DNA of 64,000 nucleotides, taken from the NCBI GenBank assembly GCA_041658985.1, contig JBAZZC010000003.1, forward strand, positions 10,540-74,539, in the 5' to 3' direction. Shown in pieces: positions 1-64,000 of the stretch. The stretch is from Minisyncoccota bacterium (GTDB taxonomy: Bacteria > Patescibacteriota > Minisyncoccia > Phycocordibacterales > DATDWN01). Each line of letters begins with the position of its first letter. The stretch's first letter is position 1. A model generated the notes under the pieces. The model saw nothing but the letters and a program-made list of their open reading frames with translations, was not told the DNA's origin and did not search any database. Both the position numbers and the translations under genes were made by a program.

Positions 1-71
1 GAGAAGTTGAATAGATTCTAGTTTTTAGTTGCTAGGTTTTAGAAAAAATTCTAGAAGCTAAAACCTATAAC

Positions 72-548
72 CTAGCCCCTATTTATTGCGAAATGGGTTA
101 GACCAATGGCAATGGCGTCAAATTCATCGTCACTTTTTGTTTTTGAGGTTATCACAATTAGTTTTCTGACCATATCTATAATTTGTCTTTTTTCACTTCG
201 GCCGTAACCAGTGATAGCAATTTTGACTTCGTTTGGTGTGTATTCAAAAACTTTTAAACCAAGAGAACTTCCTGTGTAGAGAATTACTCCACGGGCCTCT
301 GCCACAAGCATGGCTGTTTTCTGGTTTCCACTAAAAAACAATTTTTCTGTGGCCAGTGCAGTTGGTTTATGTTTTTTTATGACTTCTTTAATTCTATTTC
401 CAATCATAGCCAGTCTCTCGTTGTGTGGGAGTTTACTAGAAGTTTTGAAACATTCAGAAAAAACCAAAATTTCTTTTTGCTTAGCTTCTTTTTCTAGTAT
501 AGCTATTCCAAGTCTTTCGTATCCAGGGTCAATGGAGATAATAATCAT
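72..548 (-). CDS. ruvC: Crossover junction endodeoxyribonuclease RuvC
   Basis: 158 aa with an N-terminal MIIISIDPGYERLGIAI motif and conserved acidic residues typical of RuvC resolvase. Confidence 0.8.
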   Translation of the reverse strand: MIIISIDPGYERLGIAILEKEAKQKEILVFSECFKTSSKLPHNERLAMIGNRIKEVIKKHKPTALATEKLFFSGNQKTAMLVAEARGVILYTGSSLGLKVFEYTPNEVKIAITGYGRSEKRQIIDMVRKLIVITSKTKSDDEFDAIAIGLTHFAINRG

Positions 549-550
549 GA

Positions 551-593
551 TAATTTCTAATTAACCTAATTATTCTAATTTCTAAATAATAAC
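551..593. repeat. AT-rich inverted-repeat arm (left) flanking the four-helix-bundle gene cassette
   Basis: TAATTTCTAATTAACCTAATTATTCTAATTTCTAAATAA here; its reverse complement recurs at 961-1010, and related copies lie at 14488-14583 and 48603-48712. Confidence 0.6.
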
Positions 594-610
594 CAATAAT
601 TAATTAACAA

Positions 611-958
611 TTATTTTACTTTTTTAAATATACTATTAAAAATCAGATTTAATTCTTTTGCCTCAATCCACAACTTAATAGCTTTTTCTCTGCAATCTGG
701 AACGGCAACAGCCACCATTCGTAAGAAATGTTTCGTTTCCCTAGATTCTTTTTTACAGATTCCAATTTTATGTTTAAAGTCTTTACCACTTTCAGCATCA
801 TCCGCTTCACAGTAATTAGCTCCAACACTTGTGCCACATTTTACTAACTGATTTATTATCGGTTTAGTTATTTCATTTTTTATCAAACCAGAACAAAAGA
901 TAATAATATTTTCTCCAAATTTAGCAGTTCTTTCTTCAAGGTCGAATTTGTTATTCAT
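611..958 (-). CDS. four-helix-bundle protein (TIGR02436-like, 23S rRNA intervening-sequence protein family)
   Basis: 115 aa helical protein whose sequence resembles the four-helix-bundle family. It is bracketed by inverted repeats. Confidence 0.6.
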   Translation of the reverse strand: MNNKFDLEERTAKFGENIIIFCSGLIKNEITKPIINQLVKCGTSVGANYCEADDAESGKDFKHKIGICKKESRETKHFLRMVAVAVPDCREKAIKLWIEAKELNLIFNSIFKKVK

Positions 959-960
959 TG

Positions 961-1010
961 GGGTTTATTTAGAAATTAGGTCAATTAGAATAATTAGGTT
1001 AATTACCCCC
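961..1010. repeat. AT-rich inverted-repeat arm (right) of the four-helix-bundle cassette
   Basis: The reverse complement shares 23 identical bp (TAATTAACCTAATTATTCTAATT) plus TCTAAATAA with 551-593. Confidence 0.6.
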
Positions 1011-1015
1011 ATGCT

Positions 1016-1546
1016 TTACTCCGCATTTGTGTATACCTCCTGCACCTCATCGTTTTCCTCAAGTTCATCTATAAGTTCTCCTAATTTTTCTCCATCTTCA
1101 TCAGAAAGGGGAACTGTTGTTTGGGCTGTCCAACCGCTACCTGGAGTATGTGTGAAGGCCCATGTGGCAGAGCCGATACCAGCAAGTGGGTGGCCGTGTT
1201 TTGTCAGAATGGCTTTTATTTCTTGTGCAGCTTTGTTGTGATTGTCTGTCAAAACATCTATTATCATTGCGCATCCGCCCGGGCCATATGCCTCGTATAC
1301 AATTGACTCCATCGCGACCCCGCCCTCAGAGAACTTCTTGATTGCTCTTTCTATATTGTCTTTTGGTACATTTGCAGCACGAGCCTTTTCAATGGCGGAT
1401 TTTAATCCAGGAGAATTTATATTTCCCATGGCCTTTTTTGCCTCAACAGTAATAAGTTTAACCATCTTTCCGTAGATTTTGGATTTTTGGGCGTCAGTTT
1501 CTCCCTTTTGTCTTTTTATTTTTGACCATTTATTGTGTCCACTCAT
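1016..1546 (-). CDS. YebC/PmpR family DNA-binding regulator (shortened form)
   Basis: N-terminal MSGHNKWSKIKRQK and C-terminal DEVQEVYTNAE match YebC. At 176 aa it lacks part of the middle domain. Confidence 0.75.
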   Translation of the reverse strand: MSGHNKWSKIKRQKGETDAQKSKIYGKMVKLITVEAKKAMGNINSPGLKSAIEKARAANVPKDNIERAIKKFSEGGVAMESIVYEAYGPGGCAMIIDVLTDNHNKAAQEIKAILTKHGHPLAGIGSATWAFTHTPGSGWTAQTTVPLSDEDGEKLGELIDELEENDEVQEVYTNAE

Positions 1547-1554
1547 ATTGGTTT

Positions 1555-2607
1555 TTATAGTAAAGTGCCTCTATTTGGTGGTGTAAGTCCCAAGTGCTCA
1601 TAACCAGATACTGCTACCGTTCGTCCTCGCGGTGTTCTTTCAAGGAAGCCGAGTTGTATTAAATATGGCTCGTTGAATTCCTCAATTGTTGCTTGCTCTT
1701 CCGACATGGCGGCGGCCAAAGTATTGAGCCCAACTGGCCCACCGGCAAATTTATTTATTATGGTGTGTAAAATATCTCTGTCGGCGGGAGAGAGCCCAAC
1801 TTCATCAATACCGAGAAGTTTCAAAGTTTCGTCAACAGATTTTTTTGTTAGTTTTGTCTTGTGGACTTGGGCAAAGTCTCGACAGCGTTTCAAAAAGTAA
1901 TTGGCTGTTCTTGGGGTGTATCTACTTCTTTTGGCAATTTCAATCCCAGCTTCTTTTTCCAAGTCAATACCTAAAATTTTTGCCGACCTTACTAAGATTT
2001 TTTGAATCTCTTCATTTGTGTAGAATTCTAGTTTAAATATTCCTCCGGAGAAGCGTGAGCGGAGAGGGGAGGAAATCATGGCAATTCTTGTTGTTGCGCC
2101 GATTAAAGTAAATGGTGGGAGTTCTAGCTGTATAGTACGAGCTGAAGGCCCTTTGCCAATAATAATGTCTAGTGACCCTGATTCCATAGCGGGGTAAAGG
2201 ATTTCCTCAATAGTTTTGTTTAGTCGGTGTATTTCATCTATAAACAAAATATCTCCTGGCGAGAGGTTGGTCAGTATTGAAGCAAGGTCCCCGATTTTTT
2301 CTATAGCTGGACCGGAAGTCACTTTCATCTGAGCGTTTATTTCTTTTGAAACAAGGTGGGCGAGGGTTGTCTTGCCTAATCCCGGTGGACCGTAAAAAAG
2401 AATGTGTTCTGGTGGGTGGTTTCTCTCTTTAGCTGCGGTAAGTAGGATATGGAGGTTGTTTTTTATGCTTGTTTGACCAACATAATCGTCCCATTTTGAT
2501 GGACGAAGGGTTGTATCAAGAAAAAGATTTTCTTTGTCTCCAATAATATCCAAATTCTCACCTTTTTTGGCCTTGTTTTTTGGTGTTGTTTTCTTGTTGC
2601 CAAGCAT
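1555..2607 (-). CDS. ruvB: Holliday junction branch migration ATPase RuvB
   Basis: Walker A motif GPPGLGKTTLA plus an AAA+ module and the RuvB C-terminal winged helix. The length (350 aa) fits RuvB. Confidence 0.9.
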   Translation of the reverse strand: MLGNKKTTPKNKAKKGENLDIIGDKENLFLDTTLRPSKWDDYVGQTSIKNNLHILLTAAKERNHPPEHILFYGPPGLGKTTLAHLVSKEINAQMKVTSGPAIEKIGDLASILTNLSPGDILFIDEIHRLNKTIEEILYPAMESGSLDIIIGKGPSARTIQLELPPFTLIGATTRIAMISSPLRSRFSGGIFKLEFYTNEEIQKILVRSAKILGIDLEKEAGIEIAKRSRYTPRTANYFLKRCRDFAQVHKTKLTKKSVDETLKLLGIDEVGLSPADRDILHTIINKFAGGPVGLNTLAAAMSEEQATIEEFNEPYLIQLGFLERTPRGRTVAVSGYEHLGLTPPNRGTLL

Positions 2608-2698
2608 ATACCTATATTATATACTATTGTCTACCTCCGCCAGCACCAAAATTGAGTCTTGACACGAAAAGTTTTTTATGCTAGACTGTCCGTGACAT

Positions 2699-2834
2699 AT
2701 CCGCACACCAACTTTAGTATTGTGTCTTATCGTTGCGGGTATGGTAATTATACTATGTAGTGGTGGGGATAAAAACACTGAGAAGTATACTTATATTAGA
2801 CACGGAGCAACGATACTAAAGTTGGTGTGCGGAT
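2699..2834 (+). repeat. R135 inverted-repeat element, copy A
   Basis: Termini are ATCCGCACACCAACTTTAGTAT ... ATACTAAAGTTGGTGTGCGGAT. Inner modules TGTGTCTTA and CGTTGC are permuted between the arms. Confidence 0.8.
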
Positions 2835-3147
2835 GAATTTGAAAAAAAAGATTACATTAAAAGGTTTTGAGGTTTTTTGGTTCCAAAATATAAATCTCTA
2901 AGCAACTAAGCGTTTACGTTTACGAGTCTTTCTACGAGGACATTCTGGGTATTACTTTATGTAATATTCTGGAATTATCCTTTGTGAAAAACTTAGCTTT
3001 TGGTTTGATTATTGAAAGTGTTGCTTAGAGATTTATGTCTTGGAACTATCGTCCCGCCGACTGGCGGCTTTTTTGTTCCCAAAGATTATCTCTATTTACT
3101 AGTATAGATATGAAACAATTTTCTGCAAGAGTTTTTAGTATTAGAGC

Positions 3148-4824
3148 CTATTCGGTTTCAATGTCAACCACTCTTTGCAATTCTTCCAAAGTAGTTATCC
3201 CTTGCAAAACTTTTAATATACCGTCTTGTCTTAAGTTCAAAATGTTTTGGGGTTTGGCGGCTTTTTCTATTTCTCTTTCACTTGGGTTATCCTTAACTAC
3301 ATTTTCAATATTTTCGTCCATGGTGATGGCCTCGTAGATTCCTATTCTACTTTTGTATCCAAGCATATTACATTTGTCACATCCGACTGCTTGCCAGATA
3401 TGTGTTTGGTCAATTCCATCTAAGTATGTTTTGTCAGTTATCGTATCTAAAATCTTATCTATGGTTACTTTACTCTCTCCATTAAGTGAAATCTGTTTTT
3501 TACATTCTGGGCAAAGTACTCTGACCAACCGCTGGGCTATTGCAAGATTTAAGGCAGAAGAAATAATTTTTGGATTAACTCCGAGGTCAATTAGGCGAGG
3601 GAATGTTCCTGCTGCCGTGTTGGTGTGAAGGGTAGAGAAGACAAGGTGACCCGTCAGGGCCGAGTTGATGGCAATCTCTGCTGTTTCTCCGTCTCTAATC
3701 TCACCAACCATAATAATATCGGGGTCCTGGCGAAGGGCACTTCGCAGACCTTCAGCAAATCCGTAATTCTTTTTTTCGTCTGTTTGGGTTTGAACTATTC
3801 CTGGCAGATGATACTCAATCGGATTTTCTATGGTGATTATTTTTATTTCTGGAGTGTGAACTTTTCTTAGAAATGCGTACAGTGCGGTAGTTTTACCAGA
3901 GCCGGTTGGACCAGTATTCAAAATCATGCCGTTTGGCTTACTCATCTCATGGAGAATAATTTTTAACAGACGTGGATGAATTCCTAAACTCTCAAGCGGG
4001 ACAGAAATAGAATTTGGATTAAGAACTCGAAGCACCACTGATTCGCTGTATGCTCCTGGCAGAAGGGAGGTTCTGATTTCAATTTCACCTTCGTTTATTT
4101 TTATACTAAAACGACCGTCCTGTGCGCCATAAACATTTAATTTTAAGTTAGAAATTAGTTTGATACGGGAGAGGAGTAATTTATATGTTTCTAAATCAAA
4201 ACGTAAAATATCAGTGAGCATACCGTCGAGTCTGTATCTTAACCTGACATAGTCTTCCTCTGCTTCTAGGTGGACATCAGAGGCGTTGGTAGCGATTGCT
4301 CCGGCTAAAATGATTTCCATTATTCTGGAGATACGGTAACTTTTTTTCATTTGCAAAACTTCCTCAATCAGACTTTGAACATCGGGTATAGTGTGAACTT
4401 TGGCTAAAAAGTCTGTGATTTGTTCGTTGGAAATATCCAAAGCCCCTGACTTTGTTTCAAATGAATATGATAAATCTTTATATCTGTCCCAGACTTTATT
4501 CAAACTGGCGTGGGAAACCATAAAAAGTTCTATGGTGTAACCTTTGGCTTTCAAGGCATTTAAGGCTTCTACTGTTTTAGGGTTTTCGGGAGATAGAGCT
4601 CCAATACTTAGAACTTTATCAACTTCATTGAACACGGCGATTTGGGCTTCGCGTGTTTCCACCTCCCCGATAACCCGAAGGGCGTCTATGTTTATTGGGG
4701 TAATAGTTAAATCAAGATAAGAGACCCCGTACTTTGACGACAGTATTTGAGCAAGCTCTTCTTCCTCTTGTCTGCGGAGGTCGTCCACTCGTTTATTTTG
4801 TTTGTCTTCATCAAAGATAACCAT
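3148..4824 (-). CDS. pilB: Type IV pilus assembly / type II secretion ATPase (PilB/GspE family)
   Basis: Walker A motif GPTGSGKTT, a GspE N-terminal domain and a C-terminal CxxC zinc motif; 558 aa. Confidence 0.85.
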   Translation of the reverse strand: MVIFDEDKQNKRVDDLRRQEEEELAQILSSKYGVSYLDLTITPINIDALRVIGEVETREAQIAVFNEVDKVLSIGALSPENPKTVEALNALKAKGYTIELFMVSHASLNKVWDRYKDLSYSFETKSGALDISNEQITDFLAKVHTIPDVQSLIEEVLQMKKSYRISRIMEIILAGAIATNASDVHLEAEEDYVRLRYRLDGMLTDILRFDLETYKLLLSRIKLISNLKLNVYGAQDGRFSIKINEGEIEIRTSLLPGAYSESVVLRVLNPNSISVPLESLGIHPRLLKIILHEMSKPNGMILNTGPTGSGKTTALYAFLRKVHTPEIKIITIENPIEYHLPGIVQTQTDEKKNYGFAEGLRSALRQDPDIIMVGEIRDGETAEIAINSALTGHLVFSTLHTNTAAGTFPRLIDLGVNPKIISSALNLAIAQRLVRVLCPECKKQISLNGESKVTIDKILDTITDKTYLDGIDQTHIWQAVGCDKCNMLGYKSRIGIYEAITMDENIENVVKDNPSEREIEKAAKPQNILNLRQDGILKVLQGITTLEELQRVVDIETE

Positions 4825-4861
4825 GTAAATATAATAACATTTCTTTTCAAGACACGCACAA

Positions 4862-4992
4862 AATCAAGAGTTTCTTTTTCATTGTATCTCTCAGAGAGAC
4901 ACGCATAAATTTCTGCTGAAATTTTGCTTGAGTTCGGCTCGACAGCCTCACTAGTCTCTCTTCAAGACACAACTCAACAAAACTCTTGATTT
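4862..4992 (+). promoter_or_regulatory. Conserved promoter/operator module, copy 1: TTGTAT-17-ATAAAT with a TCTCTCAGAGAGA palindrome in the spacer and a distal GTCTCTC
   Basis: About 85% identical to the reverse complement of 60462-60580, which lies upstream of recA. The -35 is at 4882-4887 and the -10 at 4905-4910. Short flanking inverted repeat AAATCAAGAGTTT / AAACTCTTGATTT. Confidence 0.55.
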
Positions 4993-5010
4993 TTAGCACC
5001 ATTAACTTAT

Positions 5011-5039
5011 TTGACAGAAGTGATAAAAGGGTGTATAAT
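5011..5039 (+). promoter_or_regulatory. Consensus sigma70 promoter (TTGACA-17-TGnTATAAT) for the GC-rich lipoprotein gene
   Basis: TTGACA at 5011-5016, a 17-nt spacer, and an extended -10 (TGTATAAT) at 5032-5039. A GGAGG Shine-Dalgarno lies at 5055-5059. Confidence 0.6.
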
Positions 5040-5069
5040 GTGGGATAGAGGCATGGAGGTGCCTGCGGT

Positions 5070-5729
5070 ATGAAAACATTGAGATTGCTCATGGTGTTAG
5101 CGGTCGTCGTTTCGGTGGCGGCCTGCGCCGGCAAGGTGGCTCCGGCCACCATTCCGCTCAGTGAGCGGATCGCCGAACTCAAGGCCCAGGAGGCCGAGAG
5201 GTTGGCGAACGAGACCCCCGAGGACCGGGCCATCAGGGCTCGCGCCGAGGAAATCGAGCGCGAGATGGCGACGAAGAAGGCCCGCGAGGAGGCCAAGAGG
5301 AGTGGCTCGCCGGCCATGCGCAAGGCCATTAAGGAGTTTGAGAAGGCCAAGAAGGCCATCACGAACTCCGGCCTTCAGGGGTGCGACCCGAGTACGGTCG
5401 ACGTCCACCCGGATGTGGCGCCGCGTCGGAACGCTAGTTCAACCGTGAAGGTTCAGGCGTTCAATCAGGGGCAGGTCCCCGTTGATATCTATGAGCCAAA
5501 ACACGGGCTAGTCGTTCGCAACCTGTGCCCCGGAGGGTCACTGACCCTCTTCCGGGCACGTCGGCTCGGGATTGACCCGGACTACATCCAGTTTCGGTAT
5601 GTCGCCAAGGCGATATTGTCGGACGGGCGGATGCTGACGGCTGAGTCACAGCAATACCAACTATCCAAGTACGACTGGTCGTCCGGTCGAGGGCGACAGG
5701 AGTACGACTGGTACATCGAGGTTCGATGA
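5070..5729 (+). CDS. Hypothetical secreted lipoprotein, GC-rich (about 62% GC), probably horizontally acquired
   Basis: Signal peptide with a lipobox (LAVVVSVAACAG). A strong promoter and Shine-Dalgarno precede it. The high GC makes the overlapping antisense ORFs artefacts. Confidence 0.6.
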   Translation: MKTLRLLMVLAVVVSVAACAGKVAPATIPLSERIAELKAQEAERLANETPEDRAIRARAEEIEREMATKKAREEAKRSGSPAMRKAIKEFEKAKKAITNSGLQGCDPSTVDVHPDVAPRRNASSTVKVQAFNQGQVPVDIYEPKHGLVVRNLCPGGSLTLFRARRLGIDPDYIQFRYVAKAILSDGRMLTAESQQYQLSKYDWSSGRGRQEYDWYIEVR

Positions 5730-5767
5730 GGTAGTCCACGCAACGTGCTGGCACCTCTGCACAACTG

Positions 5768-5810
5768 CCGGGAGGAGGGGTTCACACCCATCCTCCCAGG
5801 CGGTTTTTTC
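5768..5810 (+). terminator. GC-rich hairpin plus T-run terminator after the lipoprotein gene
   Basis: GGGAGGAGGGG ttcaca CCCATCCTCCC followed by GGCGGTTTTTTC. Confidence 0.55.
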
Positions 5811-5925
5811 ATCCAGGCACCAACTAAACGAGTTGAGCTCGTTTTTTCAATTTTTATTTTTGTTATTCGATGAACAGAATTGGCTAGAAGTAATACCGTG
5901 ATCTCGTTTAGTTGGTGCCTGGATG
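5810..5925 (+). repeat. Divergent R135-family element with perfect 25-bp terminal inverted repeats and an internal terminator-like hairpin
   Basis: CATCCAGGCACCAACTAAACGAGAT and its exact reverse complement ATCTCGTTTAGTTGGTGCCTGGATG. The interior has AACGAG-ttgag-CTCGTT followed by TTTTTT. The arm consensus resembles copy A (ATCC..CAC.CAACT). Confidence 0.6.
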
Positions 5926-5932
5926 AATATAA

Positions 5933-6066
5933 ATCCGCACACTAATTTTGCCATCGTTCTATTTTTTAAAACAAAACCAATACCATTTTTATTTTCTTAC
6001 TCAACTTCACACAAGTTAATATATTTGATTTAGAACTAAAAATAATGGCAAATTTAGTGTGCGGAT
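5933..6066 (+). repeat. R135 inverted-repeat element, copy B
   Basis: ATCCGCACACTAATTTTGCCAT ... ATGGCAAATTTAGTGTGCGGAT. It ends 22 nt before the tsaE start codon. Confidence 0.8.
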
Positions 6067-6088
6067 AAAATTATGCTAATATGTCTTT

Positions 6089-6523
6089 ATGAAATTTGTT
6101 TCAGAAAATTTAGAACAAACCCAAAAAATCGCAAATGATTTTGTCTCTACACTTTTATCAAATCCTGATAGGGCGACGGTTGTTGGTTTATACGGAAATC
6201 TTGGTGCAGGAAAAACCACATTTACTCAGTGTATAGCCAAAGCTTTTGGTGTGATTGATACAGTAACAAGTCCGACTTTTGTCCTGGAAAAGATTTATGA
6301 ACTAACCGACCAAAAGTTTACCCACTTAATTCATATAGATGCATATAGAATAGAAAAATCCAGTGAGCTTTTACATCTTGGTTGGAATGACTTAATTTCT
6401 GACCCAAACAACATAGTTCTTATTGAATGGCCAGAGAGGGTAGCGGACATTATGCCAGAGCATATAAAAATAAATCTTAGTCATATAACAGAAAATAGTC
6501 GGGAAATTGAGATTTTGGAATAA
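6089..6523 (+). CDS. tsaE: tRNA threonylcarbamoyladenosine biosynthesis protein TsaE
   Basis: P-loop motif YGNLGAGKTTF; the ~140 aa YjeE-family length fits TsaE. Confidence 0.8.
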   Translation: MKFVSENLEQTQKIANDFVSTLLSNPDRATVVGLYGNLGAGKTTFTQCIAKAFGVIDTVTSPTFVLEKIYELTDQKFTHLIHIDAYRIEKSSELLHLGWNDLISDPNNIVLIEWPERVADIMPEHIKINLSHITENSREIEILE

Positions 6524-6531
6524 TGGTATAA
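6522..6531 (+). promoter_or_regulatory. Extended -10 element (TGGTATAAT) placing a transcription start at the first nucleotides of R135 copy C
   Basis: TG at 6524-6525 and TATAAT at 6527-6532, about 7 nt upstream of the element start at 6535. Confidence 0.35.
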
Positions 6532-6534
6532 TTC

Positions 6535-6669
6535 ATCCGCACACTAAATTTGGCATTATCTCATAGTTGCTATACATGTGGTTATGTCAAATTTAATAAT
6601 CATGTTTAAATATAAGTATGCATCTAGAATTTGAGATAATAGCAACGATGCCAAAATTAGTGTGCGGAT
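6535..6669 (+). repeat. R135 inverted-repeat element, copy C
   Basis: ATCCGCACACTAAATTTGGCAT ... ATGCCAAAATTAGTGTGCGGAT. It ends 3 nt before the polA ATG. Confidence 0.8.
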
Positions 6670-6672
6670 AAA

Positions 6673-9024
6673 ATGGCCAAACCTAAAAGCAAAAAAACAC
6701 TGGTACTTCTTGATGTGCATGCTATTTTGCATCGTGCCTATCACGCCCTTCCGGAGTTTGAATCAAGTAAAGGTGAGCCGACGGGAGCTCTTTATGGGCT
6801 TTGCACCATGCTTATCAAGCTGGTAAAAGATTTTAATCCAGACTACATTATTGCTTGTTATGATTTGCCAGAGCCGACCTTACGACACGAAGCATATGGA
6901 GAATATAAGGCTGGTCGTAAAAAAGCTGACGATAATTTAGTAAAGCAGTTGGAGAGGTCAAAGGACGTTTTCAAGGCCATGAATGTGCCGATGTATTCGT
7001 CCCCAGGATTTGAGGCAGACGATATGCTTGGCACCATTGTTGAGAGCTTAAAAAATAACAAAGATATAGATATTGTTATTGCTTCTGGAGATATGGACAC
7101 CATGCAACTTATAAATGGTGATAGGGTGCGGGTTTACACTTTAAAGAAGGGAATAAAGGACACCATTATTTATAACGAGAAAGCAGTGATGGAAAGATGG
7201 GGCTTTGCTCCAAAACTTTTAACCGACTACAAGGGGTTGAGGGGCGACCCGTCGGATAACATAATTGGTATTGTGGGTATTGGGGAAAAAACAGCAGAAG
7301 AATTAATTCAAAAATTTGGTTCGATAGAAAATATATATAAAGAAATTAAAAATCCAAAATCTAAAATTCACAAAGAAGTTAGACCGAGGGTTTTAGAACT
7401 ACTTAAAACGGGAGAGGAAGAAGCTTTGTTTAGCAAAATGCTGGCTACCATTCGAATTGATGCACCGATTTATTTTACAATGCCCACAAAAATTTGGCGG
7501 GATGATATAGATATGAAAAAAGTTCAAGATTTGTTTTCACAATTTGAATTTAGAATGCTGGGGCAGAAATTTGCCGAGAGTCTATCTCTGGACATGCCAG
7601 AAAGAGCAGAAATAATGGCTAATCCTAAGGACGTATTTGAAGTTGGACTATTGCTCTGGGTAGTGGATTCAAACAAAACAAATTCTACGTTAGATGATAT
7701 TTTGTCGTATACCAGAAGCGACAATCTATCTGATGCTCGGAAGGTTTTGGAGAAGACAATAAAAGACCAAGACCTATCTTTTGTTGTAGAAAAAATAGAA
7801 AAGCCACTTATGCCAATTGTTGAGACAATGAAAGAGGTTGGTATAAAAATAGACACCGAAAGACTAAAAATTTTATCAAAGAAATACCACACAGAATTAT
7901 CGTCACTTGAGAAAAAAATATGGAAAATTGTCGGTGAGGAATTTAATATTAATTCACCAAAACAATTAGGTGAGATGCTTTTTGTTAAAATGGGGCTTAA
8001 AGTAAAAAACCAAAAGAAAACAGCTAGTGGTGGATTTTCTACAAAGGAATCAGAGTTGGAAAAATTAAAGGAAGAGTATCCGATTGCTGGATTAATCCTG
8101 GAGTATCGTAAATTAGCAAAACTTCTTGGCACTTATATAGATACCATGCCAACCCAAGTAGATAAAGGTGATAGGTTACATGCTAATTTTTTACAAGCTG
8201 GGACAACCACTGGCAGAATGGCAAGTCAGGACCCGAATTTGCAAAACATTCCAAATAAAACAGAGCTTGGTCGAGAAATTCGTAAATCGTTTATTGCCGA
8301 AAAAGGCTGGAAACTTATTTCGTTTGATTATTCCCAGATAGAGCTTCGTATTGCTGCTTTCTTGTCGGGGGATAAGAAACTAATTGAGATTTTTAAAACA
8401 GGCCAGGATGTCCACACTGCTGTGGCTTGCGAAGTTTTCGGAGTCAAACCAGAAGAGGTAACAAAGGAGATGAGAATAAAAGCAAAAACCATAAATTTTG
8501 GTGTGATGTATGGAATGGGTGTAACTGCTCTACAGAAAAATATTAAAACAAACAGAGAGGAGGCCCAGGAATTTTTGAATGGATATTTTAATAAATTTTC
8601 TGGACTAGCTGAATATCTAGAAAAAGTAAAAAGGGAAACGGCCCAAAAGGGCTTTACCTCGACATTTTTTGGTCGCAGGAGATATTTTCCTGAAATCAAT
8701 TCCAGACTACCTTTTATGAAGGCCCAAGCAGAAAGAATGGCAGTCAATGCGCCGATACAGGGGACAGAGGCAGACATAATCAAAATGGCTATGATAGAAA
8801 TTGATAGATTTATAAAAAGTAAGAATTTAGAAAAGAACGTCCAATTGCTTTTGCAGGTTCATGATGAGTTGGTATACGAAGCAAAAGAAAATATAGTTAA
8901 TTCAATAACTCCAGAAATAAAAGTAATAATGGAAAATATAATTGACCCAAAAAAAATACACGGAATAGTTTGTGTAGCGAATAGCTCCTTTGGAGACAAT
9001 TGGGCAGAAATGATATCAGTATAA
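6673..9024 (+). CDS. polA: DNA polymerase I (5'-3' exonuclease plus polymerase domains; 3'-5' exonuclease region reduced)
   Basis: N-terminal FEN-like domain, a helix-hairpin-helix, and polymerase motifs A (DYSQIELR), B (RIKAKTINFGVMYG) and C (QVHDELV). 783 aa. Confidence 0.9.
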   Translation: MAKPKSKKTLVLLDVHAILHRAYHALPEFESSKGEPTGALYGLCTMLIKLVKDFNPDYIIACYDLPEPTLRHEAYGEYKAGRKKADDNLVKQLERSKDVFKAMNVPMYSSPGFEADDMLGTIVESLKNNKDIDIVIASGDMDTMQLINGDRVRVYTLKKGIKDTIIYNEKAVMERWGFAPKLLTDYKGLRGDPSDNIIGIVGIGEKTAEELIQKFGSIENIYKEIKNPKSKIHKEVRPRVLELLKTGEEEALFSKMLATIRIDAPIYFTMPTKIWRDDIDMKKVQDLFSQFEFRMLGQKFAESLSLDMPERAEIMANPKDVFEVGLLLWVVDSNKTNSTLDDILSYTRSDNLSDARKVLEKTIKDQDLSFVVEKIEKPLMPIVETMKEVGIKIDTERLKILSKKYHTELSSLEKKIWKIVGEEFNINSPKQLGEMLFVKMGLKVKNQKKTASGGFSTKESELEKLKEEYPIAGLILEYRKLAKLLGTYIDTMPTQVDKGDRLHANFLQAGTTTGRMASQDPNLQNIPNKTELGREIRKSFIAEKGWKLISFDYSQIELRIAAFLSGDKKLIEIFKTGQDVHTAVACEVFGVKPEEVTKEMRIKAKTINFGVMYGMGVTALQKNIKTNREEAQEFLNGYFNKFSGLAEYLEKVKRETAQKGFTSTFFGRRRYFPEINSRLPFMKAQAERMAVNAPIQGTEADIIKMAMIEIDRFIKSKNLEKNVQLLLQVHDELVYEAKENIVNSITPEIKVIMENIIDPKKIHGIVCVANSSFGDNWAEMISV

Positions 9025-9103
9025 TGTATAACGTATTATGTATAAAACACTGACCCAGATTCCATACGTTATACTTTATACATAATACTTTATACATACT
9101 CAT

Positions 9104-9817
9104 ATGATTTATTTTTTACACGGCACAGATACACACAAAAGTCGGAAGAAAATGCATGAAGTTTTGCAGAGTCTTTCTGCTAAAAGACCAAATTCTGAAA
9201 TTTTTAAAATAACAACGGAAAATTGGAGCGAGGGGCAATTCAATGAGCTTTTAGAATCACAGGGATTATTTGATAAAAAATATATTGTTGTTTTAGATTC
9301 TCTTTTCTCAAACAAGGAAGCTAAGGAAATTGTTGCGGGTGGATTAAAAAAAATGCAAGAAGCAGAACATTGGTTTTTGATTTTAGATGGCAAGATTGAT
9401 TCAGCAACAGTAAAAAAAGTAGAAAAAGCCTCTTATAAATCACAGGAATTTAGTGAGAAGGAAGTAAAAAAAGAATCACCAATCATTTTTTCTATTACAG
9501 ACAAACTTTTAAACAGAGATAAAAAGAAATTATGGATTTCATTTACTGATTTGTTAAGTCAGGGAATACCAGTAGAGGAAATTCACGGAGTGCTTTTTTG
9601 GGCAATGAAAAATATGATTATAGCCGGAAAGGTTTCAAGTCAAAAAGAATCTGGGTTAGCACCTTTCTCATACAGTAAAGCGCTTTCTGGAAGTAGAAAC
9701 TATAAATCAGAGGAATTACAAAAAATGTCATCCGATTTGATTGAGATGACACACAGGGTTCGTCAGGGGGAGGGGGATTTAGAAGTGATGATGGAGAAGT
9801 GGATTTTGGAGAGATAA
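9104..9817 (+). CDS. Hypothetical protein, possibly a DNA polymerase III delta subunit (HolA-like)
   Basis: N-terminal MIYFLHGTD resembles the start of the delta subunit. It lies directly downstream of polA. The similarity is weak. Confidence 0.4.
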   Translation: MIYFLHGTDTHKSRKKMHEVLQSLSAKRPNSEIFKITTENWSEGQFNELLESQGLFDKKYIVVLDSLFSNKEAKEIVAGGLKKMQEAEHWFLILDGKIDSATVKKVEKASYKSQEFSEKEVKKESPIIFSITDKLLNRDKKKLWISFTDLLSQGIPVEEIHGVLFWAMKNMIIAGKVSSQKESGLAPFSYSKALSGSRNYKSEELQKMSSDLIEMTHRVRQGEGDLEVMMEKWILER

Positions 9818-9821
9818 ATTC

Positions 9822-9865
9822 TTAAAAACGAAAGGGGCCCCAAGCGACAAAAATGTCGGGGCCCC
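9822..9865 (-). terminator. GGGGCCCC...GGGGCCCC hairpin, T-rich on the minus strand
   Basis: Two self-complementary octamers at 9834-9841 and 9858-9865, followed on the minus strand by TTTCGTTTTTAAG. Confidence 0.4.
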
Positions 9866-9884
9866 ATGTCGGACCAGACCGAGG

Positions 9885-10034
9885 TTACCGGAGAACGTTG
9901 TCGTGTCTCAGTCGTCGGCGGAAATCACCGAGAAGGAGACGAATGACAAGTCCGGCAACAATCACGTAGGCTAACATCGCTGCGCCTACGACGGAGTCTT
10001 TCACTGCCACCACGGAAGACGTTATCTTGTGCAT
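9885..10034 (-). CDS. Small GC-rich hydrophobic peptide (49 aa), hypothetical
   Basis: ATG preceded by an AAGGAGAGG Shine-Dalgarno. Hydrophobic core LAYVIVAGLVIRLLL. GC is about 57% against a ~34% background. Confidence 0.35.
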   Translation of the reverse strand: MHKITSSVVAVKDSVVGAAMLAYVIVAGLVIRLLLGDFRRRLRHDNVLR

Positions 10035-10313
10035 CCGAACCTCTCCTTGGTGAGTTGTGACCTCTTTGATTAATGCTACTCAGAAGTTTAGAAAAAGCAA
10101 ATATAAGAATTAAACAGGGTGTGAATTGGACTTTCTTGAGATTTTTGTTATATTTTGTAGGTTAATAGAGTGTTTACGGTCAGGGATAATTTTCTTGCCG
10201 TCGCAAGAAAATTTCCACGACCCTGCCTCGCCTGTTTTGCATGGTAGCAAAACATGGCTGTGGCTCGCAAAAGCTTTTAATAAGTCAAAGCAGTTTGATT
10301 TATTAAAGCATTT

Positions 10314-10386
10314 GCGCCCGTAGCTCAGTCGGTAGAGCAGCTCCCTTTTAAGGAGATGGTCGCAGGTTCGATTCCTGCCGGGCGCA
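10314..10386 (+). tRNA. tRNA-Lys (anticodon TTT)
   Basis: Acceptor stem GCGCCCG/CGGGCGC, D-arm TAGCTCAGTCGGTAGAGC, anticodon loop CTTTTAA, T-arm GGTTCGATTCC. Confidence 0.85.
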
Positions 10387-10660
10387 CAATTAAAAAATCT
10401 CTGTGGTGGGGATTTTTTAATTGTGCGCCCGGAGCAAGAGTGTGGGGCACTCTTGCGTCAGGAATCGAACAGATTCACGGTTTACGCTCGCAGAAGCGAG
10501 TGTTGTGAATCTGCGTTTTAAATTCTGATGAGTGACGACGAATCAGAATTTAAAAAGATTCCGTCCAGAAAAGGTGTACTGACCATGTAATGGTCGATAT
10601 TCCTGCCGGGCGCACAAACCAAAAAATCTCCACTGCTGGAGATTTTTTGCACTAGTGTGC
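10387..10660. repeat. tRNA-Lys 3'-end duplications and hairpin repeats (scars of site-specific integration)
   Basis: A direct copy of the tRNA 3' end (CGATATTCCTGCCGGGCGCACAA) lies at 10595-10617. An inverted, interrupted copy lies near 10425-10475. Hairpins AAAAAATCTCC..GGAGATTTTTT are shared with repeats at 18566-18703 and 23259-23396. Confidence 0.55.
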
Positions 10661-10775
10661 TGACCGGAATACAATATAATTATAATAACTTTTAGTTGAG
10701 AGTTGAGTTTAGGTTTTATAAAAAGCAGGCACACAGAGATTCCCTGTGTGCCTGTTCAAGTGGTACTCTCCGACC

Positions 10776-12185
10776 TTACCCCAAGCGCTTGAGAAAAGCT
10801 GTTACTTCGGGCGGTAGCGGGAGCGATGGCGAAAAGACCGCTTCGTATTTGTAGTGACGGTAGGCGCCGAACACGCTCTGGAGTTCTTCTGGCGTGTGCG
10901 TCTCGTCTTGAACGACCTTCTTAATCGCCCCCAGAAGATGAGGGAAATCGACAGCAAGAGAGAAAAGCTTGTGAAGCACATCCACTTGCAGTCGATGTGG
11001 CAGACGAATTGGAGACCGGTAGTGATATGTCGAGAAGACACTCTCAACACTGTCAATCAAACCCTCCCGCAAACTCTGCTCCCCGAGCCGAGTCCCTGGA
11101 TAGGGGGTGAAAATTGAAACCCAGGCAAAATCAGGTTTGAGTTGAGTGTTGAACTCAACCGTCTCGTAGTCGTTGTCCAAGGTTGTGCCGGGAAAACCCA
11201 AAATATTCTGGGTAAAAACGGCAATACCCTGGGCGCCAAGCAACTTCCGCGCCAGAATCATCTGGGCTTTGCTAATCCGCCTGCCCAAAAGTTCTGTGCG
11301 CACCTTGTCATTACCAGCTTCTACACCCATGAAAATCTTCGCGCAACCTCCTTGCTTTAAGAGTGTAGCAACTTCTTCGTTTACCAAATCGGCCCGCAGG
11401 GAACAGATAAACGGCATGCCGATCTCAGCACGATACCTCGACACAAAGGTGCGAAGTCGAGGTCGATCAAGTACGAAAATGTCGTCGTGAAAATTGATGG
11501 TTTTCAGATTATGGTGCATCTTCAGTTCCACCAGCTCCGCCATCAAATTTTCCGCCGAGCGAGTTCTGACAAACTTCCCCTTGCTCATATAAAGAGTGCG
11601 CAAGGGTCTATTGGCGCAGTACGAACAGTCGTAGGGGCAACCTCGACTTGAAAAGACGCAATATTCCCCGTCAGCGGGAACGCGCTGAAAGAGATCTCGG
11701 TCTGGGAAAGGCAACGCATCGAGGTTCGCCACTAGTGGGCGCACTTCATTGCGATACACGACACCCTTCTCCTTGATCCAGAAATTGCGTATTTCTCTGA
11801 TCGATGAGTGGGTTTTGATCGCTTGGGCCAGCTCCACAACCGCCTCATCTCCCTCTCCGATTCCAATGACGTCCACCGCCTCATGTGTCAGAATCTCTGG
11901 CACAAGAGTCGGATGAAAACCACCAAAAACAGAGAGAAATGGGTGCCGCCGCTTGAGCCGACTGCACAATTCCAAACAATGCGTCTGTTCGCCCGTGATG
12001 ACGCTAAACATCACCACATCCGGAACGAATTCTTCGAATATTCGTTCGGTATCCTCTTGGCTGGACAGAGAGCCGCGGACGACAAACCCATGTTGCTTGA
12101 GTGCTGACGAGAGATACATCGCCCCAAGCGGTTCATCGACCAAAGCAGGACTAACGATCAAAATCCGCGGGTAATCTTTGTCCAT
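10776..12185 (-). CDS. B12-binding domain radical SAM protein (GC-rich, about 55% GC)
   Basis: CxxxCxxC motif (CPYDCSYCAN), an N-terminal cobalamin-binding-like domain, a GGAGG Shine-Dalgarno, and foreign base composition. Confidence 0.75.
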   Translation of the reverse strand: MDKDYPRILIVSPALVDEPLGAMYLSSALKQHGFVVRGSLSSQEDTERIFEEFVPDVVMFSVITGEQTHCLELCSRLKRRHPFLSVFGGFHPTLVPEILTHEAVDVIGIGEGDEAVVELAQAIKTHSSIREIRNFWIKEKGVVYRNEVRPLVANLDALPFPDRDLFQRVPADGEYCVFSSRGCPYDCSYCANRPLRTLYMSKGKFVRTRSAENLMAELVELKMHHNLKTINFHDDIFVLDRPRLRTFVSRYRAEIGMPFICSLRADLVNEEVATLLKQGGCAKIFMGVEAGNDKVRTELLGRRISKAQMILARKLLGAQGIAVFTQNILGFPGTTLDNDYETVEFNTQLKPDFAWVSIFTPYPGTRLGEQSLREGLIDSVESVFSTYHYRSPIRLPHRLQVDVLHKLFSLAVDFPHLLGAIKKVVQDETHTPEELQSVFGAYRHYKYEAVFSPSLPLPPEVTAFLKRLG

Positions 12186-12196
12186 TTCTCAAACCT

Positions 12197-12270
12197 CCAG
12201 GTTTGATACTACAATGTTGATAGTCTTTTCTAGGAACTTCTAAGTTTGATAATACAATGTTTATAGGTCT
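12197..12270. repeat. Imperfect tandem direct repeat (~31-bp unit GTTTGATAcTACAATGTTgATAGTCT) upstream of the radical SAM gene
   Basis: Two units at 12197-12226 and 12239-12270. Confidence 0.5.
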
Positions 12271-12326
12271 ATTGTCAATATTTAAATAAAATTTACACCG
12301 CCCTCATCTCCCTAATATACAACAGC

Positions 12327-12749
12327 TTAAAACTTATATTCTTCTTTCATTGACCGACGATACCAAAGGTAGGATATAATTGCCAACCCCAACAAAATCC
12401 AAGCAAGTAATGGTCCGGGTGTGTACGTGTCGGCAACATTCCACAGATTGATTTTTTGTAGGGAGATAGAGCCGTTTACTGTGGCAACATCATCAATAAG
12501 ATTGCTGTCCCGTGTTTCTATATACTTCAGATTTTCTTGTCCATATTTAATTCGTGTATCAACTCCGCCTATCTTTGTTTGATAATTTCTGTTTTCATTT
12601 ATAATTTCAGATTCAAGATTGCCAATCTCAACTTGCAACTGATTAATTTTATTTAGAATCTCTGCCTGACGTACTGGTGTCGCAATTTTATACTCGGCTT
12701 TGAGGGTTGTTACTTCTGAATTTATAGAGTTAATCCTAGTTTGATACAA
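12327..12749 (-). CDS. Hypothetical coiled-coil protein with a C-terminal transmembrane helix
   Basis: TTG start. The same frame stays open upstream into the end of the preceding gene, so this may be a frameshifted extension. Confidence 0.4.
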   Translation of the reverse strand: MYQTRINSINSEVTTLKAEYKIATPVRQAEILNKINQLQVEIGNLESEIINENRNYQTKIGGVDTRIKYGQENLKYIETRDSNLIDDVATVNGSISLQKINLWNVADTYTPGPLLAWILLGLAIISYLWYRRSMKEEYKF

Positions 12750-12805
12750 AGAAATGTTTTGGTTGTGATTTCTTACGATTTGTTGTCTTTCTGCGTTTAA
12801 ATCAC

Positions 12806-13552
12806 TTAGGTTGTTTTGGACTTGCTTCTGGTTTTGTTCAAGGGCTTGTTTTTGAGAAAGAAGGTTTTAGAATTTGTTTGTTCAATGTAAAATCTTGACC
12901 CCACTAAGTTTTTTACCTCTTCTCTGAAAGCATCAAATTCACTTTTTGGTATAGCAAAACTAATGTCGCCCCATTTGTCTCCGCTATTTGATGTATCCAC
13001 CCTTCCGTTAAAGCCCCTAACCATGATTTCTATCCTATTTTTTGTATCGGACACTTGTCTAGTTTGAAGTGTTGCATTGTAGTTAATTTTTAGAAACTCC
13101 CTTTTATCAGAAATGGCTCCGCTTGGTTGTGGCACTGGAGGAGTTGGTCTGTAAATGTTTATTTCTGGAGCATACATAACCCTAGATTCATCTGAGGCGA
13201 CTATTTTATTAGCAGTATTACCTGTTGCACTGGTTTGTTCTACTGAATCTCTAGCATTGTTGCTGTAGTCAATTGCTTCTACAGAAGGTATTTCAATACC
13301 ACCGCTTGAGACGGTGAAGTTTTTACTGACACCACCTGAACCATAGCTTATAAGTAGAGTAATTACGGCCATTGTTGCAAAGGCATATGAAAACCATGGA
13401 GAATGATGTTGGGCGTAAGGAGATATTTTATCTACAACGACAGGAACATTTGATAAAATCTCTCTTTTTAGCGCCTCATTATTTTGAGGTGTTTGTTGTT
13501 TGTTTTTTCCCCAAGATTCAAGTATGTCATGAATTGTTTTGTGATTAGTCAT
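12806..13552 (-). CDS. Putative anti-sigma factor (membrane-anchored)
   Basis: Overlaps the ECF sigma gene by 4 bp (ATGA). N-terminal cytoplasmic segment, then a transmembrane helix (ATMAVITLLISYG), then an extracytoplasmic domain. Confidence 0.5.
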   Translation of the reverse strand: MTNHKTIHDILESWGKNKQQTPQNNEALKREILSNVPVVVDKISPYAQHHSPWFSYAFATMAVITLLISYGSGGVSKNFTVSSGGIEIPSVEAIDYSNNARDSVEQTSATGNTANKIVASDESRVMYAPEINIYRPTPPVPQPSGAISDKREFLKINYNATLQTRQVSDTKNRIEIMVRGFNGRVDTSNSGDKWGDISFAIPKSEFDAFREEVKNLVGSRFYIEQTNSKTFFLKNKPLNKTRSKSKTT

Positions 13553-14040
13553 ATTTGTTGGTTTTTAAGTATAAGTTTTGCGGCTCCCAAAGCACGGTGC
13601 ATTCTGACTCTTATTGTCACAGGATTTGTTTTAAGAATTTTTGCAATATTGTTTAGTGGCAGGCCGGCGATATAGTGTAAATTAATAAGCTCTTGGTCAC
13701 TTAGAGAAAGTTGAGCTAACATTTGGTCTATAAAAATTTTATCTTCTTCTTTTGAATTTATTTCTTCTTTGTCGTGTATTACGGGGTCAAACGGAATTTC
13801 TCTTTTGGGTTTGCGCCAATGTTGTTTGCACTCATTTCGGGCGATGGCAAATAGCCACGAAGAAAAACTAGTGTCATTGCGATTATCAAATTTAGGAAGC
13901 GCCTCAATAGCCTTAAGCCAGGTGGTCTGTAATATGTCTTCGGCCAGGTTTTTGTCGTGCAGGGTGTTCACTAGATAACCGTATAATCTTGGGGTTATAG
14001 TATCCCACAGCGCACCAATGTGGTCTTTATTTAAGGTCAT
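13549..14040 (-). CDS. ECF-type RNA polymerase sigma-70 factor
   Basis: Region 2 (DILQTTWLKAIE ... WLFAIARNE) and a region 4 helix-turn-helix (LSDQELINLHYIAGLPLNNIAKIL). Confidence 0.8.
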   Translation of the reverse strand: MTLNKDHIGALWDTITPRLYGYLVNTLHDKNLAEDILQTTWLKAIEALPKFDNRNDTSFSSWLFAIARNECKQHWRKPKREIPFDPVIHDKEEINSKEEDKIFIDQMLAQLSLSDQELINLHYIAGLPLNNIAKILKTNPVTIRVRMHRALGAAKLILKNQQI

Positions 14041-14115
14041 TTTATTTATGAAGTATGATCACATTAAGTATAATGCATCAACTAGGCAAAATGTTACAAT
14101 TTGACCAATTTTTAT

Positions 14116-14484
14116 TTATAGAGGCAGATCTAAAGCAAAAAATCCTGGGCCAGTGAACAATAAAGACAATAGAATAACTTTTATTACCACATATAAAATT
14201 TTCTTCTCTGTTGAAAAAGTAGCTGAGTTATTTTCTAAAAAATAATCAAAACAAATTACTAAGATGGAAACAATAGCTGCTATTTGTGTATAAAAACCAG
14301 CAATGAGTAAAATACCAGACAAAATATAAATAACTGCTGACCAACTGTAGATTTTCTGGTTACGCTCTTTTCCGAGATATATCATAAACAGACCTACAGT
14401 TAGACGGAGTAAGGTTGGAGCGATAAGTCCAAGAAAAAATAATTGTGGAAAAACAGCTAATGGATGCATGAAAATAGTATACAA
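14116..14484 (-). CDS. DoxX-like small membrane protein
   Basis: Four predicted transmembrane helices; 122 aa. Confidence 0.4.
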   Translation of the reverse strand: MYTIFMHPLAVFPQLFFLGLIAPTLLRLTVGLFMIYLGKERNQKIYSWSAVIYILSGILLIAGFYTQIAAIVSILVICFDYFLENNSATFSTEKKILYVVIKVILLSLLFTGPGFFALDLPL

Positions 14485-14487
14485 TAA

Positions 14488-14583
14488 CTAATTTCTAATT
14501 ACTAATTAATCTAAATAATGACCAAACCCCAATAATCAGCTAGTATTTCTTTAGAAATTAGAAATTAGGTTAATTAGAAATTT
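14488..14583. repeat. Cargo-less pair of four-helix-bundle-cassette-type inverted repeats (MITE-like)
   Basis: CTAATTTCTAATTACTAATTAATCTAAATAATGACC, a 27-bp spacer, then TTAGAAATTAGAAATTAGGTTAATTAGAAATTT. Confidence 0.5.
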
Positions 14584-14612
14584 GTTTGGTATGTGTTATA
14601 TTGCTATAAATT

Positions 14613-15095
14613 ATGAAAAAATCTAACCTTCAGATTTCTGTCTTACTGCACAATATTCGTAGTACTCACAATGTTGGGTCTATTTTTCGGACCTCTGATG
14701 CTCTGGGTATCACCAAGATTTATTTATCTGGATTTTCTCCTACACCGGTAGATAAATTTGGAAAACCAAGAAAAGATATCACAAAAGTAGCCTTGGGTGG
14801 AGAAAAAAATATTTCTTGGGAGTATTCAAAAAATCCAGAAAAAATAATTAAAAAACTAAAAAAATCTAACTATCAAATAATTGGTTTGGAACAAACAAAA
14901 AATTCACAGGATTATAAAAAGGTAAAAATTAAATCCCCGACTTTATTTATAGTAGGGAATGAGGTGGAAGGGGTTGAAAGAAAGATTTTATCTCTTTGTG
15001 ATGTTCTAGTTGAAATACCAATGAAAGGTAAAAAGGAGTCACTAAACGTTTCTGTGGCTTTCGGGGTGGCTCTCTTTAGAATACTTAATATTTGA
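14613..15095 (+). CDS. SpoU/TrmH family RNA 2'-O-methyltransferase
   Basis: SPOUT motifs HNVGSIFRTSDALG and IVGNEVEGV. Confidence 0.75.
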   Translation: MKKSNLQISVLLHNIRSTHNVGSIFRTSDALGITKIYLSGFSPTPVDKFGKPRKDITKVALGGEKNISWEYSKNPEKIIKKLKKSNYQIIGLEQTKNSQDYKKVKIKSPTLFIVGNEVEGVERKILSLCDVLVEIPMKGKKESLNVSVAFGVALFRILNI

Positions 15096-15972
15096 GTGTA
15101 TCCACCACTTTTCCAAAATTATCGTATAGAATAATAACCTCACGTTTGTCTTTCCATAAACTCTCACCACGTTTTAGATATACTCTCCACTCTTTCAAAT
15201 AAAAATCCTTGTCATTTTTATGAGTGTCTACGCACGAAGAATAGTTTATTTTTTTTGATATAAAGTTATTACACTCAACACCCAAATATTGTGGGGGTGT
15301 TTCCGTTTGGATTCTGCACGTTGGCATTGAATCAATATAGTCAAAACAACGGTCATTGGCTGTTATTTTTGGTATGGAAGAAAGGTCCTCGTCTCTAGGT
15401 GCCGGACAATTGCTGTTTAGGTAAGGAACAAAAGTTTGAAATTGTCCGAGATATCCAGAACATTTGTTGGCTCTAAAACTGCTACCATTTGGAGAAATAC
15501 CGGTAATGAGATATAAAGTATCTCCGCCGATTAGAAATATATTATCTTCTGTGTTCATTACTCCAGCAAAAAATAAGTATGATGCTTTTGGTATTAATAT
15601 TTGATTTTTTGTGTTCAGGCTTTTTAAAATCCAGCCAGTAACGGGTACCGTTCCCGTCGCATTATTGGCCATTTTTATGGTGACATATTCTTGGCTTGGA
15701 TTTGTGGACCTATTTATATATGAAAGTGTTATCACCCCCTTGTACTGACTCTGGGTTTTTTTGTCCTCCTCTATCTGAAGTTGCTTTTTTAAATCATCAA
15801 TCTGATTTTGGGTGTCTATAATTTTTTGTTCAACTGATACCTCTGTCTGTTTTTGGGTTTCATTGCCGGTGGGGGCTGGTTGGGTGACACCGGCGTTTTT
15901 ACTACCACCAAATAAAGCAATGGCCACGATAGCCAGTAGAATTAAAATTCCTGTTGAGTCTTCTTTACTCAT
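15085..15972 (-). CDS. Membrane-anchored secreted protein, possibly with a lamin-tail-like domain
   Basis: N-terminal transmembrane helix, a coiled coil, a NATGTVPVTGWILKS motif, and a Cys-rich C-terminus. Confidence 0.35.
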   Translation of the reverse strand: MSKEDSTGILILLAIVAIALFGGSKNAGVTQPAPTGNETQKQTEVSVEQKIIDTQNQIDDLKKQLQIEEDKKTQSQYKGVITLSYINRSTNPSQEYVTIKMANNATGTVPVTGWILKSLNTKNQILIPKASYLFFAGVMNTEDNIFLIGGDTLYLITGISPNGSSFRANKCSGYLGQFQTFVPYLNSNCPAPRDEDLSSIPKITANDRCFDYIDSMPTCRIQTETPPQYLGVECNNFISKKINYSSCVDTHKNDKDFYLKEWRVYLKRGESLWKDKREVIILYDNFGKVVDTLKY

Positions 15973-16011
15973 ATTTCTCTATTTTACAACAAAATTACCC
16001 AAAATGCTTTA

Positions 16012-16146
16012 CCCGCACACCAATTTTGGCATTGTCTCTATATTGCCACATCAATAATTATATAAAGAACGAGTCATTTTCATCTAAGTAAGGTTGTTTA
16101 ATTATCTTGAGAGACTGGGCAATGATGCCAAATTTGGTGTTCGGGT
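16012..16146 (+). repeat. R135 inverted-repeat element, copy D
   Basis: CCCGCACACCAATTTTGGCAT ... ATGCCAAATTTGGTGTTCGGGT. It ends exactly at the mutM stop codon. Confidence 0.8.
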
Positions 16147-17046
16147 TTATTTTTGGTGGACATTGCAAAAATGGCTAGTTCTACCCCCGATTATCTTTCT
16201 CATAATAATCCCTCGGCAGTCCTTTTTTAGACATTTTTCTTCTGTCCTTTGGTAAACCTTGTGGCTGTTTTGAAATCTACCTCTTTTTCCATCAACATTC
16301 CTGTAGTCTGACATAGAATCTCCTCCCATTTTGATTGACTTTGTAAGAATGGTTTTTATGGCTTTCCACATGGTTTTTAACTCTTTGTCTTTTAAGTTTG
16401 AAGTTTTTCGTTCCGGATGTATTTCTGCCGTCCACAAGATTTCGTCCGAATAAATATTACCAATTCCAGCGAGGATTGTTTGGTCCATTAAAACAGTTTT
16501 TATTTTTCCGTTGGGTTTTTTCAATAATTGTTTTTTTAATGTTTCTAGAGATAAGCCGGGGATTGATTCTGGTCCCAAGATTGTTAGGTCAATAACTTCG
16601 TTTCTTTTGCTGGTTTCAAAAAGAGTTACTTTGGCAAATTTGCGCATGTCGGAGAAAGCCAGGTGTTTCTTGTTTGAAAATGTAAATAAGAGATGAATAA
16701 ATTTATTGAATGGGTCAGAAAGAAGTTTTTCGTTACTTCTCCACTTTTTGTTTTCCCAGAGATATTTTCCATATAAAAAGTGTCCAGTCATTTTCATATG
16801 AGCCAAGATTGTTTTGTTGTTTGTCAGGTGAATAAGAATATTTTTTCCTCTCCGCTCGGTGTTTTTTACTTTTTCACCAACGACTTCCTCTCTAAAATGT
16901 TCGAAAAAACCCTTGTTTTTAATTACATCCTCTCGTTTATTTTTTGTTCGCAAAAAATAATCAGACCAAACATCTGTGATTTTGAGATTTTTAATGGTTC
17001 TGTTGAGACCATTAACTGTCGTTTGTACTTCGGGCAATTCAGGCAT
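16147..17046 (-). CDS. mutM: Formamidopyrimidine-DNA glycosylase (Fpg/MutM family)
   Basis: MPELPEV N-terminus (catalytic Pro2) and a C-terminal zinc finger with four Cys/His. Confidence 0.85.
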   Translation of the reverse strand: MPELPEVQTTVNGLNRTIKNLKITDVWSDYFLRTKNKREDVIKNKGFFEHFREEVVGEKVKNTERRGKNILIHLTNNKTILAHMKMTGHFLYGKYLWENKKWRSNEKLLSDPFNKFIHLLFTFSNKKHLAFSDMRKFAKVTLFETSKRNEVIDLTILGPESIPGLSLETLKKQLLKKPNGKIKTVLMDQTILAGIGNIYSDEILWTAEIHPERKTSNLKDKELKTMWKAIKTILTKSIKMGGDSMSDYRNVDGKRGRFQNSHKVYQRTEEKCLKKDCRGIIMRKIIGGRTSHFCNVHQK

Positions 17047-17054
17047 TTTGTATT

Positions 17055-17087
17055 TACTTTATGGACTTTATAACTTTATAAACTTTT
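17055..17087. repeat. Tandem 9-bp ACTTTATAA-type repeats in the mutM promoter region
   Basis: TACTTTATGGACTTTATAACTTTATAAAC. Similar arrays lie at 37144-37180 and 54041-54073. Confidence 0.5.
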
Positions 17088-17093
17088 GACTCA

Positions 17094-17681
17094 CTACGAT
17101 AGTAGTTTCATTGCCTTTTTTATTTTTTCCCCGGTACTTTTTTCACCCCCTGCTTTTTTCAGTGCTTCTCGCGCCTCACGTTCACCAAACCCCAGAGATT
17201 TTAGGGCCTCGAGAGCGTCAATGTCGTCGGAAAGGGAAGACCCATCACTTCCAACGTGTTCTAGCTTGTCTCGGAGTTCTACAACTATTTTCTCGGCATT
17301 TTTCTTGCCAACCCCGGAGACTTTTGTAAGATGTGCCGTGTCACCTGTAACTATTGCCTGGCGTAAGTTTTGGAGTGAAGCGATGTTTAAGATACCAAGG
17401 GCCGACTTTGGTCCAATGCCAGAAACGGTTAAGAGAAGCTCAAAAAAGTTAAGTTCCTCCCTCGTTCCAAATCCATATAAATCTAGGGCATTTTCTCTAA
17501 CAGCCAAATGTGTCCAAAATTCTGTCGTAGCTTGCGCCTTATATGATTTATTGCCTTCGCTTCGCTCCGGCGAGGACAGGGAGGCTGTATTTGTGTAGAT
17601 TTTATAACCAACACCAGAAACATCCAGTGTTATTGATTTTAAGTCTTGGTGTATTATCTTTCCTTTTAAATATCCAATCAT
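17094..17681 (-). CDS. ruvA: Holliday junction DNA helicase RuvA, carrying a 52-bp in-frame repeat insertion
   Basis: MIGYLKGKI start and HhH motifs (VSGIGPKSA). The loop sequence SPERSEGNKSYKAQATT is encoded by a segment shared with rlmI. Confidence 0.85.
   Translation of the reverse strand: MIGYLKGKIIHQDLKSITLDVSGVGYKIYTNTASLSSPERSEGNKSYKAQATTEFWTHLAVRENALDLYGFGTREELNFFELLLTVSGIGPKSALGILNIASLQNLRQAIVTGDTAHLTKVSGVGKKNAEKIVVELRDKLEHVGSDGSSLSDDIDALEALKSLGFGEREAREALKKAGGEKSTGEKIKKAMKLLS
17522..17573 (-). repeat. 52-bp GC-rich in-frame repeat (copy in ruvA)
   Basis: 50 of 52 bp identical to 34096-34147. Encodes SPERSEGNKSYKAQATT. Confidence 0.8.
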
Positions 17682-17844
17682 AATAGCTATTGTATCATTT
17701 TGTTGTGTTTTTTCGAAGTTTGTGTATTATATTACCAATATGCCTATAACCCCATACCAGAGCAAAGCTCGGTACGGGGCAGGAAGTTCCAGTTTTGATT
17801 TTATTTATGTAAATACAATTATTATATAAATCGGTTTATATCAT

Positions 17845-18105
17845 ATGCCCATAACAACATCAGCAAAAAAAGCCCTAAGAGGCTCCAAAAGAAAGAGGGA
17901 GTTTAATATTGTTAAAAAAGAACTTTTAAACAAGGCTGTTAAGAAAGTTAAAAAGTTGATTGTAGAAAAAAAGACAAAAGAAGCTCTTGCTATGATGCCG
18001 GAGGTTCAGAAGATAATTGATAAGTCTGTAAAAACGGGATTATTAAAGAAAAACACTGCAGCCAGAAAGAAGTCAAGAATCTCTGCCATGATAAAAAAAA
18101 CTTAA
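17845..18105 (+). CDS. rpsT: 30S ribosomal protein S20
   Basis: Lys/Arg-rich helical 86 aa with the SAKKALR motif. Confidence 0.8.
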   Translation: MPITTSAKKALRGSKRKREFNIVKKELLNKAVKKVKKLIVEKKTKEALAMMPEVQKIIDKSVKTGLLKKNTAARKKSRISAMIKKT

Positions 18106-18112
18106 AAACAAA

Positions 18113-18137
18113 AAACCTGACGAAAGTCAGTTTTTTT
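18113..18137 (+). terminator. Rho-independent terminator after rpsT
   Basis: AAACCTGAC gaaa GTCAG followed by TTTTTTT. Confidence 0.7.
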
Positions 18138-18558
18138 GTTAAACTTTGTTTATATGACCGGAAAGAGTAAAAGCGACAGAATTTTTAGTATTGATATATG
18201 GAGATATTTAGTAAACTTTTGGACACTGGTTATTTATATTATTGTTGTAGCTGACTTTTTTATGAGGAATAGTCTGGTGGAATTTCTTGGGCCAATCTGT
18301 GCTATCTACATTGCTCTTCTGGCTGTCTATACTACCCAAAAAGAGTTTGAACGATGGCATGATGAAAATATTGGCAAACATCCCGGGGAAGTATATGTAA
18401 TAGTTTGGACTGCCTTAATTGTTGTATTAATTGTTCTAGAAATTATTTACCAAGAGAGTTATGTATTACCAAGTGAAGCTTTTTCAACATATGTTGTAGT
18501 GATGGGTATATTAGCAATCTCAAGAAGGTCAAAGGCAAATTATTGTCGTATAAAATAA
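18136..18558 (+). CDS. Hypothetical membrane protein
   Basis: Three or four transmembrane helices; no recognisable family. Confidence 0.4.
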   Translation: MLNFVYMTGKSKSDRIFSIDIWRYLVNFWTLVIYIIVVADFFMRNSLVEFLGPICAIYIALLAVYTTQKEFERWHDENIGKHPGEVYVIVWTALIVVLIVLEIIYQESYVLPSEAFSTYVVVMGILAISRRSKANYCRIK

Positions 18559-18565
18559 AAACTTT

Positions 18566-18703
18566 GTGGTCAGGAATATTTTGCTCGTCGTCACTCGCAA
18601 AATTTCATGACCCTGACTCAGCTGTTTTTTCTGTTGAAAAAACATGCTTCCGTCCAGCACATAACAATAAAAATCTCCAGCAGTGGAGATTTTTATTGTT
18701 ATG
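18566..18703. repeat. tRNA-flanking hairpin repeat X1
   Basis: About 85% identical to 23259-23396. Contains a 22-bp-stem hairpin GCACATAACAATAAAAATCTCC..GGAGATTTTTATTGTTATGTGC abutting the tRNA 3' end. Confidence 0.7.
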
Positions 18704-18775
18704 TGCTCACGGCAGGAATCGAACCTGCATTTCTCCCTTCGCAGGGGAGTGTCTTATCCATTCAACGACGCGAGC
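18704..18775 (-). tRNA. tRNA-Arg (anticodon GCG as read; the exact anticodon needs checking)
   Basis: Acceptor GCTCGCG/CGTGAGC, anticodon stem CTCCC/GGGAG with loop CTGCGAA, T-arm GCAGGTTCGATTCCTGC. Confidence 0.65.
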
Positions 18776-18802
18776 TATAAAAAAAAGAGTAACACAAAGA
18801 TA

Positions 18803-19258
18803 TTAGAATCCAAAGTAAAGCAATAGTTTTTCGAGTAACGGCTCAGCGTGTTCCTCTTCTAGCAGATGTTGTGAGAGGGCCTCACGAATCTGCTCTGGTT
18901 CAACGTCTTCTATAAGAATCATCACGAAAGGCATAAGTACCTTTTTAGATTTTAGTAATATCCTAGGGTAAGAATCACGAGTCTCAATCCAAAACGACTC
19001 AAGTTCTTTATATGGATAATTATTTTTTCCTACAGCAATCCCAGCCTCGCCGATGTCTATAGTGATTATTTCTGGTTTTTTTGAAGCAAAAAGAGAGAGA
19101 GTAAAAGAAGAAACAATTATAAGAATGGCAAAAATCAAGTTGTTTAATATTATTGAAATTAAGGCGATTGATACAGTAACAATACCAACGGTCCAGTACC
19201 AGTCGGGGGTTTTTTCTTTGTGTAAGTATTCAATCGTTTCCCAGGATAAATTTTGCAT
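18803..19258 (-). CDS. Hypothetical membrane protein
   Basis: The ORF in the track extends into tRNA-Ser. The start was moved to the internal Met (MQNLSWET). Confidence 0.4.
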   Translation of the reverse strand: MQNLSWETIEYLHKEKTPDWYWTVGIVTVSIALISIILNNLIFAILIIVSSFTLSLFASKKPEIITIDIGEAGIAVGKNNYPYKELESFWIETRDSYPRILLKSKKVLMPFVMILIEDVEPEQIREALSQHLLEEEHAEPLLEKLLLYFGF

Positions 19259-19281
19259 ATAATTAAGTATAACAAATTTTG

Positions 19282-19366
19282 CGGAAGCGGTGAGATTCGA
19301 ACTCACGGTACCTTGCGGCACTTCGGTTTTCAAGACCGATGCACTAAGCCTCTATGCGACGCTTCC
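19282..19366 (-). tRNA. tRNA-Ser (anticodon TGA)
   Basis: 85 nt with a long variable arm. Anticodon loop CTTGAAA, T-arm GTGAGTTCGAATCTCAC. Confidence 0.75.
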
Positions 19367-19462
19367 GTGCTTGGAATAATGACATATTTTATGGATATTT
19401 TCAAATAAAACAAAAACCACCCAGAAGAAACAGGATGGTTTTTGTCTTTTTGTTTTGTTAAA

Positions 19463-19741
19463 TTATGCTTGGTGTTCTGTCTCTACTGTATATTTTTTTG
19501 CCACAAAATATATGTAGATTATTTCCAAGATACCCAGGGTGTTAACTACAAGCAAAATAATAAACCACCACTTGCTTGATAATCGTGCAGCTTTCCACAA
19601 GGCCCAGCCTTTCCAAGCTAGTGACCAAACGATTAATAATGCTACAACCCAAGGTGCAACTTTTAGAAAAGGCAACATTTCAGGTTGTGTTAGAAAACTT
19701 GTTATTGTTGTTTCCATCCCATTAGAAGTAGGGCTCAGCAA
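19463..19741 (-). CDS. Small hypothetical membrane protein
   Basis: Two transmembrane helices with a Trp-rich segment (WKGWALWKAARLSSKWW). Confidence 0.35.
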   Translation of the reverse strand: MLSPTSNGMETTITSFLTQPEMLPFLKVAPWVVALLIVWSLAWKGWALWKAARLSSKWWFIILLVVNTLGILEIIYIYFVAKKYTVETEHQA

Positions 19742-19893
19742 ACTTTGTTGTTGTGATACCTACTCAAATTAATTTATAAAGATTTATTGCTATCTACAAT
19801 TTCCCGTTAACTTCTAACGGGATAAATAATCATTAATTATATCAAAAATATATTTTCCTAGCTACTAAACGCTAGCTACTATATACTATTCTT

Positions 19894-20277
19894 ATGAAAT
19901 ATCTTGGTATTGATTATGGTTCAAAACGAATTGGCCTGGCGGTTTCTGATGAGGCTGGTAGTTTTGCTTTTCCCTTGAAAGTTTTAAGTAATTCAGAAAA
20001 TCTAATTAAAGAATTGGTTGAAATATGTAGGGAAAACAATGTGGAAGGGGTTGTGGTGGGGGAGTCAAAAGATTATCTTCAAAAAGACAATGAGATTATG
20101 GATGAAATTTTGCCATTTGTTGAGGATTTAAAAAATGTACTTAACCTGCCAATATATATGCACCCAGAATTTTTGACTTCCCAGGAGGCCGAGAGATTGC
20201 AGGGTAAAAACGATATGCATGATGCTAGTGCAGCGGCTCTTATTTTAAAAAGTTATTTGGATTCATCCGCACACTAA
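19894..20277 (+). CDS. ruvX: Putative pre-16S rRNA nuclease / Holliday junction resolvase-like protein YqgF (RuvX)
   Basis: MKYLGIDYGSKRIGLAVSD N-terminus typical of YqgF. Confidence 0.8.
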   Translation: MKYLGIDYGSKRIGLAVSDEAGSFAFPLKVLSNSENLIKELVEICRENNVEGVVVGESKDYLQKDNEIMDEILPFVEDLKNVLNLPIYMHPEFLTSQEAERLQGKNDMHDASAAALILKSYLDSSAH

Positions 20278-20395
20278 GTTTAGCATCGTTGCCATTTTTT
20301 GTGGTTTGGCTAACGTTCAATTTTTTGTAATATCCCGTGTATTATAGTTGTATGTGTTGTGGCAACAAAAATAATGCTAAACTTAGTGTGCGGAT
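20265..20395 (+). repeat. R135 inverted-repeat element, copy E
   Basis: ATCCGCACACTAAGTTTAGCAT ... ATGCTAAACTTAGTGTGCGGAT. The left arm overlaps the ruvX stop codon. Confidence 0.8.
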
Positions 20396-20419
20396 AAAAA
20401 AATAATAAAAATTAATTTT

Positions 20420-20776
20420 ATGGCAGTTTCAATTGATGATTTTAAAAAACTAGAAATAAAAGTTGGCCAGATTCTTAGCGTGGAAAAAATTGAAAACACA
20501 GACAAACTCTTAAAGTTGTCTGTCGATTTTAACGAAGGAACTTTTCGTCAAATAATTTCAGGGATTTCGTCATATTTTTCTGACCCACAGGTTTTGGTGG
20601 GGAAAAAGTGTGCTTTTGCAACCAATCTAGAGCCTAGAGTTATAATGGGTCTTGAAAGTCAGGGTATGATTTTGGCGGTAAGTGGGCTGAAACAGTCAAA
20701 AGATGATTTAGAAGATAGTTTTTTCTCTCTTTTAGAGGTGGAGAAAGATGTTCCGGCAGGAAGTGCTGTTAAGTGA
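20420..20776 (+). CDS. tRNA-binding protein (CsaA/Trbp111 EMAP-like domain, free-standing)
   Basis: OB-fold tRNA-binding motif (KLEIKVGQILSVEKIENTDKLLKLSVDFNEG) like the MetRS C-terminal domain. Confidence 0.7.
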   Translation: MAVSIDDFKKLEIKVGQILSVEKIENTDKLLKLSVDFNEGTFRQIISGISSYFSDPQVLVGKKCAFATNLEPRVIMGLESQGMILAVSGLKQSKDDLEDSFFSLLEVEKDVPAGSAVK

Positions 20777-20806
20777 TTGTTAAAAAACACACCAGAATGA
20801 TATAAT

Positions 20807-21796
20807 TTGACAATGAATCTCAAGAGGATATCTAATATTTTTCCTTCTCCTAGGTTTTTAAGTCTTCCTTTTGCAGGTTTGTCTATTTCCGATTCAGCCA
20901 TTCATTGTGTCCAGTTTAGTGGAGGAAAAAAACCATTACATATTGAAAAATATACGGAAAGGGCTCTTCCTGCGGATGTTATTGTTTCTGGACAAATAAA
21001 TGACAAGGAGGCCTTGGTAGATATTTTGAAAGTTTTAAAAAAAGACCTAAAACTTGGTCGGGTAAAGGTATCCTTACCAGAAGAAAAAGCCTATTTATTT
21101 ACAGCCAAGATTCCAAGGGTGACTCAAGAAGAAATAAGAAGTGCCATAGAATCTAAAATGGAAGAAAATGTTCCAGTTTCTCCAAATGAACTAACTTTTG
21201 ATTACAAAATAATTGACCGTAGTCAGAAGGAATATCTTATTGTGTCTGTTTCTACATTACCAATAACACTTGTTGATTTGTATGTGGAGATTTTCGAAAA
21301 GGCAGAATTGCCACTTCTTTCTTTAGAGATAGAATCACAGGCAATTGCTAGGTCTTTATTGCGGAGAGAAAATCCAGAAAATTTAGACACAGTTCTTATT
21401 GTCAATTTTGGGCCAGAAAAAGTTGGTTTGTATGTGGTGGTGGACAGGGTTGTACATTTTACGTCTACGGTTTCCATTAAAGGAGAATCCTCAAAAGCTT
21501 TGGATTTTCTGTCGCAAGAGATAAAAAGACTTTATGTATATTGGCACACCTTAAAACAAAATGCTGGTAGGCCAGAGAAAAAAATAAATCAGATTATTGT
21601 TTGTGGTGAGGGTTTCAAAGATGAAATTGTTTCTTACTTATCTACAAGCAGTCAAACCCCCACTGTCTTGGGAAATGTTTGGACAAACGCATTTGATGTA
21701 AACACTGAAGTTCCAGAAATTCTATTTACTGATTCTTTGCGATATGCCACTTCGGTTGGACTAGCTCTTCCATCTAGTATCTTAATACAAGAATAA
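20807..21796 (+). CDS. pilM: Type IV pilus assembly protein PilM (actin-like ATPase)
   Basis: Length and actin-fold motifs fit PilM. It is followed by pilN and pilO homologues. Confidence 0.65.
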   Translation: MTMNLKRISNIFPSPRFLSLPFAGLSISDSAIHCVQFSGGKKPLHIEKYTERALPADVIVSGQINDKEALVDILKVLKKDLKLGRVKVSLPEEKAYLFTAKIPRVTQEEIRSAIESKMEENVPVSPNELTFDYKIIDRSQKEYLIVSVSTLPITLVDLYVEIFEKAELPLLSLEIESQAIARSLLRRENPENLDTVLIVNFGPEKVGLYVVVDRVVHFTSTVSIKGESSKALDFLSQEIKRLYVYWHTLKQNAGRPEKKINQIIVCGEGFKDEIVSYLSTSSQTPTVLGNVWTNAFDVNTEVPEILFTDSLRYATSVGLALPSSILIQE

Positions 21797-21804
21797 AAAT
21801 CGAA

Positions 21805-22356
21805 ATGTTTAATTCACTTCCATACGAGTTAAAAGAAAAAATAAGGTCTGAATATCACCTTCGTCTACTTATTGTCGTATTTGTTTCTATTATTTGTATT
21901 CAGATATTCTTTTTAATTATTCTACTTCCATCATGGTTTATTTCTCTAAACAAAGAAAAAGAAATTATTTTACAAACAAAAAAAACCGACAGTTTATCAT
22001 TGGACTCAGAGATTAGCATGATTAATTCTAAAATTAAATCTGTAAATGCAAGATTAAATATAATTAATTCAACCCTTGAGTATCCAAAAGCTACATTTTT
22101 TATTGATAGTATTCTTTCAAAAAAAACCGATAATATTTATATAAAGGAATTGATGTATACCTCTTTAAGTAACAACACAGGTAAAATTGTTCTTGCTGGT
22201 ATATCAAAGACAAGAGAATCTCTCGTTTCTTTCGTTAAGGAACTTGAGGGGTTAAAACTTTTTGAAAATGTTGATTTACCGATATCAAATTTTACGAAAG
22301 ACAAGGACATTAATTTTTCTATAAACATGACAATAGCATCACAACATGTACAGTAA
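21805..22356 (+). CDS. pilN: PilN-like pilus assembly protein
   Basis: N-terminal transmembrane helix plus a coiled-coil periplasmic domain, in the pilM-N-O gene order. Confidence 0.5.
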   Translation: MFNSLPYELKEKIRSEYHLRLLIVVFVSIICIQIFFLIILLPSWFISLNKEKEIILQTKKTDSLSLDSEISMINSKIKSVNARLNIINSTLEYPKATFFIDSILSKKTDNIYIKELMYTSLSNNTGKIVLAGISKTRESLVSFVKELEGLKLFENVDLPISNFTKDKDINFSINMTIASQHVQ

Positions 22357-22915
22357 TAAATTATTAAAAATAATACTTGCAATACTTAGCTTATTAGTCG
22401 TAGTTGTTTTTTTGATATGTTATTTTGTCTATGAAGATATCAGACATAAAAACGAAAATTATCATACTCTTTTATACAACCTATCCTTTCGAAATGATAA
22501 ACAAAATTATTTGACTTACGCACAAAAAACAATAGGTAGTTTGAGTTTAGATATTAATCGTATGGACGACTCAATTATTTCTAAAAAGGGAGAGGTGGAA
22601 TTTATTGAAAACCTTGAATCAGTTGCTCGGGGAAGTGGTCTCTCTATAGAGATAAATTCTCTTATTCTCAATAATAATTCAAATCTTGCTTCAAGTTCAA
22701 TAGATATTCTTAAAATCAAAGCAAAGACTAAGGGCTCTTGGTCAGCCAGTTATACTTTTTTGACACGATTAGAGCTGTTGCCTTTTAAGTTGAGAGTTAA
22801 CAAATTTGGTCTTGTCAGTATTGATAAAGAAGTTACTTCTACTGAAATTAGAATGGCTGTGTCTAGTGGCATTTGGCAAAGCGAGTTTGAAATTGATGTT
22901 CTAAAGTACAAATAA
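22346..22915 (+). CDS. pilO: PilO-like pilus assembly protein
   Basis: Single transmembrane helix plus a periplasmic domain, in operon context. Confidence 0.45.
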   Translation: MYSNKLLKIILAILSLLVVVVFLICYFVYEDIRHKNENYHTLLYNLSFRNDKQNYLTYAQKTIGSLSLDINRMDDSIISKKGEVEFIENLESVARGSGLSIEINSLILNNNSNLASSSIDILKIKAKTKGSWSASYTFLTRLELLPFKLRVNKFGLVSIDKEVTSTEIRMAVSSGIWQSEFEIDVLKYK

Positions 22916-22916
22916 A

Positions 22917-23252
22917 ATGAAAAATTTACTCCAAAAAATTAAATTCTTTTATACTAAGATAATAAAGAAAGAAGAAATATATAAGAGACGAGCAATAAGA
23001 CCTGCGCAAGACTGGTCTATTATTCTGATTATAAATATTGTTATTTTTTGTATATTACTTATTTTTGCTTCCTATTTTTATATACAAATTAGAAGAGATA
23101 AGTTGTTTGCTATAACCGAAGCGAACATAATAAATGAGACGAAAATAAATTCAGTGCTTCTAAAGAAAACAATAAACGATATTAATCTTCGTGAGGAATT
23201 AACCAACAACCTTAAAAATAGTGGAATAAGGTTTCCTGACCCATCTATGTAA
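22917..23252 (+). CDS. Small transmembrane hypothetical protein (possibly PilP-like)
   Basis: One transmembrane helix, translationally coupled to the preceding gene. Confidence 0.35.
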   Translation: MKNLLQKIKFFYTKIIKKEEIYKRRAIRPAQDWSIILIINIVIFCILLIFASYFYIQIRRDKLFAITEANIINETKINSVLLKKTINDINLREELTNNLKNSGIRFPDPSM

Positions 23253-23258
23253 ACTTAT

Positions 23259-23396
23259 GTGGTCAGGAATATTTTTGTTTCCGTCAAAACAAAAATTTCA
23301 CGACCCTGACTCGGCTGTTTTTTCTACTGAAAAAACATGCCTTCGTCTAGCACATAACAACAAAAATCTCCAGCAGTGGAGATTTTTGTTGTTATG
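23259..23396. repeat. tRNA-flanking hairpin repeat X2
   Basis: About 85% identical to 18566-18703. Same hairpin abutting the 3' end of tRNA-Arg(TCT). Confidence 0.7.
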
Positions 23397-23468
23397 TGCT
23401 CTCGGTTGGAATCGAACCAACATCAAAGCCTTAGAAGAGCTCTACTCTATCCATTGAGCTACGAGAGC
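23397..23468 (-). tRNA. tRNA-Arg (anticodon TCT)
   Basis: Acceptor GCTCTCG/CGAGAGC, anticodon loop CTTCTAA, T-arm GTTGGTTCGATTCCAAC. Confidence 0.75.
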
Positions 23469-23550
23469 GATAACGATAGGTTATCATAGAAAATCATTTA
23501 ATTCCACAAAATATGTGTTATTATTTTCTCTATAACACTCAAATAAATCT

Positions 23551-24345
23551 ATGAAAATTATTAATCCAGAAAAAGAATTTATTATTGTTAGGCACAGTAT
23601 GTTGAATGGGGTAGGTTATTCTTTTAAAAATGCAATTCAAGAATCATTAACTTTACAAAGTTATATAGGTGATAAAAAAATTGTTGTCTGTTTTGAGGGG
23701 GATTTACATCAAATACAAGAAAACGGTGAGATTGTCTTTACTCACAGAAACACTATTAAAGTTGATATTGAGACATCACTACGGTTTAGAGAAATGGGGA
23801 TTATTTCATCTCTTGATGAGGTTGTGGAAGCGGTTTTGTCTTTTAAAAAAGAGTCGCCTGGCACACGTCTGATTTTTTGTATTGAATTAAAACAAATCAC
23901 ATGGTTTTCAACAATTAAAAAAACAATGCTTAAACTAAAAGAAAACAATATTACAGAAGTATATTTTGATTCATTTAATGGAAATAAATTAGATGAAGTT
24001 TCAGAAATAAACAAACAAATAGGAACAAATTTTGAAAGGAGTTTTCATGTAATAGGAAATATTTCAAAAATTATATTATCTCTTAAAAAACCAAGATACG
24101 GATATGATGTATTAACGGTTCCTTTGGCTACATCTTTTGGAAAACTAAATAAACCGTTAATTAATGGTGCTGTAAACTCACACCACATACTTAATAGGAT
24201 TGCAAAGTTAGACAATGTTTTTGGGGCTTATGTCAGGTTCCGAGAAGGGAACCCATTATTTTTATTGTTTAATTCTGTGCGTAACACAAAATGGTTTAGA
24301 GGAAAGCATGTTATGAGGTCACATCAGATTGTTGAAAAAAAATAA
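23551..24345 (+). CDS. Hypothetical protein, distantly similar to glycerophosphodiester phosphodiesterase (GDPD/PLC-like TIM barrel)
   Basis: FIIVRHS ... CFEGDLHQIQENGEIVFTHRN resembles GDPD motifs (HRG ... ExD ... HD). It is flanked by two tRNA genes. Confidence 0.35.
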   Translation: MKIINPEKEFIIVRHSMLNGVGYSFKNAIQESLTLQSYIGDKKIVVCFEGDLHQIQENGEIVFTHRNTIKVDIETSLRFREMGIISSLDEVVEAVLSFKKESPGTRLIFCIELKQITWFSTIKKTMLKLKENNITEVYFDSFNGNKLDEVSEINKQIGTNFERSFHVIGNISKIILSLKKPRYGYDVLTVPLATSFGKLNKPLINGAVNSHHILNRIAKLDNVFGAYVRFREGNPLFLLFNSVRNTKWFRGKHVMRSHQIVEKK

Positions 24346-24347
24346 TT

Positions 24348-24421
24348 GTGCGGGATGGAGGGCTCGAACCCCCGACATCGTCAGTGTAAATGACGCGCTC
24401 TACCAACTGAGCTAATCCCGC
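24348..24421 (-). tRNA. tRNA-Val (anticodon TAC)
   Basis: GCGGGATTAGCTCAGTTGGTAGAGC..., anticodon loop TTTACAC, T-arm GGGGGTTCGAGCCCTCC. Confidence 0.85.
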
Positions 24422-24501
24422 ATGTGTTATTTATACAGGAAAAAGTGAGCTATTTCAAGTTTTACTAGAAAAATTATTAATAATAAGATATCATTGGAAA
24501 A

Positions 24502-25197
24502 ATGAGTAATGAACTAAAAATTCCAAATTGTGTTGGTATTATTATGGACGGTAACCGTCGCTGGGCGGAATCAAAGGGCAAGCCTAGGATAGAGGGACAT
24601 CGTTCCGGAGGGGAAAAGTTAAAAGAAGTGACTAAATGGGTAAAAGAAGCTGGTATAAACCACCTTGTTTTGTATACATTTTCTAATGAGAATTGGAATC
24701 GCTCACCCGAGGAGGTTTCTTACATGCGTGATTTAATGGGGAAATATCTTACTGAAGAATTGAGTCATTTTAATAAAGAGGGGGGTATTTTGCGTTGTAT
24801 CGGAGACCTCTCTCGTTTTCCGGCAGACCTGCAAGAAAAATTAAAACATGTGGAAAAAGAAACAGCGGGTAATCCTGGTCCTCACATATATCTAGCTTTG
24901 AGTTATGGTGGCCGACAAGAAATCATTCATGCAGTAAAAGAAATAGTAAAGGAAAATCCAAAGGTAGAGGATGTGACCGAAGAATATTTTGCAAAACATT
25001 TACAAACTTATCCTATGCCTGACCCGGATATTATTATTCGTACTTCGGGAGAAATGCGTTTGTCCGGATTTTTGCCGTGGCAAGGGGTTTACAGTGAATT
25101 ATTTTTTGTAAAAACTCTTTGGCCTGATTTTTCCAAGGAAGAATTTGTAAAAATTATTGAAGAATATGGTAATCGTGACCGGAGGATTGGAAAATAG
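24502..25197 (+). CDS. uppS: Isoprenyl transferase (undecaprenyl diphosphate synthase)
   Basis: GIIMDGNRRWA motif and a C-terminal RTSGE motif. Confidence 0.9.
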   Translation: MSNELKIPNCVGIIMDGNRRWAESKGKPRIEGHRSGGEKLKEVTKWVKEAGINHLVLYTFSNENWNRSPEEVSYMRDLMGKYLTEELSHFNKEGGILRCIGDLSRFPADLQEKLKHVEKETAGNPGPHIYLALSYGGRQEIIHAVKEIVKENPKVEDVTEEYFAKHLQTYPMPDPDIIIRTSGEMRLSGFLPWQGVYSELFFVKTLWPDFSKEEFVKIIEEYGNRDRRIGK

Positions 25198-25205
25198 TAT
25201 TTAGA

Positions 25206-25928
25206 ATGGAAATAGAAATTTTATATGAGGATGAAAATGTTGTGGCAGTGAATAAACAGGCGGGTCTTATTGTGCATGGAGACGGGAAGACTGACGGGCT
25301 GACTCTGGTAAATTGGGTTTTGAAAAAATATCCTAAAATAAAAGAAGTTGGTGAACCCGGAAGAAATGCAAAAGGGGAAATAATTTTTCGTCCGGGTATT
25401 GTTCATCGATTGGACCGAGAGACCTCAGGGGTTATGCTAATTGCAAAAAATCAAGAATCTTTCGAAAATCTAAAAAAACAATTTCAAAATCACGAAATTA
25501 ATAAAATTTATCATGCTTTTGTTGTGGGGGAGATGAAAACTATGCAGGGAAAAATTGAAAGACCCATTGGCCGAAGTTCAAAAGATTTTAGGATGTGGTC
25601 TGCCCAAAGAGGAGCAAGGGGAGAAATGAGAGAGGCAATTACTGATTATCGAGTGATATCTAAAACGTTAGGATATTCATTTGTAGAGGTTTCTCCAAAG
25701 ACCGGCAGGACCCATCAAATAAGGGTGCATTTTAAGGCGATCAGCTATCCTTTGGTTTGTGACTCCCTATATGCTCCAAAAGGCCAAAATACTCTTGGTT
25801 TTAATCGCTTAGCCCTACATGCGTACCAAGTTACTTTTACAGACTTAAAGGGAAAGTTACATACAATAACAGCACCATACCCAGATGATTTTAAAAAAGC
25901 CTTACTTTTATTGCAAAGCCCGAAGTAG
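25206..25928 (+). CDS. RluA family pseudouridine synthase
   Basis: Catalytic motif HRLDRETSGVMLIAK. Confidence 0.8.
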   Translation: MEIEILYEDENVVAVNKQAGLIVHGDGKTDGLTLVNWVLKKYPKIKEVGEPGRNAKGEIIFRPGIVHRLDRETSGVMLIAKNQESFENLKKQFQNHEINKIYHAFVVGEMKTMQGKIERPIGRSSKDFRMWSAQRGARGEMREAITDYRVISKTLGYSFVEVSPKTGRTHQIRVHFKAISYPLVCDSLYAPKGQNTLGFNRLALHAYQVTFTDLKGKLHTITAPYPDDFKKALLLLQSPK

Positions 25929-25963
25929 TGTGTTAGTCTGTTATTCGTTATCATAAAAAACAA

Positions 25964-26410
25964 ATGACGCCACCAAAACCCAAAGAAACGATAGAGAAAA
26001 TAGTCTTAGCGCCGGTTAAGGCCGAAGATCGACAAAAGCTGGATATCCGTTCGGGCGATACTGTTCGTGTGTGGCAAAAGATTATTGAAAAGGGAAAAAT
26101 CAGATTGCAGGCATTTGAAGGTTTAGTTATAGCTGTTAAGCATGGTAAAGAGGATGGCGCAACATTTACAGTAAGACGGGTAGCATCGGGAGTTGGGGTT
26201 GAGAAAATTTTTCCTCTATATTCTCCAATGATTGATTCTGTTGAAACACTCAAACGTTCAAAAGTAAGACGAGCGAAACTTTATCATATTCGCGAAAAGG
26301 CGGCCAAAGAAATTCGTCGACAAATGAGAAACATTCGTGCTCTACCAGACAATACTCCAAGTGCGGACGAAGTTGTTGAGGAAGTAGTGGCAGAAACTCC
26401 AATCGAATAG
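25964..26410 (+). CDS. rplS: 50S ribosomal protein L19
   Basis: [28 protein letters not shown] ... [21 protein letters not shown] matches L19. Confidence 0.85.
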
Positions 26411-26517
26411 AAAATAAAAAGCATCCGAAAAATAATATCTTTTGAATAGTTATGTTTTATAAAATATTTTTATAGGTCAGTCGGTACTGGTTTATATTTA
26501 ATAGGTCTATTTTTCTT

Positions 26518-26539
26518 ATCATACGATATATCGTATGAT
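26518..26539. promoter_or_regulatory. Perfect 22-bp palindrome ATCATACGATATATCGTATGAT, 9 nt upstream of the HTH gene
   Basis: Self-complementary. Identical copy at 26937-26958. The core TACGATATATCGTA also occurs at 59159-59184. Confidence 0.6.
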
Positions 26540-26548
26540 ATAAATACT

Positions 26549-26935
26549 ATGCCTCACATATCAAAACAATTTTTAGAAAAGAAGAAGTTTCAAGATATCC
26601 ATAGCCAGTTATTTAAAGTTATTAATATGCTTGTGAGAGAAGGAAAGACAACGGCGATTTTAAATGAACTTTTTACAAAGACAGAAAAATTAATGCTTGC
26701 AAAAAGACTAGCTATTATATTTATGTTGGATCAAAAAGAATCATCTTATGCCATATCAAATATTCTTAAGGTAAGCCAATCAACTGTTGCACTAATGTCA
26801 CTTAAACAAGAAAATGGGAAATATTCGGATATAATAAAAGAAATGAGGAAGCAAAATAATTTTTGGATACAACTTCAGAAAATTATTCCACCACGTGTTG
26901 GCAGAAATCGTTTTAAGAATTTTCTTCAGTTCTAA
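26549..26935 (+). CDS. TrpR/YerC-YecD-like helix-turn-helix DNA-binding protein
   Basis: 128 aa with HTH-like region KRLAIIFML ... SYAISNILKVSQSTV. Exactly bracketed by identical palindromes. Confidence 0.45.
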   Translation: MPHISKQFLEKKKFQDIHSQLFKVINMLVREGKTTAILNELFTKTEKLMLAKRLAIIFMLDQKESSYAISNILKVSQSTVALMSLKQENGKYSDIIKEMRKQNNFWIQLQKIIPPRVGRNRFKNFLQF

Positions 26936-26936
26936 T

Positions 26937-26958
26937 ATCATACGATATATCGTATGAT
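26937..26958. promoter_or_regulatory. Second copy of the 22-bp perfect palindrome, 2 nt after the stop codon
   Basis: ATCATACGATATATCGTATGAT. Confidence 0.6.
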
Positions 26959-27073
26959 ATTATATGTATAAAGGAATAAACGACATGTCTATATTAAAGA
27001 GAAAAAAGTTGAAAATCAATGAATCTTTAAGTACTATTGGAATATCTCGGGTTTGAGAGTGTCGTCATTTAAA

Positions 27074-27158
27074 GCGCGAGTGGTGAAATTGGCATACACG
27101 CTAGCATGAGGTGCTAGTGCCGTAAGGCGTGGAGGTTCAAGTCCTCTCTCGCGCACCA
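27074..27158 (+). tRNA. tRNA-Leu (anticodon GAG), with encoded CCA
   Basis: GCGCGAGTGGTGAAATTGGCA..., anticodon loop ATGAGGT, a long variable arm, and 3' CTCGCGCACCA. Confidence 0.85.
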
Positions 27159-27220
27159 ACAGAGATGTTGCTTTTTGTCTCCAGTGCTACAATATAAACA
27201 TTACAATTTAACCTAAAACC

Positions 27221-27976
27221 ATGTACTACGCACTCGGAATTATAATTGTTTTGCTTTTACTTTCTCTTCGTGTAGTCAAAGAGTATGAACGAGGGGTGAT
27301 TTTCTTTCTTGGTAAATGCACCGGAATTCGTGGGCCAGGACTCATCATTCTTATTCCAATTTTGGAAATGATGACACGGGTACAACTCCGAACCATCACC
27401 ATGGCTATTCCATCTCAAAAAATTATTTCGAAAGATAACGTTTCTATTGATATTGCGGCGGTGGCTTATTATCATGTTGTTGACCCAATCAAAGCGACAG
27501 TCGCCATTGAAAATGTTTACGATGCTGTAAACCAGATAAGTCAAACAACTGTTAGAAATGTTGTTGGGCAGTTCCAGCTTGACCAACTTTTATCACAGAC
27601 AAGTCAAATCAATATGCAGATAAAAAATGTTATTGATGAACACACCGAGCCTTGGGGTGTACAGGTTACAGCCGTGGAAATAAAAGATATTGTTTTACCT
27701 GATAACATGCAGAGAGCTATGGCAAAGGAAGCGGAAGCGGAGCGAGAAAGAAGAGCAAAAATCGTAGCAGCCCAGGGTGAGTTTCAAGCAGCGGTTAAAC
27801 TTGGTGAGGCTGCAGATATTATGTCTATGCATCCAGTGGCACTTCAACTGCGTACACTTCAAACAATGGCTGAAATAAGTGTAGAGAAAAATTCAACAAT
27901 TATTTTTCCCGCACAATTTATGACAACAGTCAGTGAGGCTATATCAATGATAAAGGCAGATAGTAAAAATAAATAA
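27221..27976 (+). CDS. SPFH/Band 7 (stomatin-like) membrane protein
   Basis: N-terminal transmembrane helix, a PHB domain, and a C-terminal coiled coil (AKEAEAERERRAKI). Confidence 0.8.
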   Translation: MYYALGIIIVLLLLSLRVVKEYERGVIFFLGKCTGIRGPGLIILIPILEMMTRVQLRTITMAIPSQKIISKDNVSIDIAAVAYYHVVDPIKATVAIENVYDAVNQISQTTVRNVVGQFQLDQLLSQTSQINMQIKNVIDEHTEPWGVQVTAVEIKDIVLPDNMQRAMAKEAEAERERRAKIVAAQGEFQAAVKLGEAADIMSMHPVALQLRTLQTMAEISVEKNSTIIFPAQFMTTVSEAISMIKADSKNK

Positions 27977-28028
27977 TCAACAAGGTATACTACTCTTGTA
28001 AGGAGACAACGGATAAATAATAAAAATC

Positions 28029-28580
28029 ATGTTATATACGAGGAAAGGAGATCAGGGTGACACATCAACATTTGGTTGTGACCAAAGAATTTCAAAAAGT
28101 TCAGCAATAGCTGAAGCTTTGGGTTCTATGGATGAAATTAATTCTTTTCTCGGTATTTGTAAAATAAAATCAACCGAAAAAAATCTTAAGCTTGGTGATA
28201 AAAATATTAGTGACATTGTGCATGATATTCAACAAACACTTTTCATAATTCAAGCAGAATTGGCTGGTGCCGACAAAAAGGTAGCAGAAGAAAAAGTTTT
28301 AGAAATTGAGGGTTTGATAGGAGAGATAGAAAAATTGCTTCCACCAATAAAATCCTTTTTTATTTCGGGGGGAACAGAACTTGGGGCCACATTTGATGTG
28401 GCTCGGACTATTGCCAGGAGGGCAGAGAGGCGAGTGGTGCAGGTGATAGAAGAGGGAACCCGACCCGTTGGTCCAAATACAAAAAAATACATGAACCGAT
28501 TATCTAGTATTCTCTATGCTCTAGCTAGACTTTCTAACCACTTGGGTGGTATAAATGAGGAGTCTCCAAGTTATAAATAG
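28029..28580 (+). CDS. Cob(I)yrinic acid a,c-diamide adenosyltransferase, PduO type
   Basis: MLYTRKGDQGDTS N-terminus; the ~180 aa helical bundle length fits PduO-type enzymes. Confidence 0.75.
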   Translation: MLYTRKGDQGDTSTFGCDQRISKSSAIAEALGSMDEINSFLGICKIKSTEKNLKLGDKNISDIVHDIQQTLFIIQAELAGADKKVAEEKVLEIEGLIGEIEKLLPPIKSFFISGGTELGATFDVARTIARRAERRVVQVIEEGTRPVGPNTKKYMNRLSSILYALARLSNHLGGINEESPSYK

Positions 28581-28601
28581 TGTTATAATTCAGGAGTTAA
28601 T

Positions 28602-28673
28602 GGTGGCTATGGTGTAGCGGTAACACAGAAGCTTGTGGAGCTTTTATCTCCGGTTCGACCCCGGATAGCCACC
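28602..28673 (+). tRNA. tRNA-His (anticodon GTG) with G-1
   Basis: G + GTGGCTA acceptor pairing with TAGCCAC + C73. Anticodon loop TTGTGGA. Confidence 0.8.
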
Positions 28674-28677
28674 CAAG

Positions 28678-28773
28678 ATGACGGGAACTTATTTTCAAGG
28701 AAATAGTTTACATCCTCAACATATTTCAGTTGGGGCCGTTTTAGTCAATGAAAAGGGTGAGATTTGTGGATAA
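28678..28773 (+). pseudogene. Truncated Nudix hydrolase N-terminal fragment (31 codons)
   Basis: MTGTYFQGNSLHPQHISVGAVLVNEKGEICG* resembles the start of a Nudix fold but stops before the Nudix box. Confidence 0.3.
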
Positions 28774-28781
28774 CTATGGAC

Positions 28782-28811
28782 TTGACTTATAATACCCCCT
28801 GGGGGTATAAT
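28782..28811 (+). promoter_or_regulatory. Promoter TTGACT-18-TATAAT with the CsoR-type operator ATACCCCCTGGGGGTAT in the spacer
   Basis: -35 at 28782-28787. A perfect 17-bp GC-rich palindrome at 28792-28808 overlaps the -10 at 28806-28811. Matches the known CsoR operator pattern (TACCC..GGGTA). Confidence 0.65.
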
Positions 28812-28840
28812 GATCATGTTATCAAATAATTAATAAATAT

Positions 28841-29062
28841 ATGATGTACTATTACAGCAACTTCCTTCCGTTTTCTTTTTTTGGACCAGTACTTATGGTT
28901 CTATTTTGGGTTTTAGTTATTTATTTAATTATTTCTCTCCTTAGGAGAACACCACACCATTACGAAGGTAATAATGCAGTAGAAATATTGAAGGAAAGAT
29001 ATGCCAGGGGTGAAGTCACCAAGGAACAATTTGAAGTAATAAAAAAAGATTTACAAAAGTAA
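28841..29062 (+). CDS. SHOCT domain membrane protein
   Basis: Transmembrane helix plus a C-terminal ILKERYARGEVTKEQFEVIKKDL SHOCT motif. Confidence 0.75.
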   Translation: MMYYYSNFLPFSFFGPVLMVLFWVLVIYLIISLLRRTPHHYEGNNAVEILKERYARGEVTKEQFEVIKKDLQK

Positions 29063-29067
29063 TCATA

Positions 29068-29178
29068 TGAATCCCGTACGAAATTTATGTTATTTGTCTT
29101 ACGGGATAAATATTAGTAAATAATAGTTAATAAAAAATAAAGGTGAATAAATAGCTTTTATTTCGTACGGGATGAATT
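29068..29178. promoter_or_regulatory. Three ATCCCGTACGGGAT-type (CGTACG-core) sites between SHOCT and csoR
   Basis: TGAATCCCGTACGAAAT (29068-29084), TTACGGGAT (29099-29107), and ATTTCGTACGGGATGAATT (29160-29178, overlapping the csoR ATG). The outer sites are mutual inverted repeats. Confidence 0.5.
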
Positions 29179-29435
29179 TACCAAAACAAAAACTTATTCG
29201 TCGACTAAAAATAATTGAAGGACAGGTTCGTGGACTTCAAGAAATGATAGAGAAAGACGTTTATTGTATTGATATCATCACTCAAACATCAGCCGTTAAA
29301 CAGGCACTTTCAGGTATTGAGGATGTTTTAATGGAAAGTCATTTAGAAACTTGTTTAGTACACCAAATTAAAAAAGGCAAAGAAAAACAAGCAACGGGAG
29401 AAATGCTGAAAGTTTATAGGTTAAAAAGAAAATAA
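29172..29435 (+). CDS. csoR: CsoR/RcnR family metal-sensing transcriptional repressor
   Basis: [28 protein letters not shown] with Cys/His ligands at the conserved positions. Confidence 0.85.
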
Positions 29436-29437
29436 CT

Positions 29438-31732
29438 ATGAGTGATACAAAAACTTACCGAATAAAAGGTATGCACTGTGCGTCATGTGCAAATATTATA
29501 GAAAAGACTTTCAGAAAAATTGAAGGTGTTTATCATGCCGAAGTAAATTATGGTACTGAAAAGACAAAAGTTTCTTTTGATGAGACAAAAACTAATCCTC
29601 ATCATCTTTCAAAAAAAATTGAACCACTTGGTTATTCTTTGATTATTCCGACAGCGGAGTCCATGGGGATGTCGGAAAGTGAACATGCGAAGCATCTTGG
29701 ATTAAATCAGTCAAAGCAGGAAAAATTAGCAGAGGTAAAAAGTATGAAAAATAAAGTTTATTCTATTTTACCTTTGGCTGTTATAAGTATTATCATAATG
29801 AGTTGGGATATTTTCTCCCAATTTGGATTAGTTAATGAGCCCTCATTCTTTTGGAGAAATATTTTTCAATATCTTCTTCCTTTGATGGCAGTGATTACAT
29901 TTGCAGTTTTGGGAAAGCCATATTTACTGGGTGTGTATCGTTTTGCGCGTTATGGCAAAGCAAACATGGATACCCTTATAGGTGTAGGAACGTCGGTGGC
30001 TTTTATATATAGTGTGATTGTTACTTTTTTTACAGAAAGTCTAAAATCATTTATAAATGTTTCCAGTGTATATTTCGACGTTACTATTATAGTTATTACT
30101 TTTATAGCTCTAGGAAAATATTTAGAGGCTCGTTCAAAAATAAAAACAGGAGATGCTATAGAAAAGCTTCTGAATCTTCAAGCCAAGACGGCTTTAGTAA
30201 TTCGTGAGGGGGTAGAAATAGAAGTACCAATAGACCAAGTTGTTCACGGTGATTTAATAATAATAAAACCAGCAGGAAAAATTCCTGTTGACGGCGTTCT
30301 TGTTTCAGGAAGTTCTTATGTAGATGAGTCAATGGTTACAGGGGAACCAATGCCTGTTTCTAAAAAAATTGGTGATAGTGTTGTTTCTGGAACAATAAAT
30401 ACAAATGGGACATTTACGCTCAAGGCGACAAAAATTGGTTCGGAAACCATGCTTGCTAGAATCATAAAAATGGTTGAAGAAGCACAAGGAAGTAAGGCTC
30501 CTATTCAAGCTCTTGCTGATAAAATATCAGGGGTTTTTGTGCCCATTGTTCTGGTTATTTCAGTTCTTTCTCTAATTTTGTGGCTTAGTATAGGTTCACA
30601 ATATTTAGGGTTTTCACAAGCACTTTCATTTGGTCTGGTTTCTTTTGTTGGTATTCTTGTTATCGCTTGTCCGTGTGCTCTAGGACTTGCAACACCGACA
30701 GCAATTATTGTTGGAGTAGGAAAGGGGGCGAGTGAAGGAATATTGATTAAAGATGCTGGAACATTAGAAAAATTAGGAAAAGTAAATGTGGTTGTGGTTG
30801 ATAAGACGGGAACATTAACCTATGGAAAACCAGAGCTTACATCAATACAAAATTTGTCTAACAAAACGGACAATGAACTCGTTTCGGTCTTGGCTTCATT
30901 AGAAAAAAGTTCTGAACATCCGATTGCTCATGCAGTTGTTTCATACGCAAATGAAAAGAAAATTGAACTTAAGTCAGTAAGTGCGTTTGACGCCATTAAG
31001 GGTAAGGGGATACAAGGTGAGATTGATGGAGTAAAATATTATGCGGGCAATACAAAACTGATACAAGATTTAGGCTTATCATTTGATACAGAATTATTTG
31101 AGAGAGAAACGATTGAAGGAAAAACTCCTATCATTGTTGCTATAAATGAGAAAGTTTTGGGTGTGGTAATGGTGGCAGATGCAATTAAACCAGAAGCGGT
31201 TGAGGCTGTAAAAAATCTTCACAAACTTGGAATAAAAATAGTAATGCTTACTGGGGATGATAAAAATACCGCGGAATTTATCGCCAAACAGGTTGGTATT
31301 GATGAAGTGGTAGCAGAGGTCATGCCTGAGGACAAATTGAATAAAATTAAGGAACTTCAGTCTCAAGGTAAGATAGTTGCTATGGCCGGAGATGGGGTCA
31401 ATGATGCTCCAGCCTTAGCCCAGGCAGATGTTGGTATAGCAATGGCCACGGGAACTGATGTGGCTATAGAAAGCGCTGGAATTACTCTTCTCCATGGAGA
31501 TATATCAAAACTTGTCAAGGCAATCAATTTATCAAAAATGACAATGCGGGGTATTAAACAAAATTTATTTTGGGCCTTCATATATAATATAGTTGGTATT
31601 CCGCTCGCTGGTGGATTATTTTATCCCATTTTCGGATGGATGTTGTCACCAGTTTTTGCGGGGTTCGCTATGGCTATGTCTTCTGTGTCTGTGGTAGGCA
31701 ACTCACTTCGCTTAAAGACAAAAAAATTATGA
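29438..31732 (+). CDS. copA: Copper-translocating P1B-type ATPase
   Basis: N-terminal HMA motif (MHCASCA), a CPC transmembrane motif, DKTGTLT phosphorylation site, and GDGVNDAP. Confidence 0.9.
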
Positions 31733-32754
31733 AAAACGTAACTTATACATTTCATGTGGAGGGTATGCACTGCAAATCATGCAGTTTAGTAATTGAACAG
31801 GAACTTTCTGACTTATCATATGTAGAATCAGTTCAGGTGAACGGACACAAACACACAGTAACAGTCACGGGTGATTTTGAGGGTGTACCACAAGAAGAAT
31901 TAGCAAAAGACTTTTCTGTTTTACTTGCTTCACAGGGGTACACTTTTTCAGTGGAGAAAAAGGAAATCATTAAAAATTGGAGCGATTTCAAAATTGCTAT
32001 ACCGGTAGCATTGGGGTTTGTTGCGTTGTTTGTACTATTGCAAAAAATAGGGATTGTAAATATTGTAGATGCAACAAAAATGACATACGGTACTTCTTTT
32101 ATGGTTGGTATTATTGCTTCTCTTTCATCTTGTGCCGCAGTTGTTGGAGGTCTCCTTCTTTCTATGTCTGCCACTTTTGCAAAAGAAGGAGATAGGTTTA
32201 AGCCACAGTTTATGTTTCATGGCGGACGCCTTATTTCCTTTTTTGTCTTCGGAGGAATAATTGGCTTAATTGGTTCGGCTTTTACATTGAGTATTAGCGC
32301 ATCATTTACCCTTGGAATAATAATCGGTTTGGTGATGTTGATTCTAGGAATTAATCTTCTTGATGTTTTTCATTTCACAAAAAGATTTCAACCAGCAATG
32401 CCAAAATTTCTCTCTAAACATGCACTTGGTGTTTCAAAATTAAATCACGCAGCTACGCCATTTTTGGTGGGAATAGTTACATTTTTCTTGCCATGTGGTT
32501 TTACCCAATCAATGCAAATATACACTCTCTCCACCGGCAATTTTCTTTCGGGTGGGTTGACTATGCTGGTTTTTGCCTTGGGTACATTACCAGTACTTGC
32601 CTTAATTAGTTTCAGCTCATTCAATATTAAAAATAGTTCAAAATCTAGTGTATTCTTTAAATCTGCTGGACTTATTGTTATAATGTTTGCTTTATTTAAT
32701 ATTATTAATAGTTTAGTGGTTGTCGGAGTTATTCCGCCAGTTTTCAGTTTCTAG
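31729..32754 (+). CDS. Heavy-metal-associated domain fused to a polytopic membrane protein (putative metal permease, CcdA/TauE-like)
   Basis: Start moved to MKNV, overlapping the copA stop as ATGA. HMA motif GMHCKSC; transmembrane Cys motifs SSCAAV and FLPCGF. Confidence 0.55.
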
Positions 32755-32766
32755 TAGAATAAATAT

Positions 32767-33156
32767 ATGAAAGGAATCACTATATCAATAATAATTGCTG
32801 TTGGTCTTATCGGTGCAGTTCTTATTCTTGGAAAAAACAAATCTGGACCAGGAGAGGGTATTCCCGTTAATAATGTAACTATAGTAGATGGAAAACAAAT
32901 TATTGAGATACAAGCCAAAGGAGGATATTCTCCTAGAAAAAGTGTGGCCAAAGCCGGTATACCGACGATTATTCGTTTTAATACAGCAGGAACTTTTGAC
33001 TGTTCTTCTTTTGTCCGTATTCCGAGTATGAATATAAGTCAAAATCTTTCTCAGTCTGGTACTACAGACATAGATCTGGGTAGTCCTACAGTTGCTATCT
33101 TACAAGGAATGTGTGGAATGGGGATGTATCCCTTTGAAATAAATTTTACAAACTAG
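32767..33156 (+). CDS. Membrane-anchored cupredoxin-like copper-binding protein
   Basis: N-terminal transmembrane helix, a beta-rich domain ending in the Cys/Met-rich GMCGMGMYPFE. Sits in the copper operon. Confidence 0.5.
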   Translation: MKGITISIIIAVGLIGAVLILGKNKSGPGEGIPVNNVTIVDGKQIIEIQAKGGYSPRKSVAKAGIPTIIRFNTAGTFDCSSFVRIPSMNISQNLSQSGTTDIDLGSPTVAILQGMCGMGMYPFEINFTN

Positions 33157-33196
33157 TTTTTGGAGTTTGATATTAATACTGTTATAATAAACTCTT

Positions 33197-33721
33197 ATGA
33201 AACAGGAATTTTCTGTGCACCTTGAGACCAAAAAATATCAAACTCGTTATCGTGCGGAGTTTATTACTATTACAAAAGATGTTGAAAAAGCGATAGAAAA
33301 AGCTGGTATAAAAAGAGGAACTGTATTAATTCAAACCCTTCACACAACTTGTGGTATATGGGTGAACGAAAATGAAAAAAATCTTATAGGCCCATCAGAA
33401 GAGCTTGGCTACACGTCTGATTTAAGGAAGGTTTTGGACAATTTTGCTAATCCTGCTTTGGAGTATGGTCATAATGACGTTCGTGATGGAAAAAATGTCA
33501 ACGGGAAACGTAATACGCATTTGTGTGAGCCGGATGAAAATGGAGTAATTCATGAATGTATAAATGGCCATGCCCACGCCCAGGCCTTTTTGGTTCACCC
33601 GTCAATTACGCTTATTGTGGAAGATGGAAAACTTTTGCGAGGTAGTTGGCAAGAGATAATGCTTGTTGAACTAGATCACGACAGAGAAAGAACTGTTTCT
33701 TTTCTTGTGTCTGGTCAATAA
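33197..33721 (+). CDS. YjbQ family secondary thiamine-phosphate synthase (UPF0047)
   Basis: QTLHTTCGIWVNENE ... HECINGHAHAQAF motifs. Confidence 0.7.
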   Translation: MKQEFSVHLETKKYQTRYRAEFITITKDVEKAIEKAGIKRGTVLIQTLHTTCGIWVNENEKNLIGPSEELGYTSDLRKVLDNFANPALEYGHNDVRDGKNVNGKRNTHLCEPDENGVIHECINGHAHAQAFLVHPSITLIVEDGKLLRGSWQEIMLVELDHDRERTVSFLVSGQ

Positions 33722-33726
33722 CTTTT

Positions 33727-34647
33727 ATGATAGATAATATTTTAATCACTGAAAAATCAGTTGACTACGAACTGCTCGATAGTGGCGAGGGGGAAAAATT
33801 AGAGAGATATGGAAAGGTTGTTCTTTCTCGTCCAGACCCACAAGCCATCTGGTCAAAGTCATTACCTGAATCAGAATGGAAAAAAGCTGATGCCGTCTTC
33901 AGTCGTGTCGGTACAACAGGGAAATGGGAAGTAGTAGCTAGTAGTAAGCATCTAGCATCTAAAGGGGGGTTTTGGAACATTCAATTAGATAACTTAACTT
34001 TTCAGTTACAACTTTTACCTTCAAAACATATTGGAGTTTTTTCAGAACAGAGTGAACAGTGGAAATGGCTAGAGGAAAAAATTGTTTCCCGTATTTCGCC
34101 GGAGCGAAGCGAAGGCAACAAAACATATAAGGCGCAAGCTACGACAGTTCTGAATTTATTTGGTTACACGGGTGGTGCCAGTTTGGCTTGCGCCAGGGCT
34201 GGAGCAGAAGTTTGTCATGTAGATAGTTCAGAATTTGCTGTTGATTTGGCTCATACTAATATGAAACTTTCTGGCCTTTCGGATAAAAAAATAAGATTTA
34301 TTGTTGATGATGTCAGAAAATTTGTGGAAAGAGAAATAAAAAGAAAGAAAAAATACGACGTAATTATTTTAGACCCACCTATTTATGGTAAGGGCACGAA
34401 AAAAGAAGTGTGGAAGGTTGAAGATGACTTGTTGCCTTTTTTGCTTCACCTAAAAAATATTATTTCAGATAATCCATTAGCTATCGTTCTAAATGGTTAT
34501 GCTTCAAATTATTCTAGCATCACCTACGTTCAATTACTTGAAACTTTAAAATTAAAAGGCAAAATTACTCACGGTGAATTGGCTATAAAGGAATCATCAG
34601 CTGGTAGGCTCTTGCCTTGCGGCATATTTGCTCGTTGGGAACAGTAA
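33727..34647 (+). CDS. Class I SAM-dependent rRNA methyltransferase (RlmI/YccW-like), carrying a 52-bp in-frame repeat insertion
   Basis: PUA-like N-terminus, SAM-binding motif LNLFGYTGGASLA, and ILDPP. The ISPERSEGNKTYKAQATT segment is encoded by the repeat shared with ruvA. Confidence 0.75.
   Translation: MIDNILITEKSVDYELLDSGEGEKLERYGKVVLSRPDPQAIWSKSLPESEWKKADAVFSRVGTTGKWEVVASSKHLASKGGFWNIQLDNLTFQLQLLPSKHIGVFSEQSEQWKWLEEKIVSRISPERSEGNKTYKAQATTVLNLFGYTGGASLACARAGAEVCHVDSSEFAVDLAHTNMKLSGLSDKKIRFIVDDVRKFVEREIKRKKKYDVIILDPPIYGKGTKKEVWKVEDDLLPFLLHLKNIISDNPLAIVLNGYASNYSSITYVQLLETLKLKGKITHGELAIKESSAGRLLPCGIFARWEQ
34096..34147 (+). repeat. 52-bp GC-rich in-frame repeat (copy in the rlmI-like gene)
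   Basis: TCGCCGGAGCGAAGCGAAGGCAACAAAACATATAAGGCGCAAGCTACGACAG; 50 of 52 bp identical to the reverse complement of 17522-17573. Confidence 0.8.
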
Positions 34648-35191
34648 AGAAATGAACTCACTTGATATATTTATTCAAAATTATTTTTCCACAGTACGTA
34701 CACCATTTACGACAGAATTTGCCTATATTGTTAGCCGTTTTTTTGATGTGACTGATTGGGAGGGTGCGATTGCCTTTATAGCCATGGTTTTTTGTATTTT
34801 TGTTTTGATTTATTTATTTAGGAATAAAAAATATAGTTTTTTATTCCTCTTTACCCTTTTTTGTGGGGCAATTATAATTTATTTTTTAAAAATGCTCTTT
34901 GGGGTTGCTCGTCCTCTTGATGGAGTAATTATTGCGTTTGGTCAGAGTTTTCCTAGTTATCATGCGACTATGGCTACAATGTTTTTTGCAATGCTCATGT
35001 ATATATTTGATGATCATTTTAATAGTCTTGGACGGATAATATTTAACTTAGCTTGTGTCGTTGGTATTTTTCTTGTTGCTATAAGTCGTGTCTATTTGGG
35101 GGTACACTGGTTAAGTGATGTAATCGGTGGTATTGTGCTTGGTGTGTTAATCTGTTTTATGGCAACCAAGGTTTTTAAATATTTTAAATAG
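34628..35191 (+). CDS. PAP2 superfamily phosphatase (membrane)
   Basis: PAP2 motifs KxxxxxxRP (KMLFGVARP), PSYH (SFPSYH) and SRVYLGVHWLSDV. Confidence 0.8.
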   Translation: MLVGNSKEMNSLDIFIQNYFSTVRTPFTTEFAYIVSRFFDVTDWEGAIAFIAMVFCIFVLIYLFRNKKYSFLFLFTLFCGAIIIYFLKMLFGVARPLDGVIIAFGQSFPSYHATMATMFFAMLMYIFDDHFNSLGRIIFNLACVVGIFLVAISRVYLGVHWLSDVIGGIVLGVLICFMATKVFKYFK

Positions 35192-35192
35192 T

Positions 35193-36032
35193 ATGCTTTT
35201 ACTTTCAGGCAAGGAAGTACAGGAATATCTTAAGGATGAACTCGAGAAAAAAATTGAGCATCTTGGTGTTGTACCAAAGCTGGTTATTTTACAAATAGGT
35301 GATAATGAACAATCAAATGTTTATATCAAAAGAAAGAAAAAATTTGGAGAAGAATTAGGTATTGCTGTTGAGCACAGGAAATTTGAAGAAAATATTAAAG
35401 AGGAAGATTTGTTGAAAAATATTGAAAAATATAATCAAGACAAAACAGTTGGTGGTATTATTGTCCAACTTCCAATACCAAAAAATCTAAATAAATCAAA
35501 TGTCTTAAATGCGATTACTCTAAAAAAAGATGTTGATGGTTTGGGAGTTGTTCAAACTGGTTTGTTTTACAGTGGAGACTCACAAGCAATTACTCCGGCT
35601 ACAGCACGAGGGATTATTTCTCTTTTGGATTTTTACAAAATTAATTTGGAATCAAAAAATGTAGTAGTTATTGGTCGGTCTAGTTTGGTTGGTAGGCCCG
35701 TAGGGGAGATGTGTCTTAAAAGAAACGCAACGGTTACAATTTGTCATTCACACACAAAAGATTTAAAAGAAATCACAAAGAAAGCGGATATCTTGATTGT
35801 TGCTTGTGGTGTGCCTTGCCTTGTAGATTCTTCTTATGTAAAAGAGGGTCAGGTTGTTGTTGATGTCGGGATTCATCGTACCAGGGGTGGCCTCTGTGGG
35901 GATGTAGATTTTGATGATGTAAAAAATATTATTTCGGCTATTTCTCCTGTGCCTGGCGGTGTTGGGCCCCTAACAGTAGTGTCTCTGTTTCAGAATCTAG
36001 TAGATTGCACAGTAGACATGCAAAAATCTTAA
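35193..36032 (+). CDS. folD: Bifunctional methylenetetrahydrofolate dehydrogenase/cyclohydrolase
   Basis: Rossmann-fold motifs (VVVIGRSSLVGRPV) and an overall match to FolD. Confidence 0.85.
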   Translation: MLLLSGKEVQEYLKDELEKKIEHLGVVPKLVILQIGDNEQSNVYIKRKKKFGEELGIAVEHRKFEENIKEEDLLKNIEKYNQDKTVGGIIVQLPIPKNLNKSNVLNAITLKKDVDGLGVVQTGLFYSGDSQAITPATARGIISLLDFYKINLESKNVVVIGRSSLVGRPVGEMCLKRNATVTICHSHTKDLKEITKKADILIVACGVPCLVDSSYVKEGQVVVDVGIHRTRGGLCGDVDFDDVKNIISAISPVPGGVGPLTVVSLFQNLVDCTVDMQKS

Positions 36033-36067
36033 ATTGTGTTATAATGACAGTATTATTAAATTAAATT

Positions 36068-36203
36068 CATCCGCACACTAACATTAGTATTGTGTCTTAC
36101 GTTGCTCTACTGGGTATTAAACAGAGTAATGAAGGATAAAATGATGAAGTAAACAAATCAAGATTAGACACAATTGCAACGATACCAATGTTAGTGTGCG
36201 GAT
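36068..36203 (+). repeat. R135 inverted-repeat element, copy F
   Basis: ATCCGCACACTAACATTAGTAT ... ATACCAATGTTAGTGTGCGGAT. The interior is related to copy A. It ends 8 nt before the next ATG. Confidence 0.8.
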
Positions 36204-36211
36204 AAAATTTT

Positions 36212-37066
36212 ATGAACCAATTATTTGATACCTCTAATTTAGATAATCCACAAAAAAGACGATTTCTCAATGCCCTAATAGCCACCTTTATTTTATTGGC
36301 TATCTTTCTTGGTGTTAAGATTATTAATTCTATAAAGGAATACTCTTATATTGGTAGTGGAGTTTATCCGACAAACACCATTATGGTTTCTGGAACAGGT
36401 GAAGTTTTTGCTGTCCCAGATATTGCCTCTTTCTCTTTCTCTGTTAACGAGGTGGGTAAGACAGTAAAAGAGGCTCAGGATAAAGCAAGTACAAAGATGA
36501 ACTCAATTCTTGAGGCACTGAAAGGTATGGCCATTGAAGATAAAGATATTAAAACAACAGGATATAATTCTGGTCCAAAGTATGAATGGAAACAGGGTGT
36601 TTGTCCTCCAGTACCAATAGGAGAAGGAGTTGCTGGGGTGGATTATTACTGTTCACAAGGGAAGAATACCTTAGTTGGATATGAAGTTAATCAATCAATT
36701 ACTGTAAAGATTAGGAAAACAGATGAGGCTGGAAAAGCCTTAACTAAGGTTGGAGAACTCGGAGCAGAAGATATAAGTAGCTTATCGTTTGTGGTTGACG
36801 ACTTGGACGCTGTTAAAGCCGAAGCAAGAGATAAAGCCATCGTAAATGCAAAAGAAAAAGCAAAAAAACTTTCAAAATCACTTGGTATTAAATTGGTCAA
36901 AATAGTAAGTTATAGTGATTCAGGAGATTATTCTCCAATGTATTATGATGCTATGGAGGTGAAAGGTATGGGGGGTGGAATGGTTTCTTCTTCTGTTGCT
37001 CCACAAATTCCTGTTGGAGAGAACACAATCGTGTCAAACGTGTCCATCACCTACGAAGTAAAGTAG
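36212..37066 (+). CDS. SIMPL domain (DUF541) secreted protein
   Basis: N-terminal transmembrane/signal helix. The domain organisation fits the 26 kDa periplasmic immunogenic protein family. Confidence 0.55.
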   Translation: MNQLFDTSNLDNPQKRRFLNALIATFILLAIFLGVKIINSIKEYSYIGSGVYPTNTIMVSGTGEVFAVPDIASFSFSVNEVGKTVKEAQDKASTKMNSILEALKGMAIEDKDIKTTGYNSGPKYEWKQGVCPPVPIGEGVAGVDYYCSQGKNTLVGYEVNQSITVKIRKTDEAGKALTKVGELGAEDISSLSFVVDDLDAVKAEARDKAIVNAKEKAKKLSKSLGIKLVKIVSYSDSGDYSPMYYDAMEVKGMGGGMVSSSVAPQIPVGENTIVSNVSITYEVK

Positions 37067-37143
37067 ATTTGACTAATTAGGGGGAATGGAGTACTATTAT
37101 CTCATTCCCCAGGCGGGGTTTTTTAGTAAGAGAGTTTGAAGGT

Positions 37144-37180
37144 TACTTTATAACTTTCAACTTTATAACTTTATAACTTA
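37144..37180. repeat. Tandem ACTTTATAA 9-bp repeats immediately upstream of secE
   Basis: TACTTTATAACTTTCAACTTTATAACTTTATAACTTA. Confidence 0.5.
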
Positions 37181-37183
37181 TTC

Positions 37184-37363
37184 ATGAGCCTACTTACTTA
37201 TTTTAAAGATACGCAGGGAGAGTTGAAACATGTGTCTTGGCCAACTCGTAATCAAACAATTGCCTTCACTATTGTTGTTGTTCTTATTTCTGTGTTCGTT
37301 TCTTTTTTCTTGGGATTTTTTGATTATATTTTCGAATTGATTATTGGCAAGTTCATCATTTAA
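37184..37363 (+). CDS. secE: Preprotein translocase subunit SecE (59 aa; not in the ORF track)
   Basis: MSLLTYFKDTQGELKHVSWPTRNQTIAFTIVVVLI... with one transmembrane helix. Lies directly upstream of nusG. Confidence 0.75.
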   Translation: MSLLTYFKDTQGELKHVSWPTRNQTIAFTIVVVLISVFVSFFLGFFDYIFELIIGKFII

Positions 37364-37369
37364 CTTACT

Positions 37370-37915
37370 ATGTCAAAACAACAAATACACAGTACTAGAA
37401 ATTGGTATGTTGTTCATACATATGCCGGATATGAAAATGCGGTGATGCGTAATTTGAAACAGCGCATAGAATCACTTGGAATGGAGGATAAAATTTTTAA
37501 TGTCTTAGTTCCAACTGAGAAAAAAATAAAAATTAAAGGTGGAAAACGAGTCGAGGAGGAAGAAAAAATTTACCCTGGATATATTTTGGTAGACATGATA
37601 GTAACCGAAGATTCATGGTTTGTTGTTAGAAATACTCCTCGCGTAACTGGTTTTGTTGGCTCTGGTGTTTATCCTGTGCCGATTGACCCCAAGGAAGCAG
37701 AAGAGCTTTTTAAACGAATGGATGCACATACTGTTAAGCACAAGATTGACCTTTCTTTAAACGACGCTGTAACTATTGTGGACGGTCCGTTCAAAGACCT
37801 TGATGGTAAGGTTAGTGAGGTAGATGAAGAGCGGGGGAAAGTTAAGGTTTTGGTGGCTATGTTTGGCCGGGAAACCCCAGTAGAGTTGGACTTCTTGCAA
37901 GTCAAGAAAATTTAA
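37370..37915 (+). CDS. nusG: Transcription termination/antitermination factor NusG
   Basis: NGN domain (WYVVHTYAGYENAV) and KOW motif. Confidence 0.9.
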   Translation: MSKQQIHSTRNWYVVHTYAGYENAVMRNLKQRIESLGMEDKIFNVLVPTEKKIKIKGGKRVEEEEKIYPGYILVDMIVTEDSWFVVRNTPRVTGFVGSGVYPVPIDPKEAEELFKRMDAHTVKHKIDLSLNDAVTIVDGPFKDLDGKVSEVDEERGKVKVLVAMFGRETPVELDFLQVKKI

Positions 37916-37938
37916 GGTAATCTTGGAAACACACAATT

Positions 37939-38361
37939 ATGGCAAAGAAAATAACAAAAAAATTAAAGCTCGTTATTCCAGCAGGTAAGGCAACACCAGC
38001 TCCTCCTACGGGCCCGGCCCTAGGTCAGGCGGGGGTAGCTATTGGCGAGTTTGTTAAGCAGTTTAACGACGCCACAGCTAAAATGGTTGGAGATATTGTT
38101 CCTGTAGAAATTACAGTATATGAAGACAGGACATTCTCTTTTGTATTAAAAACACCTCCAACCTCAAGCCTTATTCTTAAGGCTCTAGGTAAAGAAAAAG
38201 GTTCAGGCAAAAACACTATTTCAAAAGTCGGAACTCTAACAAAGGCACAGTTAAAAGAAATCGCCGAAAAGAAACTGCCCGATTTGAGTGCAAACGACAT
38301 TGACGCTGCTATGAAAATTGTCGCTGGTTCGGCACGTTCAATGGGCGTTGATATCAAGTAA
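37939..38361 (+). CDS. rplK: 50S ribosomal protein L11
   Basis: [20 protein letters not shown] motif. Confidence 0.9.
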
Positions 38362-38367
38362 TTTTCT

Positions 38368-38760
38368 ATGGAAAAAGTATATCTAGGTTGTTCTCTAACT
38401 GGAGCACCTGAGTCTTTTAAATCAGAGGTAAAAGACCTGATTTTTCTCTTAGAAAAATCTTACACGGTTTTGCCTTTTTTTAGCTTCACCAATAAAATTG
38501 CGAAAAATAACCGCGAGGTCTTTGAATTTGATATGAATCAAATCAAAGAAGCTGATTTTATGATAGCTATTTGTTCACATCCATCAACAGGAATGGGTTA
38601 TGAAATCAAAGAAACATTATCACAAGGAAAAAAAGTTTTTGCTTTTGCTAAAGACGGAGATGGTGTCAGTAAATTTATAGATAATGGTATTATAGATTCC
38701 AACTACAAATTTTCCAGAGTAGAAAATTTAAAAGATATAATAAATATTATTTTTTCTTGA
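38368..38760 (+). CDS. Nucleoside 2-deoxyribosyltransferase-like protein
   Basis: KVYLGCSLTGA start and ICSHPSTGMGYEIKE; flavodoxin-like fold. Occupies the position where rplA is usually found. Confidence 0.4.
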   Translation: MEKVYLGCSLTGAPESFKSEVKDLIFLLEKSYTVLPFFSFTNKIAKNNREVFEFDMNQIKEADFMIAICSHPSTGMGYEIKETLSQGKKVFAFAKDGDGVSKFIDNGIIDSNYKFSRVENLKDIINIIFS

Positions 38761-39388
38761 TTGCGGGGTATTTTTCTTTGAGTTCTTTTATTTTTCCTTT
38801 TAGAATTAAAGAAGATTCATTTTGTTTTTCTTTTTTTATACCATCTATAACATCTCTCTTGTTATATTTACCTTTGTAAGCTCCAGTTGGTTCTTTGAGT
38901 TCTTCAAACACAATTTGACAGATTCTTTCCCCAGGGAAAATTCTAACTACTTGCGAAGATGTGTTGTTTCTTAAAGGAAGAACTAGTTGTCCCTCATATC
39001 CAGCATCTATCACCCCCGTTAAATCAAGAGACAAACCTTTTCTGTTGGTTGATGAACGAGGATATAATACCGCCATTAAATCATTAGGAATTTTTAATGA
39101 TTCAAGAGTTGAGGAAAGCACGTATTCTCCTGGCATGAGTTCAAAAAACTGTCCTTCTTCAAGTTCAACCACCTCAAACTTGTGTGCATTTGCTGTGTCA
39201 AAATTTGATAAAGAAAGTGTCTCGCGCCCTAGTTTTGTCATGCTCCAGGTTTTTGGAATCATAAAGGTAAAGCCGAGGCGCAAATCCACAGCGTGTTCCT
39301 GAAGTTGAAAAGAGTCAATTTCTGGTTTTATTACTAAATCGTTAGCCCTGATCCTTTCAATTATTTGTTTTTTTGTTATTACTGCCAT
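38747..39388 (-). CDS. dcd: dCTP deaminase (dUTPase superfamily)
   Basis: Dcd-like length and motifs (VIDAGYEGQLVLPLRN). Confidence 0.7.
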   Translation of the reverse strand: MAVITKKQIIERIRANDLVIKPEIDSFQLQEHAVDLRLGFTFMIPKTWSMTKLGRETLSLSNFDTANAHKFEVVELEEGQFFELMPGEYVLSSTLESLKIPNDLMAVLYPRSSTNRKGLSLDLTGVIDAGYEGQLVLPLRNNTSSQVVRIFPGERICQIVFEELKEPTGAYKGKYNKRDVIDGIKKEKQNESSLILKGKIKELKEKYPAIKKK

Positions 39389-39424
39389 GGTGTAAGTTTA
39401 TAAAATTTATGTGGTTTGTAAAGA

Positions 39425-39931
39425 TTACAGTGGAATGACTTTGTATTCCAATAAAACAACGTTATCAGAAAGTTTAGTTATATTTACCAAAGATAATTTT
39501 TTGTCTATGGCTTTGTTAAAAAGTTTTATACCAGATCCGAAAATGCGAGGCTCCATTGTCGCGTAGATAGTATCTACAAGTCCCGTTTCCATAAACATTG
39601 TGTAGATACTAGAGCCACCACAAATCGCAACCTCCTCATAACCACGAGATTCCAAATCTAATAGCAGGTCTTTTGGTGGTTTTTGTGTGATTTCCACCCC
39701 AATAATTTGTGGTGTTTCTGTCGGGGCGTAAACAATATTCAACCTATTTGGTAATGGTTTACCAATAGTTTGAAAAGTTGTGAGCCCCATTACTATTACC
39801 CCGGCTCTTTTTGTAACTTCTATAAAATGTTTTTTGTCAGTACCAGAAGTCCAGGCCATAGAAGTCTGTGTAGTTTCCTGTGATATAAAACCGTCTAGGG
39901 TTATGGCTGTTATTATAAATACTTTTACCAT
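39425..39931 (-). CDS. folA: Dihydrofolate reductase family protein
   Basis: ITAITLDGFIS N-terminus and the RibD-C/DHFR fold; 168 aa. Confidence 0.65.
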   Translation of the reverse strand: MVKVFIITAITLDGFISQETTQTSMAWTSGTDKKHFIEVTKRAGVIVMGLTTFQTIGKPLPNRLNIVYAPTETPQIIGVEITQKPPKDLLLDLESRGYEEVAICGGSSIYTMFMETGLVDTIYATMEPRIFGSGIKLFNKAIDKKLSLVNITKLSDNVVLLEYKVIPL

Positions 39932-39932
39932 A

Positions 39933-40769
39933 TTATAAAATTATTTTTATTCCTCGTATTGACTCCATTGGTTTATATTGCTTATTTAAATTATCAAATA
40001 TTTCCTCTACCAATTTTTTGTCTCCTTTTTCTGCTCGATTAAAGGAGTTTTTTGGTAATTTTAAAACAATTGGCTTATTGTTGTTTTTTCTCTTCATTAT
40101 TTCTTTTCCTGCAAAATAGTGTGTGTCATAGATATGTGCATTTGAAATCGAATGGGAATAAACCCCCGGTTTTACACCAAGTTTTTGTGCGAGCATACAT
40201 TGAAGTAAAGCAAACCCCGCCACGTCATGTGGAAATCCTAATAACATGTCATTTGAACGTACAATGAGATGAAGATGGAGTCGTCCGGCTATTATATTTG
40301 TTGTGAAAGTATAGGGACACGGTACATTTTTCTTGTTTACTCCACCCAGCCCATCGGACGCTGGGTCCCAAAACACCACCACCCCATGTCTGGAGCTCGG
40401 ATCTTTTAAAAGCAAATCTACCAATAATTTCATCTGATCTCTGCCAAAATGTTTTCTCATTCTGTATCCATAGGCAACAGTTACTACATCTCCCGGATTA
40501 GTAAAATCGTCCCATATTTTAGTAAAATCTCTCAGAAATATTTCTGGTTTTCTTGCTCCAGTTAAGAACCAAACTTGTTCTGCCACGAATACCTTAAGTG
40601 GTATTTTACGAAGTGTTAATAGTGGAAAGCCCTCCTTTTCTATATCAATGGAAAAATGTACTCCTGGGATTGCCTTTACCTTGTGTCCTGTGCGTTTATT
40701 AATGTCTACAAAGCCCTTTTTCATTATGTCGGAAATCAGGTTTTGGTATATTTGGTCAAATTTTGTCAT
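39933..40769 (-). CDS. thyA: Thymidylate synthase (ThyA family, divergent)
   Basis: VPCPY resembles the LPPCH active site; HIYDTH resembles HIYxNH. Neighbours are dcd, folA, a dCMP deaminase, tmk and glyA. Confidence 0.55.
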   Translation of the reverse strand: MTKFDQIYQNLISDIMKKGFVDINKRTGHKVKAIPGVHFSIDIEKEGFPLLTLRKIPLKVFVAEQVWFLTGARKPEIFLRDFTKIWDDFTNPGDVVTVAYGYRMRKHFGRDQMKLLVDLLLKDPSSRHGVVVFWDPASDGLGGVNKKNVPCPYTFTTNIIAGRLHLHLIVRSNDMLLGFPHDVAGFALLQCMLAQKLGVKPGVYSHSISNAHIYDTHYFAGKEIMKRKNNNKPIVLKLPKNSFNRAEKGDKKLVEEIFDNLNKQYKPMESIRGIKIIL

Positions 40770-40825
40770 TGTTTTTTTATACTCTATACTATATGCTATT
40801 TTCTGTGACTATCAACTATCCATAT

Positions 40826-41293
40826 ATGCCAGAAAATCGTGAAATAAAGATTGTTTCAAAAGACAACCATTTCATGAGTCTTGCCTGTGAAGCAAGAAAA
40901 AAAAGTAATGACTTACTCATTTCAACTGGTGTGGTTGCTGTAAAAGACGGAAAGGTGTTAGGTGAATCGTCAAATATGGCAGGATATAATTGGAAATGGT
41001 TAGTAACACAACATCAAAAATGGTTTTGTCCTAGAAGATGGTTTAAAGCTAAAACCGGAACTAAATATTGGCTTTGTCGTGGTTGTGCAACTAATAATAA
41101 ACATGCGGAGTCGCGTTTAGTGAATAGTTTTGATAAGGTCGGTAAATTGTCCGAATTAAATGGTGCTGATATCTATTTGTGTGGTCATTGGTGGTGTTGT
41201 AAACCTTGTTGGGATAATATGATTCGTGCTGGAATTAAAAATATCTATGTGTTGGAAGGAGCCAAGGAAAAATTTGATTCGAGGACGTGGTAG
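40826..41293 (+). CDS. dCMP deaminase (ComEB/cytidine-deaminase zinc fold)
   Basis: HAE and PCxxC zinc-ligand motifs. Start moved to MPENREIK. Confidence 0.7.
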   Translation: MPENREIKIVSKDNHFMSLACEARKKSNDLLISTGVVAVKDGKVLGESSNMAGYNWKWLVTQHQKWFCPRRWFKAKTGTKYWLCRGCATNNKHAESRLVNSFDKVGKLSELNGADIYLCGHWWCCKPCWDNMIRAGIKNIYVLEGAKEKFDSRTW

Positions 41294-41319
41294 TTATTAT
41301 TTATATAAACAAAAATAAC

Positions 41320-42012
41320 ATGAAGAAAGGAAAATTAATTGTTATAGATGGTATTGATGGGTCTGGTAAGGCCACTCAAGTAAAGCTCCTTGAGGAAAAA
41401 TTAAAGAAAAACAAAGTAAAAGTAAAAACCATAGATTTTCCTCGGTATTACGATAATTTTTTTGGGCAACTAATAGGGGAATATCTTTCTGGTAAGTATG
41501 GCGATTTTATTCAAATGGACCCCCGCGTAGCTTCTATTATGTACGCAGCAGATAGATTTGAATCAAGCAAACAGATAACAAAGTGGCTCAGGGAGGGCTT
41601 TGTGGTTATTGCAGATAGATACGCTAGTGCCAACCAGATTCATCAGGGTGGTAAAATAGATAATCCAAAAGAGAGAAAAATTTTCTTGGATTGGCTGGCA
41701 AAAATGGAATACGGCGTGTTTAATATTCCAAAACCAGATTTGGTCGTTTATCTTGACGTGCCTTTTGAGGTTAGTCGAGAATGGCTCCAGAAAAAAGTTG
41801 CCCAGAGAAAAAAGAAATATCTAAAAGGTAAAAAAGATGTTGCTGAAGATAATTTAATGCACCTTAAAAATTCTAGAAATAGTGCATTAAGTCTGTATAA
41901 AGAAAATAAAAACTGGGAAAAAGTTGAATGTTGCCCAAATAATATTTGCATGTCTCCAGAAGGAGTGCATGAAAAAGTTTATAAAATAATAAGAAGGAAA
42001 TTAAAAATCTGA
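41320..42012 (+). CDS. tmk: Thymidylate kinase
   Basis: P-loop motif IVIDGIDGSGKAT. Start moved to MKKGKLIV. Confidence 0.85.
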   Translation: MKKGKLIVIDGIDGSGKATQVKLLEEKLKKNKVKVKTIDFPRYYDNFFGQLIGEYLSGKYGDFIQMDPRVASIMYAADRFESSKQITKWLREGFVVIADRYASANQIHQGGKIDNPKERKIFLDWLAKMEYGVFNIPKPDLVVYLDVPFEVSREWLQKKVAQRKKKYLKGKKDVAEDNLMHLKNSRNSALSLYKENKNWEKVECCPNNICMSPEGVHEKVYKIIRRKLKI

Positions 42013-42018
42013 AATAGC

Positions 42019-43212
42019 ATGAGAGATAAACAAATAGAAAAGTTAATAGATGCTGAAAAGAAGAGACAAAAAAAAGTCATAAACCTTATTGCTTCTGAAA
42101 ACTATGTTTCAGATGACGTGTTGAAAGCTTTGGGTTCTGAACTTACCAATAAGTATGCCGAAGGATATTCAGCTCTTAGGTATTATGGTGGAAATGAGGT
42201 TGTTGATAAAATTGAAAATCTTTGCAAAGAAAGAGCCTTGAAACTTTTCAAATTGTCTCCCCAGAAATGGCACGTCAATGTTCAGCCCCTCTCAGGTTCA
42301 CCAGCAAATGTTGCTGTTTATTTAGCTCTTGTGCCAACTGGTGGAAAGATAATGGGAATGAATCTTCAAGATGGAGGGCATTTAACTCACGGGCACAAAG
42401 TCTCCATAACCGGCAAGATTTGGCAACAAGTGGCCTATGGTGTTGATAGTGTTACTGAAACGATTAATTATAAAGAAATAAAAAAAATGGCAGAGAAGGA
42501 GAAACCCCAGCTTATTGTGGCGGGTTTTACTGCATATCCAAGGGTTGTTGATTTTAAAAAGTTTCGTGAAATTGCTGATAGTGTGGGGGCGTTTTTAATG
42601 GTTGATATGTCACACCTAGCTGGGCTTGTGGCTGGGGGAGCATATCCAACACCTTTTCAATATGCTGATGTTGTTACCACTACCACACACAAAACCTTAC
42701 GAGGTCCTCGCTCGGCCATGATTTTCTCTAAAATAGACGGAAGAGAAATTTACAAAAAAATTGATAAAGCCGTTTTTCCCGGGATTCAAGGTGGTCCACA
42801 TTTAAACCAAATTGCTGCGATTGCTGTGGCATTAAAAGAGGCTGACACTCCAGCGTTTAAAAAATATGCAAAGCAAATAATAAAAAATGCAAAGGTCTTT
42901 TCCAATGAACTAGCAAAATTGGGCTGGAGAATTGTTTCCGGCGGTACAGACAGTCATTTAATTTTAGTAGACACCTGGATGAACGGTGCGGGAATTTCTG
43001 GAAAAGAGGCCAGTGATAGATTGGAAAAAAACGGCATCATTGTAAATAAAAATACTATTCCTGGAGAGACACGGTCTCCCATGGACCCTTCTGGTATTCG
43101 TCTCGGCACTGCGGCTGAAACAACTAGAGGTAAAAAAGAAAAAGATTTTATCCTAATTGCCCGAAGAATTGATAAAATTTTAAAGAAAAGTAAAACAAAC
43201 AATCCTTTATAA
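42019..43212 (+). CDS. glyA: Serine hydroxymethyltransferase
   Basis: PLP-binding motif TTTTHKTLRGPRS and overall SHMT length. Confidence 0.9.
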   Translation: MRDKQIEKLIDAEKKRQKKVINLIASENYVSDDVLKALGSELTNKYAEGYSALRYYGGNEVVDKIENLCKERALKLFKLSPQKWHVNVQPLSGSPANVAVYLALVPTGGKIMGMNLQDGGHLTHGHKVSITGKIWQQVAYGVDSVTETINYKEIKKMAEKEKPQLIVAGFTAYPRVVDFKKFREIADSVGAFLMVDMSHLAGLVAGGAYPTPFQYADVVTTTTHKTLRGPRSAMIFSKIDGREIYKKIDKAVFPGIQGGPHLNQIAAIAVALKEADTPAFKKYAKQIIKNAKVFSNELAKLGWRIVSGGTDSHLILVDTWMNGAGISGKEASDRLEKNGIIVNKNTIPGETRSPMDPSGIRLGTAAETTRGKKEKDFILIARRIDKILKKSKTNNPL

Positions 43213-43241
43213 ACCCATAAGGCAATGTTATAATCGGGTTT

Positions 43242-44960
43242 ATGAAGGAAATCTTAGAAGAAGAGCTTAAAACGATATTGCGAAATATTGGGATACAGAA
43301 TCCTACGATTACTTTTGATGTGCCTATTCACGTTGAACTGGGGGACTATTCTACAAATGTAGCTATGGCTTATGCAAAACAACTTGGGACAAAACCGGTT
43401 GATTTAGCAGAAGAAATAAAGAAAAAACTCACAGAGAAGAGTATAGAGAATATTTTTAAAATAAATGTTATTGCCCCCGGGTTTTTAAACTTCTTTTTTA
43501 ATGAGAATTATTTTGGCGGTGTTGTGAAAGAGATAATTTTAAAAAAAAATAAATATGGAGAGAGCGACTCTCTTCTAGGGCAAAAAATAATGGTTGAGTT
43601 TACTGACCCGAACCCATTTAAAGAATTTCACATTGGACATTTAATGAGTAACAGCATAGGTGAATCAATTTCTCGAATTTTAGAATCACAAGGGGCCAAG
43701 GTTTTTCGAGCCAACTGGCAAGGGGATGTTGGAGTCCATATTGCTAAGGCGGTGTGGGGCATGTTCCATTCACCACTTTCAAATGATGACAAATCGTCTA
43801 TAGAAAAATCTGTCATCTATCTTGGGAGGTGTTACGCACTTGGTGCTTCACAGTATGAAGAAGATGAAAAGGTAAAAAAGGAAATACAAGAAATAAATAA
43901 TAAGATTTATGAAAAAAGTGACTTAGAGATTAATGAGAAGTATGAATGGGGAAGAAAAGTCAGTTTAGACTATTTTGAAATAATCTACAAAAAACTTGGA
44001 ACAAAATTCGATTACTATTTCTTTGAAAGCAAAGAGGGGGTCCTTGGTAAAAAAATAGTAGAAGAATATTTAGAAAAAGGTATTTTTGAAAAAAGCGACG
44101 GGGCAGTTGTTTTTAAGGGTGAAAAATATGGCTTACACACAAGGGTTTTTATCAATTCAAATGATATACCAACATATGAAGCCAAAGAGTTAGGCCTGAA
44201 CCGAGAGAAATTTATTGTTGAACCAAAGCTTGATCAGTCAGTCATAATTACCGGAAATGAGATAAATGAGTATTTTAAGGTTTTACTGCAGGTTATTTCT
44301 CTGATATTTCCGGAGGTTGGTCAAAAAACAAAACACATTTCTCATGGGATGCTCCGATTACCCGAGGGCAAAATGTCTTCACGAACCGGCAATGTTATTA
44401 CAGCCGAATCACTAATATTAGAAGTTCAACAGAAGACTCTTGAAAAAATGAAAGACAGGAGAATGAGTGAAAAAACACAACAAGAAATTTCTGAGACCAT
44501 AGCTATTGGTGCCCTGAAATATTCCATCCTAAAACAAACGACTGGAAAGGACATAATTTTTGATTTTGATAAGTCGGTTTCATTTGAAGGGGATTCTGGT
44601 CCATATTTACAATATGCAACTGTGCGGGCAAATTCTATTCTAAAAAAATCCGCCTCTTCGGCGGACCAGCCGATGAGGCTGGGCGAAATACCAGAAAATT
44701 GGAAGACCACAAATTTAGAGAGAATTCTTGAGAGATTTCCGTCTGTGATGGAGAGGGCGGGGACAGAGTATGCGCCAAGTCACATTGCCACCTACCTTAT
44801 TGAACTGTCAGGAGAATTCAATTCGTTTTATGCTTCCCACAAAATAATTAATGAGACCGACCCAACATCTTCCTATCGATTAGCCTTAACTCAAGCTTTT
44901 GTTTATATAATGACTTCAGGACTTAATCTTCTGGCGATCAAAATTCCGGAACAAATGTAG
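43242..44960 (+). CDS. argS: Arginine--tRNA ligase
   Basis: HIGH motif in FTDPNPFKEFHIGH, a KMSSR-type motif, and a DALR anticodon-binding domain. Confidence 0.9.
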   Translation: MKEILEEELKTILRNIGIQNPTITFDVPIHVELGDYSTNVAMAYAKQLGTKPVDLAEEIKKKLTEKSIENIFKINVIAPGFLNFFFNENYFGGVVKEIILKKNKYGESDSLLGQKIMVEFTDPNPFKEFHIGHLMSNSIGESISRILESQGAKVFRANWQGDVGVHIAKAVWGMFHSPLSNDDKSSIEKSVIYLGRCYALGASQYEEDEKVKKEIQEINNKIYEKSDLEINEKYEWGRKVSLDYFEIIYKKLGTKFDYYFFESKEGVLGKKIVEEYLEKGIFEKSDGAVVFKGEKYGLHTRVFINSNDIPTYEAKELGLNREKFIVEPKLDQSVIITGNEINEYFKVLLQVISLIFPEVGQKTKHISHGMLRLPEGKMSSRTGNVITAESLILEVQQKTLEKMKDRRMSEKTQQEISETIAIGALKYSILKQTTGKDIIFDFDKSVSFEGDSGPYLQYATVRANSILKKSASSADQPMRLGEIPENWKTTNLERILERFPSVMERAGTEYAPSHIATYLIELSGEFNSFYASHKIINETDPTSSYRLALTQAFVYIMTSGLNLLAIKIPEQM

Positions 44961-44999
44961 TTATTTACAAAAGTATATATTTTAGTTAATATTTAAGTA

Positions 45000-45178
45000 T
45001 AAGCAGTAAAGAGACCAATCACCTCTATGGCTTTGGGAAGAAAGCAGAAATGCAAATAGAACCCAACGGGTGGCCCGTTATAGCCGTAAAGAGAAGTAAG
45101 CAAGGTGGTACCACGAGAAACTCGTCCTTGCATAGCAAGTGTTTGCTGTGTAGGGACGGGTTTTTTATTACAAAAAAT
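45000..45178 (+). promoter_or_regulatory. T-box riboswitch leader with an AUC (Ile) specifier upstream of ileS
   Basis: T-box sequence AAGGTGGTACCACGAG (45102-45117). A 16-bp terminator stem plus GGTTTTTT follows at 45122-45168. The specifier loop ACCAATCAC carries AUC followed by a purine, in the AGAG/CTCT stem at 45010-45030. Confidence 0.55.
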
Positions 45179-48100
45179 ATGGAAAAAGAAAAAATAGAAA
45201 AAAGTGAAGTTGCACTGAAAGAAGAAAAAATCCTGGAGTTTTGGGAGAAAAGTGAAATTTTCAAAAAAACCCTAGAAAAAGAGGCACCAAAAGGGGAGTT
45301 TGTCTTTTACGATGGGCCTCCATTTGCCACTGGTTTGCCTCATCAGGGGACATTGCTTGGTTCCATTGCTAAGGACCTAATTCCTCGCTACAAAACGATG
45401 CGAGGCTACAGTGTGCGTCGTAGATGGGGTTGGGATTGTCACGGTTTACCTATAGAAAATCTTGTAGAGAAGAAACTTGGCCTCAAGCATAAAAAAGATA
45501 TTGAAGAAATGGGTATAGAAAAATTTAACGAAGAATGTCGCAGTCAAGTGTTGACATATGTTCATGATTGGAAAGTGTACATTGACCGCGTGGCTCGTTG
45601 GGTTGATTTTGAGGGCTCTTACAAAACCATGGATTCTAGTTATACCGAAAGTATTTGGTGGGCACTCAAACAAATGAATGACAAAGGCTTGCTTTACGAA
45701 GGCAGAAAAGTTCTTTTGTATTGTCCAAGATGCGAGACTCCTCTTTCTAAAGCAGAGATTGCTATGGACAACTCATATAAAGATATAACGGAAGAGGCGG
45801 TGACAATAAAGTTTAAAATAAAAAATCCAGAAAAACATAAATTACCCCAGAACACATATTTACTTGCATGGACAACAACCCCGTGGACATTACCTGGAAA
45901 CGTTGCACTTGCAGTTGGTAATGATATTGAATATCAAGTAATGAAAAAGGGGCAAGAAACCTATGTTGTTTCTACACAGGTATGGAAACAGGGAATCTTG
46001 GGAGAGTTTGGCAACCTAGCAATAGGAGATGTTCGTAAGGGGGCTGATTTGGTTGGTTTGGAATACGAACCACTTTACGAAATACCTGTTGTAAAAAATA
46101 GTGGCAAAAAAGCTTGGTATGTTACCTCGGCTGATTTTGTTAATACAGAAGAGGGAACGGGTATTGTGCATACGGCGGTAATTTATGGAGAGGATGACTA
46201 TCAACTTGGTCTAAAAGTTGATTTACCAATGGTTCCACTGCTTTTGCCAAATGGAGAGTTTAATAATGAGGCTCCGGAATTTATTCGTGGAATGTATGTG
46301 AAAAAGGCCGAGAGATATATAAAAGAAGATTTGGAAAAAAGAGACTTGCTTTTCAGTAAGACCATGAACACTCACTCATACCCTCATTGTTATCGTTGCG
46401 AAACCCCCCTTATATACAACGCTCTCTCAAGCTGGTTTATTAATATTCAAAAAATAAAAAAACAAGTTATTGATTTGAATGAAAATATAAACTGGGTTCC
46501 GGACCATCTTAAACATGGACGTTTTCTAGATATTGCTCAAAATGCTCCGGACTGGACAATAAGCAGAAATCGCTATTGGGCATCGCCACTGCCAATCTGG
46601 AAAGATGACAAGGGTAAATATATTGTTATTGGAAGTATTTCTGAACTTAAGGATTACATTGGTCGTCGCAATAATTATTTTCTCTTACGTCATGGAGAAT
46701 CGGAAGGAAATGCAAAGGGTGTTATAAGTTGTAAGAAAGATGGTAAAGACTCACTGACTTCTCTTGGTAGAGAAGAATCTCTCTCTTCTGTAAAAGAACT
46801 CAAAAATAAAAAAATAGACATTATTATTTCATCGCCTTTTGTAAGGACACGTGAAACTGCCGAAATTATTGCCGAAGAGATGGGGATTCCAAAAGAGGAA
46901 ATTATCTATGATGATTTGCTTGGTGAGATTTCTTGTGAAAAGTACGATGGGGAATTGTGGACAGGTTTTAATTTCAGGAAAAAAGAAGAAGGGGTTGAAA
47001 CTCCACGCCAGGTTCTCTCGCGAACAATGAAAGTTATGTATGGATTAGATAAAAAATATGAAAGCAAAAACATTTTAATTATTGGACACGGGGGACCACT
47101 TAGAATAATCAAACTTGCGTCAAGTGGTTTAGCAGAGGAAGATATCATGAAGCATTATTATGATGACCCACCAAGAAACGCAAAAACGATTGACTGTGAT
47201 TTTGTGGCATTGCCTCACAATGGGGCATATGAAATTGATTTACACAGGCCATACATTGATGAGGTTGTGCTACATGACAAAGACGGTTCTATTCTCAAGC
47301 GAATACCAGAGGTTATTGACTGTTGGGTTGAATCTGGGTCAATGCCTTTTGCCGAATATAATTATCCGTATTCAAATAAAGAAGAATTTGAGAAAAGAGC
47401 TCCAGGAGATTTTGTGGCTGAGTATATAGCCCAAACCAGAACTTGGTTTTACTACATGCATGTCATCTCTACGGCTCTTTTTGGACGGGAATCTTTTAAA
47501 AATGTTTTGACTACCGGAAATATTCAAGCCAGTGACGGAAGTAAAATGAGTAAGTCAAAGAGTAACTACACAGACCCATTGCTTCTCATGAATAAATACG
47601 GTGCTGACGCTCTGCGTTACTACATGATGACTTCTGTTGTGATGCAGGCAGAGGATTTAAACTTTAAAAATGATGATGTCAAAGAAGTTAACCAAAGAAT
47701 GTTAAATATCTTGCGAAATGTTTTATCTTTCTATGAAATGTATAAGACGGATTTTACTGGAATCCCAAGCAAAAATAATGTTTTGGATAAATGGATTTGT
47801 TCTAGGTTGGCAGTTTTGCACAAAGAAGTAACTGAGGGTCTGGAGAAGTATGACACAATCCGTTCTGGGCGGCCGATAAGACTTTTTATAGAAGATTTAT
47901 CAACTTGGTATTTGCGTCGCTCAAGAGACAGATTCAAATCAGAAAACTTAGAGGAGAGAAAAGAGGTCTCAGAATGTACCGCTTTTATTTTGGTAGAACT
48001 TGCAAAAATAATGGCTCCGTTTACGCCATATATTGCCGAGGAAATTTATCAGGGTGTTAAAGGAAAAAATCATAAAGAAAGTGTACATTTAGAAAATTGG

Positions 48101-48604
48101 ACAGAAAGCATGGAGGATTTTTTAGACAGGGAACTTATTGTTCAAATGCAAAAAGTCAGGGAGGTGGTTACCCAAGCCTTAGATTTACGTCAGAAAGCTG
48201 GGTACAGTGTTAGACAACCTCTGCCATCTCTTGTTGTGTCGCAAAATTTTTCTAAAGAACTATTAGATATTATTGCTGATGAGGTCAATGTAAAAGAAAT
48301 AAAGGTCTTGGAAGGAAGTGAGGTAAGATTGGACACAACCTTAACCGAAGAATTGAAAAACGAAGGAATTGCTCGTAGTGTTATTCGTGGTATCCAGGAT
48401 GTAAGAAAAAATGAAGGTCTTAATCCAGGCGAGAGAATAAAGCTGATTATTTGTGCAGATGAAAAAATAAAATCTGTGATTGTTTCTTTTGAGATTTTAA
48501 TCAAATCTCCAACACAGGTGGTGGAGATAATATACTCAAACGAAAAACAAACTCACGCCATTTCTTTGGGTTCCGGCGAGATGACGGTAACAGTATCTAG
48601 ATAA
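45179..48604 (+). CDS. ileS: Isoleucine--tRNA ligase with an inserted histidine-phosphatase (PGAM-like) domain
   Basis: PHQGT (a HIGH variant), WTTTPWTLPGN, and KMSKS. An internal segment of ~190 aa carries the LLRHGESEGN and IIGHGGPL catalytic motifs of the histidine phosphatase superfamily. Start moved to MEKEKIEK, downstream of the T-box. Confidence 0.85.
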   Translation: MEKEKIEKSEVALKEEKILEFWEKSEIFKKTLEKEAPKGEFVFYDGPPFATGLPHQGTLLGSIAKDLIPRYKTMRGYSVRRRWGWDCHGLPIENLVEKKLGLKHKKDIEEMGIEKFNEECRSQVLTYVHDWKVYIDRVARWVDFEGSYKTMDSSYTESIWWALKQMNDKGLLYEGRKVLLYCPRCETPLSKAEIAMDNSYKDITEEAVTIKFKIKNPEKHKLPQNTYLLAWTTTPWTLPGNVALAVGNDIEYQVMKKGQETYVVSTQVWKQGILGEFGNLAIGDVRKGADLVGLEYEPLYEIPVVKNSGKKAWYVTSADFVNTEEGTGIVHTAVIYGEDDYQLGLKVDLPMVPLLLPNGEFNNEAPEFIRGMYVKKAERYIKEDLEKRDLLFSKTMNTHSYPHCYRCETPLIYNALSSWFINIQKIKKQVIDLNENINWVPDHLKHGRFLDIAQNAPDWTISRNRYWASPLPIWKDDKGKYIVIGSISELKDYIGRRNNYFLLRHGESEGNAKGVISCKKDGKDSLTSLGREESLSSVKELKNKKIDIIISSPFVRTRETAEIIAEEMGIPKEEIIYDDLLGEISCEKYDGELWTGFNFRKKEEGVETPRQVLSRTMKVMYGLDKKYESKNILIIGHGGPLRIIKLASSGLAEEDIMKHYYDDPPRNAKTIDCDFVALPHNGAYEIDLHRPYIDEVVLHDKDGSILKRIPEVIDCWVESGSMPFAEYNYPYSNKEEFEKRAPGDFVAEYIAQTRTWFYYMHVISTALFGRESFKNVLTTGNIQASDGSKMSKSKSNYTDPLLLMNKYGADALRYYMMTSVVMQAEDLNFKNDDVKEVNQRMLNILRNVLSFYEMYKTDFTGIPSKNNVLDKWICSRLAVLHKEVTEGLEKYDTIRSGRPIRLFIEDLSTWYLRRSRDRFKSENLEERKEVSECTAFILVELAKIMAPFTPYIAEEIYQGVKGKNHKESVHLENWTESMEDFLDRELIVQMQKVREVVTQALDLRQKAGYSVRQPLPSLVVSQNFSKELLDIIADEVNVKEIKVLEGSEVRLDTTLTEELKNEGIARSVIRGIQDVRKNEGLNPGERIKLIICADEKIKSVIVSFEILIKSPTQVVEIIYSNEKQTHAISLGSGEMTVTVSR

Positions 48605-48712
48605 TTTCTAATTTTCAATTCTCAATTTTCAAACAATTTCCAATTATAAAATTTCTGAATTAGTAGATTAATTTATTTTTTAGACATTAAAAATTAGAAA
48701 TTGAAAATTTTT
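48603..48712. repeat. AT-rich inverted-repeat pair related to the four-helix-bundle cassette IRs, between ileS and recO
   Basis: TAATTTCTAATTTTCAATTCTCAATTTTC ... AAAAATTAGAAATTGAAAATTTTT. Shares the TAATTTCTAATT start with 551-593. Confidence 0.45.
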
Positions 48713-49300
48713 CTCATGTCCTATCACATTTACACCACAGATGGAATAATTTTAAAACGCAAAACATTTGGAGAAGCCAATGTCTTGTTACATGTTTTAA
48801 CTTATGATTTAGGTTTAATTATTGCTTCGGCTCAGGGGGCCAGACTGTCTTCTTCTAAGCTTCGTTCGGCCCTTCAAGAATATACACTTAATTCCATCTC
48901 GTGCGTTAAAGGTAAAAATGGATGGAAAATGACAAACGCTGTAGAAAAAGAAAACTTCTTTTTTAATTATCCTGCTTATTCTCACAAAACTTTGTCCCAA
49001 GTTGGCTTTGTCTTATTAAAGATGATTCCTGGAGAATCTCCCCACAAAGAAATTTTTCAAACCATAAAGACAGGTTTTGAATTTCTGAAATTTTTGCCGG
49101 AGAAACATGTATCAGATTTTGAGGTTTTGATTGTTTTGCGTATTTTACATCAGCTTGGATATGTAGAAAACAAAAAAGACACAGATAGCTTTTTAGAAAA
49201 TAATGAAGAGTGGAACGAATTAATTCTTGAAAAAGTACTAAAAAACAAGAAAAACATCATTCCAATAATAAACAAGGCCCTAAAGGAAAGTCAGTTATAG
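48701..49300 (+). CDS. recO: DNA repair protein RecO
   Basis: N-terminal OB fold (DGIILKRKTFGEANVLLHVLT) and a Lys-rich region (KGARLSSSKLRS). TTG start. Confidence 0.65.
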   Translation: MKIFLMSYHIYTTDGIILKRKTFGEANVLLHVLTYDLGLIIASAQGARLSSSKLRSALQEYTLNSISCVKGKNGWKMTNAVEKENFFFNYPAYSHKTLSQVGFVLLKMIPGESPHKEIFQTIKTGFEFLKFLPEKHVSDFEVLIVLRILHQLGYVENKKDTDSFLENNEEWNELILEKVLKNKKNIIPIINKALKESQL

Positions 49301-49312
49301 TCAACGTTTAAA

Positions 49313-51229
49313 TTGTTGTGGTATAATATTTGGATGGAATTCGAAAAAAGCAGTATAGAGCGTCTAAAAAGGACTTTATATTCTAGAAATGAAAATGTTG
49401 TTCCGAAGGAAAAACGTACTCCTGTTTCTGGTAAAGAAGTCAATGCCCCTACCGACTGGGGCACAAAACCATCTTTTGATATTCCAATTGACGATACCAT
49501 GACCAAACGAAATCATTCATTTTTTAACAAATTTCTAATTGGTTCTTTCGTTTTCTTTTTTGTTGCCCTTGCTGTGGCTGTTTTTATCTTTTTTGGAGGA
49601 ATGAATACCATTTCTTCCAACAACTTAAATATAAAAATAGTAGCTCCGAGTTCCATGTCTTCTGGAGAAGAGCTTCTGGTGGAGCTTTCTATTATAAATG
49701 ATAATCGTGCAGATTTAGAGCAGGTGGCCTTTTTCGTTGATTATCCAGAGGGAGCTTTGTCAGTTGGAGAAAACAAACCTTTGTCCCGTGATAAAGTAGA
49801 TTTGGGTGTTATTTCTAGTGGTGGCAGTAAAGATTATGTGGTTCGTGCAATATTGTCTGGCGAGAAAGAAACAGTTAAGACTTTTCATTTCAAAATAGAA
49901 TATAAAGTAAAAGGGTCAAATGCTGTTTTTTCAAAGGAAAAAACTTATGATGTCATAATTAGTTCATCACCAATCATTCTAGACGTTTCATATCCAAAAG
50001 AGATAAATTCTGGTCAAGAGGTAAACTTGTCTATAGATTTAATTTCTAATTCAAATGTGATAATTAAAAACTCTCTAATAAAAATTGAATATCCATACGG
50101 TTTTACTTATAAAAACTCAAACATAAAACCTTCAAGAGATAATTCTGTTTGGAATACAGGCGACCTGAAAAATGGTGATAAAAAAACTTTGCTAATTAAT
50201 GGTGTTTTGGTTGGTCAGAATTTAGAAGATAGGTCTTTCAAAATATCTGCGGGGACCCAAAAACCTGGAACAACAGTAGATTTTGAAACGCCATTAGCTA
50301 CTAGTGTGGTGACAATAGGAATACGCAAGTCATTTTTTGATCTTGTTATCGATTCAGAGCCTGTCTCAGTAATGGGTTATCTTATGCCAGTGACAATTAA
50401 GTGGCAAAATATTTTACCTGATAAGATATTGAACACAAACATAGTGGCAACAATCTCTGGGAATATTTTTGACAGAACAACTGTGAAAGCTAACGATGGT
50501 GGATTTTATAGGTCAGTTGATGATACTATCCTTTGGGACAAAAACAGTACAAGTAATTTAACAAGTATCTCTCCGGGTGATTCCGGTGAGGTCTCATTTC
50601 TAATTTCTTCTCTTCGAGATTCAATTCAGACTAAGTCAATAAAAAATCCACATATTGACGTAAATATAAAATCAACAGGAGACCGCTCTGGAACAGAAAC
50701 TGGAATAGTCTCGTCCAGTGAAAATATTACAATAAAAATTTCGTCATCCTTTGTGCTTACCGTCAAAGCTTTTCGTAATCTCGGACCGTTTAGTAATATA
50801 GGACCTATTCCTCCTAGAGCAGATAAAGAATCTACTTATACAGTAGTCTGGACATTGACCAATGCGAATAATGATCTGAAAGACACCTTAGTGACAGCTG
50901 TCTTACCAGCCGGAGTAGAATGGAAAAATGAAATTTCTCCTATCGGGGAAAAATTAAGTTTTAACCAGGAAACAAGAGTCTTATCATGGAATATAGGTAA
51001 TGTCTCCTTAGGTACAGGTTTCACTTATTCACCAAAGGAAGTTTATTTTAAAATTGGAATAATTCCAAGTGTTAGTCAAATTAATTCTATTCCAAATTTG
51101 CTTTCTAAAATTAATTTAATAACCACTGATACTTATACAGAAACACAACTAACATCTGATATTTTTTCGGTTACTACCCAGTATTCTGACCCAAGTTATA
51201 AAAGTGGTGATAATATGGTTGTGAAATAA
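49313..51229 (+). CDS. Large membrane-anchored extracellular hypothetical protein
   Basis: N-terminal transmembrane helix (FLIGSFVFFFVALAVAVFIFFGG) followed by ~550 aa of beta-rich repeats. Confidence 0.5.
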   Translation: MLWYNIWMEFEKSSIERLKRTLYSRNENVVPKEKRTPVSGKEVNAPTDWGTKPSFDIPIDDTMTKRNHSFFNKFLIGSFVFFFVALAVAVFIFFGGMNTISSNNLNIKIVAPSSMSSGEELLVELSIINDNRADLEQVAFFVDYPEGALSVGENKPLSRDKVDLGVISSGGSKDYVVRAILSGEKETVKTFHFKIEYKVKGSNAVFSKEKTYDVIISSSPIILDVSYPKEINSGQEVNLSIDLISNSNVIIKNSLIKIEYPYGFTYKNSNIKPSRDNSVWNTGDLKNGDKKTLLINGVLVGQNLEDRSFKISAGTQKPGTTVDFETPLATSVVTIGIRKSFFDLVIDSEPVSVMGYLMPVTIKWQNILPDKILNTNIVATISGNIFDRTTVKANDGGFYRSVDDTILWDKNSTSNLTSISPGDSGEVSFLISSLRDSIQTKSIKNPHIDVNIKSTGDRSGTETGIVSSSENITIKISSSFVLTVKAFRNLGPFSNIGPIPPRADKESTYTVVWTLTNANNDLKDTLVTAVLPAGVEWKNEISPIGEKLSFNQETRVLSWNIGNVSLGTGFTYSPKEVYFKIGIIPSVSQINSIPNLLSKINLITTDTYTETQLTSDIFSVTTQYSDPSYKSGDNMVVK

Positions 51230-51272
51230 GGAAAGTGGCGAGAATCTAGCATCTAAGTTAATATAGGGTATT

Positions 51273-52661
51273 ATGACTGAAAACAAGAATGACAGAATGG
51301 AAAAGATAGTCTCGCTTTGCAAGAGACGTGGTTTTGTTTATCCATCCTCAGAAATATATGGTGGTTTTGCCGGTGTGTATGATTTTGGACCAATGGGAGT
51401 TGAGCTTGAAAATAATCTCAAAACACATTGGTGGAAATGGATGGTTCATAAAAGACAAGATGTTGTTGGACTAGACTCTAGTATTTTTATGAGCCCACAA
51501 ATTTGGGAGGCCTCTGGTCATACTAAGGGTTTTTCTGACCCAATGGCTGAGTGTAAGGAATGCAATACCAGAATAAGAGTCGATAAGGTACTAAACGATT
51601 TAGGAATTTTTGCTGATGAAAAAATGTCCGAAGAAGAAATCAACAAGCTTTTTGATGAGAATAAATCAAAAATTAAATGTCCTAATTGTAAAAAGCAAAA
51701 TTTTACAAAAGTCAGGAAGTTTAATGTGTTGGTAAAGTCCAATCTTGGTGATTTTACTGAATCCAATTCTAGTCCGTCATATTTGAGAGGAGAAACTTGC
51801 CAAGGGATATATGTAAATTTCAAAAACGTTCTTGATTCACAGCATCCAAAATTGCCTTTTGGTATTGCTCAGATTGGTAAAGCATTTAGGAATGAAATTT
51901 CTGCAAGGCAGTTTCTTTTTAGACTCAGGGAGTTTGAACAGATGGAAATGGAATATTTTACAAGGCCAAAGGATGAAATGGGTGAATATGAAAAATTAAA
52001 AGAATATAGATGGAAGGCAATTTTAAGTCTGGGAATTAAAGAAGAAAATTTGCGATGGAAAAAACACGATAACTTGGTTTTTTACGCAAAAGAAGCATAT
52101 GACATAGAATACAACTTTCCATGGGGATTTGATGAACTAGAGGGGATTCATGCTCGTGGAAATTACGATTTAACACAACATTCTAGTGGGTCAGGAAAAG
52201 AATTGGTCTATCAAGACGAAGAAACAAATGAAAAATTTATTCCGCACATTGTTGAGTCGTCTGGTGGTGTCAGTCGGTTATTTTTTGCAATTCTTTGTGA
52301 CGCTTATCATGAAGACGAAATGGGCGGAGAGACTAGGATTCTTCTAAAACTAAAACCAAGTATTGCACCAATTAAGGTTGCTGTTTTTCCACTTCTAAAA
52401 AACAAACCAGAACTTGTAAATAAAGCCAAGGAAATTTTTGGTTTATTAAATGAAGAAATTCAACCGGTAACATTTGACGATAATGGAAACATAGGCAAAC
52501 GATATCGTAGACAAGATGAGATTGGCACACCATTCTGTGTGACGATTGATTTTGAAACAATTGAAAAAGATGCTGGAGTAACTGTTCGTAATCGTGACAC
52601 TGGAGAACAAGAAAGGGTTCCTGTTATTGAGCTAGTTTCATATCTTAAATCTAAAATATAA
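51273..52661 (+). CDS. glyQS: Glycine--tRNA ligase (dimeric alpha2 type) with a Zn-ribbon insertion
   Basis: Class II motifs (FRNEISARQFLFRLREFEQMEME), a C-terminal anticodon-binding domain, and a CxxC...CxxC insert. Confidence 0.85.
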   Translation: MTENKNDRMEKIVSLCKRRGFVYPSSEIYGGFAGVYDFGPMGVELENNLKTHWWKWMVHKRQDVVGLDSSIFMSPQIWEASGHTKGFSDPMAECKECNTRIRVDKVLNDLGIFADEKMSEEEINKLFDENKSKIKCPNCKKQNFTKVRKFNVLVKSNLGDFTESNSSPSYLRGETCQGIYVNFKNVLDSQHPKLPFGIAQIGKAFRNEISARQFLFRLREFEQMEMEYFTRPKDEMGEYEKLKEYRWKAILSLGIKEENLRWKKHDNLVFYAKEAYDIEYNFPWGFDELEGIHARGNYDLTQHSSGSGKELVYQDEETNEKFIPHIVESSGGVSRLFFAILCDAYHEDEMGGETRILLKLKPSIAPIKVAVFPLLKNKPELVNKAKEIFGLLNEEIQPVTFDDNGNIGKRYRRQDEIGTPFCVTIDFETIEKDAGVTVRNRDTGEQERVPVIELVSYLKSKI

Positions 52662-52793
52662 ATCCGAACACTAACTTTGGCATCGTTGCACATCTCCACA
52701 CGTAGATGTAAACGATAGTCTAGATGTAGATTCATATTTTGTATTAATACTCACTTAGCAACAAGGAGATAATGCCAAAGTTAGTGTGCGGAT
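52662..52793 (+). repeat. R135 inverted-repeat element, copy G
   Basis: ATCCGAACACTAACTTTGGCAT ... ATGCCAAAGTTAGTGTGCGGAT. It begins 1 nt after the glyQS stop codon. Confidence 0.8.
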
Positions 52794-52963
52794 AAGTTTT
52801 TACAAAACAAGATTTAGGTGGTACTATTGGCCTATGGATCCCGTTAGAAATCCCTTGGTTGATTTGTAAAAAATGGATTTTAACGAGAAACCTAATTATT
52901 AAGATATATTAACTAATTAAATGCGGAAAGGCTTTAGTAAAAGGCTTTCCTATTTCTAACGGG

Positions 52964-54034
52964 ATGGATAAAGAGCAAGTCATTAGTATTAGTCTTGGTA
53001 CAATTATTAAGACAGTATTTGTTATTTTGTTTTTTGCACTCCTTTTTTACTTGAAGGATTTAGTTCTTGTGTTACTTTTGTCTATAGTCATTGCTTCTGC
53101 TGTAGAACCAGGGACACAATGGCTTGTTCGGCGCAGAATACCCCGTCTTTTTTCTGTGATTTTCATATATGTAGCCATTGCTATATGTTTTGCTGGTGTT
53201 ATCTTTTTTCTTTTAATACCACTACTTTCTGAATCAAGTGATCTTTTAAGAAATTTTCCAACCTATTTTAAGGCCGGAAGTATTTCTAATTCATTAAATA
53301 ATAACAACTTTTTTTCCTCACAATCAATAAACAGTTTTACGAACAGTCTAAATTTAGAACAAATTACTGAACAGATTAATAATATTATAAATGGTATATA
53401 TTCAAATACGTTCAATACCGTTGCTGTCTTTTTTGGAGGAGTCTTATCTTTTCTTTTAACGGTAATTTTGTCTTTTTATCTAGCCATGGAGGAAGACGGT
53501 GTTGGTAAATTTTTGAAAGCCATCTCTCCCATTAAACACGAAAAATACATAACTTCTCTTTGGAAAAGGTCTCAAAGAAAAATAGGTCTTTGGATGCAAG
53601 GACAGCTTATTTTGGCAATTATTATTGGAACACTTGTTTATCTAGGCCTACTAATCATTAATGTTCCCAATGCCTTACTTCTGGCCACCCTGGCCGCTGT
53701 TTTTGAGATTATTCCACTTTTTGGACCAATTCTTGCCTCAATACCGGCCATTGCAATTGCTTTTATGACTGGAGGAGTTTCTTTGGCTGCCCTTGTTGCT
53801 GGCTTGTATATTATTATTCACCAATTTGAGAATCAACTTATTTATCCACTGGTTGTCAAAAAAGTTGTTGGTGTTTCACCGATAGTTTCCATAATGGCGC
53901 TGGCTATTGGATGGCAATTAGCCGGATTTGTCGGTGTTATTCTGTCGGTTCCATTAGCTTCGGCCATTATTGAATTTTTTGATGATATTGAAAAGGATAA
54001 AATTGAGAAATTCGAAAAGATGAATGCTCAGTAA
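52964..54034 (+). CDS. AI-2E family transporter (PerM/UPF0118)
   Basis: Eight transmembrane helices with the FEIIPLFGPILASIPAI motif. Confidence 0.75.
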   Translation: MDKEQVISISLGTIIKTVFVILFFALLFYLKDLVLVLLLSIVIASAVEPGTQWLVRRRIPRLFSVIFIYVAIAICFAGVIFFLLIPLLSESSDLLRNFPTYFKAGSISNSLNNNNFFSSQSINSFTNSLNLEQITEQINNIINGIYSNTFNTVAVFFGGVLSFLLTVILSFYLAMEEDGVGKFLKAISPIKHEKYITSLWKRSQRKIGLWMQGQLILAIIIGTLVYLGLLIINVPNALLLATLAAVFEIIPLFGPILASIPAIAIAFMTGGVSLAALVAGLYIIIHQFENQLIYPLVVKKVVGVSPIVSIMALAIGWQLAGFVGVILSVPLASAIIEFFDDIEKDKIEKFEKMNAQ

Positions 54035-54040
54035 GTCGAA

Positions 54041-54073
54041 AGTTTATAAAGTCTGTAAAGTCCATAAAGTAGA
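54041..54073. repeat. Tandem TTATAAAGT-type 9-bp repeats (reverse orientation) immediately upstream of metG
   Basis: AGTTTATAAAGTCTGTAAAGTCCATAAAGTAG. Confidence 0.5.
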
Positions 54074-55513
54074 ATGCAAAAGAATTTTTATATTACGACC
54101 ACTTTGCCATATGTAAATTCAGACCCACACATCGGGTTTGCTATGGAAATTATCCGTGCCGATATAATTGCAAGAGCGAAAAAATTACAGGGGTTTGAGG
54201 TGTTTTTTAACACCGGAACAGATGAACACGGCCAAAAAATTTTGAAAGGAGCGGAAAAGGAAAACGAAGAAATAAAAAAATATGTTGATAAATATGCGGA
54301 ACGCTTCAGAGGTCTTATTGATTTACTTCAAATTTCTAACGACATTCATTTTATTAGAACAACGGATTTAGGCCACCAAAAAGCGGCAACACATTTTTGG
54401 AAAATTTGTGATGAAAACGGATTTATCTATAAAAAAGCATACAAGATAAAATATTGTGTCGGTTGTGAGTTGGAAAAAACTGACTCTGAACTTGAAAATG
54501 GTAAATGTCCTCTCCATCCTAATTCAGAAATTGAATTAATTGATGAAGAAAATTATTTTTTTAAGTTTTCTGCCTTTCAGGAAAAATTACTCAATCTGTA
54601 TTCAAAAAGACTGGATTTTGTAGTTCCTGATTTTAGGCAGAACGAAATTAAAATGTTTGTAGAAAGAGGGCTTGAGGATTTTTCTATCTCTCGATTAAAA
54701 TCAAAAATGTCCTGGGGAATACCTGTACCCGGAGATGACGAGCATGTTATGTATGTTTGGTTTGATGCATTGGTGAACTATATATCAACTTTAGGTTGGC
54801 CAGAAAACAAAGAAAACTTTGAAAAATTTTGGATGAATGGCACACCTATCCAATATGCTGGAAAGGATAATTTACGTCAGCAGAGTGCCATGTGGCAGGC
54901 CATGCTTTTGGCTGCCGATCTTCCTCTGTCACACCAGATTGTTATAAATGGTTTTTTCACAGGTGAAGGTGGGGTAAAAATGAGCAAAAGTATAGGCAAT
55001 GTTGTTAACCCCTATGATATTGTGGAGAAATATGGAGCAGAGGCTCTCCGATATTATGTTTGTGGTGAAGTCTCTATGTTTGAAGACAGCCCGGTCTCGG
55101 AAGAATTAATTAAATCATCTTATAACGCCAAATTAGCAAATGGTTTGGGTAATTTAGTTTCAAGAATAATGAAAATGGCTCAAGATAATTTGGATGAGCC
55201 AGTTTCAATCCCTGAATTTGAGGATATGCGTGAGTATTTTGGTTTACTTAATAAATATGAAATCGGAAAAGCTGTCCAAATGATTTGGACGGAGATAGGA
55301 GCAATGGATTTATTTATTCAAGAAAACCAGCCATTCAAAATAATTAAAACCGACAAAACAAAAGGCCAAAAAATGATATCTGATTTAGTTGTTCGGCTTT
55401 ATTCTGTTGCTAGAAAGCTCAATCCTATTCTACCAGAAACATCAGATAAAATTAAAAAACTTATAAAAGAAAATAAAGCTCCGGAGGTACCACTTTTTTT
55501 AAGAAAAGAATAA
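54074..55513 (+). CDS. metG: Methionine--tRNA ligase (short form without the C-terminal tRNA-binding domain)
   Basis: HIGH-type motif PHIGFA and KMSKS. The EMAP-like domain is a separate gene at 20420-20776. Confidence 0.9.
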   Translation: MQKNFYITTTLPYVNSDPHIGFAMEIIRADIIARAKKLQGFEVFFNTGTDEHGQKILKGAEKENEEIKKYVDKYAERFRGLIDLLQISNDIHFIRTTDLGHQKAATHFWKICDENGFIYKKAYKIKYCVGCELEKTDSELENGKCPLHPNSEIELIDEENYFFKFSAFQEKLLNLYSKRLDFVVPDFRQNEIKMFVERGLEDFSISRLKSKMSWGIPVPGDDEHVMYVWFDALVNYISTLGWPENKENFEKFWMNGTPIQYAGKDNLRQQSAMWQAMLLAADLPLSHQIVINGFFTGEGGVKMSKSIGNVVNPYDIVEKYGAEALRYYVCGEVSMFEDSPVSEELIKSSYNAKLANGLGNLVSRIMKMAQDNLDEPVSIPEFEDMREYFGLLNKYEIGKAVQMIWTEIGAMDLFIQENQPFKIIKTDKTKGQKMISDLVVRLYSVARKLNPILPETSDKIKKLIKENKAPEVPLFLRKE

Positions 55514-55514
55514 T

Positions 55515-56348
55515 ATGTTCGAATATTTTGATATTCACTCACACTTGGACGTGTCAGATTTTGATTCTGATAGGGAAAACGAAATTAAAAAAATGAAGGA
55601 ACAAAAGATTGGCACTATCACAATTGGTGTCGATTTTTTATCAAGTCAAAAGGCCATAGAATTATCAGAAAAAAATGAAAATATTTTTGCCACCGTTGGT
55701 CAACATCCGGAAGACATAAACACAGATTCTGTTTTTGACGAGAGAATAAAGACTTTAGTTGCTAATGAAAGAGTGGTTGGCATAGGGGAGTGTGGTCTGG
55801 ATTATTTTTATCTTTCTACAAACACCGAATCACGTCTAAAAAATGAATATATAAAAGAAGTTCAGAAAAAAATCTTTGAAGAACAAATTAAATTATCTGT
55901 TGAATTTCAGAAACCGTTAATGCTCCACATTCGACCGAGTAGGGGTTCTCAAGATGCCTATGTAGATACTCTGAATATTTTAGAGCATTACTCAAAGACC
56001 TATGGAAAAAAATTAAAAGGTAATTCACATTTTTTTGTCGGGGAATTAGATACCCTCAGGCAATTTTTAGATATTGGTTTTACCGTCTCATTTACCGGCG
56101 TTGTCACATTTAGTCGTGATTATGATGAGTTGGTCAGGTATGTGCCAATAGATATGATAATGTCCGAAACAGATGCTCCTTTTGTCGCTCCGACCCCGTA
56201 TCGTGGCACAAGAAATTCTCCAGTATATATTACCGAGGTGGTTAAGAAAATTGCCGAGATAAGGGGAGAAAATTTAGACAAAATGAAGGAGGTTTTAATA
56301 AACAATACACTCAAATATTTTCCGGGTATTTCTGTGGTTGCGTCCTAA
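55515..56348 (+). CDS. tatD: TatD family metal-dependent hydrolase
   Basis: FDIHSHLD N-terminus and TIM-barrel His/Asp/Glu ligands. Confidence 0.85.
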   Translation: MFEYFDIHSHLDVSDFDSDRENEIKKMKEQKIGTITIGVDFLSSQKAIELSEKNENIFATVGQHPEDINTDSVFDERIKTLVANERVVGIGECGLDYFYLSTNTESRLKNEYIKEVQKKIFEEQIKLSVEFQKPLMLHIRPSRGSQDAYVDTLNILEHYSKTYGKKLKGNSHFFVGELDTLRQFLDIGFTVSFTGVVTFSRDYDELVRYVPIDMIMSETDAPFVAPTPYRGTRNSPVYITEVVKKIAEIRGENLDKMKEVLINNTLKYFPGISVVAS

Positions 56349-56406
56349 GTTCATTTATGATACTGTGACTCACATGGAAATAGATATAAAGAGACAAGGC
56401 GAAGCT

Positions 56407-56889
56407 ATGATAAGCGATAAATTGACCATATACGAGGTCTCTTATTTACTTCTTCCATCCCTTGCCGTAGAGCAAGTTCCTGCTAAAGTAACAGCTCTAA
56501 AAAAGCTATTAACTTCTGTAGGTGGCCAAGTGATATCTGATGAGAGCCCAATTCTCATTGACCTCGCTTATTCAATGACCAAAGTTGTTCAAACTGTTCG
56601 CCACAAATGTACAATGGGGTACTTTGGGTGGGTGAAATTTGAAGTAAACAAGGAGGGGATAGAAGCAATAAAGAAAGGATTAGATATGGATAATGAAATC
56701 CTTCGTTATCTTATTATTAAAACTGTGCGCGAAAATACTCTTCTAAATGGCAAAATGAAATTGAAATTTGAAGATATTAAGAGACAAGGTGTTAGCTACG
56801 ACAGCGAAACAGTTGAAATGCCTGTTGTAGAAAAGGAGGCCACACCAGAGGAGATTGATAAGAGCATAGATGATCTTGTTATTGCTTAA
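56407..56889 (+). CDS. rpsF: 30S ribosomal protein S6 (with a C-terminal acidic extension)
   Basis: LTIYEVSYLL ... MGYFGWVKFE. Sits upstream of ssb and rpsR. The start is uncertain (track start is 56338). Confidence 0.7.
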   Translation: MISDKLTIYEVSYLLLPSLAVEQVPAKVTALKKLLTSVGGQVISDESPILIDLAYSMTKVVQTVRHKCTMGYFGWVKFEVNKEGIEAIKKGLDMDNEILRYLIIKTVRENTLLNGKMKLKFEDIKRQGVSYDSETVEMPVVEKEATPEEIDKSIDDLVIA

Positions 56890-56905
56890 TAAATAATAAA
56901 CTGCC

Positions 56906-57349
56906 ATGTATTTAAACAAAGCAATTATAATAGGAAATTTAACCAGAGATCCAGAAGTGAAAGCTATTCCTTCGGGGGTTAAGGTGGCTAGTTTTGGGGT
57001 GGCTACAAATCGAGTTTGGAAGGACAAGAATGGTGTTAAGCAAGAAAATGTAGATTTTCATAATGTAGTAGTTTTTGGTCGCCAAGCGGAAATCTGTGGA
57101 CAATATTTGAAGAAAGGTGGTTCTGTTTTGGTAGAGGGAAGAATGCAGACACGAAGTTGGGATGATGCTGGGGGTGTTAAAAAATACCGCACAGAAATCA
57201 TCGCAGACCGAATACAGTTTGGTCCAAAGAGAGATGCCCCTAGTGGAGCATACAGTGCTCCAGCCCCAACAGAAGACGAACATAAAAAAGCATTAGATAC
57301 TATAGAGTATCCGGAGGAAGAGATTAACCCCGAAGACATTCCCTTCTAA
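56906..57349 (+). CDS. ssb: Single-stranded DNA-binding protein
   Basis: OB fold and a C-terminal acidic tail ending in DIPF. Confidence 0.9.
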
Positions 57350-57369
57350 CTTTAAAAACTTTTAACTTC

Positions 57370-57585
57370 ATGAACTTTATGAACTCTAAGAAATGTTACT
57401 TTACTGAAAACAATATCAAATATATTGATTACAAAGATGTAGAGCTTTTAAAAAAGTTTCTTAATCCTCACGCTCGTATAATTTCTCGAAAGAGAACAGG
57501 AATCACCGCAAAACATCAACGCAATCTGGCAATGGCCATTAAGCGCTCTCGCTTTATGGGACTCTTGCCGTTTGTTTCTAGATAG
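57370..57585 (+). CDS. rpsR: 30S ribosomal protein S18
   Basis: [23 protein letters not shown] ... RITG motif. Confidence 0.9.
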
Positions 57586-57740
57586 CTCTGGTCTTTTTGT
57601 CCGATTTCAGCGTTGGAATTTCAAAAATTCTCGTCACCGTACGTTTAGTACGGCTCCTCGCATTTTTTCATTCCGCCTTGAACTCGAACAAAAATCCTCA
57701 GAGTTTCATTTCTCGACCTATCAAAACTTGCGTGGTCGTA

Positions 57741-57795
57741 TCTTTTTTGGAAACACAAACCCAGACGCTGGTCTGGGTTTGTGTTTCCAAAAAAG
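57741..57795. terminator. Bidirectional rho-independent terminator between convergent rpsR and efp
   Basis: 18-bp stem GGAAACACAAACCCAGAC gctg GTCTGGGTTTGTGTTTCC, flanked by TTTTTT on one side and AAAAAA on the other. Confidence 0.8.
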
Positions 57796-57821
57796 ATACG
57801 ACGAGCTAAAGTTTTGAAAAA

Positions 57822-58403
57822 CTAAAAGTTGTTACCACCGACTCGTTCAGAATACTCGCCAGTATCACTGTTGATTCGTATAACATCTCCTTCTTTTATA
57901 AACATAGGCACTTGAAGTTCGGCTCCTGTTTCTACCTTTACTGATTTTGTTCCTCCTTGAGCAGTATTGCCTTTGACAGCGGGGTGAGCCTCGATAACTT
58001 TTAGTTCAACCTTGATTGGCATTTTTACACCGATGGTTTTGTCTTGGAAAGATAGGACCTGAACAATTGAATCTTTTTTTAGAAATTGGCTTTGTGTGCC
58101 AATGTGAGATTCATCAATTTCAAATCTGTCGGATGGGTCTTTCGGGTCACAGAACCAAAATTCACCACGATTACTATATAAATATTTTACGTCTTTTGTT
58201 TCAATTTCTGCCTCCTCCACTTTTTCAGACACATGAAAAGATTGCTCTGTTACTTTGCCAGTAATGAGGTTTCGGAGCTTTGTGGCATTAACAGGTTTTC
58301 TCTGTTGTTTGCGGAAAACATGAGAGGTGAGTACTTCCCAAGGCTCGCCGTTAAAAACAATGTATTTTCTTTCTTTTATTTCGTCGTATGTAAGCTGTGA
58401 CAT
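57822..58403 (-). CDS. efp: Elongation factor P
   Basis: Three OB/KOW-like domains; the conserved loop lysine context is present. Confidence 0.9.
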   Translation of the reverse strand: MSQLTYDEIKERKYIVFNGEPWEVLTSHVFRKQQRKPVNATKLRNLITGKVTEQSFHVSEKVEEAEIETKDVKYLYSNRGEFWFCDPKDPSDRFEIDESHIGTQSQFLKKDSIVQVLSFQDKTIGVKMPIKVELKVIEAHPAVKGNTAQGGTKSVKVETGAELQVPMFIKEGDVIRINSDTGEYSERVGGNNF

Positions 58404-58550
58404 TCATAGAATATAGCCTATTTAGGCCGAAAAATCAACTCATAATGAGTTTTACTTTACTATCGGGGTCTACTTGACATCATAAATATTTGGGTATCTA
58501 ATAGTGGTGGGAGGTTGGGCGCCGCCTGGCCAAATTGAAAGAGGTGGAAG

Positions 58551-58754
58551 ATGGAACAAGTGTTAGCGGTTCAGGATTACTCACCGGCAGGGGACGAGAA
58601 ATTGTTCCAGGCAAAGATCAACGAGGATCTGAAGCCCTTTCTCACTTCAGCAAGATGGCGCACTAAGTCAGTTTGTGTGACAACGACGATGATTTCGGTC
58701 TGTGGAACCACGTGGGCACTGCGATGTGCTATCTTCGTTCTTTCTGACGACTAG
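58551..58754 (+). CDS. GC-rich small hypothetical ORF (67 aa)
   Basis: A GAGGTGG Shine-Dalgarno lies 4 nt before the ATG. It sits in a ~58% GC island. No family recognised. Confidence 0.25.
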   Translation: MEQVLAVQDYSPAGDEKLFQAKINEDLKPFLTSARWRTKSVCVTTTMISVCGTTWALRCAIFVLSDD

Positions 58755-58881
58755 CTCTAGGTACAACCGGTCCAGCGAGTTCCCTGCAAGGCAGGAAAAT
58801 CCGCTATCGTGGCCGGTTTTTCTGTATCAATTTAGTTGACAAAAATACAATTATATTTATAGTTAAGTTAGGAGGATAGTT

Positions 58882-59048
58882 GTGGAGAATTCAACAAAGG
58901 CTCATCTTGCCGTCATGTATCTCAGTGGTGTTGCGACCATCGTCGCAGTCACTGTTCTGCCGATCAATATCGGCTCGTGGGTGGGAATTCTCACCTTGAT
59001 CGTGTTTGCTGTTATGGCTCTCAAAACAGCCTGGCGGGTCAAAGTATA
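58882..59048 (+). CDS. GC-rich small membrane peptide (55 aa, GTG start)
   Basis: AGGAGG Shine-Dalgarno. Two hydrophobic helices. An upstream TTGACA-17-TATAGT promoter and a downstream terminator. Confidence 0.35.
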
Positions 59049-59075
59049 GTGATGTGATGTAGTCGACCGCCGGAA

Positions 59076-59103
59076 GGAAAACCACCGGTGGTTTTCCTTT
59101 TAT
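59076..59103 (+). terminator. Rho-independent terminator
   Basis: GGAAAACCACC/GGTGGTTTTCC perfect stem followed by TTTTAT. Confidence 0.7.
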
Positions 59104-59158
59104 AAAAATAATAATATACGAAAATTATGCGAATGATACGAATGAATACGAATGGTCA

Positions 59159-59184
59159 ATTTACTACGATATATCGTAGTAAAT
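59159..59184. promoter_or_regulatory. 26-bp perfect palindrome ATTTACTACGATATATCGTAGTAAAT (same core as the palindromes flanking the HTH gene)
   Basis: Shares the 14-bp core TACGATATATCGTA with 26518-26539 and 26937-26958. Preceded by GAATGATAC-type tandem repeats at 59130-59156. Confidence 0.5.
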
Positions 59185-59369
59185 CATAAAAACCAGAACG
59201 AAGCACAATCTCGTTGAGTCATGTCTTGAGAAAGGCCTTTCGCAGGAGTTTAGAAAATAAAGGAAGTATTCTGACTATTATTTTCTTGAACGACGAGAAG
59301 TTCGCTAGCTCACCAGAGCTAGATAGATTGCCTTTTGAGAGATATGACGAGAAAGAGATTGTGCGAATG

Positions 59370-60446
59370 TTATTCTTCGCTTGAGCTTGATTCGGTTTCG
59401 TTTACTGCGACAACAGAGCCTCCATTTTTGGCAAGGCCCTCGCGGATTTCTTTGAGTATAGCGTCGGCGATTTTTTTATTTACTTTATCTTTCAAAAATT
59501 GTCGTGTGGAATCATACCCACGACCAAGTTTTGTTTCTCCGTAATTGTACGACGTCCCAGATTTTTGAATTATCTTCATTTTCTCGCCGAGAGCAATAAG
59601 CTCACCCTCTCGAGAAATTCCCTCGTTATACATGAGATCAAACTCTGTTTGCTTGAATGGAGCAGCAACTTTATTTTTTACAACCTTTACTCTTATGCGT
59701 CCACCCATAATTTCTTCGCCTTTTTTAATTTGAGCAATCCTACGAATATCAATACGAACTGATGTATAGAATTTGAGTGCCTTTCCTCCAGGAGTTGTTT
59801 CAGGATTACCAAACATAACACCAATTTGCATTCTGATTTGGTTAATGAATATAACCAGCGTTTTTGATTTAGCCACGATAGCCGTTAGCTTGCGGAGGGC
59901 TTGTGACATAAGCCTAGCCTGTTTACCCACATGAAAGGCTCCCATATCACCCTCAATCTCATCTTTTGGTGTCAGGGCTGCCACAGAGTCAATCACAATC
60001 ACATCTATCTTGCCGGAGCGCACAAGAGACTCTACGATTTCCAGGGCCTGCTCACCATTGTCTGGTTGAGAAATAAGAAGTTGGTCTATCTTTACACCAA
60101 GCCTCTGTGAATACTCTGGGTCCATAGCGTGCTCTGCGTCAATGAATGCGCAGATGCCACCTTTCTTTTGAGCCTCAGCAATAACATGTAGAGACAAGGT
60201 GGTTTTACCAGATGACTCTGGTCCAAAGATTTCCACAATTCTTCCACGAGGAAGACCACCAACACCAAGAGCGGCATCCAGTCCAATTGAGCCAGTTGAA
60301 ATTGCGTTTACATCTACATGAGGTTTATCACCGAGCATCATTATAGAATCATCACCAAATTTCGTTCGGATTTCCCGAAGTGTGTTTTCTACATTTACTT
60401 TTCCAATTTCTCCCTTCTCTTCCTTCTTTTCTTTTTTCTTCATCAT
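59370..60446 (-). CDS. recA: Recombinase RecA
   Basis: Walker A motif [10 protein letters not shown]1/L2 loops, and the FIDAEHA motif. Confidence 0.95.
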
Positions 60447-60461
60447 AAAAAATATTAGTTA

Positions 60462-60580
60462 AGAAACTTTGTTGAGTTGTGTTTCGAAGAGAGACTAGTG
60501 AGCGCGACGGCGCGAACTCAAGCAAAATTTTAGTAAAAATTTATGCGTGTCTCTCAGAGAAATACAACGAGAAAAAAGTT
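60462..60580 (-). promoter_or_regulatory. Conserved promoter/operator module, copy 2 (recA promoter: TTGTAT-17-ATAAAT with a TCTCTGAGAGA palindrome)
   Basis: -10 at 60539-60544 and -35 at 60562-60567 on the minus strand. About 85% identical to 4862-4992. Inner hairpin GCGC-cgtc-GCGC versus GGCT-cgac-AGCC in copy 1, a compensatory change. Confidence 0.55.
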
Positions 60581-60591
60581 TCTGGTCGCTA

Positions 60592-60945
60592 TTAATACTC
60601 CTTCAGCACTAATTCTAATGTCTTCTCCGTATATTTTTTAAACTTATCTACGGCATCTAGCTTAATTATATTATACCCAGGGGACAGGAGCAATTTCTCC
60701 TTGAAGTATCCATCTTTGTCTGTAAATATAGGTCGACCATTCAGATTGAGATAGGCGACATTATAAGCTCTTCCGTCGATCTCAATAAGGGTTTGATTGT
60801 ATGTGGCTCCGTTCTGGGGGGTATAGACATCGATGACGGGACCTGTTAGGAGTTTTTGAGCTTGAAAGAGGGAATATCCGACTATTACCAAAACTAATAT
60901 GGAAATGAGGGAAATTCTGAGAACAGATATTGCACTTCTATTCAT
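60592..60945 (-). CDS. Hypothetical membrane-anchored protein
   Basis: N-terminal transmembrane helix followed by a ~90 aa beta-rich domain. Confidence 0.4.
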   Translation of the reverse strand: MNRSAISVLRISLISILVLVIVGYSLFQAQKLLTGPVIDVYTPQNGATYNQTLIEIDGRAYNVAYLNLNGRPIFTDKDGYFKEKLLLSPGYNIIKLDAVDKFKKYTEKTLELVLKEY

Positions 60946-60947
60946 GT

Positions 60948-63167
60948 TTATTCGCTTGGATTATTGGGCGGTATCTCATTGTCTGTATTCAGTGGTTCCA
61001 GAATTTCCCTTGGTTTTGCCCCAGAGCCCGGTCCTATAACCCCACGTTCCTCAAGCATATCAATGAGACGGGCAGCACGGGCATAACCAACGCCAAGTTT
61101 ACGTTGAAGGTAAGAGGTTGAGGCCTTACCGGCCTCTAAGACAGTTTGTCTTGCGTCTTCATACAAGTCATCATCTGCTTCCATTTTTTCGTCATCAATT
61201 GTTGCTTCAAATATGTTGTTTTTTTGGTCTGTTCCAGTGATATTTATTTCACTTGGAATTTCATTTTCATAGCTATCTACCAAATATTTAACCACTGACT
61301 TTGTTTCGGTTTCTGATATGTAAGCCGACTGAATCCTTTGTGGTTGTGACATTTCTCCCGAAAGGTAAAGCATATCTCCAGCACCAAGAAGTTTTTCTGC
61401 TCCGCCCATGTCTAATATAGTTCGTGAATCAATCTGTGATGCCACTTGCAGTGCGATACGTGAAGGAATGTTGGCTTTAATGAGCCCGGTGATGACATTT
61501 ACAGATGGCCTCTGGGTTGAAAGAATCAAATGAATTCCGACAGCACGACTCATTTGGGCTAGGCGAACGATAGCAGCTTCCAGTTCACGTGGATATGCCG
61601 ACATAATATCGGCCAATTCATCAATAACTATGATGATATATGGCATAGTCTCAACAACCTTATCCTCTGGGTTAATTTTCTTATTTTTGATTCTCTTTAG
61701 CTCTGGCTCAACAATATTTTTATGGTATGAAGCGATGTTTTGAAGACTCTCGGCTTGCAGAATATCATATCTTCTATCCATCTCTTTTGCCGCCCATTTC
61801 AAGGCTAAAATCGTCTTTTTTGCGTCCGTGATAACCGGGGTTAGGAGATGTGGAATCTTGTTATAAAGAGTTAGTTCTACTCGTTTTGGGTCAATCATAA
61901 TAAATTTAACGTTGTTTGGTGAGTTTCTGTAAAGAAGCGAAGTTATGATTGTGTGAATAGTGACTGACTTTCCAGAACCCGTAGCTCCAGCAATAAGAAG
62001 GTGTGGGGCCTTAGATAGATTAGCAAAATATGACATCCCCGATATTCCTCTTCCGAGAGAAATCAAAAGGGGTTTGTCAGAGTTTTGGAATTCATTTGAA
62101 GCGAGTAGTGTTCCAAGACCAACAGTTGTTTTTGTGTTGTTTGGTATCTCTATACCAACAAGAGATTTACCAGGGATGGGTGCTTCTATACGAATTGGAT
62201 GTGCCGCTAGAGCCAGAGACAAATCATTTTGTAAACCGACTATACGAGAAAGTTTTATACCCTCGGCTGGTTTCAAAGCGTATCTAGTAATAGATGGTCC
62301 GATGGAAATTTCATCCATCTCAACATTTATACCAAAATTAGCTAAAGTTCTTTTTATAATATTAGAATTTGCTTTTATATCACCAACACCAGGTTTACCA
62401 CGGTCTCCTTCAAGCAGTGACAGTGGTGGTGGTATGAATTCTTTACCATTAAGTAATAAAGGACTAATACCAAATTCATCTTTTATCTCGGTTGATTTTT
62501 TAAAAAGAGATTGGGTTTCTTCCAATTTAGTCATTTCTTTTTGGTCTGCTACGTTTAGAAGTTCTCCATTAGAAATGATTACTTCAGGTCCAGCATCTTC
62601 GGTTCCTGGAAGAATTTCTTTCTTTTGAAACAGGGATTTAATAAAGGTAAATTTTATTGGAGCATCAAAAATAGTCAAAAGAGAAATAATCACAAGAGCC
62701 ACCAAAATTATTACACTGACAAACACATCAAACATATTGAGAAGCGGTTTAGAAATAAATCCACCGATGACTCCACCACTTTCTGTTCCACCAACATTTT
62801 GAGAGAGGATATTTATTAGTGCTAATGAAGATATAAAAAACAATGTTCCACCGACAGTATGTGTTAAAGCAAGTTTTTTTTGAAGTGAACGAAAGAAGGA
62901 GACGCAAAGAATAAAAAATAATATAGGTAACAAGTAGTAACCAACCCCAAAAAGGTAATGAAATATTTTATAAGCACCGACCCCAACTTTCCCCCCCTTA
63001 TCTATTGGACCAGAAGAGAGAATCAAAAAAATCCCAAAAACAAAAAACACTACAGCAATGATTGTATTTAAGGTCTCTTTTTGCAAGTGGTTGGAATTTG
63101 TTTTATCTTCAAACTCTTTTTTCTTTTCTTTTCTTTTTTCTTTTTTATTTCTACCAAACATATACAC
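60948..63167 (-). CDS. ftsK: DNA translocase FtsK
   Basis: N-terminal transmembrane helices, Walker A motif GATGSGKSV, Walker B motif IIVIDELADIM, and a C-terminal gamma domain. Confidence 0.9.
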   Translation of the reverse strand: MYMFGRNKKEKRKEKKKEFEDKTNSNHLQKETLNTIIAVVFFVFGIFLILSSGPIDKGGKVGVGAYKIFHYLFGVGYYLLPILFFILCVSFFRSLQKKLALTHTVGGTLFFISSLALINILSQNVGGTESGGVIGGFISKPLLNMFDVFVSVIILVALVIISLLTIFDAPIKFTFIKSLFQKKEILPGTEDAGPEVIISNGELLNVADQKEMTKLEETQSLFKKSTEIKDEFGISPLLLNGKEFIPPPLSLLEGDRGKPGVGDIKANSNIIKRTLANFGINVEMDEISIGPSITRYALKPAEGIKLSRIVGLQNDLSLALAAHPIRIEAPIPGKSLVGIEIPNNTKTTVGLGTLLASNEFQNSDKPLLISLGRGISGMSYFANLSKAPHLLIAGATGSGKSVTIHTIITSLLYRNSPNNVKFIMIDPKRVELTLYNKIPHLLTPVITDAKKTILALKWAAKEMDRRYDILQAESLQNIASYHKNIVEPELKRIKNKKINPEDKVVETMPYIIIVIDELADIMSAYPRELEAAIVRLAQMSRAVGIHLILSTQRPSVNVITGLIKANIPSRIALQVASQIDSRTILDMGGAEKLLGAGDMLYLSGEMSQPQRIQSAYISETETKSVVKYLVDSYENEIPSEINITGTDQKNNIFEATIDDEKMEADDDLYEDARQTVLEAGKASTSYLQRKLGVGYARAARLIDMLEERGVIGPGSGAKPREILEPLNTDNEIPPNNPSE

Positions 63168-63378
63168 CTATTTTAACAGAGTACCATTCAAATCCAAAGT
63201 TTTTTGTTACAAATTTTTACAACAACAAAAAGACAATCTGTCTATTGTCAGTTTGTCTTTTAGTGTTATATAATGGACACACTTGACGGTATTAAAGACT
63301 GGTGGTATTATAAAGGACATGATAAGGACAAAACAGTAAAAGACATTGAATATAAAAGACATATCAATTACAAATAAA

Positions 63379-64000
63379 ATGGAATCCAACAAAGAACTTT
63401 CAACAGAAACATCACAGGAAAATGTCGACCCAATATCATTTTTTAATAAAAACAATGATTTTGTTTTAGCGTATAAAAAGACAGAAAAACTAGCTTCAGC
63501 CGTCTATATGATTACAAATTTGTTTTCGGACAATGAACCAATGAAATGGACTTTAAGAAAAAAAGCTGGAGAACTATTGTCTTTTATTCTTACTTATAAA
63601 GATACTCCGGAAGGTAGTTATGGTGATTTTATTTATAATACAAAAACTTTTACCACTGAGCTCATTTCATTTCTTGAGATTTCTTTACGTGGTGGACTTG
63701 TTTCTCAGATGAATTTTTCTATTTTAAAACAAGAGTTTTTAAATCTTTTAAGTATATTTAACAATGCCAATCCTACTTCAAAATATTCATCAAAAGAGAT
63801 GATATCAAAGGATTTTTTTAATGTTTTAGAAAACTATTCTAATATAGTAAAATCAGAAGGTGAAGATGATAAAATCTATAAAACACCCGAATCTATACCA
63901 TTAGCACACAAAATGTCCTTTAGCAGGATAAAGGACATAAATTTAGATACTAATAGAGATAACTTTAAAAAAACGAATCGCCAAAATATAATTCTTGATT
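63379..64000 (+). CDS. Hypothetical protein (partial; runs off the window end)
   Basis: Open frame from the ATG at 63379 with no stop before 64000. Preceded by TGTTATATAAT and TTGACG-17-TATTAT promoters. Confidence 0.4.
   Translation, partial: MESNKELSTETSQENVDPISFFNKNNDFVLAYKKTEKLASAVYMITNLFSDNEPMKWTLRKKAGELLSFILTYKDTPEGSYGDFIYNTKTFTTELISFLEISLRGGLVSQMNFSILKQEFLNLLSIFNNANPTSKYSSKEMISKDFFNVLENYSNIVKSEGEDDKIYKTPESIPLAHKMSFSRIKDINLDTNRDNFKKTNRQNIILD

Follow-up and report, generated by a model that had tools for sequence, protein, structure and literature searches.

The ileS gene of the window, the 64,000-nt stretch of DNA from a Minisyncoccota bacterium that was analysed in this study, is preceded by a leader that very probably acts as a tRNA-Ile-responsive T-box and controls ileS by transcription attenuation on a minimal chassis. 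In its features, this leader is a chimera: an ultrashort decoding module of the actinobacterial type is combined with an intrinsic terminator, Stem III is missing, and the host genome is that of a CPR bacterium. A T-box with an AUC specifier upstream of ileS had been proposed in a sequence-only reading of this DNA and was supported here by a conserved core, by covariation across 49 homologs, and by a specifier codon that tracks the downstream gene.

Locus and anatomy of the ileS leader

The whole leader is held by a gap of 218 nt between argS (43242-44960, with its stop codon at 44958-60) and ileS (ATG at 45179). It extends from 45002 to 45166 on the + strand, which also carries the predicted promoter and ileS, and ends 12 nt upstream of the ATG. 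At ~165 nt, compared to 219 positions for the Rfam model, it was as compact as the sequence-only reading had stated, and the absence of room for a T-box at argS, glyQS, and metG, also noted there, was reflected in upstream gaps of 29, 43, and 39 nt, respectively. A promoter (TTTACA-17 nt-TAATAT, 44964..44992) was predicted by a consensus scan only; from it, the transcript start would be near 45000. In relatives, -10-like boxes, often TGnTATACT, were found 20-30 nt 5' of Stem I.

The regulated gene (45179..48604) encodes an isoleucyl-tRNA synthetase of 1141 amino acids (TIGR00392, 816 bits). Its closest relatives in GTDB genomes carried the labels Candidatus Paceibacterota, Zambryskiibacteriota, Kaiserbacteria, and Patescibacteria and showed at most 74% identity; the G+C content of the window was 32-42%. 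Between its two catalytic halves, IleS carries an insertion (window 46661-47158, amino acids ~495-660) that resembles a histidine-phosphatase/phosphoglycerate-mutase domain (matches to dPGM_arch, 1.1e-17, and ribazole_cobC, 2e-13). This insertion is common to more than 30 related CPR IleS loci at 27-40% identity (tblastn), including L001, L072, L109, L123, and L161. We know of no description of an aminoacyl-tRNA synthetase fused to a histidine-phosphatase-like domain.

A default Rfam scan of the window at gathering thresholds reported no T-box, because the score of the leader (47.3 bits) is below the gathering score of RF00230 (93). In a permissive scan, RF00230 matched positions 44951-45132 with these 47.3 bits, about half the gathering score, at E-values of 1.8e-9 (401-nt scan) and 2.9e-7 (whole window, both strands, all 4227 families). 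The Rfam check that had been suggested for this leader consequently gave a mixed outcome, significant by E-value and below the gathering score. The half-strength match is explained by distal Stem I and Stem III positions that are nearly unaligned, with 40 distal Stem I model positions represented by 5 nt and 17 Stem III positions by 2 nt. Neither RF00230 nor the covariance model R1 (see below) detected a second T-box in the window.

The leader starts with the AGC strand (45002-04) of a 3-bp C-stem, followed by a 3-nt bulge (AGU, 45005-07) and by AA (45008-09), at the place where relatives have a K-turn GA. An ultrashort Stem I of 4 bp (AGAG/CUCU, 45010-13 / 45023-26; overall 45010..45026), assigned from covariation and from the tracking of codon and gene, closes the apical Specifier Loop ACCAAUCAC (45014-45022). 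Within this loop, AUC occupies 45018-20 and the conserved purine A position 45021, in agreement with the specifier loop that had been read from the sequence. An AUG linker and the 3' strand of the C-stem (GCU, 45030-32), the latter supported by a permutation test, complete this part of the leader (45027..45032). The K-turn base of Stem I retains the C-stem and the 3-nt bulge, but it is degenerate in that AA/AUG replaces the GA/GA of most relatives, so that tandem G.A pairs are missing. A distal Stem I platform, consisting of an AG bulge and a distal loop with interdigitated T-loops, was absent; Stem I has only 4 bp and presents the codon apically. According to the sequence-only reading, lack of a significant Rfam hit, or of a Stem I K-turn and distal loop, was to count against a T-box. 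Such a test would reject the leader wrongly, as the missing distal loop, the degenerate K-turn, and the sub-threshold Rfam score mark a variant class and do not disprove T-box identity.

Stem II (45033..45066), assigned from covariation and RNAalifold, consists of a lower helix (UUGGG 45033-37 / CCCAA 45062-66, 98% paired), S-turn strands AAGAAA (45038-43) and AAUAGAA (45055-61), and an apical GCA-GAAA-UGC (45044-53). The S-turn motifs AAGAAA and AGUAGA are conserved in the class. The GNRA tetraloop tip GCA-GAAA-UGC is absent from the nearest T-box relatives of the window (L072, L109, L123, and L161). In the Stem IIA and IIB region (45067..45085), the IIA hairpin (CGG 45067-69 / CCG 45075-77) was placed with high posterior probability in the Rfam alignment, and a IIB pseudoknot is predicted between GGC (45072-74) and GCC (45083-85), strands that can pair in the window and whose third pair covaries among homologs.

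A Stem III hairpin was sought between pseudoknot and antiterminator, where the 27-nt linker contained no foldable hairpin (0.0 kcal/mol). In the discriminator linker GAG-AAGU-AA (45091..45099), the purines that flank Stem III elsewhere are kept, while the hairpin is reduced to 4 nt. These GAG...AA purines have been described as contacts to the tRNA 3' end (2020 review PMC7583486; 2025 single-molecule study). Among the matches listed, 23 short-linker leaders had the form RNGAG-AAGY-AA-NN-A1, with linkers that do not fold, and relatives with a linker of 35-45 nt had the form RNGAG-(N)-[14-22 nt hairpin]-AA-NN-A1. The nearest genomic relative of the window, L001, has the same terminator design but a Stem III of 32 nt. 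Because the same design occurs with and without this element, the Stem III hairpin is evolutionarily labile within one clade, with retention of the flanking purines.

The antiterminator (45100..45131; constrained fold -10.6 kcal/mol) is formed by helix A1 (GCAAGG 45100-05 / CCUUGC 45126-31, 6 bp), helix A2 (ACGAG 45113-17 / CUCGU 45121-25, 5 bp) and, between them, the 7-nt T-box bulge UGGUACC (45106-12). The canonical T-box sequence AAGGTGGTACCACGAG was present at 45102-45117, as had been reported for this leader. The A2 pair that adjoins the bulge (45113/45125) is A-U in the clade of the window and G-C in other class members; the window keeps the U. Neither is the conserved G.U wobble at this place, which structural work regards as the principal element for sensing the aminoacyl group sterically (PMC7583486).

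A predicted intrinsic terminator (45118..45166; -28.5 kcal/mol) comprises 18 core pairs (45121-38 / 45143-60) extended by AAA/UUU, a GUGU loop, and a U-run (U6, 45161-66) 3' of the hairpin (45118-63); a promoter/terminator scan counted 20 pairs in this hairpin. The overlap of terminator and T-box in antiterminator fashion, which had been proposed, was thereby confirmed; the proposed length of 16 bp was too short, in view of 18 core and three A-U pairs. Positions 45121-31 are common to the antiterminator, as 3' strands of A2 and A1, and to the 5' arm of the terminator, which makes the two folds mutually exclusive. This is the alternative pairing that the suggested folding check was meant to reveal, and both folding energies are in line with the TBDB averages for antiterminators (-7.4) and terminators (-19.5). 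The leader as a whole folded with z = -5.4 relative to dinucleotide shuffles.

RNAalifold also paired AUCACC of the specifier loop (45018-45023) with GGUGGU (45104-45109, the end of A1 and UGGU) through 6 pairs. This self-pairing of specifier and T-box was not adopted, as it showed zero covariation. It may have arisen by chance from the two motifs, both of which are conserved, or may correspond to a self-paired state adopted without tRNA.

Homologous leaders and their specifier codons

The basis of covariance model R1, which scored the window leader at 100 bits, was a set of 12 compact leaders and an investigator-specified structure. When R1 was applied to 42 related ileS loci, leaders were found in only 5-6 of these (the window, L028, L001, L032, L034, and the contig-truncated L031), from which it follows that the leader is sporadic even among close relatives. 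A scan of 39 related ileS loci with a T-box regular expression gave few matches, and the match in L016 was rejected because it was inside a coding region and not in a leader. In L034, a full leader with a 100-nt insertion in Stem II (2160-2340) is followed, 40 nt downstream, by a second, partial antiterminator-like match (2383-2410); this arrangement may represent a partial tandem T-box.

At least 120 loci were retrieved from metagenomes with a pattern in which only TAGA, the IIA hairpin, and TGGNACC were fixed. The resulting homolog set is biased by this pattern, and the counts given here apply among the matches listed. High-GC loci had a gap of 42-51 nt, no U-run, and an IleS ~42% identical to that of the window; they represent the translational type known from Actinobacteria. 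Low-GC loci with a gap of 25-30 nt numbered 23, including the window, L028, and L032, and most had U-runs. Low-GC loci with a gap of 35-48 nt had U-runs too. In 17 of the 23 leaders without Stem III, a hairpin and U-run were found whose 5' arm overlaps the antiterminator. RF00230 scored 11 class members at 38-67 bits or left them undetected. Placement of metagenome loci from local IleS similarity was ambiguous, and several MAG labels were evidently automatic; the claim of CPR membership is therefore restricted to the window, to its labelled relatives, and to four loci with the IleS insertion.

In the R1 alignment of 49 low-GC leaders (among the matches listed), 93.1% of cells were paired, compared to 38-50% when partners were slid by 1-3 columns, the pairing being inflated by the fit to R1. 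Twenty of the 23 pairs had changed on both sides, and the covariation score was 0.684, against 0.178 after shuffling, with none of 500 shuffles reaching the observed value. Covarying pairs included all of those in Stem I (5/5), Stem II (5/5), A1 (6/6), and A2 (4/4). With an unfitted MAFFT seed, RNAalifold independently recovered Stem II, IIA, and A2; the invariance of IIA is uninformative because the search pattern fixed it. Outside this pattern, the S-turn AAGAAA was conserved in 35-49 of the 49 sequences, depending on the position (45-49 for each of the first five).

For the third IIB pair, for which no selection had been made either, G:C was found in 57 of 62 and A:U in 18 of 37 cases; overall, 83 of 116 were paired, against 56 expected, a value reached by none of 5000 shuffles. 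Because the 5' sides of both Stem I and the C-stem are misregistered in MAFFT columns, the C-stem was evaluated by a per-sequence permutation test. A 3-bp C-stem was found in 31 of 43 leaders, compared to 19.6 expected (0 of 2000 permutations), in the compensatory forms AGC/GCU, AAC/GUU, UGC/GCA, UCC/GGA, GAC/GUC, GGC/GCC, and ACC/GGU. Most members combine the C-stem and a 3-nt bulge with GA...GA, which is the signature of a K-turn.

The specifier codon changed with the downstream gene; of the functional arguments for regarding the tiny hairpin as a real Stem I, this one is the strongest. Nearly all leaders upstream of ileS presented YNAUCA in the apical loop. GUC specifiers, with a UGGU bulge, preceded genes for ValS (L144 and L079) or genes with weak IleS-like matches (L126, L056, L044, and L157). 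GAC specifiers with a UGGC bulge preceded genes for a non-discriminating AspRS (L094 and L073, both scanned; homologs of this ORF were also present in L125 and L091). The UGGC bulge is the one expected for G73 of tRNA-Asp. A further GAC (Asp) specifier, with a UGGU bulge, was found in L121 (8938-9111), where the downstream gene encodes a PEP carboxylase of archaeal type (TIGR02751, 493 bits). The leader is ultrashort and lacks Stem III, and the enzyme is anaplerotic and supplies the aspartate family.

The U of the bulge in the window fits the usual bacterial tRNA-Ile(GAU) with A73. No tRNA-Ile gene was found in the window or on related loci, and the match of anticodon and discriminator base to the window leader was assumed from this general bacterial tRNA. 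Some leaders with AUC had a UGGA or UGGC bulge (L028:2845-2959, L031:1-36, L032:2791-2920, L104:1103-1203, L152:291-415, and L055:1572-1723) and were located upstream of ileS wherever the downstream gene was on the contig; these would imply either that U73 or G73 is present in the tRNA-Ile or that a mismatch is tolerated. A leader without Stem III and with an apparent GUC-A loop (L122:6323-6452) preceded an adenosine-deaminase-like gene (TIGR01430, 184 bits, below cut-off), which does not encode an aminoacyl-tRNA synthetase.

Proposed mechanism and alternative explanations

The elements described above suggest the following course of events, in which association with tRNA, sensing of its charge, the position of the transcription start, and termination in the cell are inferred from the sequence. 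Transcription probably starts near 45000. In the nascent leader, a short helix would form at the base, together with a Stem I of 4 bp that presents AUC-A apically. Stem II, with its S-turn, and the IIA/B pseudoknot would complete an anticodon-decoding module known from crystal structures of actinobacterial ileS T-boxes, in which the anticodon GAU of tRNA-Ile would pair with AUC. With uncharged tRNA, the 3' ACCA would pair with UGGU (45106-09) and stabilise the weak antiterminator, resulting in read-through into ileS. With charged tRNA, or without tRNA, the stronger terminator (45118-63) would form, and transcription would stop in the U-run (45161-66). Sensing would proceed without a Stem I elbow platform or a Stem III hairpin, with the flanking GAG and AA purines remaining. 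Since Stem III is held indispensable and the elbow platform necessary for transcriptional T-boxes (PMC7583486), the window copy might be a weak binder of tRNA. The lack of tandem G.A pairs in its K-turn and the A-U pair of A2 next to the bulge, in place of the canonical G.U wobble, also count against this mechanism.

An alternative read-out at the level of translation, in which the 3' hairpin blocks access of the ribosome to the start codon, instead of or besides termination, was considered unlikely. A decoding module of the actinobacterial translational type would fit such an action, the hairpin ends 12-15 nt before the ATG and could hinder 30S binding, and one member of the class, L139, lacks a terminator and carries GAGGAG upstream of the start codon. 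However, the hairpin, with ~21 bp and a following U6, has the textbook form of an intrinsic terminator, and the high-GC translational leaders among the matches listed do not have U-runs. Moreover, when an anti-sequestrator versus Shine-Dalgarno (SD) sequestrator switch was looked for in the window leader, the terminator and U-run were found instead, with no SD sequence in the hairpin or near the start codon; the upstream region of ileS contained no SD-like motif. GGAG, GAGG, or AGGA motifs occurred within 22 nt upstream of only 1 of 37 window ORFs, and the host genome therefore appears to start translation essentially without SD pairing. With nothing to sequester, an SD-sequestering switch can be ruled out for this host, in which read-out by a terminator would be a natural alternative.

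Loss of Stem III and of the G.A pairs of the K-turn could also have disabled tRNA sensing and left a decaying or non-functional remnant. The literature holds Stem III to be required (PMC7583486), the K-turn of the window copy is degenerate, and the leader is confined to few of the related ileS loci. This explanation is nevertheless very improbable, as a dead switch with a terminator of -28.5 kcal/mol in front of an essential, single-copy aminoacyl-tRNA synthetase gene would be strongly deleterious. In addition, the layout without Stem III recurs in 23 divergent leaders among the matches listed, every testable helix shows compensatory changes, and the GAG...AA purines are conserved.

The Rfam global alignment, which puts 'Stem I' at 44951-45010, would suggest a full-length T-box of canonical type that diverges in sequence only, with K-turn, internal Specifier Loop, AG bulge, and distal loop on a long Stem I and with a Stem III hairpin. 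This reading is extremely improbable and refuted by the sequence. The segment in question is the end of argS and an AT-rich, promoter-like region; between the argS stop codon and the hairpin there are just 49 nt, too few to accommodate a long Stem I; few of the model positions for Stem III and the distal part of Stem I are aligned; the linker cannot fold; and in homologs the apical loop that carries the codon sits on a covarying stem of 4-6 bp.

Relation to known T-boxes and implications

The ultrashort (US) class of ileS T-boxes was reportedly described by Sherwood et al. in 2015. From the 5' end to the pseudoknot, US ileS T-boxes of Actinobacteria (M. smegmatis, M. tuberculosis, and N. farcinica) have the same layout as the window leader. 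Both share a 3-bp C-stem, a 3-nt bulge, a Stem I of 4-5 bp with a YYAUCA apical loop, a Stem II with AAGAA/AGUAGA S-turn strands, a IIA hairpin (CGGGU..GCCCG), IIB, a GAG linker, a UGGUACC bulge, and ileS as the regulated gene; in the US class (GA) flanks Stem I, whereas the window has AA/AUG at these K-turn positions. Among the matches listed, 74 high-GC leaders matched R1 at 26-63 bits, with a 5' half of the form GGC-GUC-GA-[UCCGG CCAUCA CCGGG]-GA-GCC-[Stem II]-AAGAAC. Because these leaders match R1 with the same 5' half, the decoding module of the window is, as judged by sequence comparison, homologous to that of the US ileS T-boxes whose structures were solved with tRNA (PDB 6UFG, 6UFH, and 6UFM; cited in PMC7583486 and PMC12990946).

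The window leader differs from the US class in its read-out by an intrinsic terminator and U-run instead of an SD sequestrator, in the lack of the Stem III that in the US class is stacked on the anti-sequestrator, and in its host, a low-GC CPR bacterium and not an actinobacterium. The US class has been described as translational and restricted to ileS (10.1101/2023.02.28.530422), whereas leaders of the window type also carry GUC and GAC specifiers. A shorter Stem I has been presented as a feature of translation-regulating T-boxes (10.1101/2024.02.02.578613), Stem III has been held indispensable, and the Stem I elbow platform necessary for transcriptional T-boxes (PMC7583486). In TBDB, the ultrashort model was searched in Actinobacteria only.

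With canonical transcriptional T-boxes (RF00230; B. subtilis tyrS and glyQS), the window leader shares a specifier followed by a purine, Stem II and IIA/B, a UGGNACC bulge of 7 nt that separates A1 from A2, reuse of the 3' half of the antiterminator as 5' arm of the terminator, and a downstream aminoacyl-tRNA synthetase gene. In contrast to these T-boxes, it has no internal Specifier Loop, AG bulge, distal interdigitated T-loop platform, or Stem III. Reduced T-boxes of the glyQS type resemble it in being transcriptional and in having lost whole domains; they retain a long Stem I and Stem III and have lost Stem II and IIA/B (PMC7583486 and general background). The window leader is complementary to this type, having kept Stem II and IIA/B and lost distal Stem I and Stem III.

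Full-text literature searches for T-boxes in combination with CPR or Patescibacteria returned nothing. The literature, mainly reviews and later papers, places minimal decoding of this kind only in translational actinobacterial ileS leaders; an earlier mention of ultrashort leaders with a terminator may exist. On balance, the sequences lean towards a recurrent, undescribed class of minimal T-boxes that act on transcription, are ~150-165 nt long, and occur in CPR bacteria and in further uncultured bacteria of low GC content. Members of this class would join the ultrashort-Stem-I, 'translational' decoding module to an intrinsic terminator, often without Stem III, would have taken on at least Val and Asp as further specificities, with a PEP carboxylase gene among those regulated, and would be invisible to annotation at Rfam thresholds.

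In current models of T-boxes, a short Stem I goes along with translational control that is slow and reversible, the elbow platform is considered necessary for fast co-transcriptional capture of tRNA, and Stem III is treated as integral to the discriminator that senses charge. If the proposed class functions, co-transcriptional sensing of tRNA charge would require no tRNA-elbow platform and no Stem III hairpin, and the generalisations on both elements would not be universal. The leader would then represent the smallest known complete T-box, available for mechanistic and engineering work, and threshold-based Rfam annotation and an actinobacteria-restricted model, as in TBDB, would systematically miss the class. 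T-box regulation would also extend to CPR bacteria, with their reduced genomes and almost no SD motifs.

What the first reader, a model, noticed from the sequence alone, without database searches (positions are those of the whole stretch)
46660..47125. Histidine-phosphatase (PGAM-like) domain inserted inside the catalytic core of IleS
Between the WASPLPIW segment and the DLHRPYIDEV...WVESGSMPF segment of IleS there is a segment of ~190 aa. It carries the two signature motifs of the histidine phosphatase superfamily, LLRHGESEGN (catalytic RHG) and IIGHGGPL (second His). This is a single uninterrupted ORF of 1141 aa. I know of no IleS with an embedded phosphatase domain. It could be a moonlighting or regulatory module, for example acting on phosphorylated nucleotides or alarmones, or a proofreading-related one.
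Basis: partly seen in the sequence, partly recalled or inferred. Interest (0 to 1): 0.8.

Follow-up and report, generated by a model that had tools for sequence, protein, structure and literature searches.

The report
Active phosphatase domain nested inside IleRS
The isoleucyl-tRNA synthetase of this Paceibacteria (candidate phyla radiation) bacterium carries a complete, apparently active histidine-phosphatase domain spliced into a surface loop of its catalytic core; the arrangement is real, is conserved in at least 120 related species, and I found no description of it in the searchable literature.

Summary
ORF 45179-48604 (+) encodes a 1141-aa type-2 IleRS (TIGR00392 816 bits, cutoff 621). 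A ~190-aa His_Phos_1 domain (PF00300, E 4.7e-24) sits at aa 493-684 and replaces ~8 residues at the tip of the CP3 subdomain.

It is not an assembly artefact. An identical protein is on an independently assembled contig. All 120 listed homologues (52-66% identity over 119 distinct sequences, many sources) share the architecture. The junction motif occurs in at least 120 GTDB species genomes, including one closed chromosome.

The catalytic residues R504, H505, R556 and H637 are invariant and E583 is 98% conserved, while the rest of the insert has drifted to ~37% identity. The domain is therefore almost certainly an active enzyme. Its closest characterised relatives are small-molecule phosphatases (PhoE, PspA, an ARPP phosphatase, CobC), not mutases.

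The same phosphatase subfamily also sits at two other IleRS sites and in ValRS, in one to four copies, and is fused to TsaC.

My best reading is a bifunctional enzyme whose phosphatase is tethered to the aminoacylation machinery rather than built into it. The substrate is unknown. I found no paper describing it. I rate it a new variant of a known kind, interest ~0.66.

The parts
44951..45172 (+). T-box-like leader with an Ile (AUC) specifier candidate and an intrinsic terminator, directly upstream of ileS
   Evidence: Rfam RF00230 scores 47.3 bits, E 1.4e-9, below the gathering score of 93. The T-box core GGTGGTACCACG is at 45104-45115 and CCAATCACC at 45015-45023. The hairpin 45117-45164 has dG -32.9 kcal/mol, z -8.2, and is followed by a U-run.
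45179..48604 (+). Complete ileS gene with nested phosphatase (1141 aa plus stop)
   Evidence: ORF list. TIGR00392 ileS scores 815.9 bits against a cutoff of 621.4. Identical to P0036. AF2 model has mean pLDDT 90.8 and pTM 0.83. Best fold match is IleRS2 8c8u, E 2.6e-81.
45179..46654 (+). IleRS N-terminal part (aa 1-492): first Rossmann half, CP core, CP1 editing domain, CP2, and the ascending arm of CP3
   Evidence: Pfam tRNA-synt_1 covers aa 17-492. Aligns to 8c8u residues 12-476. The editing motif WTTTPWT (aa 231-237) is invariant in 119 sequences.
45341..45352 (+). HIGH signature, here H-Q-G-T (fourth His replaced)
   Evidence: Translation. The motif is HxG[ST] in 91 of 121 aligned sequences (about 75%), and 18 keep HxGH.
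46655..47230 (+). Inserted histidine-phosphatase (branch 1) domain, aa 493-684
   Evidence: Pfam PF00300 E 4.7e-24. The stand-alone AF2 model has pLDDT 94.3 and pTM 0.91. Foldseek top hits are PhoE 1h2e, PspA 4ij6 and HFP 9mmh, at TM 0.72-0.78.
46688..46696 (+). R504-H505-G506: the catalytic RHG motif, with the nucleophilic His
   Evidence: R504 and H505 are invariant and G506 is 98% conserved in 121 aligned sequences.
46844..46846 (+). R556, the second phosphate-binding Arg (SPFVR)
   Evidence: Invariant.
46925..46927 (+). E583, the putative general acid
   Evidence: 98% Glu, the rest Asp. The R-H-R-E-H pentad is kept in nearly all copies in all contexts.
47087..47089 (+). H637, the second catalytic His (IIGHGG)
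   Evidence: Invariant.
47231..48601 (+). IleRS C-terminal part (aa 685-1141): descending CP3 arm, second Rossmann half with KMSKS (47543-47557), anticodon-binding domain, and type-2 C-terminal domains
   Evidence: Pfam Anticodon_1 covers aa 870-1016 and DUF5915 aa 1049-1140. Aligns to 8c8u residues 485-869. KMSKS confirmed by translation.

Best explanation
This is the organism's working type-2 isoleucyl-tRNA synthetase. At the tip of its CP3 connective-peptide hairpin, where T. thermophilus IleRS has a zinc knuckle, it hosts a complete, catalytically competent branch-1 histidine phosphatase. The insertion is ancient and vertically inherited in Paceibacteria. Shown: the domain identity, the exact insertion point, the intact IleRS and phosphatase catalytic residues, the wide conservation, and a confident fold prediction. 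Inferred: the protein is bifunctional. The phosphatase works through the standard mechanism (H505 attacks a phosphomonoester to form a phospho-histidine; R504, R556 and H637 hold the phosphate; E583 protonates the leaving group). It acts on a small phosphorylated metabolite or nucleotide, like its nearest characterised relatives PhoE, PspA, CobC and HFP. It is tethered to IleRS, made 1:1 with it under the same tRNA-Ile-sensing T-box-like leader, rather than taking part in aminoacylation or editing chemistry. The substrate is not identified.
For: Identity and insertion point. CP3 is a defined subdomain that varies in topology between IleRSs (PMC7191050). Not an artefact: an identical protein on an independent Logan contig; all 120 listed homologues (119 distinct sequences at 52-66% identity) carry PF00300; the junction motif is in at least 120 GTDB species genomes, including the closed chromosome CP060229.1. 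Active site under selection: R504, H505, S552, R556, R615 and H637 are invariant, and N511 and E583 are 98% conserved, while insert identity to the query averages 37% against 61% for the IleRS core. Small-molecule phosphatase type: best fold and sequence matches are PhoE, PspA, the riboflavin-pathway HFP, CobC and GpgP. Tethered rather than integrated: the same subfamily occurs at three IleRS sites. One of them is the loop after the first 24-residue helix of the anticodon-binding domain. From the helix length I infer that this loop lies far from the catalytic core; no distance was measured. The subfamily also occurs in ValRS, in one to four tandem copies, nearly all with an intact R-H-R-E-H pentad (with secondary structure). 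An unrelated Ser_hydrolase occupies site 2 in P0246. Apart from typical HP-family motifs, the only positions at least 90% conserved across 119 aligned sequences are S497, N498 and Y500 at the N-terminal junction (N498 and Y500 also occur in stand-alone homologues) and the F675/P679/H680 junction residues. Net charge of the insert is -1.8 per 100 aa, the same as the rest of the protein, so there is no gross RNA-binding signature. Patescibacterial proteins fuse readily with unrelated enzymes: TsaC is found fused to Ogt, TruB, 2H, NUDIX, GNAT, MPG and this phosphatase.
Against: Among the 150 best representative clusters, 103 are embedded in IleRS or ValRS. At least 4-5 separate insertion events hit these two paralogous enzymes, against one other carrier (TsaC). 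That is hard to explain by random piggy-backing and suggests a functional link with Ile/Val charging. The junctions are well conserved and confidently modelled (pLDDT ~89-95, pTM 0.83), which is compatible with a fixed, purposeful orientation. T-box-like control by tRNA-Ile charging would be an odd regulator for an unrelated housekeeping phosphatase. No substrate, activity or geometry was measured, and the model coordinates could not be read.
Confidence: 0.5

Rival explanations
1. The phosphatase is functionally integrated with tRNA charging and forms a third catalytic site of class Ia synthetases. It could remove a 3'-phosphate, pyrophosphate or 2',3'-cyclic phosphate from damaged or toxin-modified tRNA CCA ends before charging. 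Alternatively it could hydrolyse the PPi or AMP products that the editing futile cycles of IleRS and ValRS release in large amounts.
For: The subfamily has inserted repeatedly and preferentially into IleRS (three sites) and ValRS. These are the two closest class Ia paralogues, both with mobile tRNA 3' ends and ATP-consuming editing. A further fusion is to TsaC, another ATP-to-adenylate-plus-PPi enzyme of tRNA metabolism, and one such gene lies near the CCA-adding enzyme and TGT. CP3 starts directly after the CP2-CP3 linker, which in yeast IleRS helps form the pocket occupied by reveromycin A at the tRNA binding site (PMC7955072). Expression is under a tRNA-Ile-sensing leader. This window's copy has a cap region ~13 residues shorter than most, which should give a more open active site.
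Against: The three IleRS sites are unlikely to converge on one point of the enzyme-tRNA complex, and tandem arrays of 2-4 active copies do not fit a geometry-dependent site. The domain is mildly acidic, and its only extra conserved residues are a few next to the junctions. TsaC in this phylum is fused to many unrelated enzymes, so that fusion is weak evidence. To my knowledge no branch-1 histidine phosphatase is known to act on RNA ends or PPi (my own knowledge, not tested). LeuRS and MetRS, which would need the same service, were not seen with the domain; the MetG in this window has no such domain.
Confidence: 0.25
2. The domain is the lineage's 'missing' glycolytic phosphoglycerate mutase (a short, archaeal-type cofactor-dependent PGM), carried on IleRS.
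For: The best NCBIfam hit for the insert is dPGM_arch (NF038349), at 64.5 bits. Jaffe et al. 2020 report that PGM is not detected in several shallow Parcubacteria clades, possibly because it is too divergent (PMC7304191). The monomeric S. pombe PGM 1fzt is among the best fold matches, at TM 0.78.
Against: The score is far below the equivalog cutoff (64.5 against 225). The motifs read RHGESEGN and GHGG where the S. pombe dPGM aligned has RHGESEWN; that dPGMs read HGN at the second histidine is from my own knowledge. The closest sequence match in the PDB is a phosphatase (9mmh, riboflavin pathway), and PhoE and PspA match equally well. Four tandem copies in a ValRS and control by a T-box are hard to rationalise for a glycolytic enzyme.
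Confidence: 0.1
3. The domain is not mainly a metabolic enzyme. It could be a regulatory or assembly module: a phospho-metabolite or phospho-histidine sensor that tunes IleRS, a protein phosphatase that reverses inhibitory phosphorylation of the synthetase, or a dimerisation handle that joins IleRS and ValRS into a complex.
For: It is inserted into a loop of the catalytic domain, where conformational changes could be transmitted. To my knowledge, members of this superfamily commonly oligomerise and include protein phosphatases (SixA, Sts-1, PGAM5). Both IleRS and ValRS carry the domain.
Against: Near-absolute conservation of all five catalytic residues in every context argues for turnover, not mere binding. 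The only extra conserved residues are a few next to the junctions, so there is no obvious protein interface. Nothing here tests phosphorylation of the synthetase.
Confidence: 0.1
4. It is an assembly chimera or a pseudogene.
For: None beyond the a priori oddity of the architecture.
Against: An identical 1141-aa protein is on an independently assembled contig. All 120 listed homologues from NCBI, JGI, ENA and Logan share the architecture. At least 120 species genomes have it, including a closed chromosome. The reading frame is intact and composition is continuous across the junctions. The AF2 model is confident.
Confidence: 0.01

Closest known systems
Type-2 (eukaryote/archaea-like) bacterial IleRS, e.g. 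Priestia megaterium IleRS2 (PDB 8c8u) and Thermus thermophilus IleRS (1ile)
   Same: Full-length homology on both sides of the insert (E 4.4e-211 and 8.1e-204; Foldseek E 2.6e-81). It has the KMSKS loop, the CP1 editing motifs and the type-2 C-terminal domains (PF19302).
   Different: About 190 aa of phosphatase replace ~8 residues at the CP3 tip. The CP3 zinc-knuckle cysteines are lost here (kept in 20 of 121 relatives). The HIGH motif is HQGT rather than HxGH.
Bacillus stearothermophilus PhoE/YhfR broad-specificity phosphatase (1h2e, 1ebb) and related small histidine phosphatases: PspA phosphoserine phosphatase (4ij5), the riboflavin-pathway HFP (9mmh), and CobC (6nru, 6e4b)
   Same: Same fold (TM 0.72-0.78), the same R-H-R-E-H catalytic set, and a similarly small cap region.
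   Different: Only 18-26% identity. All NCBIfam equivalog cutoffs are missed. Those enzymes are free-standing, whereas this one is nested in another enzyme, with its N and C termini leading back into IleRS.
NCBIfam NF040702 'isoleucine--tRNA ligase, N-acetyltransferase domain-containing' (ileS_w_GNAT)
   Same: A curated precedent for an IleRS that carries an extra enzymatic domain.
   Different: It carries a different accessory domain (GNAT, not a histidine phosphatase). This protein scores 320 bits against a cutoff of 1999, so it is not a member. I did not examine where the GNAT sits.
Mycobacterial bifunctional RNase H/acid phosphatase (NF005567, Rv2228c type)
   Same: A CobC-like branch-1 histidine phosphatase joined in one polypeptide to an enzyme of nucleic-acid metabolism. 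The insert matches the phosphatase half of that model at 46.7 bits.
   Different: That is an end-to-end fusion, not a nested insertion. The partner enzyme is different, and the score is far below the cutoff of 326.
Lineage-specific insertion and appended domains of aaRSs (the LeuRS leucine-specific domain, the INS subdomain in ARD2 of IleRS2, eukaryotic appended domains)
   Same: Extra modules grafted onto surface loops or ends of a class I synthetase (bioRxiv 10.64898/2026.02.03.703510).
   Different: As far as I know those modules are non-catalytic tRNA-binding or protein-interaction elements. This one is a complete second enzyme with a conserved active site.

Membership tests
Isoleucyl-tRNA synthetase (TIGR00392 ileS; type 2) | Whole-protein HMM score above the curated equivalog cutoff | tested here: met
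   815.9 bits against a cutoff of 621.4, matched in two stretches on either side of the insert.
Isoleucyl-tRNA synthetase (TIGR00392 ileS; type 2) | Class I signature motifs HIGH and KMSKS | tested here: inconclusive
   KMSKS is present at aa 789-793. The HIGH position reads HQGT, with the fourth His replaced. Of 121 aligned sequences, 91 have HxG[ST]. The effect on activity is unknown.
Isoleucyl-tRNA synthetase (TIGR00392 ileS; type 2) | CP1 editing domain with the Thr-rich peptide and the conserved Asp | tested here: met
   WTTTPWT (aa 231-237) and D340 are invariant in 119 sequences. The isolated CP1 structures 1wk8 and 1ue0 match aa 199-403.
Isoleucyl-tRNA synthetase (TIGR00392 ileS; type 2) | Type-2 C-terminal organisation (ARD2/ARD3, no C-terminal zinc-binding domain) | tested here: met
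   PF19302 (DUF5915) covers aa 1049-1140. The best structural matches are IleRS2 and eukaryotic IleRS rather than IleRS1.
Isoleucyl-tRNA synthetase (TIGR00392 ileS; type 2) | Aminoacylation of tRNA-Ile | not testable with these tools
   Indirect support only: a T-box-like leader with a candidate AUC specifier lies upstream.
Histidine phosphatase superfamily, branch 1 (PF00300) | Profile score above the Pfam gathering threshold | tested here: met
   85.6 bits against 21.7, E 4.7e-24, aa 501-654.
Histidine phosphatase superfamily, branch 1 (PF00300) | Catalytic core: the RHG His nucleophile, two Arg, the second His and an acidic proton donor | tested here: met
   R504, H505, R556, E583 and H637 are present. 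They are invariant or 98% conserved in 121 aligned sequences, and retained in nearly all copies in other contexts.
Histidine phosphatase superfamily, branch 1 (PF00300) | The alpha/beta/alpha phosphoglycerate-mutase-like fold | tested here: met
   The AF2 model of the insert has pLDDT 94.3 and pTM 0.91. Foldseek matches PhoE, PspA, HFP, TIGAR and PGM at E ~1e-10 and TM 0.7-0.78.
Histidine phosphatase superfamily, branch 1 (PF00300) | Phosphatase or mutase activity | not testable with these tools
   Needs an enzyme assay.
Cofactor-dependent phosphoglycerate mutase (dPGM; NF038349, TIGR01258 etc.) | Score above the equivalog cutoff | tested here: not met
   dPGM_arch scores 64.5 against a cutoff of 225, and the other dPGM models score at most 35 against cutoffs of at least 261.
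Alpha-ribazole phosphatase CobC (TIGR03162) / phosphoserine phosphatase PspA (NF045917) | Score above the equivalog cutoff | tested here: not met
   50.2 against 162.9 for CobC, and 37.2 against 350 for PspA.
T-box leader (RF00230), for the upstream element | Covariance-model score above the Rfam gathering threshold | tested here: not met
   47.3 bits against 93 (E 1.4e-9). The conserved T-box core and the terminator are present, but Stem I is much shorter than in the model.

The most novel reading that the evidence does not exclude
The nested phosphatase is a third catalytic site of Paceibacterial class Ia synthetases that acts on the aminoacylation cycle itself. For example, it could strip a 3'-phosphate, pyrophosphate or 2',3'-cyclic phosphate from damaged or toxin-modified tRNA CCA ends so they can be charged. 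Or it could destroy the PPi or AMP released by the costly editing cycles of IleRS and ValRS. That would explain why the same domain was captured repeatedly by IleRS and ValRS.
Probability: 0.2. Interest if true: 0.9.

Novelty: new variant of a known kind. Interest (0 to 1): 0.66.

Why it matters
Aminoacyl-tRNA synthetases are among the most conserved enzymes known. In bacteria they rarely carry extra catalytic domains, least of all inside the Rossmann-fold core. Here a whole class of ultra-small, uncultivated bacteria keeps an apparently active phosphatase inside IleRS. Relatives show the same domain at other sites, in ValRS, and in up to four copies. If the phosphatase serves the charging cycle, that would be a new kind of aaRS accessory activity. 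If it is an autonomous enzyme riding on IleRS, it is a clear example of how genome-reduced CPR bacteria pack functions by nesting enzymes in one another. It would also be a trap for metabolic reconstructions, which may count this insert as a 'phosphoglycerate mutase'. Either way it is directly testable with recombinant protein.

Tried and rejected
1. The word-indexed search with the insert alone returned only free-standing 180-230-aa phosphatases at 49% identity or less (40% or less among the six best). It missed even the identical protein, which briefly suggested a singleton. The whole-protein search and the exhaustive HMMER search overturned this, so the miss was a sensitivity artefact of the word index.
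2. The search for related loci with the insert alignment failed because no 7-10-column stretch was conserved enough. I replaced it with a degenerate junction DNA pattern.
3. The gene neighbourhoods of the free-standing relatives P0001 and P0007 were uninformative.
4. An 'adenylate-forming enzyme / PPi' theme was suggested by the TsaC-phosphatase fusion. It weakened when Patescibacterial TsaC proved to be fused to many unrelated enzymes; only 4 clusters carry the phosphatase.
5. A gross-charge test for an RNA-binding surface was negative: -1.8 net charge per 100 aa, the same as the core.
6. Nearest-neighbour identity among domain copies could not resolve whether the site-2, site-3 and ValRS copies are independent captures or internal transpositions. 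All pairs are 31-48% identical.
7. The distance between the phosphatase pocket and the synthetic site or tRNA path could not be measured. Model coordinates are not exposed, and the afdb50 library was unavailable.
8. Six literature searches and a 2026 IleRS-evolution preprint gave no mention of the architecture.
9. No second histidine-phosphatase gene was found in the 64-kb window.
Full report
**1. The observation**

The window holds one uninterrupted ORF at 45050-48604 (+). Its biological start is ATG 45179, which gives a 1141-aa protein identical to database entry P0036, a Candidatus Paceibacterota MAG protein. Pfam splits it into three parts: tRNA-synt_1 (aa 17-492), His_Phos_1 (PF00300, aa 501-654, E 4.7e-24, 85.6 bits against a gathering score of 21.7), and the rest of the class I catalytic domain followed by Anticodon_1 and DUF5915. 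NCBIfam places the whole protein above the ileS equivalog cutoff (TIGR00392, 815.9 against 621.4 bits).

- WASPLPIW, aa 467-474
- LLRHGESEGN, aa 502-511
- IIGHGGPL, aa 634-641
- DLHRPYID, aa 687-694

Aligned with Priestia megaterium IleRS2 (8c8u), query residues 492 to 685 correspond to chain residues 476 to 485. So ~190 aa replace ~8 aa. The full insert is 46655-47230, and the finding's coordinates cover most of it. GC content and skew show no discontinuity at the junctions.

**2. Where exactly it sits**

Published IleRS structures define a CP3 subdomain between CP2 and the second half of the Rossmann fold (residues 473-534 in C. albicans, 459-526 in yeast). Its topology differs between species, and in T. 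thermophilus it contains a zinc-binding motif (PMC7191050; PMC7955072). The insert is at the tip of this CP3 hairpin. In 20 of 121 aligned sequences the zinc-knuckle cysteines flanking the insert are still present. They are lost in this protein.

**3. It is not an artefact, and it is not rare**

- An identical 1141-aa protein is encoded on an independently assembled 3,987-bp Logan contig from run SRR6484324.
- All 120 best hits of the whole-protein search carry PF00300 together with the synthetase domains. They comprise P0036 itself plus 119 distinct homologues at 52-66% identity, 1080-1209 aa long, from NCBI, JGI, ENA and Logan assemblies.
Their labels are Paceibacterota, Parcubacteria, Nomurabacteria, Zambryskibacteria and the like, and they include the closed 994,774-bp chromosome CP060229.1.
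- In 105 of these loci an RHG motif lies within 230 aa upstream of the junction. Five more read RHA, and the rest are cut by the locus edge.

**4. Both enzymes look functional**

For IleRS:
- The KMSKS loop, the Thr-rich editing peptide WTTTPWT, D340 and many other core residues are invariant in 119 sequences.
- The HIGH motif is unusual: HQGT here. Of 121 aligned sequences, 91 read HxG[ST] and 18 keep HxGH.
- A T-box-like leader lies directly upstream (RF00230, 47.3 bits, E 1.4e-9, below the gathering score). It has the conserved GGUGGUACCACG core, a candidate AUC+A specifier, and a -32.9 kcal/mol terminator followed by a U-run. This fits the organism's working, charging-regulated ileS.

For the phosphatase:
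- R504, H505, S552, R556, R615 and H637 are invariant.
- G506, N511 and E583 are 98% conserved.
- Identity of the insert to the query averages only 37%, against 61% for the IleRS core. This pattern indicates selection on catalysis.

AlphaFold2 models are confident: the whole protein has pLDDT 90.8 and pTM 0.83, and the insert alone has pLDDT 94.3 and pTM 0.91.

**5. What kind of histidine phosphatase**

By sequence, the best solved relative is 9mmh (E 2.1e-10), a histidine-family phosphatase of riboflavin biosynthesis. By fold, the top hits are PhoE/YhfR, PspA phosphoserine phosphatase, 9mmh, TIGAR, monomeric S. pombe PGM, mycobacterial GpgP and CobC, all at TM 0.7-0.78 and 17-26% identity. 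Every NCBIfam equivalog cutoff is missed (dPGM_arch 64.5 against 225; CobC 50 against 163; PspA 37 against 350). It therefore belongs to the small-cap, small-molecule phosphatase part of branch 1, and its specificity cannot be assigned from sequence.

**6. The wider picture**

An exhaustive HMMER search of 1.84 billion representatives with the insert gave 5831 hits at E of 1e-3 or better, and 535 at 1e-10 or better. The 150 best break down as follows:

| Context | Count |
|---|---|
| Embedded in IleRS (full-length proteins and fragments) | 98 |
| Embedded in ValRS | 5 |
| Fused to the C terminus of TsaC | 1 |
| Tandem phosphatase-only proteins | 3 |
| Short proteins: fragments and real free-standing ~190-aa homologues | the rest |

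Mapping against the query shows three distinct IleRS insertion sites:

| Site | Position in the query | Copies found |
|---|---|---|
| 1 | aa 492\|685, in CP3 (the site in this window) | 94 domains |
| 2 | aa ~731\|740, a loop after the WxESG strand | 3 |
| 3 | aa ~856\|865, the loop after the first helix of the anticodon-binding domain | 5 |

Further variation on the theme:
- Some proteins combine sites 1+3 or 2+3.
- Some carry two or three tandem copies at site 1.
- One ValRS fragment has four copies.
- One IleRS has a Ser_hydrolase domain at site 2 and the phosphatase at site 3.

Nearly every copy, in every context, keeps the R-H-R-E-H pentad. These variants lie on long contigs, up to 1.06 Mb, and one is labelled Candidatus Peribacteria, another CPR lineage.

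**7. Interpretation**

The facts that bear on mechanism pull two ways.

For a tethered, autonomous phosphatase:
- The three sites are unlikely to converge on one point. Site 3 lies at the far end of a 24-residue helix leading away from the catalytic domain, so I infer it is distant from the core. No distance was measured.
- Copy number varies from one to four.
- An unrelated hydrolase can occupy the same kind of loop.
- Beyond typical HP-family motifs, the only highly conserved positions are S497, N498 and Y500 at the N-terminal junction and F675, P679 and H680 at the C-terminal junction. N498 and Y500 also occur in stand-alone homologues.
- The insert's net charge is mildly acidic, like the rest of the protein.
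- Patescibacteria fuse unrelated enzymes freely. TsaC alone is found joined to Ogt, TruB, 2H phosphoesterase, NUDIX, GNAT, a DNA glycosylase and this phosphatase.

For functional coupling:
- At least four or five separate capture events hit the two closest class Ia paralogues.
- The junctions are conserved and confidently modelled.
- Expression is governed by a tRNA-Ile-sensing leader.

I judge the tethered bifunctional-enzyme reading the most likely (about 0.5). The alternatives are:
- integration with the charging cycle, through tRNA 3'-end repair or PPi/AMP removal (about 0.25);
- a 'missing PGM' role (about 0.1; PMC7304191, notes undetected PGM in some Parcubacteria);
- a regulatory or assembly role (about 0.1);
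- an artefact (about 0.01).

The substrate remains unknown, and the geometry could not be measured because model coordinates are not exposed.

**8. Novelty**

Six full-text searches found no paper that describes a histidine phosphatase in an aaRS. A 2026 survey of IleRS domain evolution does not mention it either. The proteins are in public databases, but only under generic names such as 'class I tRNA ligase family protein' or 'isoleucyl-tRNA synthetase'. NCBI does curate a separate exception model for an IleRS with a GNAT domain, but none for this architecture. I therefore rate it a new variant of a known kind: a known enzyme with an undescribed nested second enzyme. It is of clear interest to the aaRS and CPR fields and is directly testable.

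Noticed in passing
window 44951-45172 (+): A T-box-like leader lies upstream of ileS: RF00230 at 47.3 bits (below the gathering score of 93), E 1.4e-9. It has the conserved core GGTGGTACCACG (45104-45115), a candidate Ile specifier AUC+A in CCAATCACC (45015-45023), a very short Stem I, and a strong terminator (45117-45164, -32.9 kcal/mol, z -8.2) followed by a U-run. The core 12-mer occurs within 350 nt upstream of IleS in 10 of 73 relatives' loci. T-boxes in Patescibacteria may be under-detected by the Rfam threshold.
   Followed up: partly
window 45341-45352 (aa 55-58): The class I HIGH signature reads HQGT. Across 121 aligned sequences it is H-x-G-[ST] in 91 (about 75%), and only 18 keep HxGH. 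Loss of the fourth histidine is unusual for IleRS, and its kinetic consequence is unknown.
   Followed up: partly
window 46604-46612 and 47276-47284 (aa 476-478, 700-702): The CP3 zinc-knuckle cysteines that flank the insertion point are lost in this protein (D476, D700, D702). They are retained together in 20 of 121 aligned sequences, so the phosphatase was inserted into a former Cys4 hairpin and the metal site decayed afterwards in most lineages.
   Followed up: partly
proteins P0173, P0176, P0189, P0201, P0221, P0246, P0210, P0232, P0156, P0242, P0286, P0200 (representative library): The same phosphatase subfamily is found at two further IleRS sites and in ValRS, in one to four tandem copies. 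P0246 has a Ser_hydrolase (PF06821) domain at IleRS site 2 plus the phosphatase at site 3. P0210 is labelled Candidatus Peribacteria. The P0173 cluster sits on contigs up to 1.06 Mb.
   Followed up: partly
proteins P0184, P0306-P0422; loci L123-L125: Patescibacterial TsaC (t6A synthesis) acts as a fusion hub. Most homologues carry an Ogt-type DNA_binding_1 domain. Others carry TruB, 2H/LigT phosphoesterase, NUDIX, GNAT, methylpurine glycosylase or this histidine phosphatase (4 clusters). The TsaC-phosphatase gene of P0307 lies near the CCA-adding enzyme, TGT and a queuosine-salvage gene.
   Followed up: partly
window 46925-47010 (aa 583-611); alignment A2: This window's phosphatase has a cap region ~13 residues shorter than most homologues, and an atypical N-terminal junction (YIGRRNNYF instead of TKKSGNxYF). 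P0072 shares both features. Its insert is the closest to the query's in the 20-sequence alignment A2 (60% identity), although the whole protein is only 54-55% identical. This could mean exchange of the insert between lineages or uneven rates of change.
   Followed up: no
L006 (QYPD01000003.1, 8,466-bp contig): An IleS with the nested phosphatase and an intact CxxC knuckle sits in a MAG labelled 'Spirochaetia bacterium'. This is probably a mis-binned Patescibacteria contig rather than a true occurrence outside the CPR.
   Followed up: no
window 43242-55513: Four aaRS genes lie within 12 kb: ArgS (43242-44960), IleS, a class II synthetase (51273-52661) and a short MetG (54074-55513). Between them are a RecO-like gene (48701-49300) and a 638-aa ORF with no Pfam match (49313-51229). 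No other histidine-phosphatase gene is present in the 64-kb window.
   Followed up: partly
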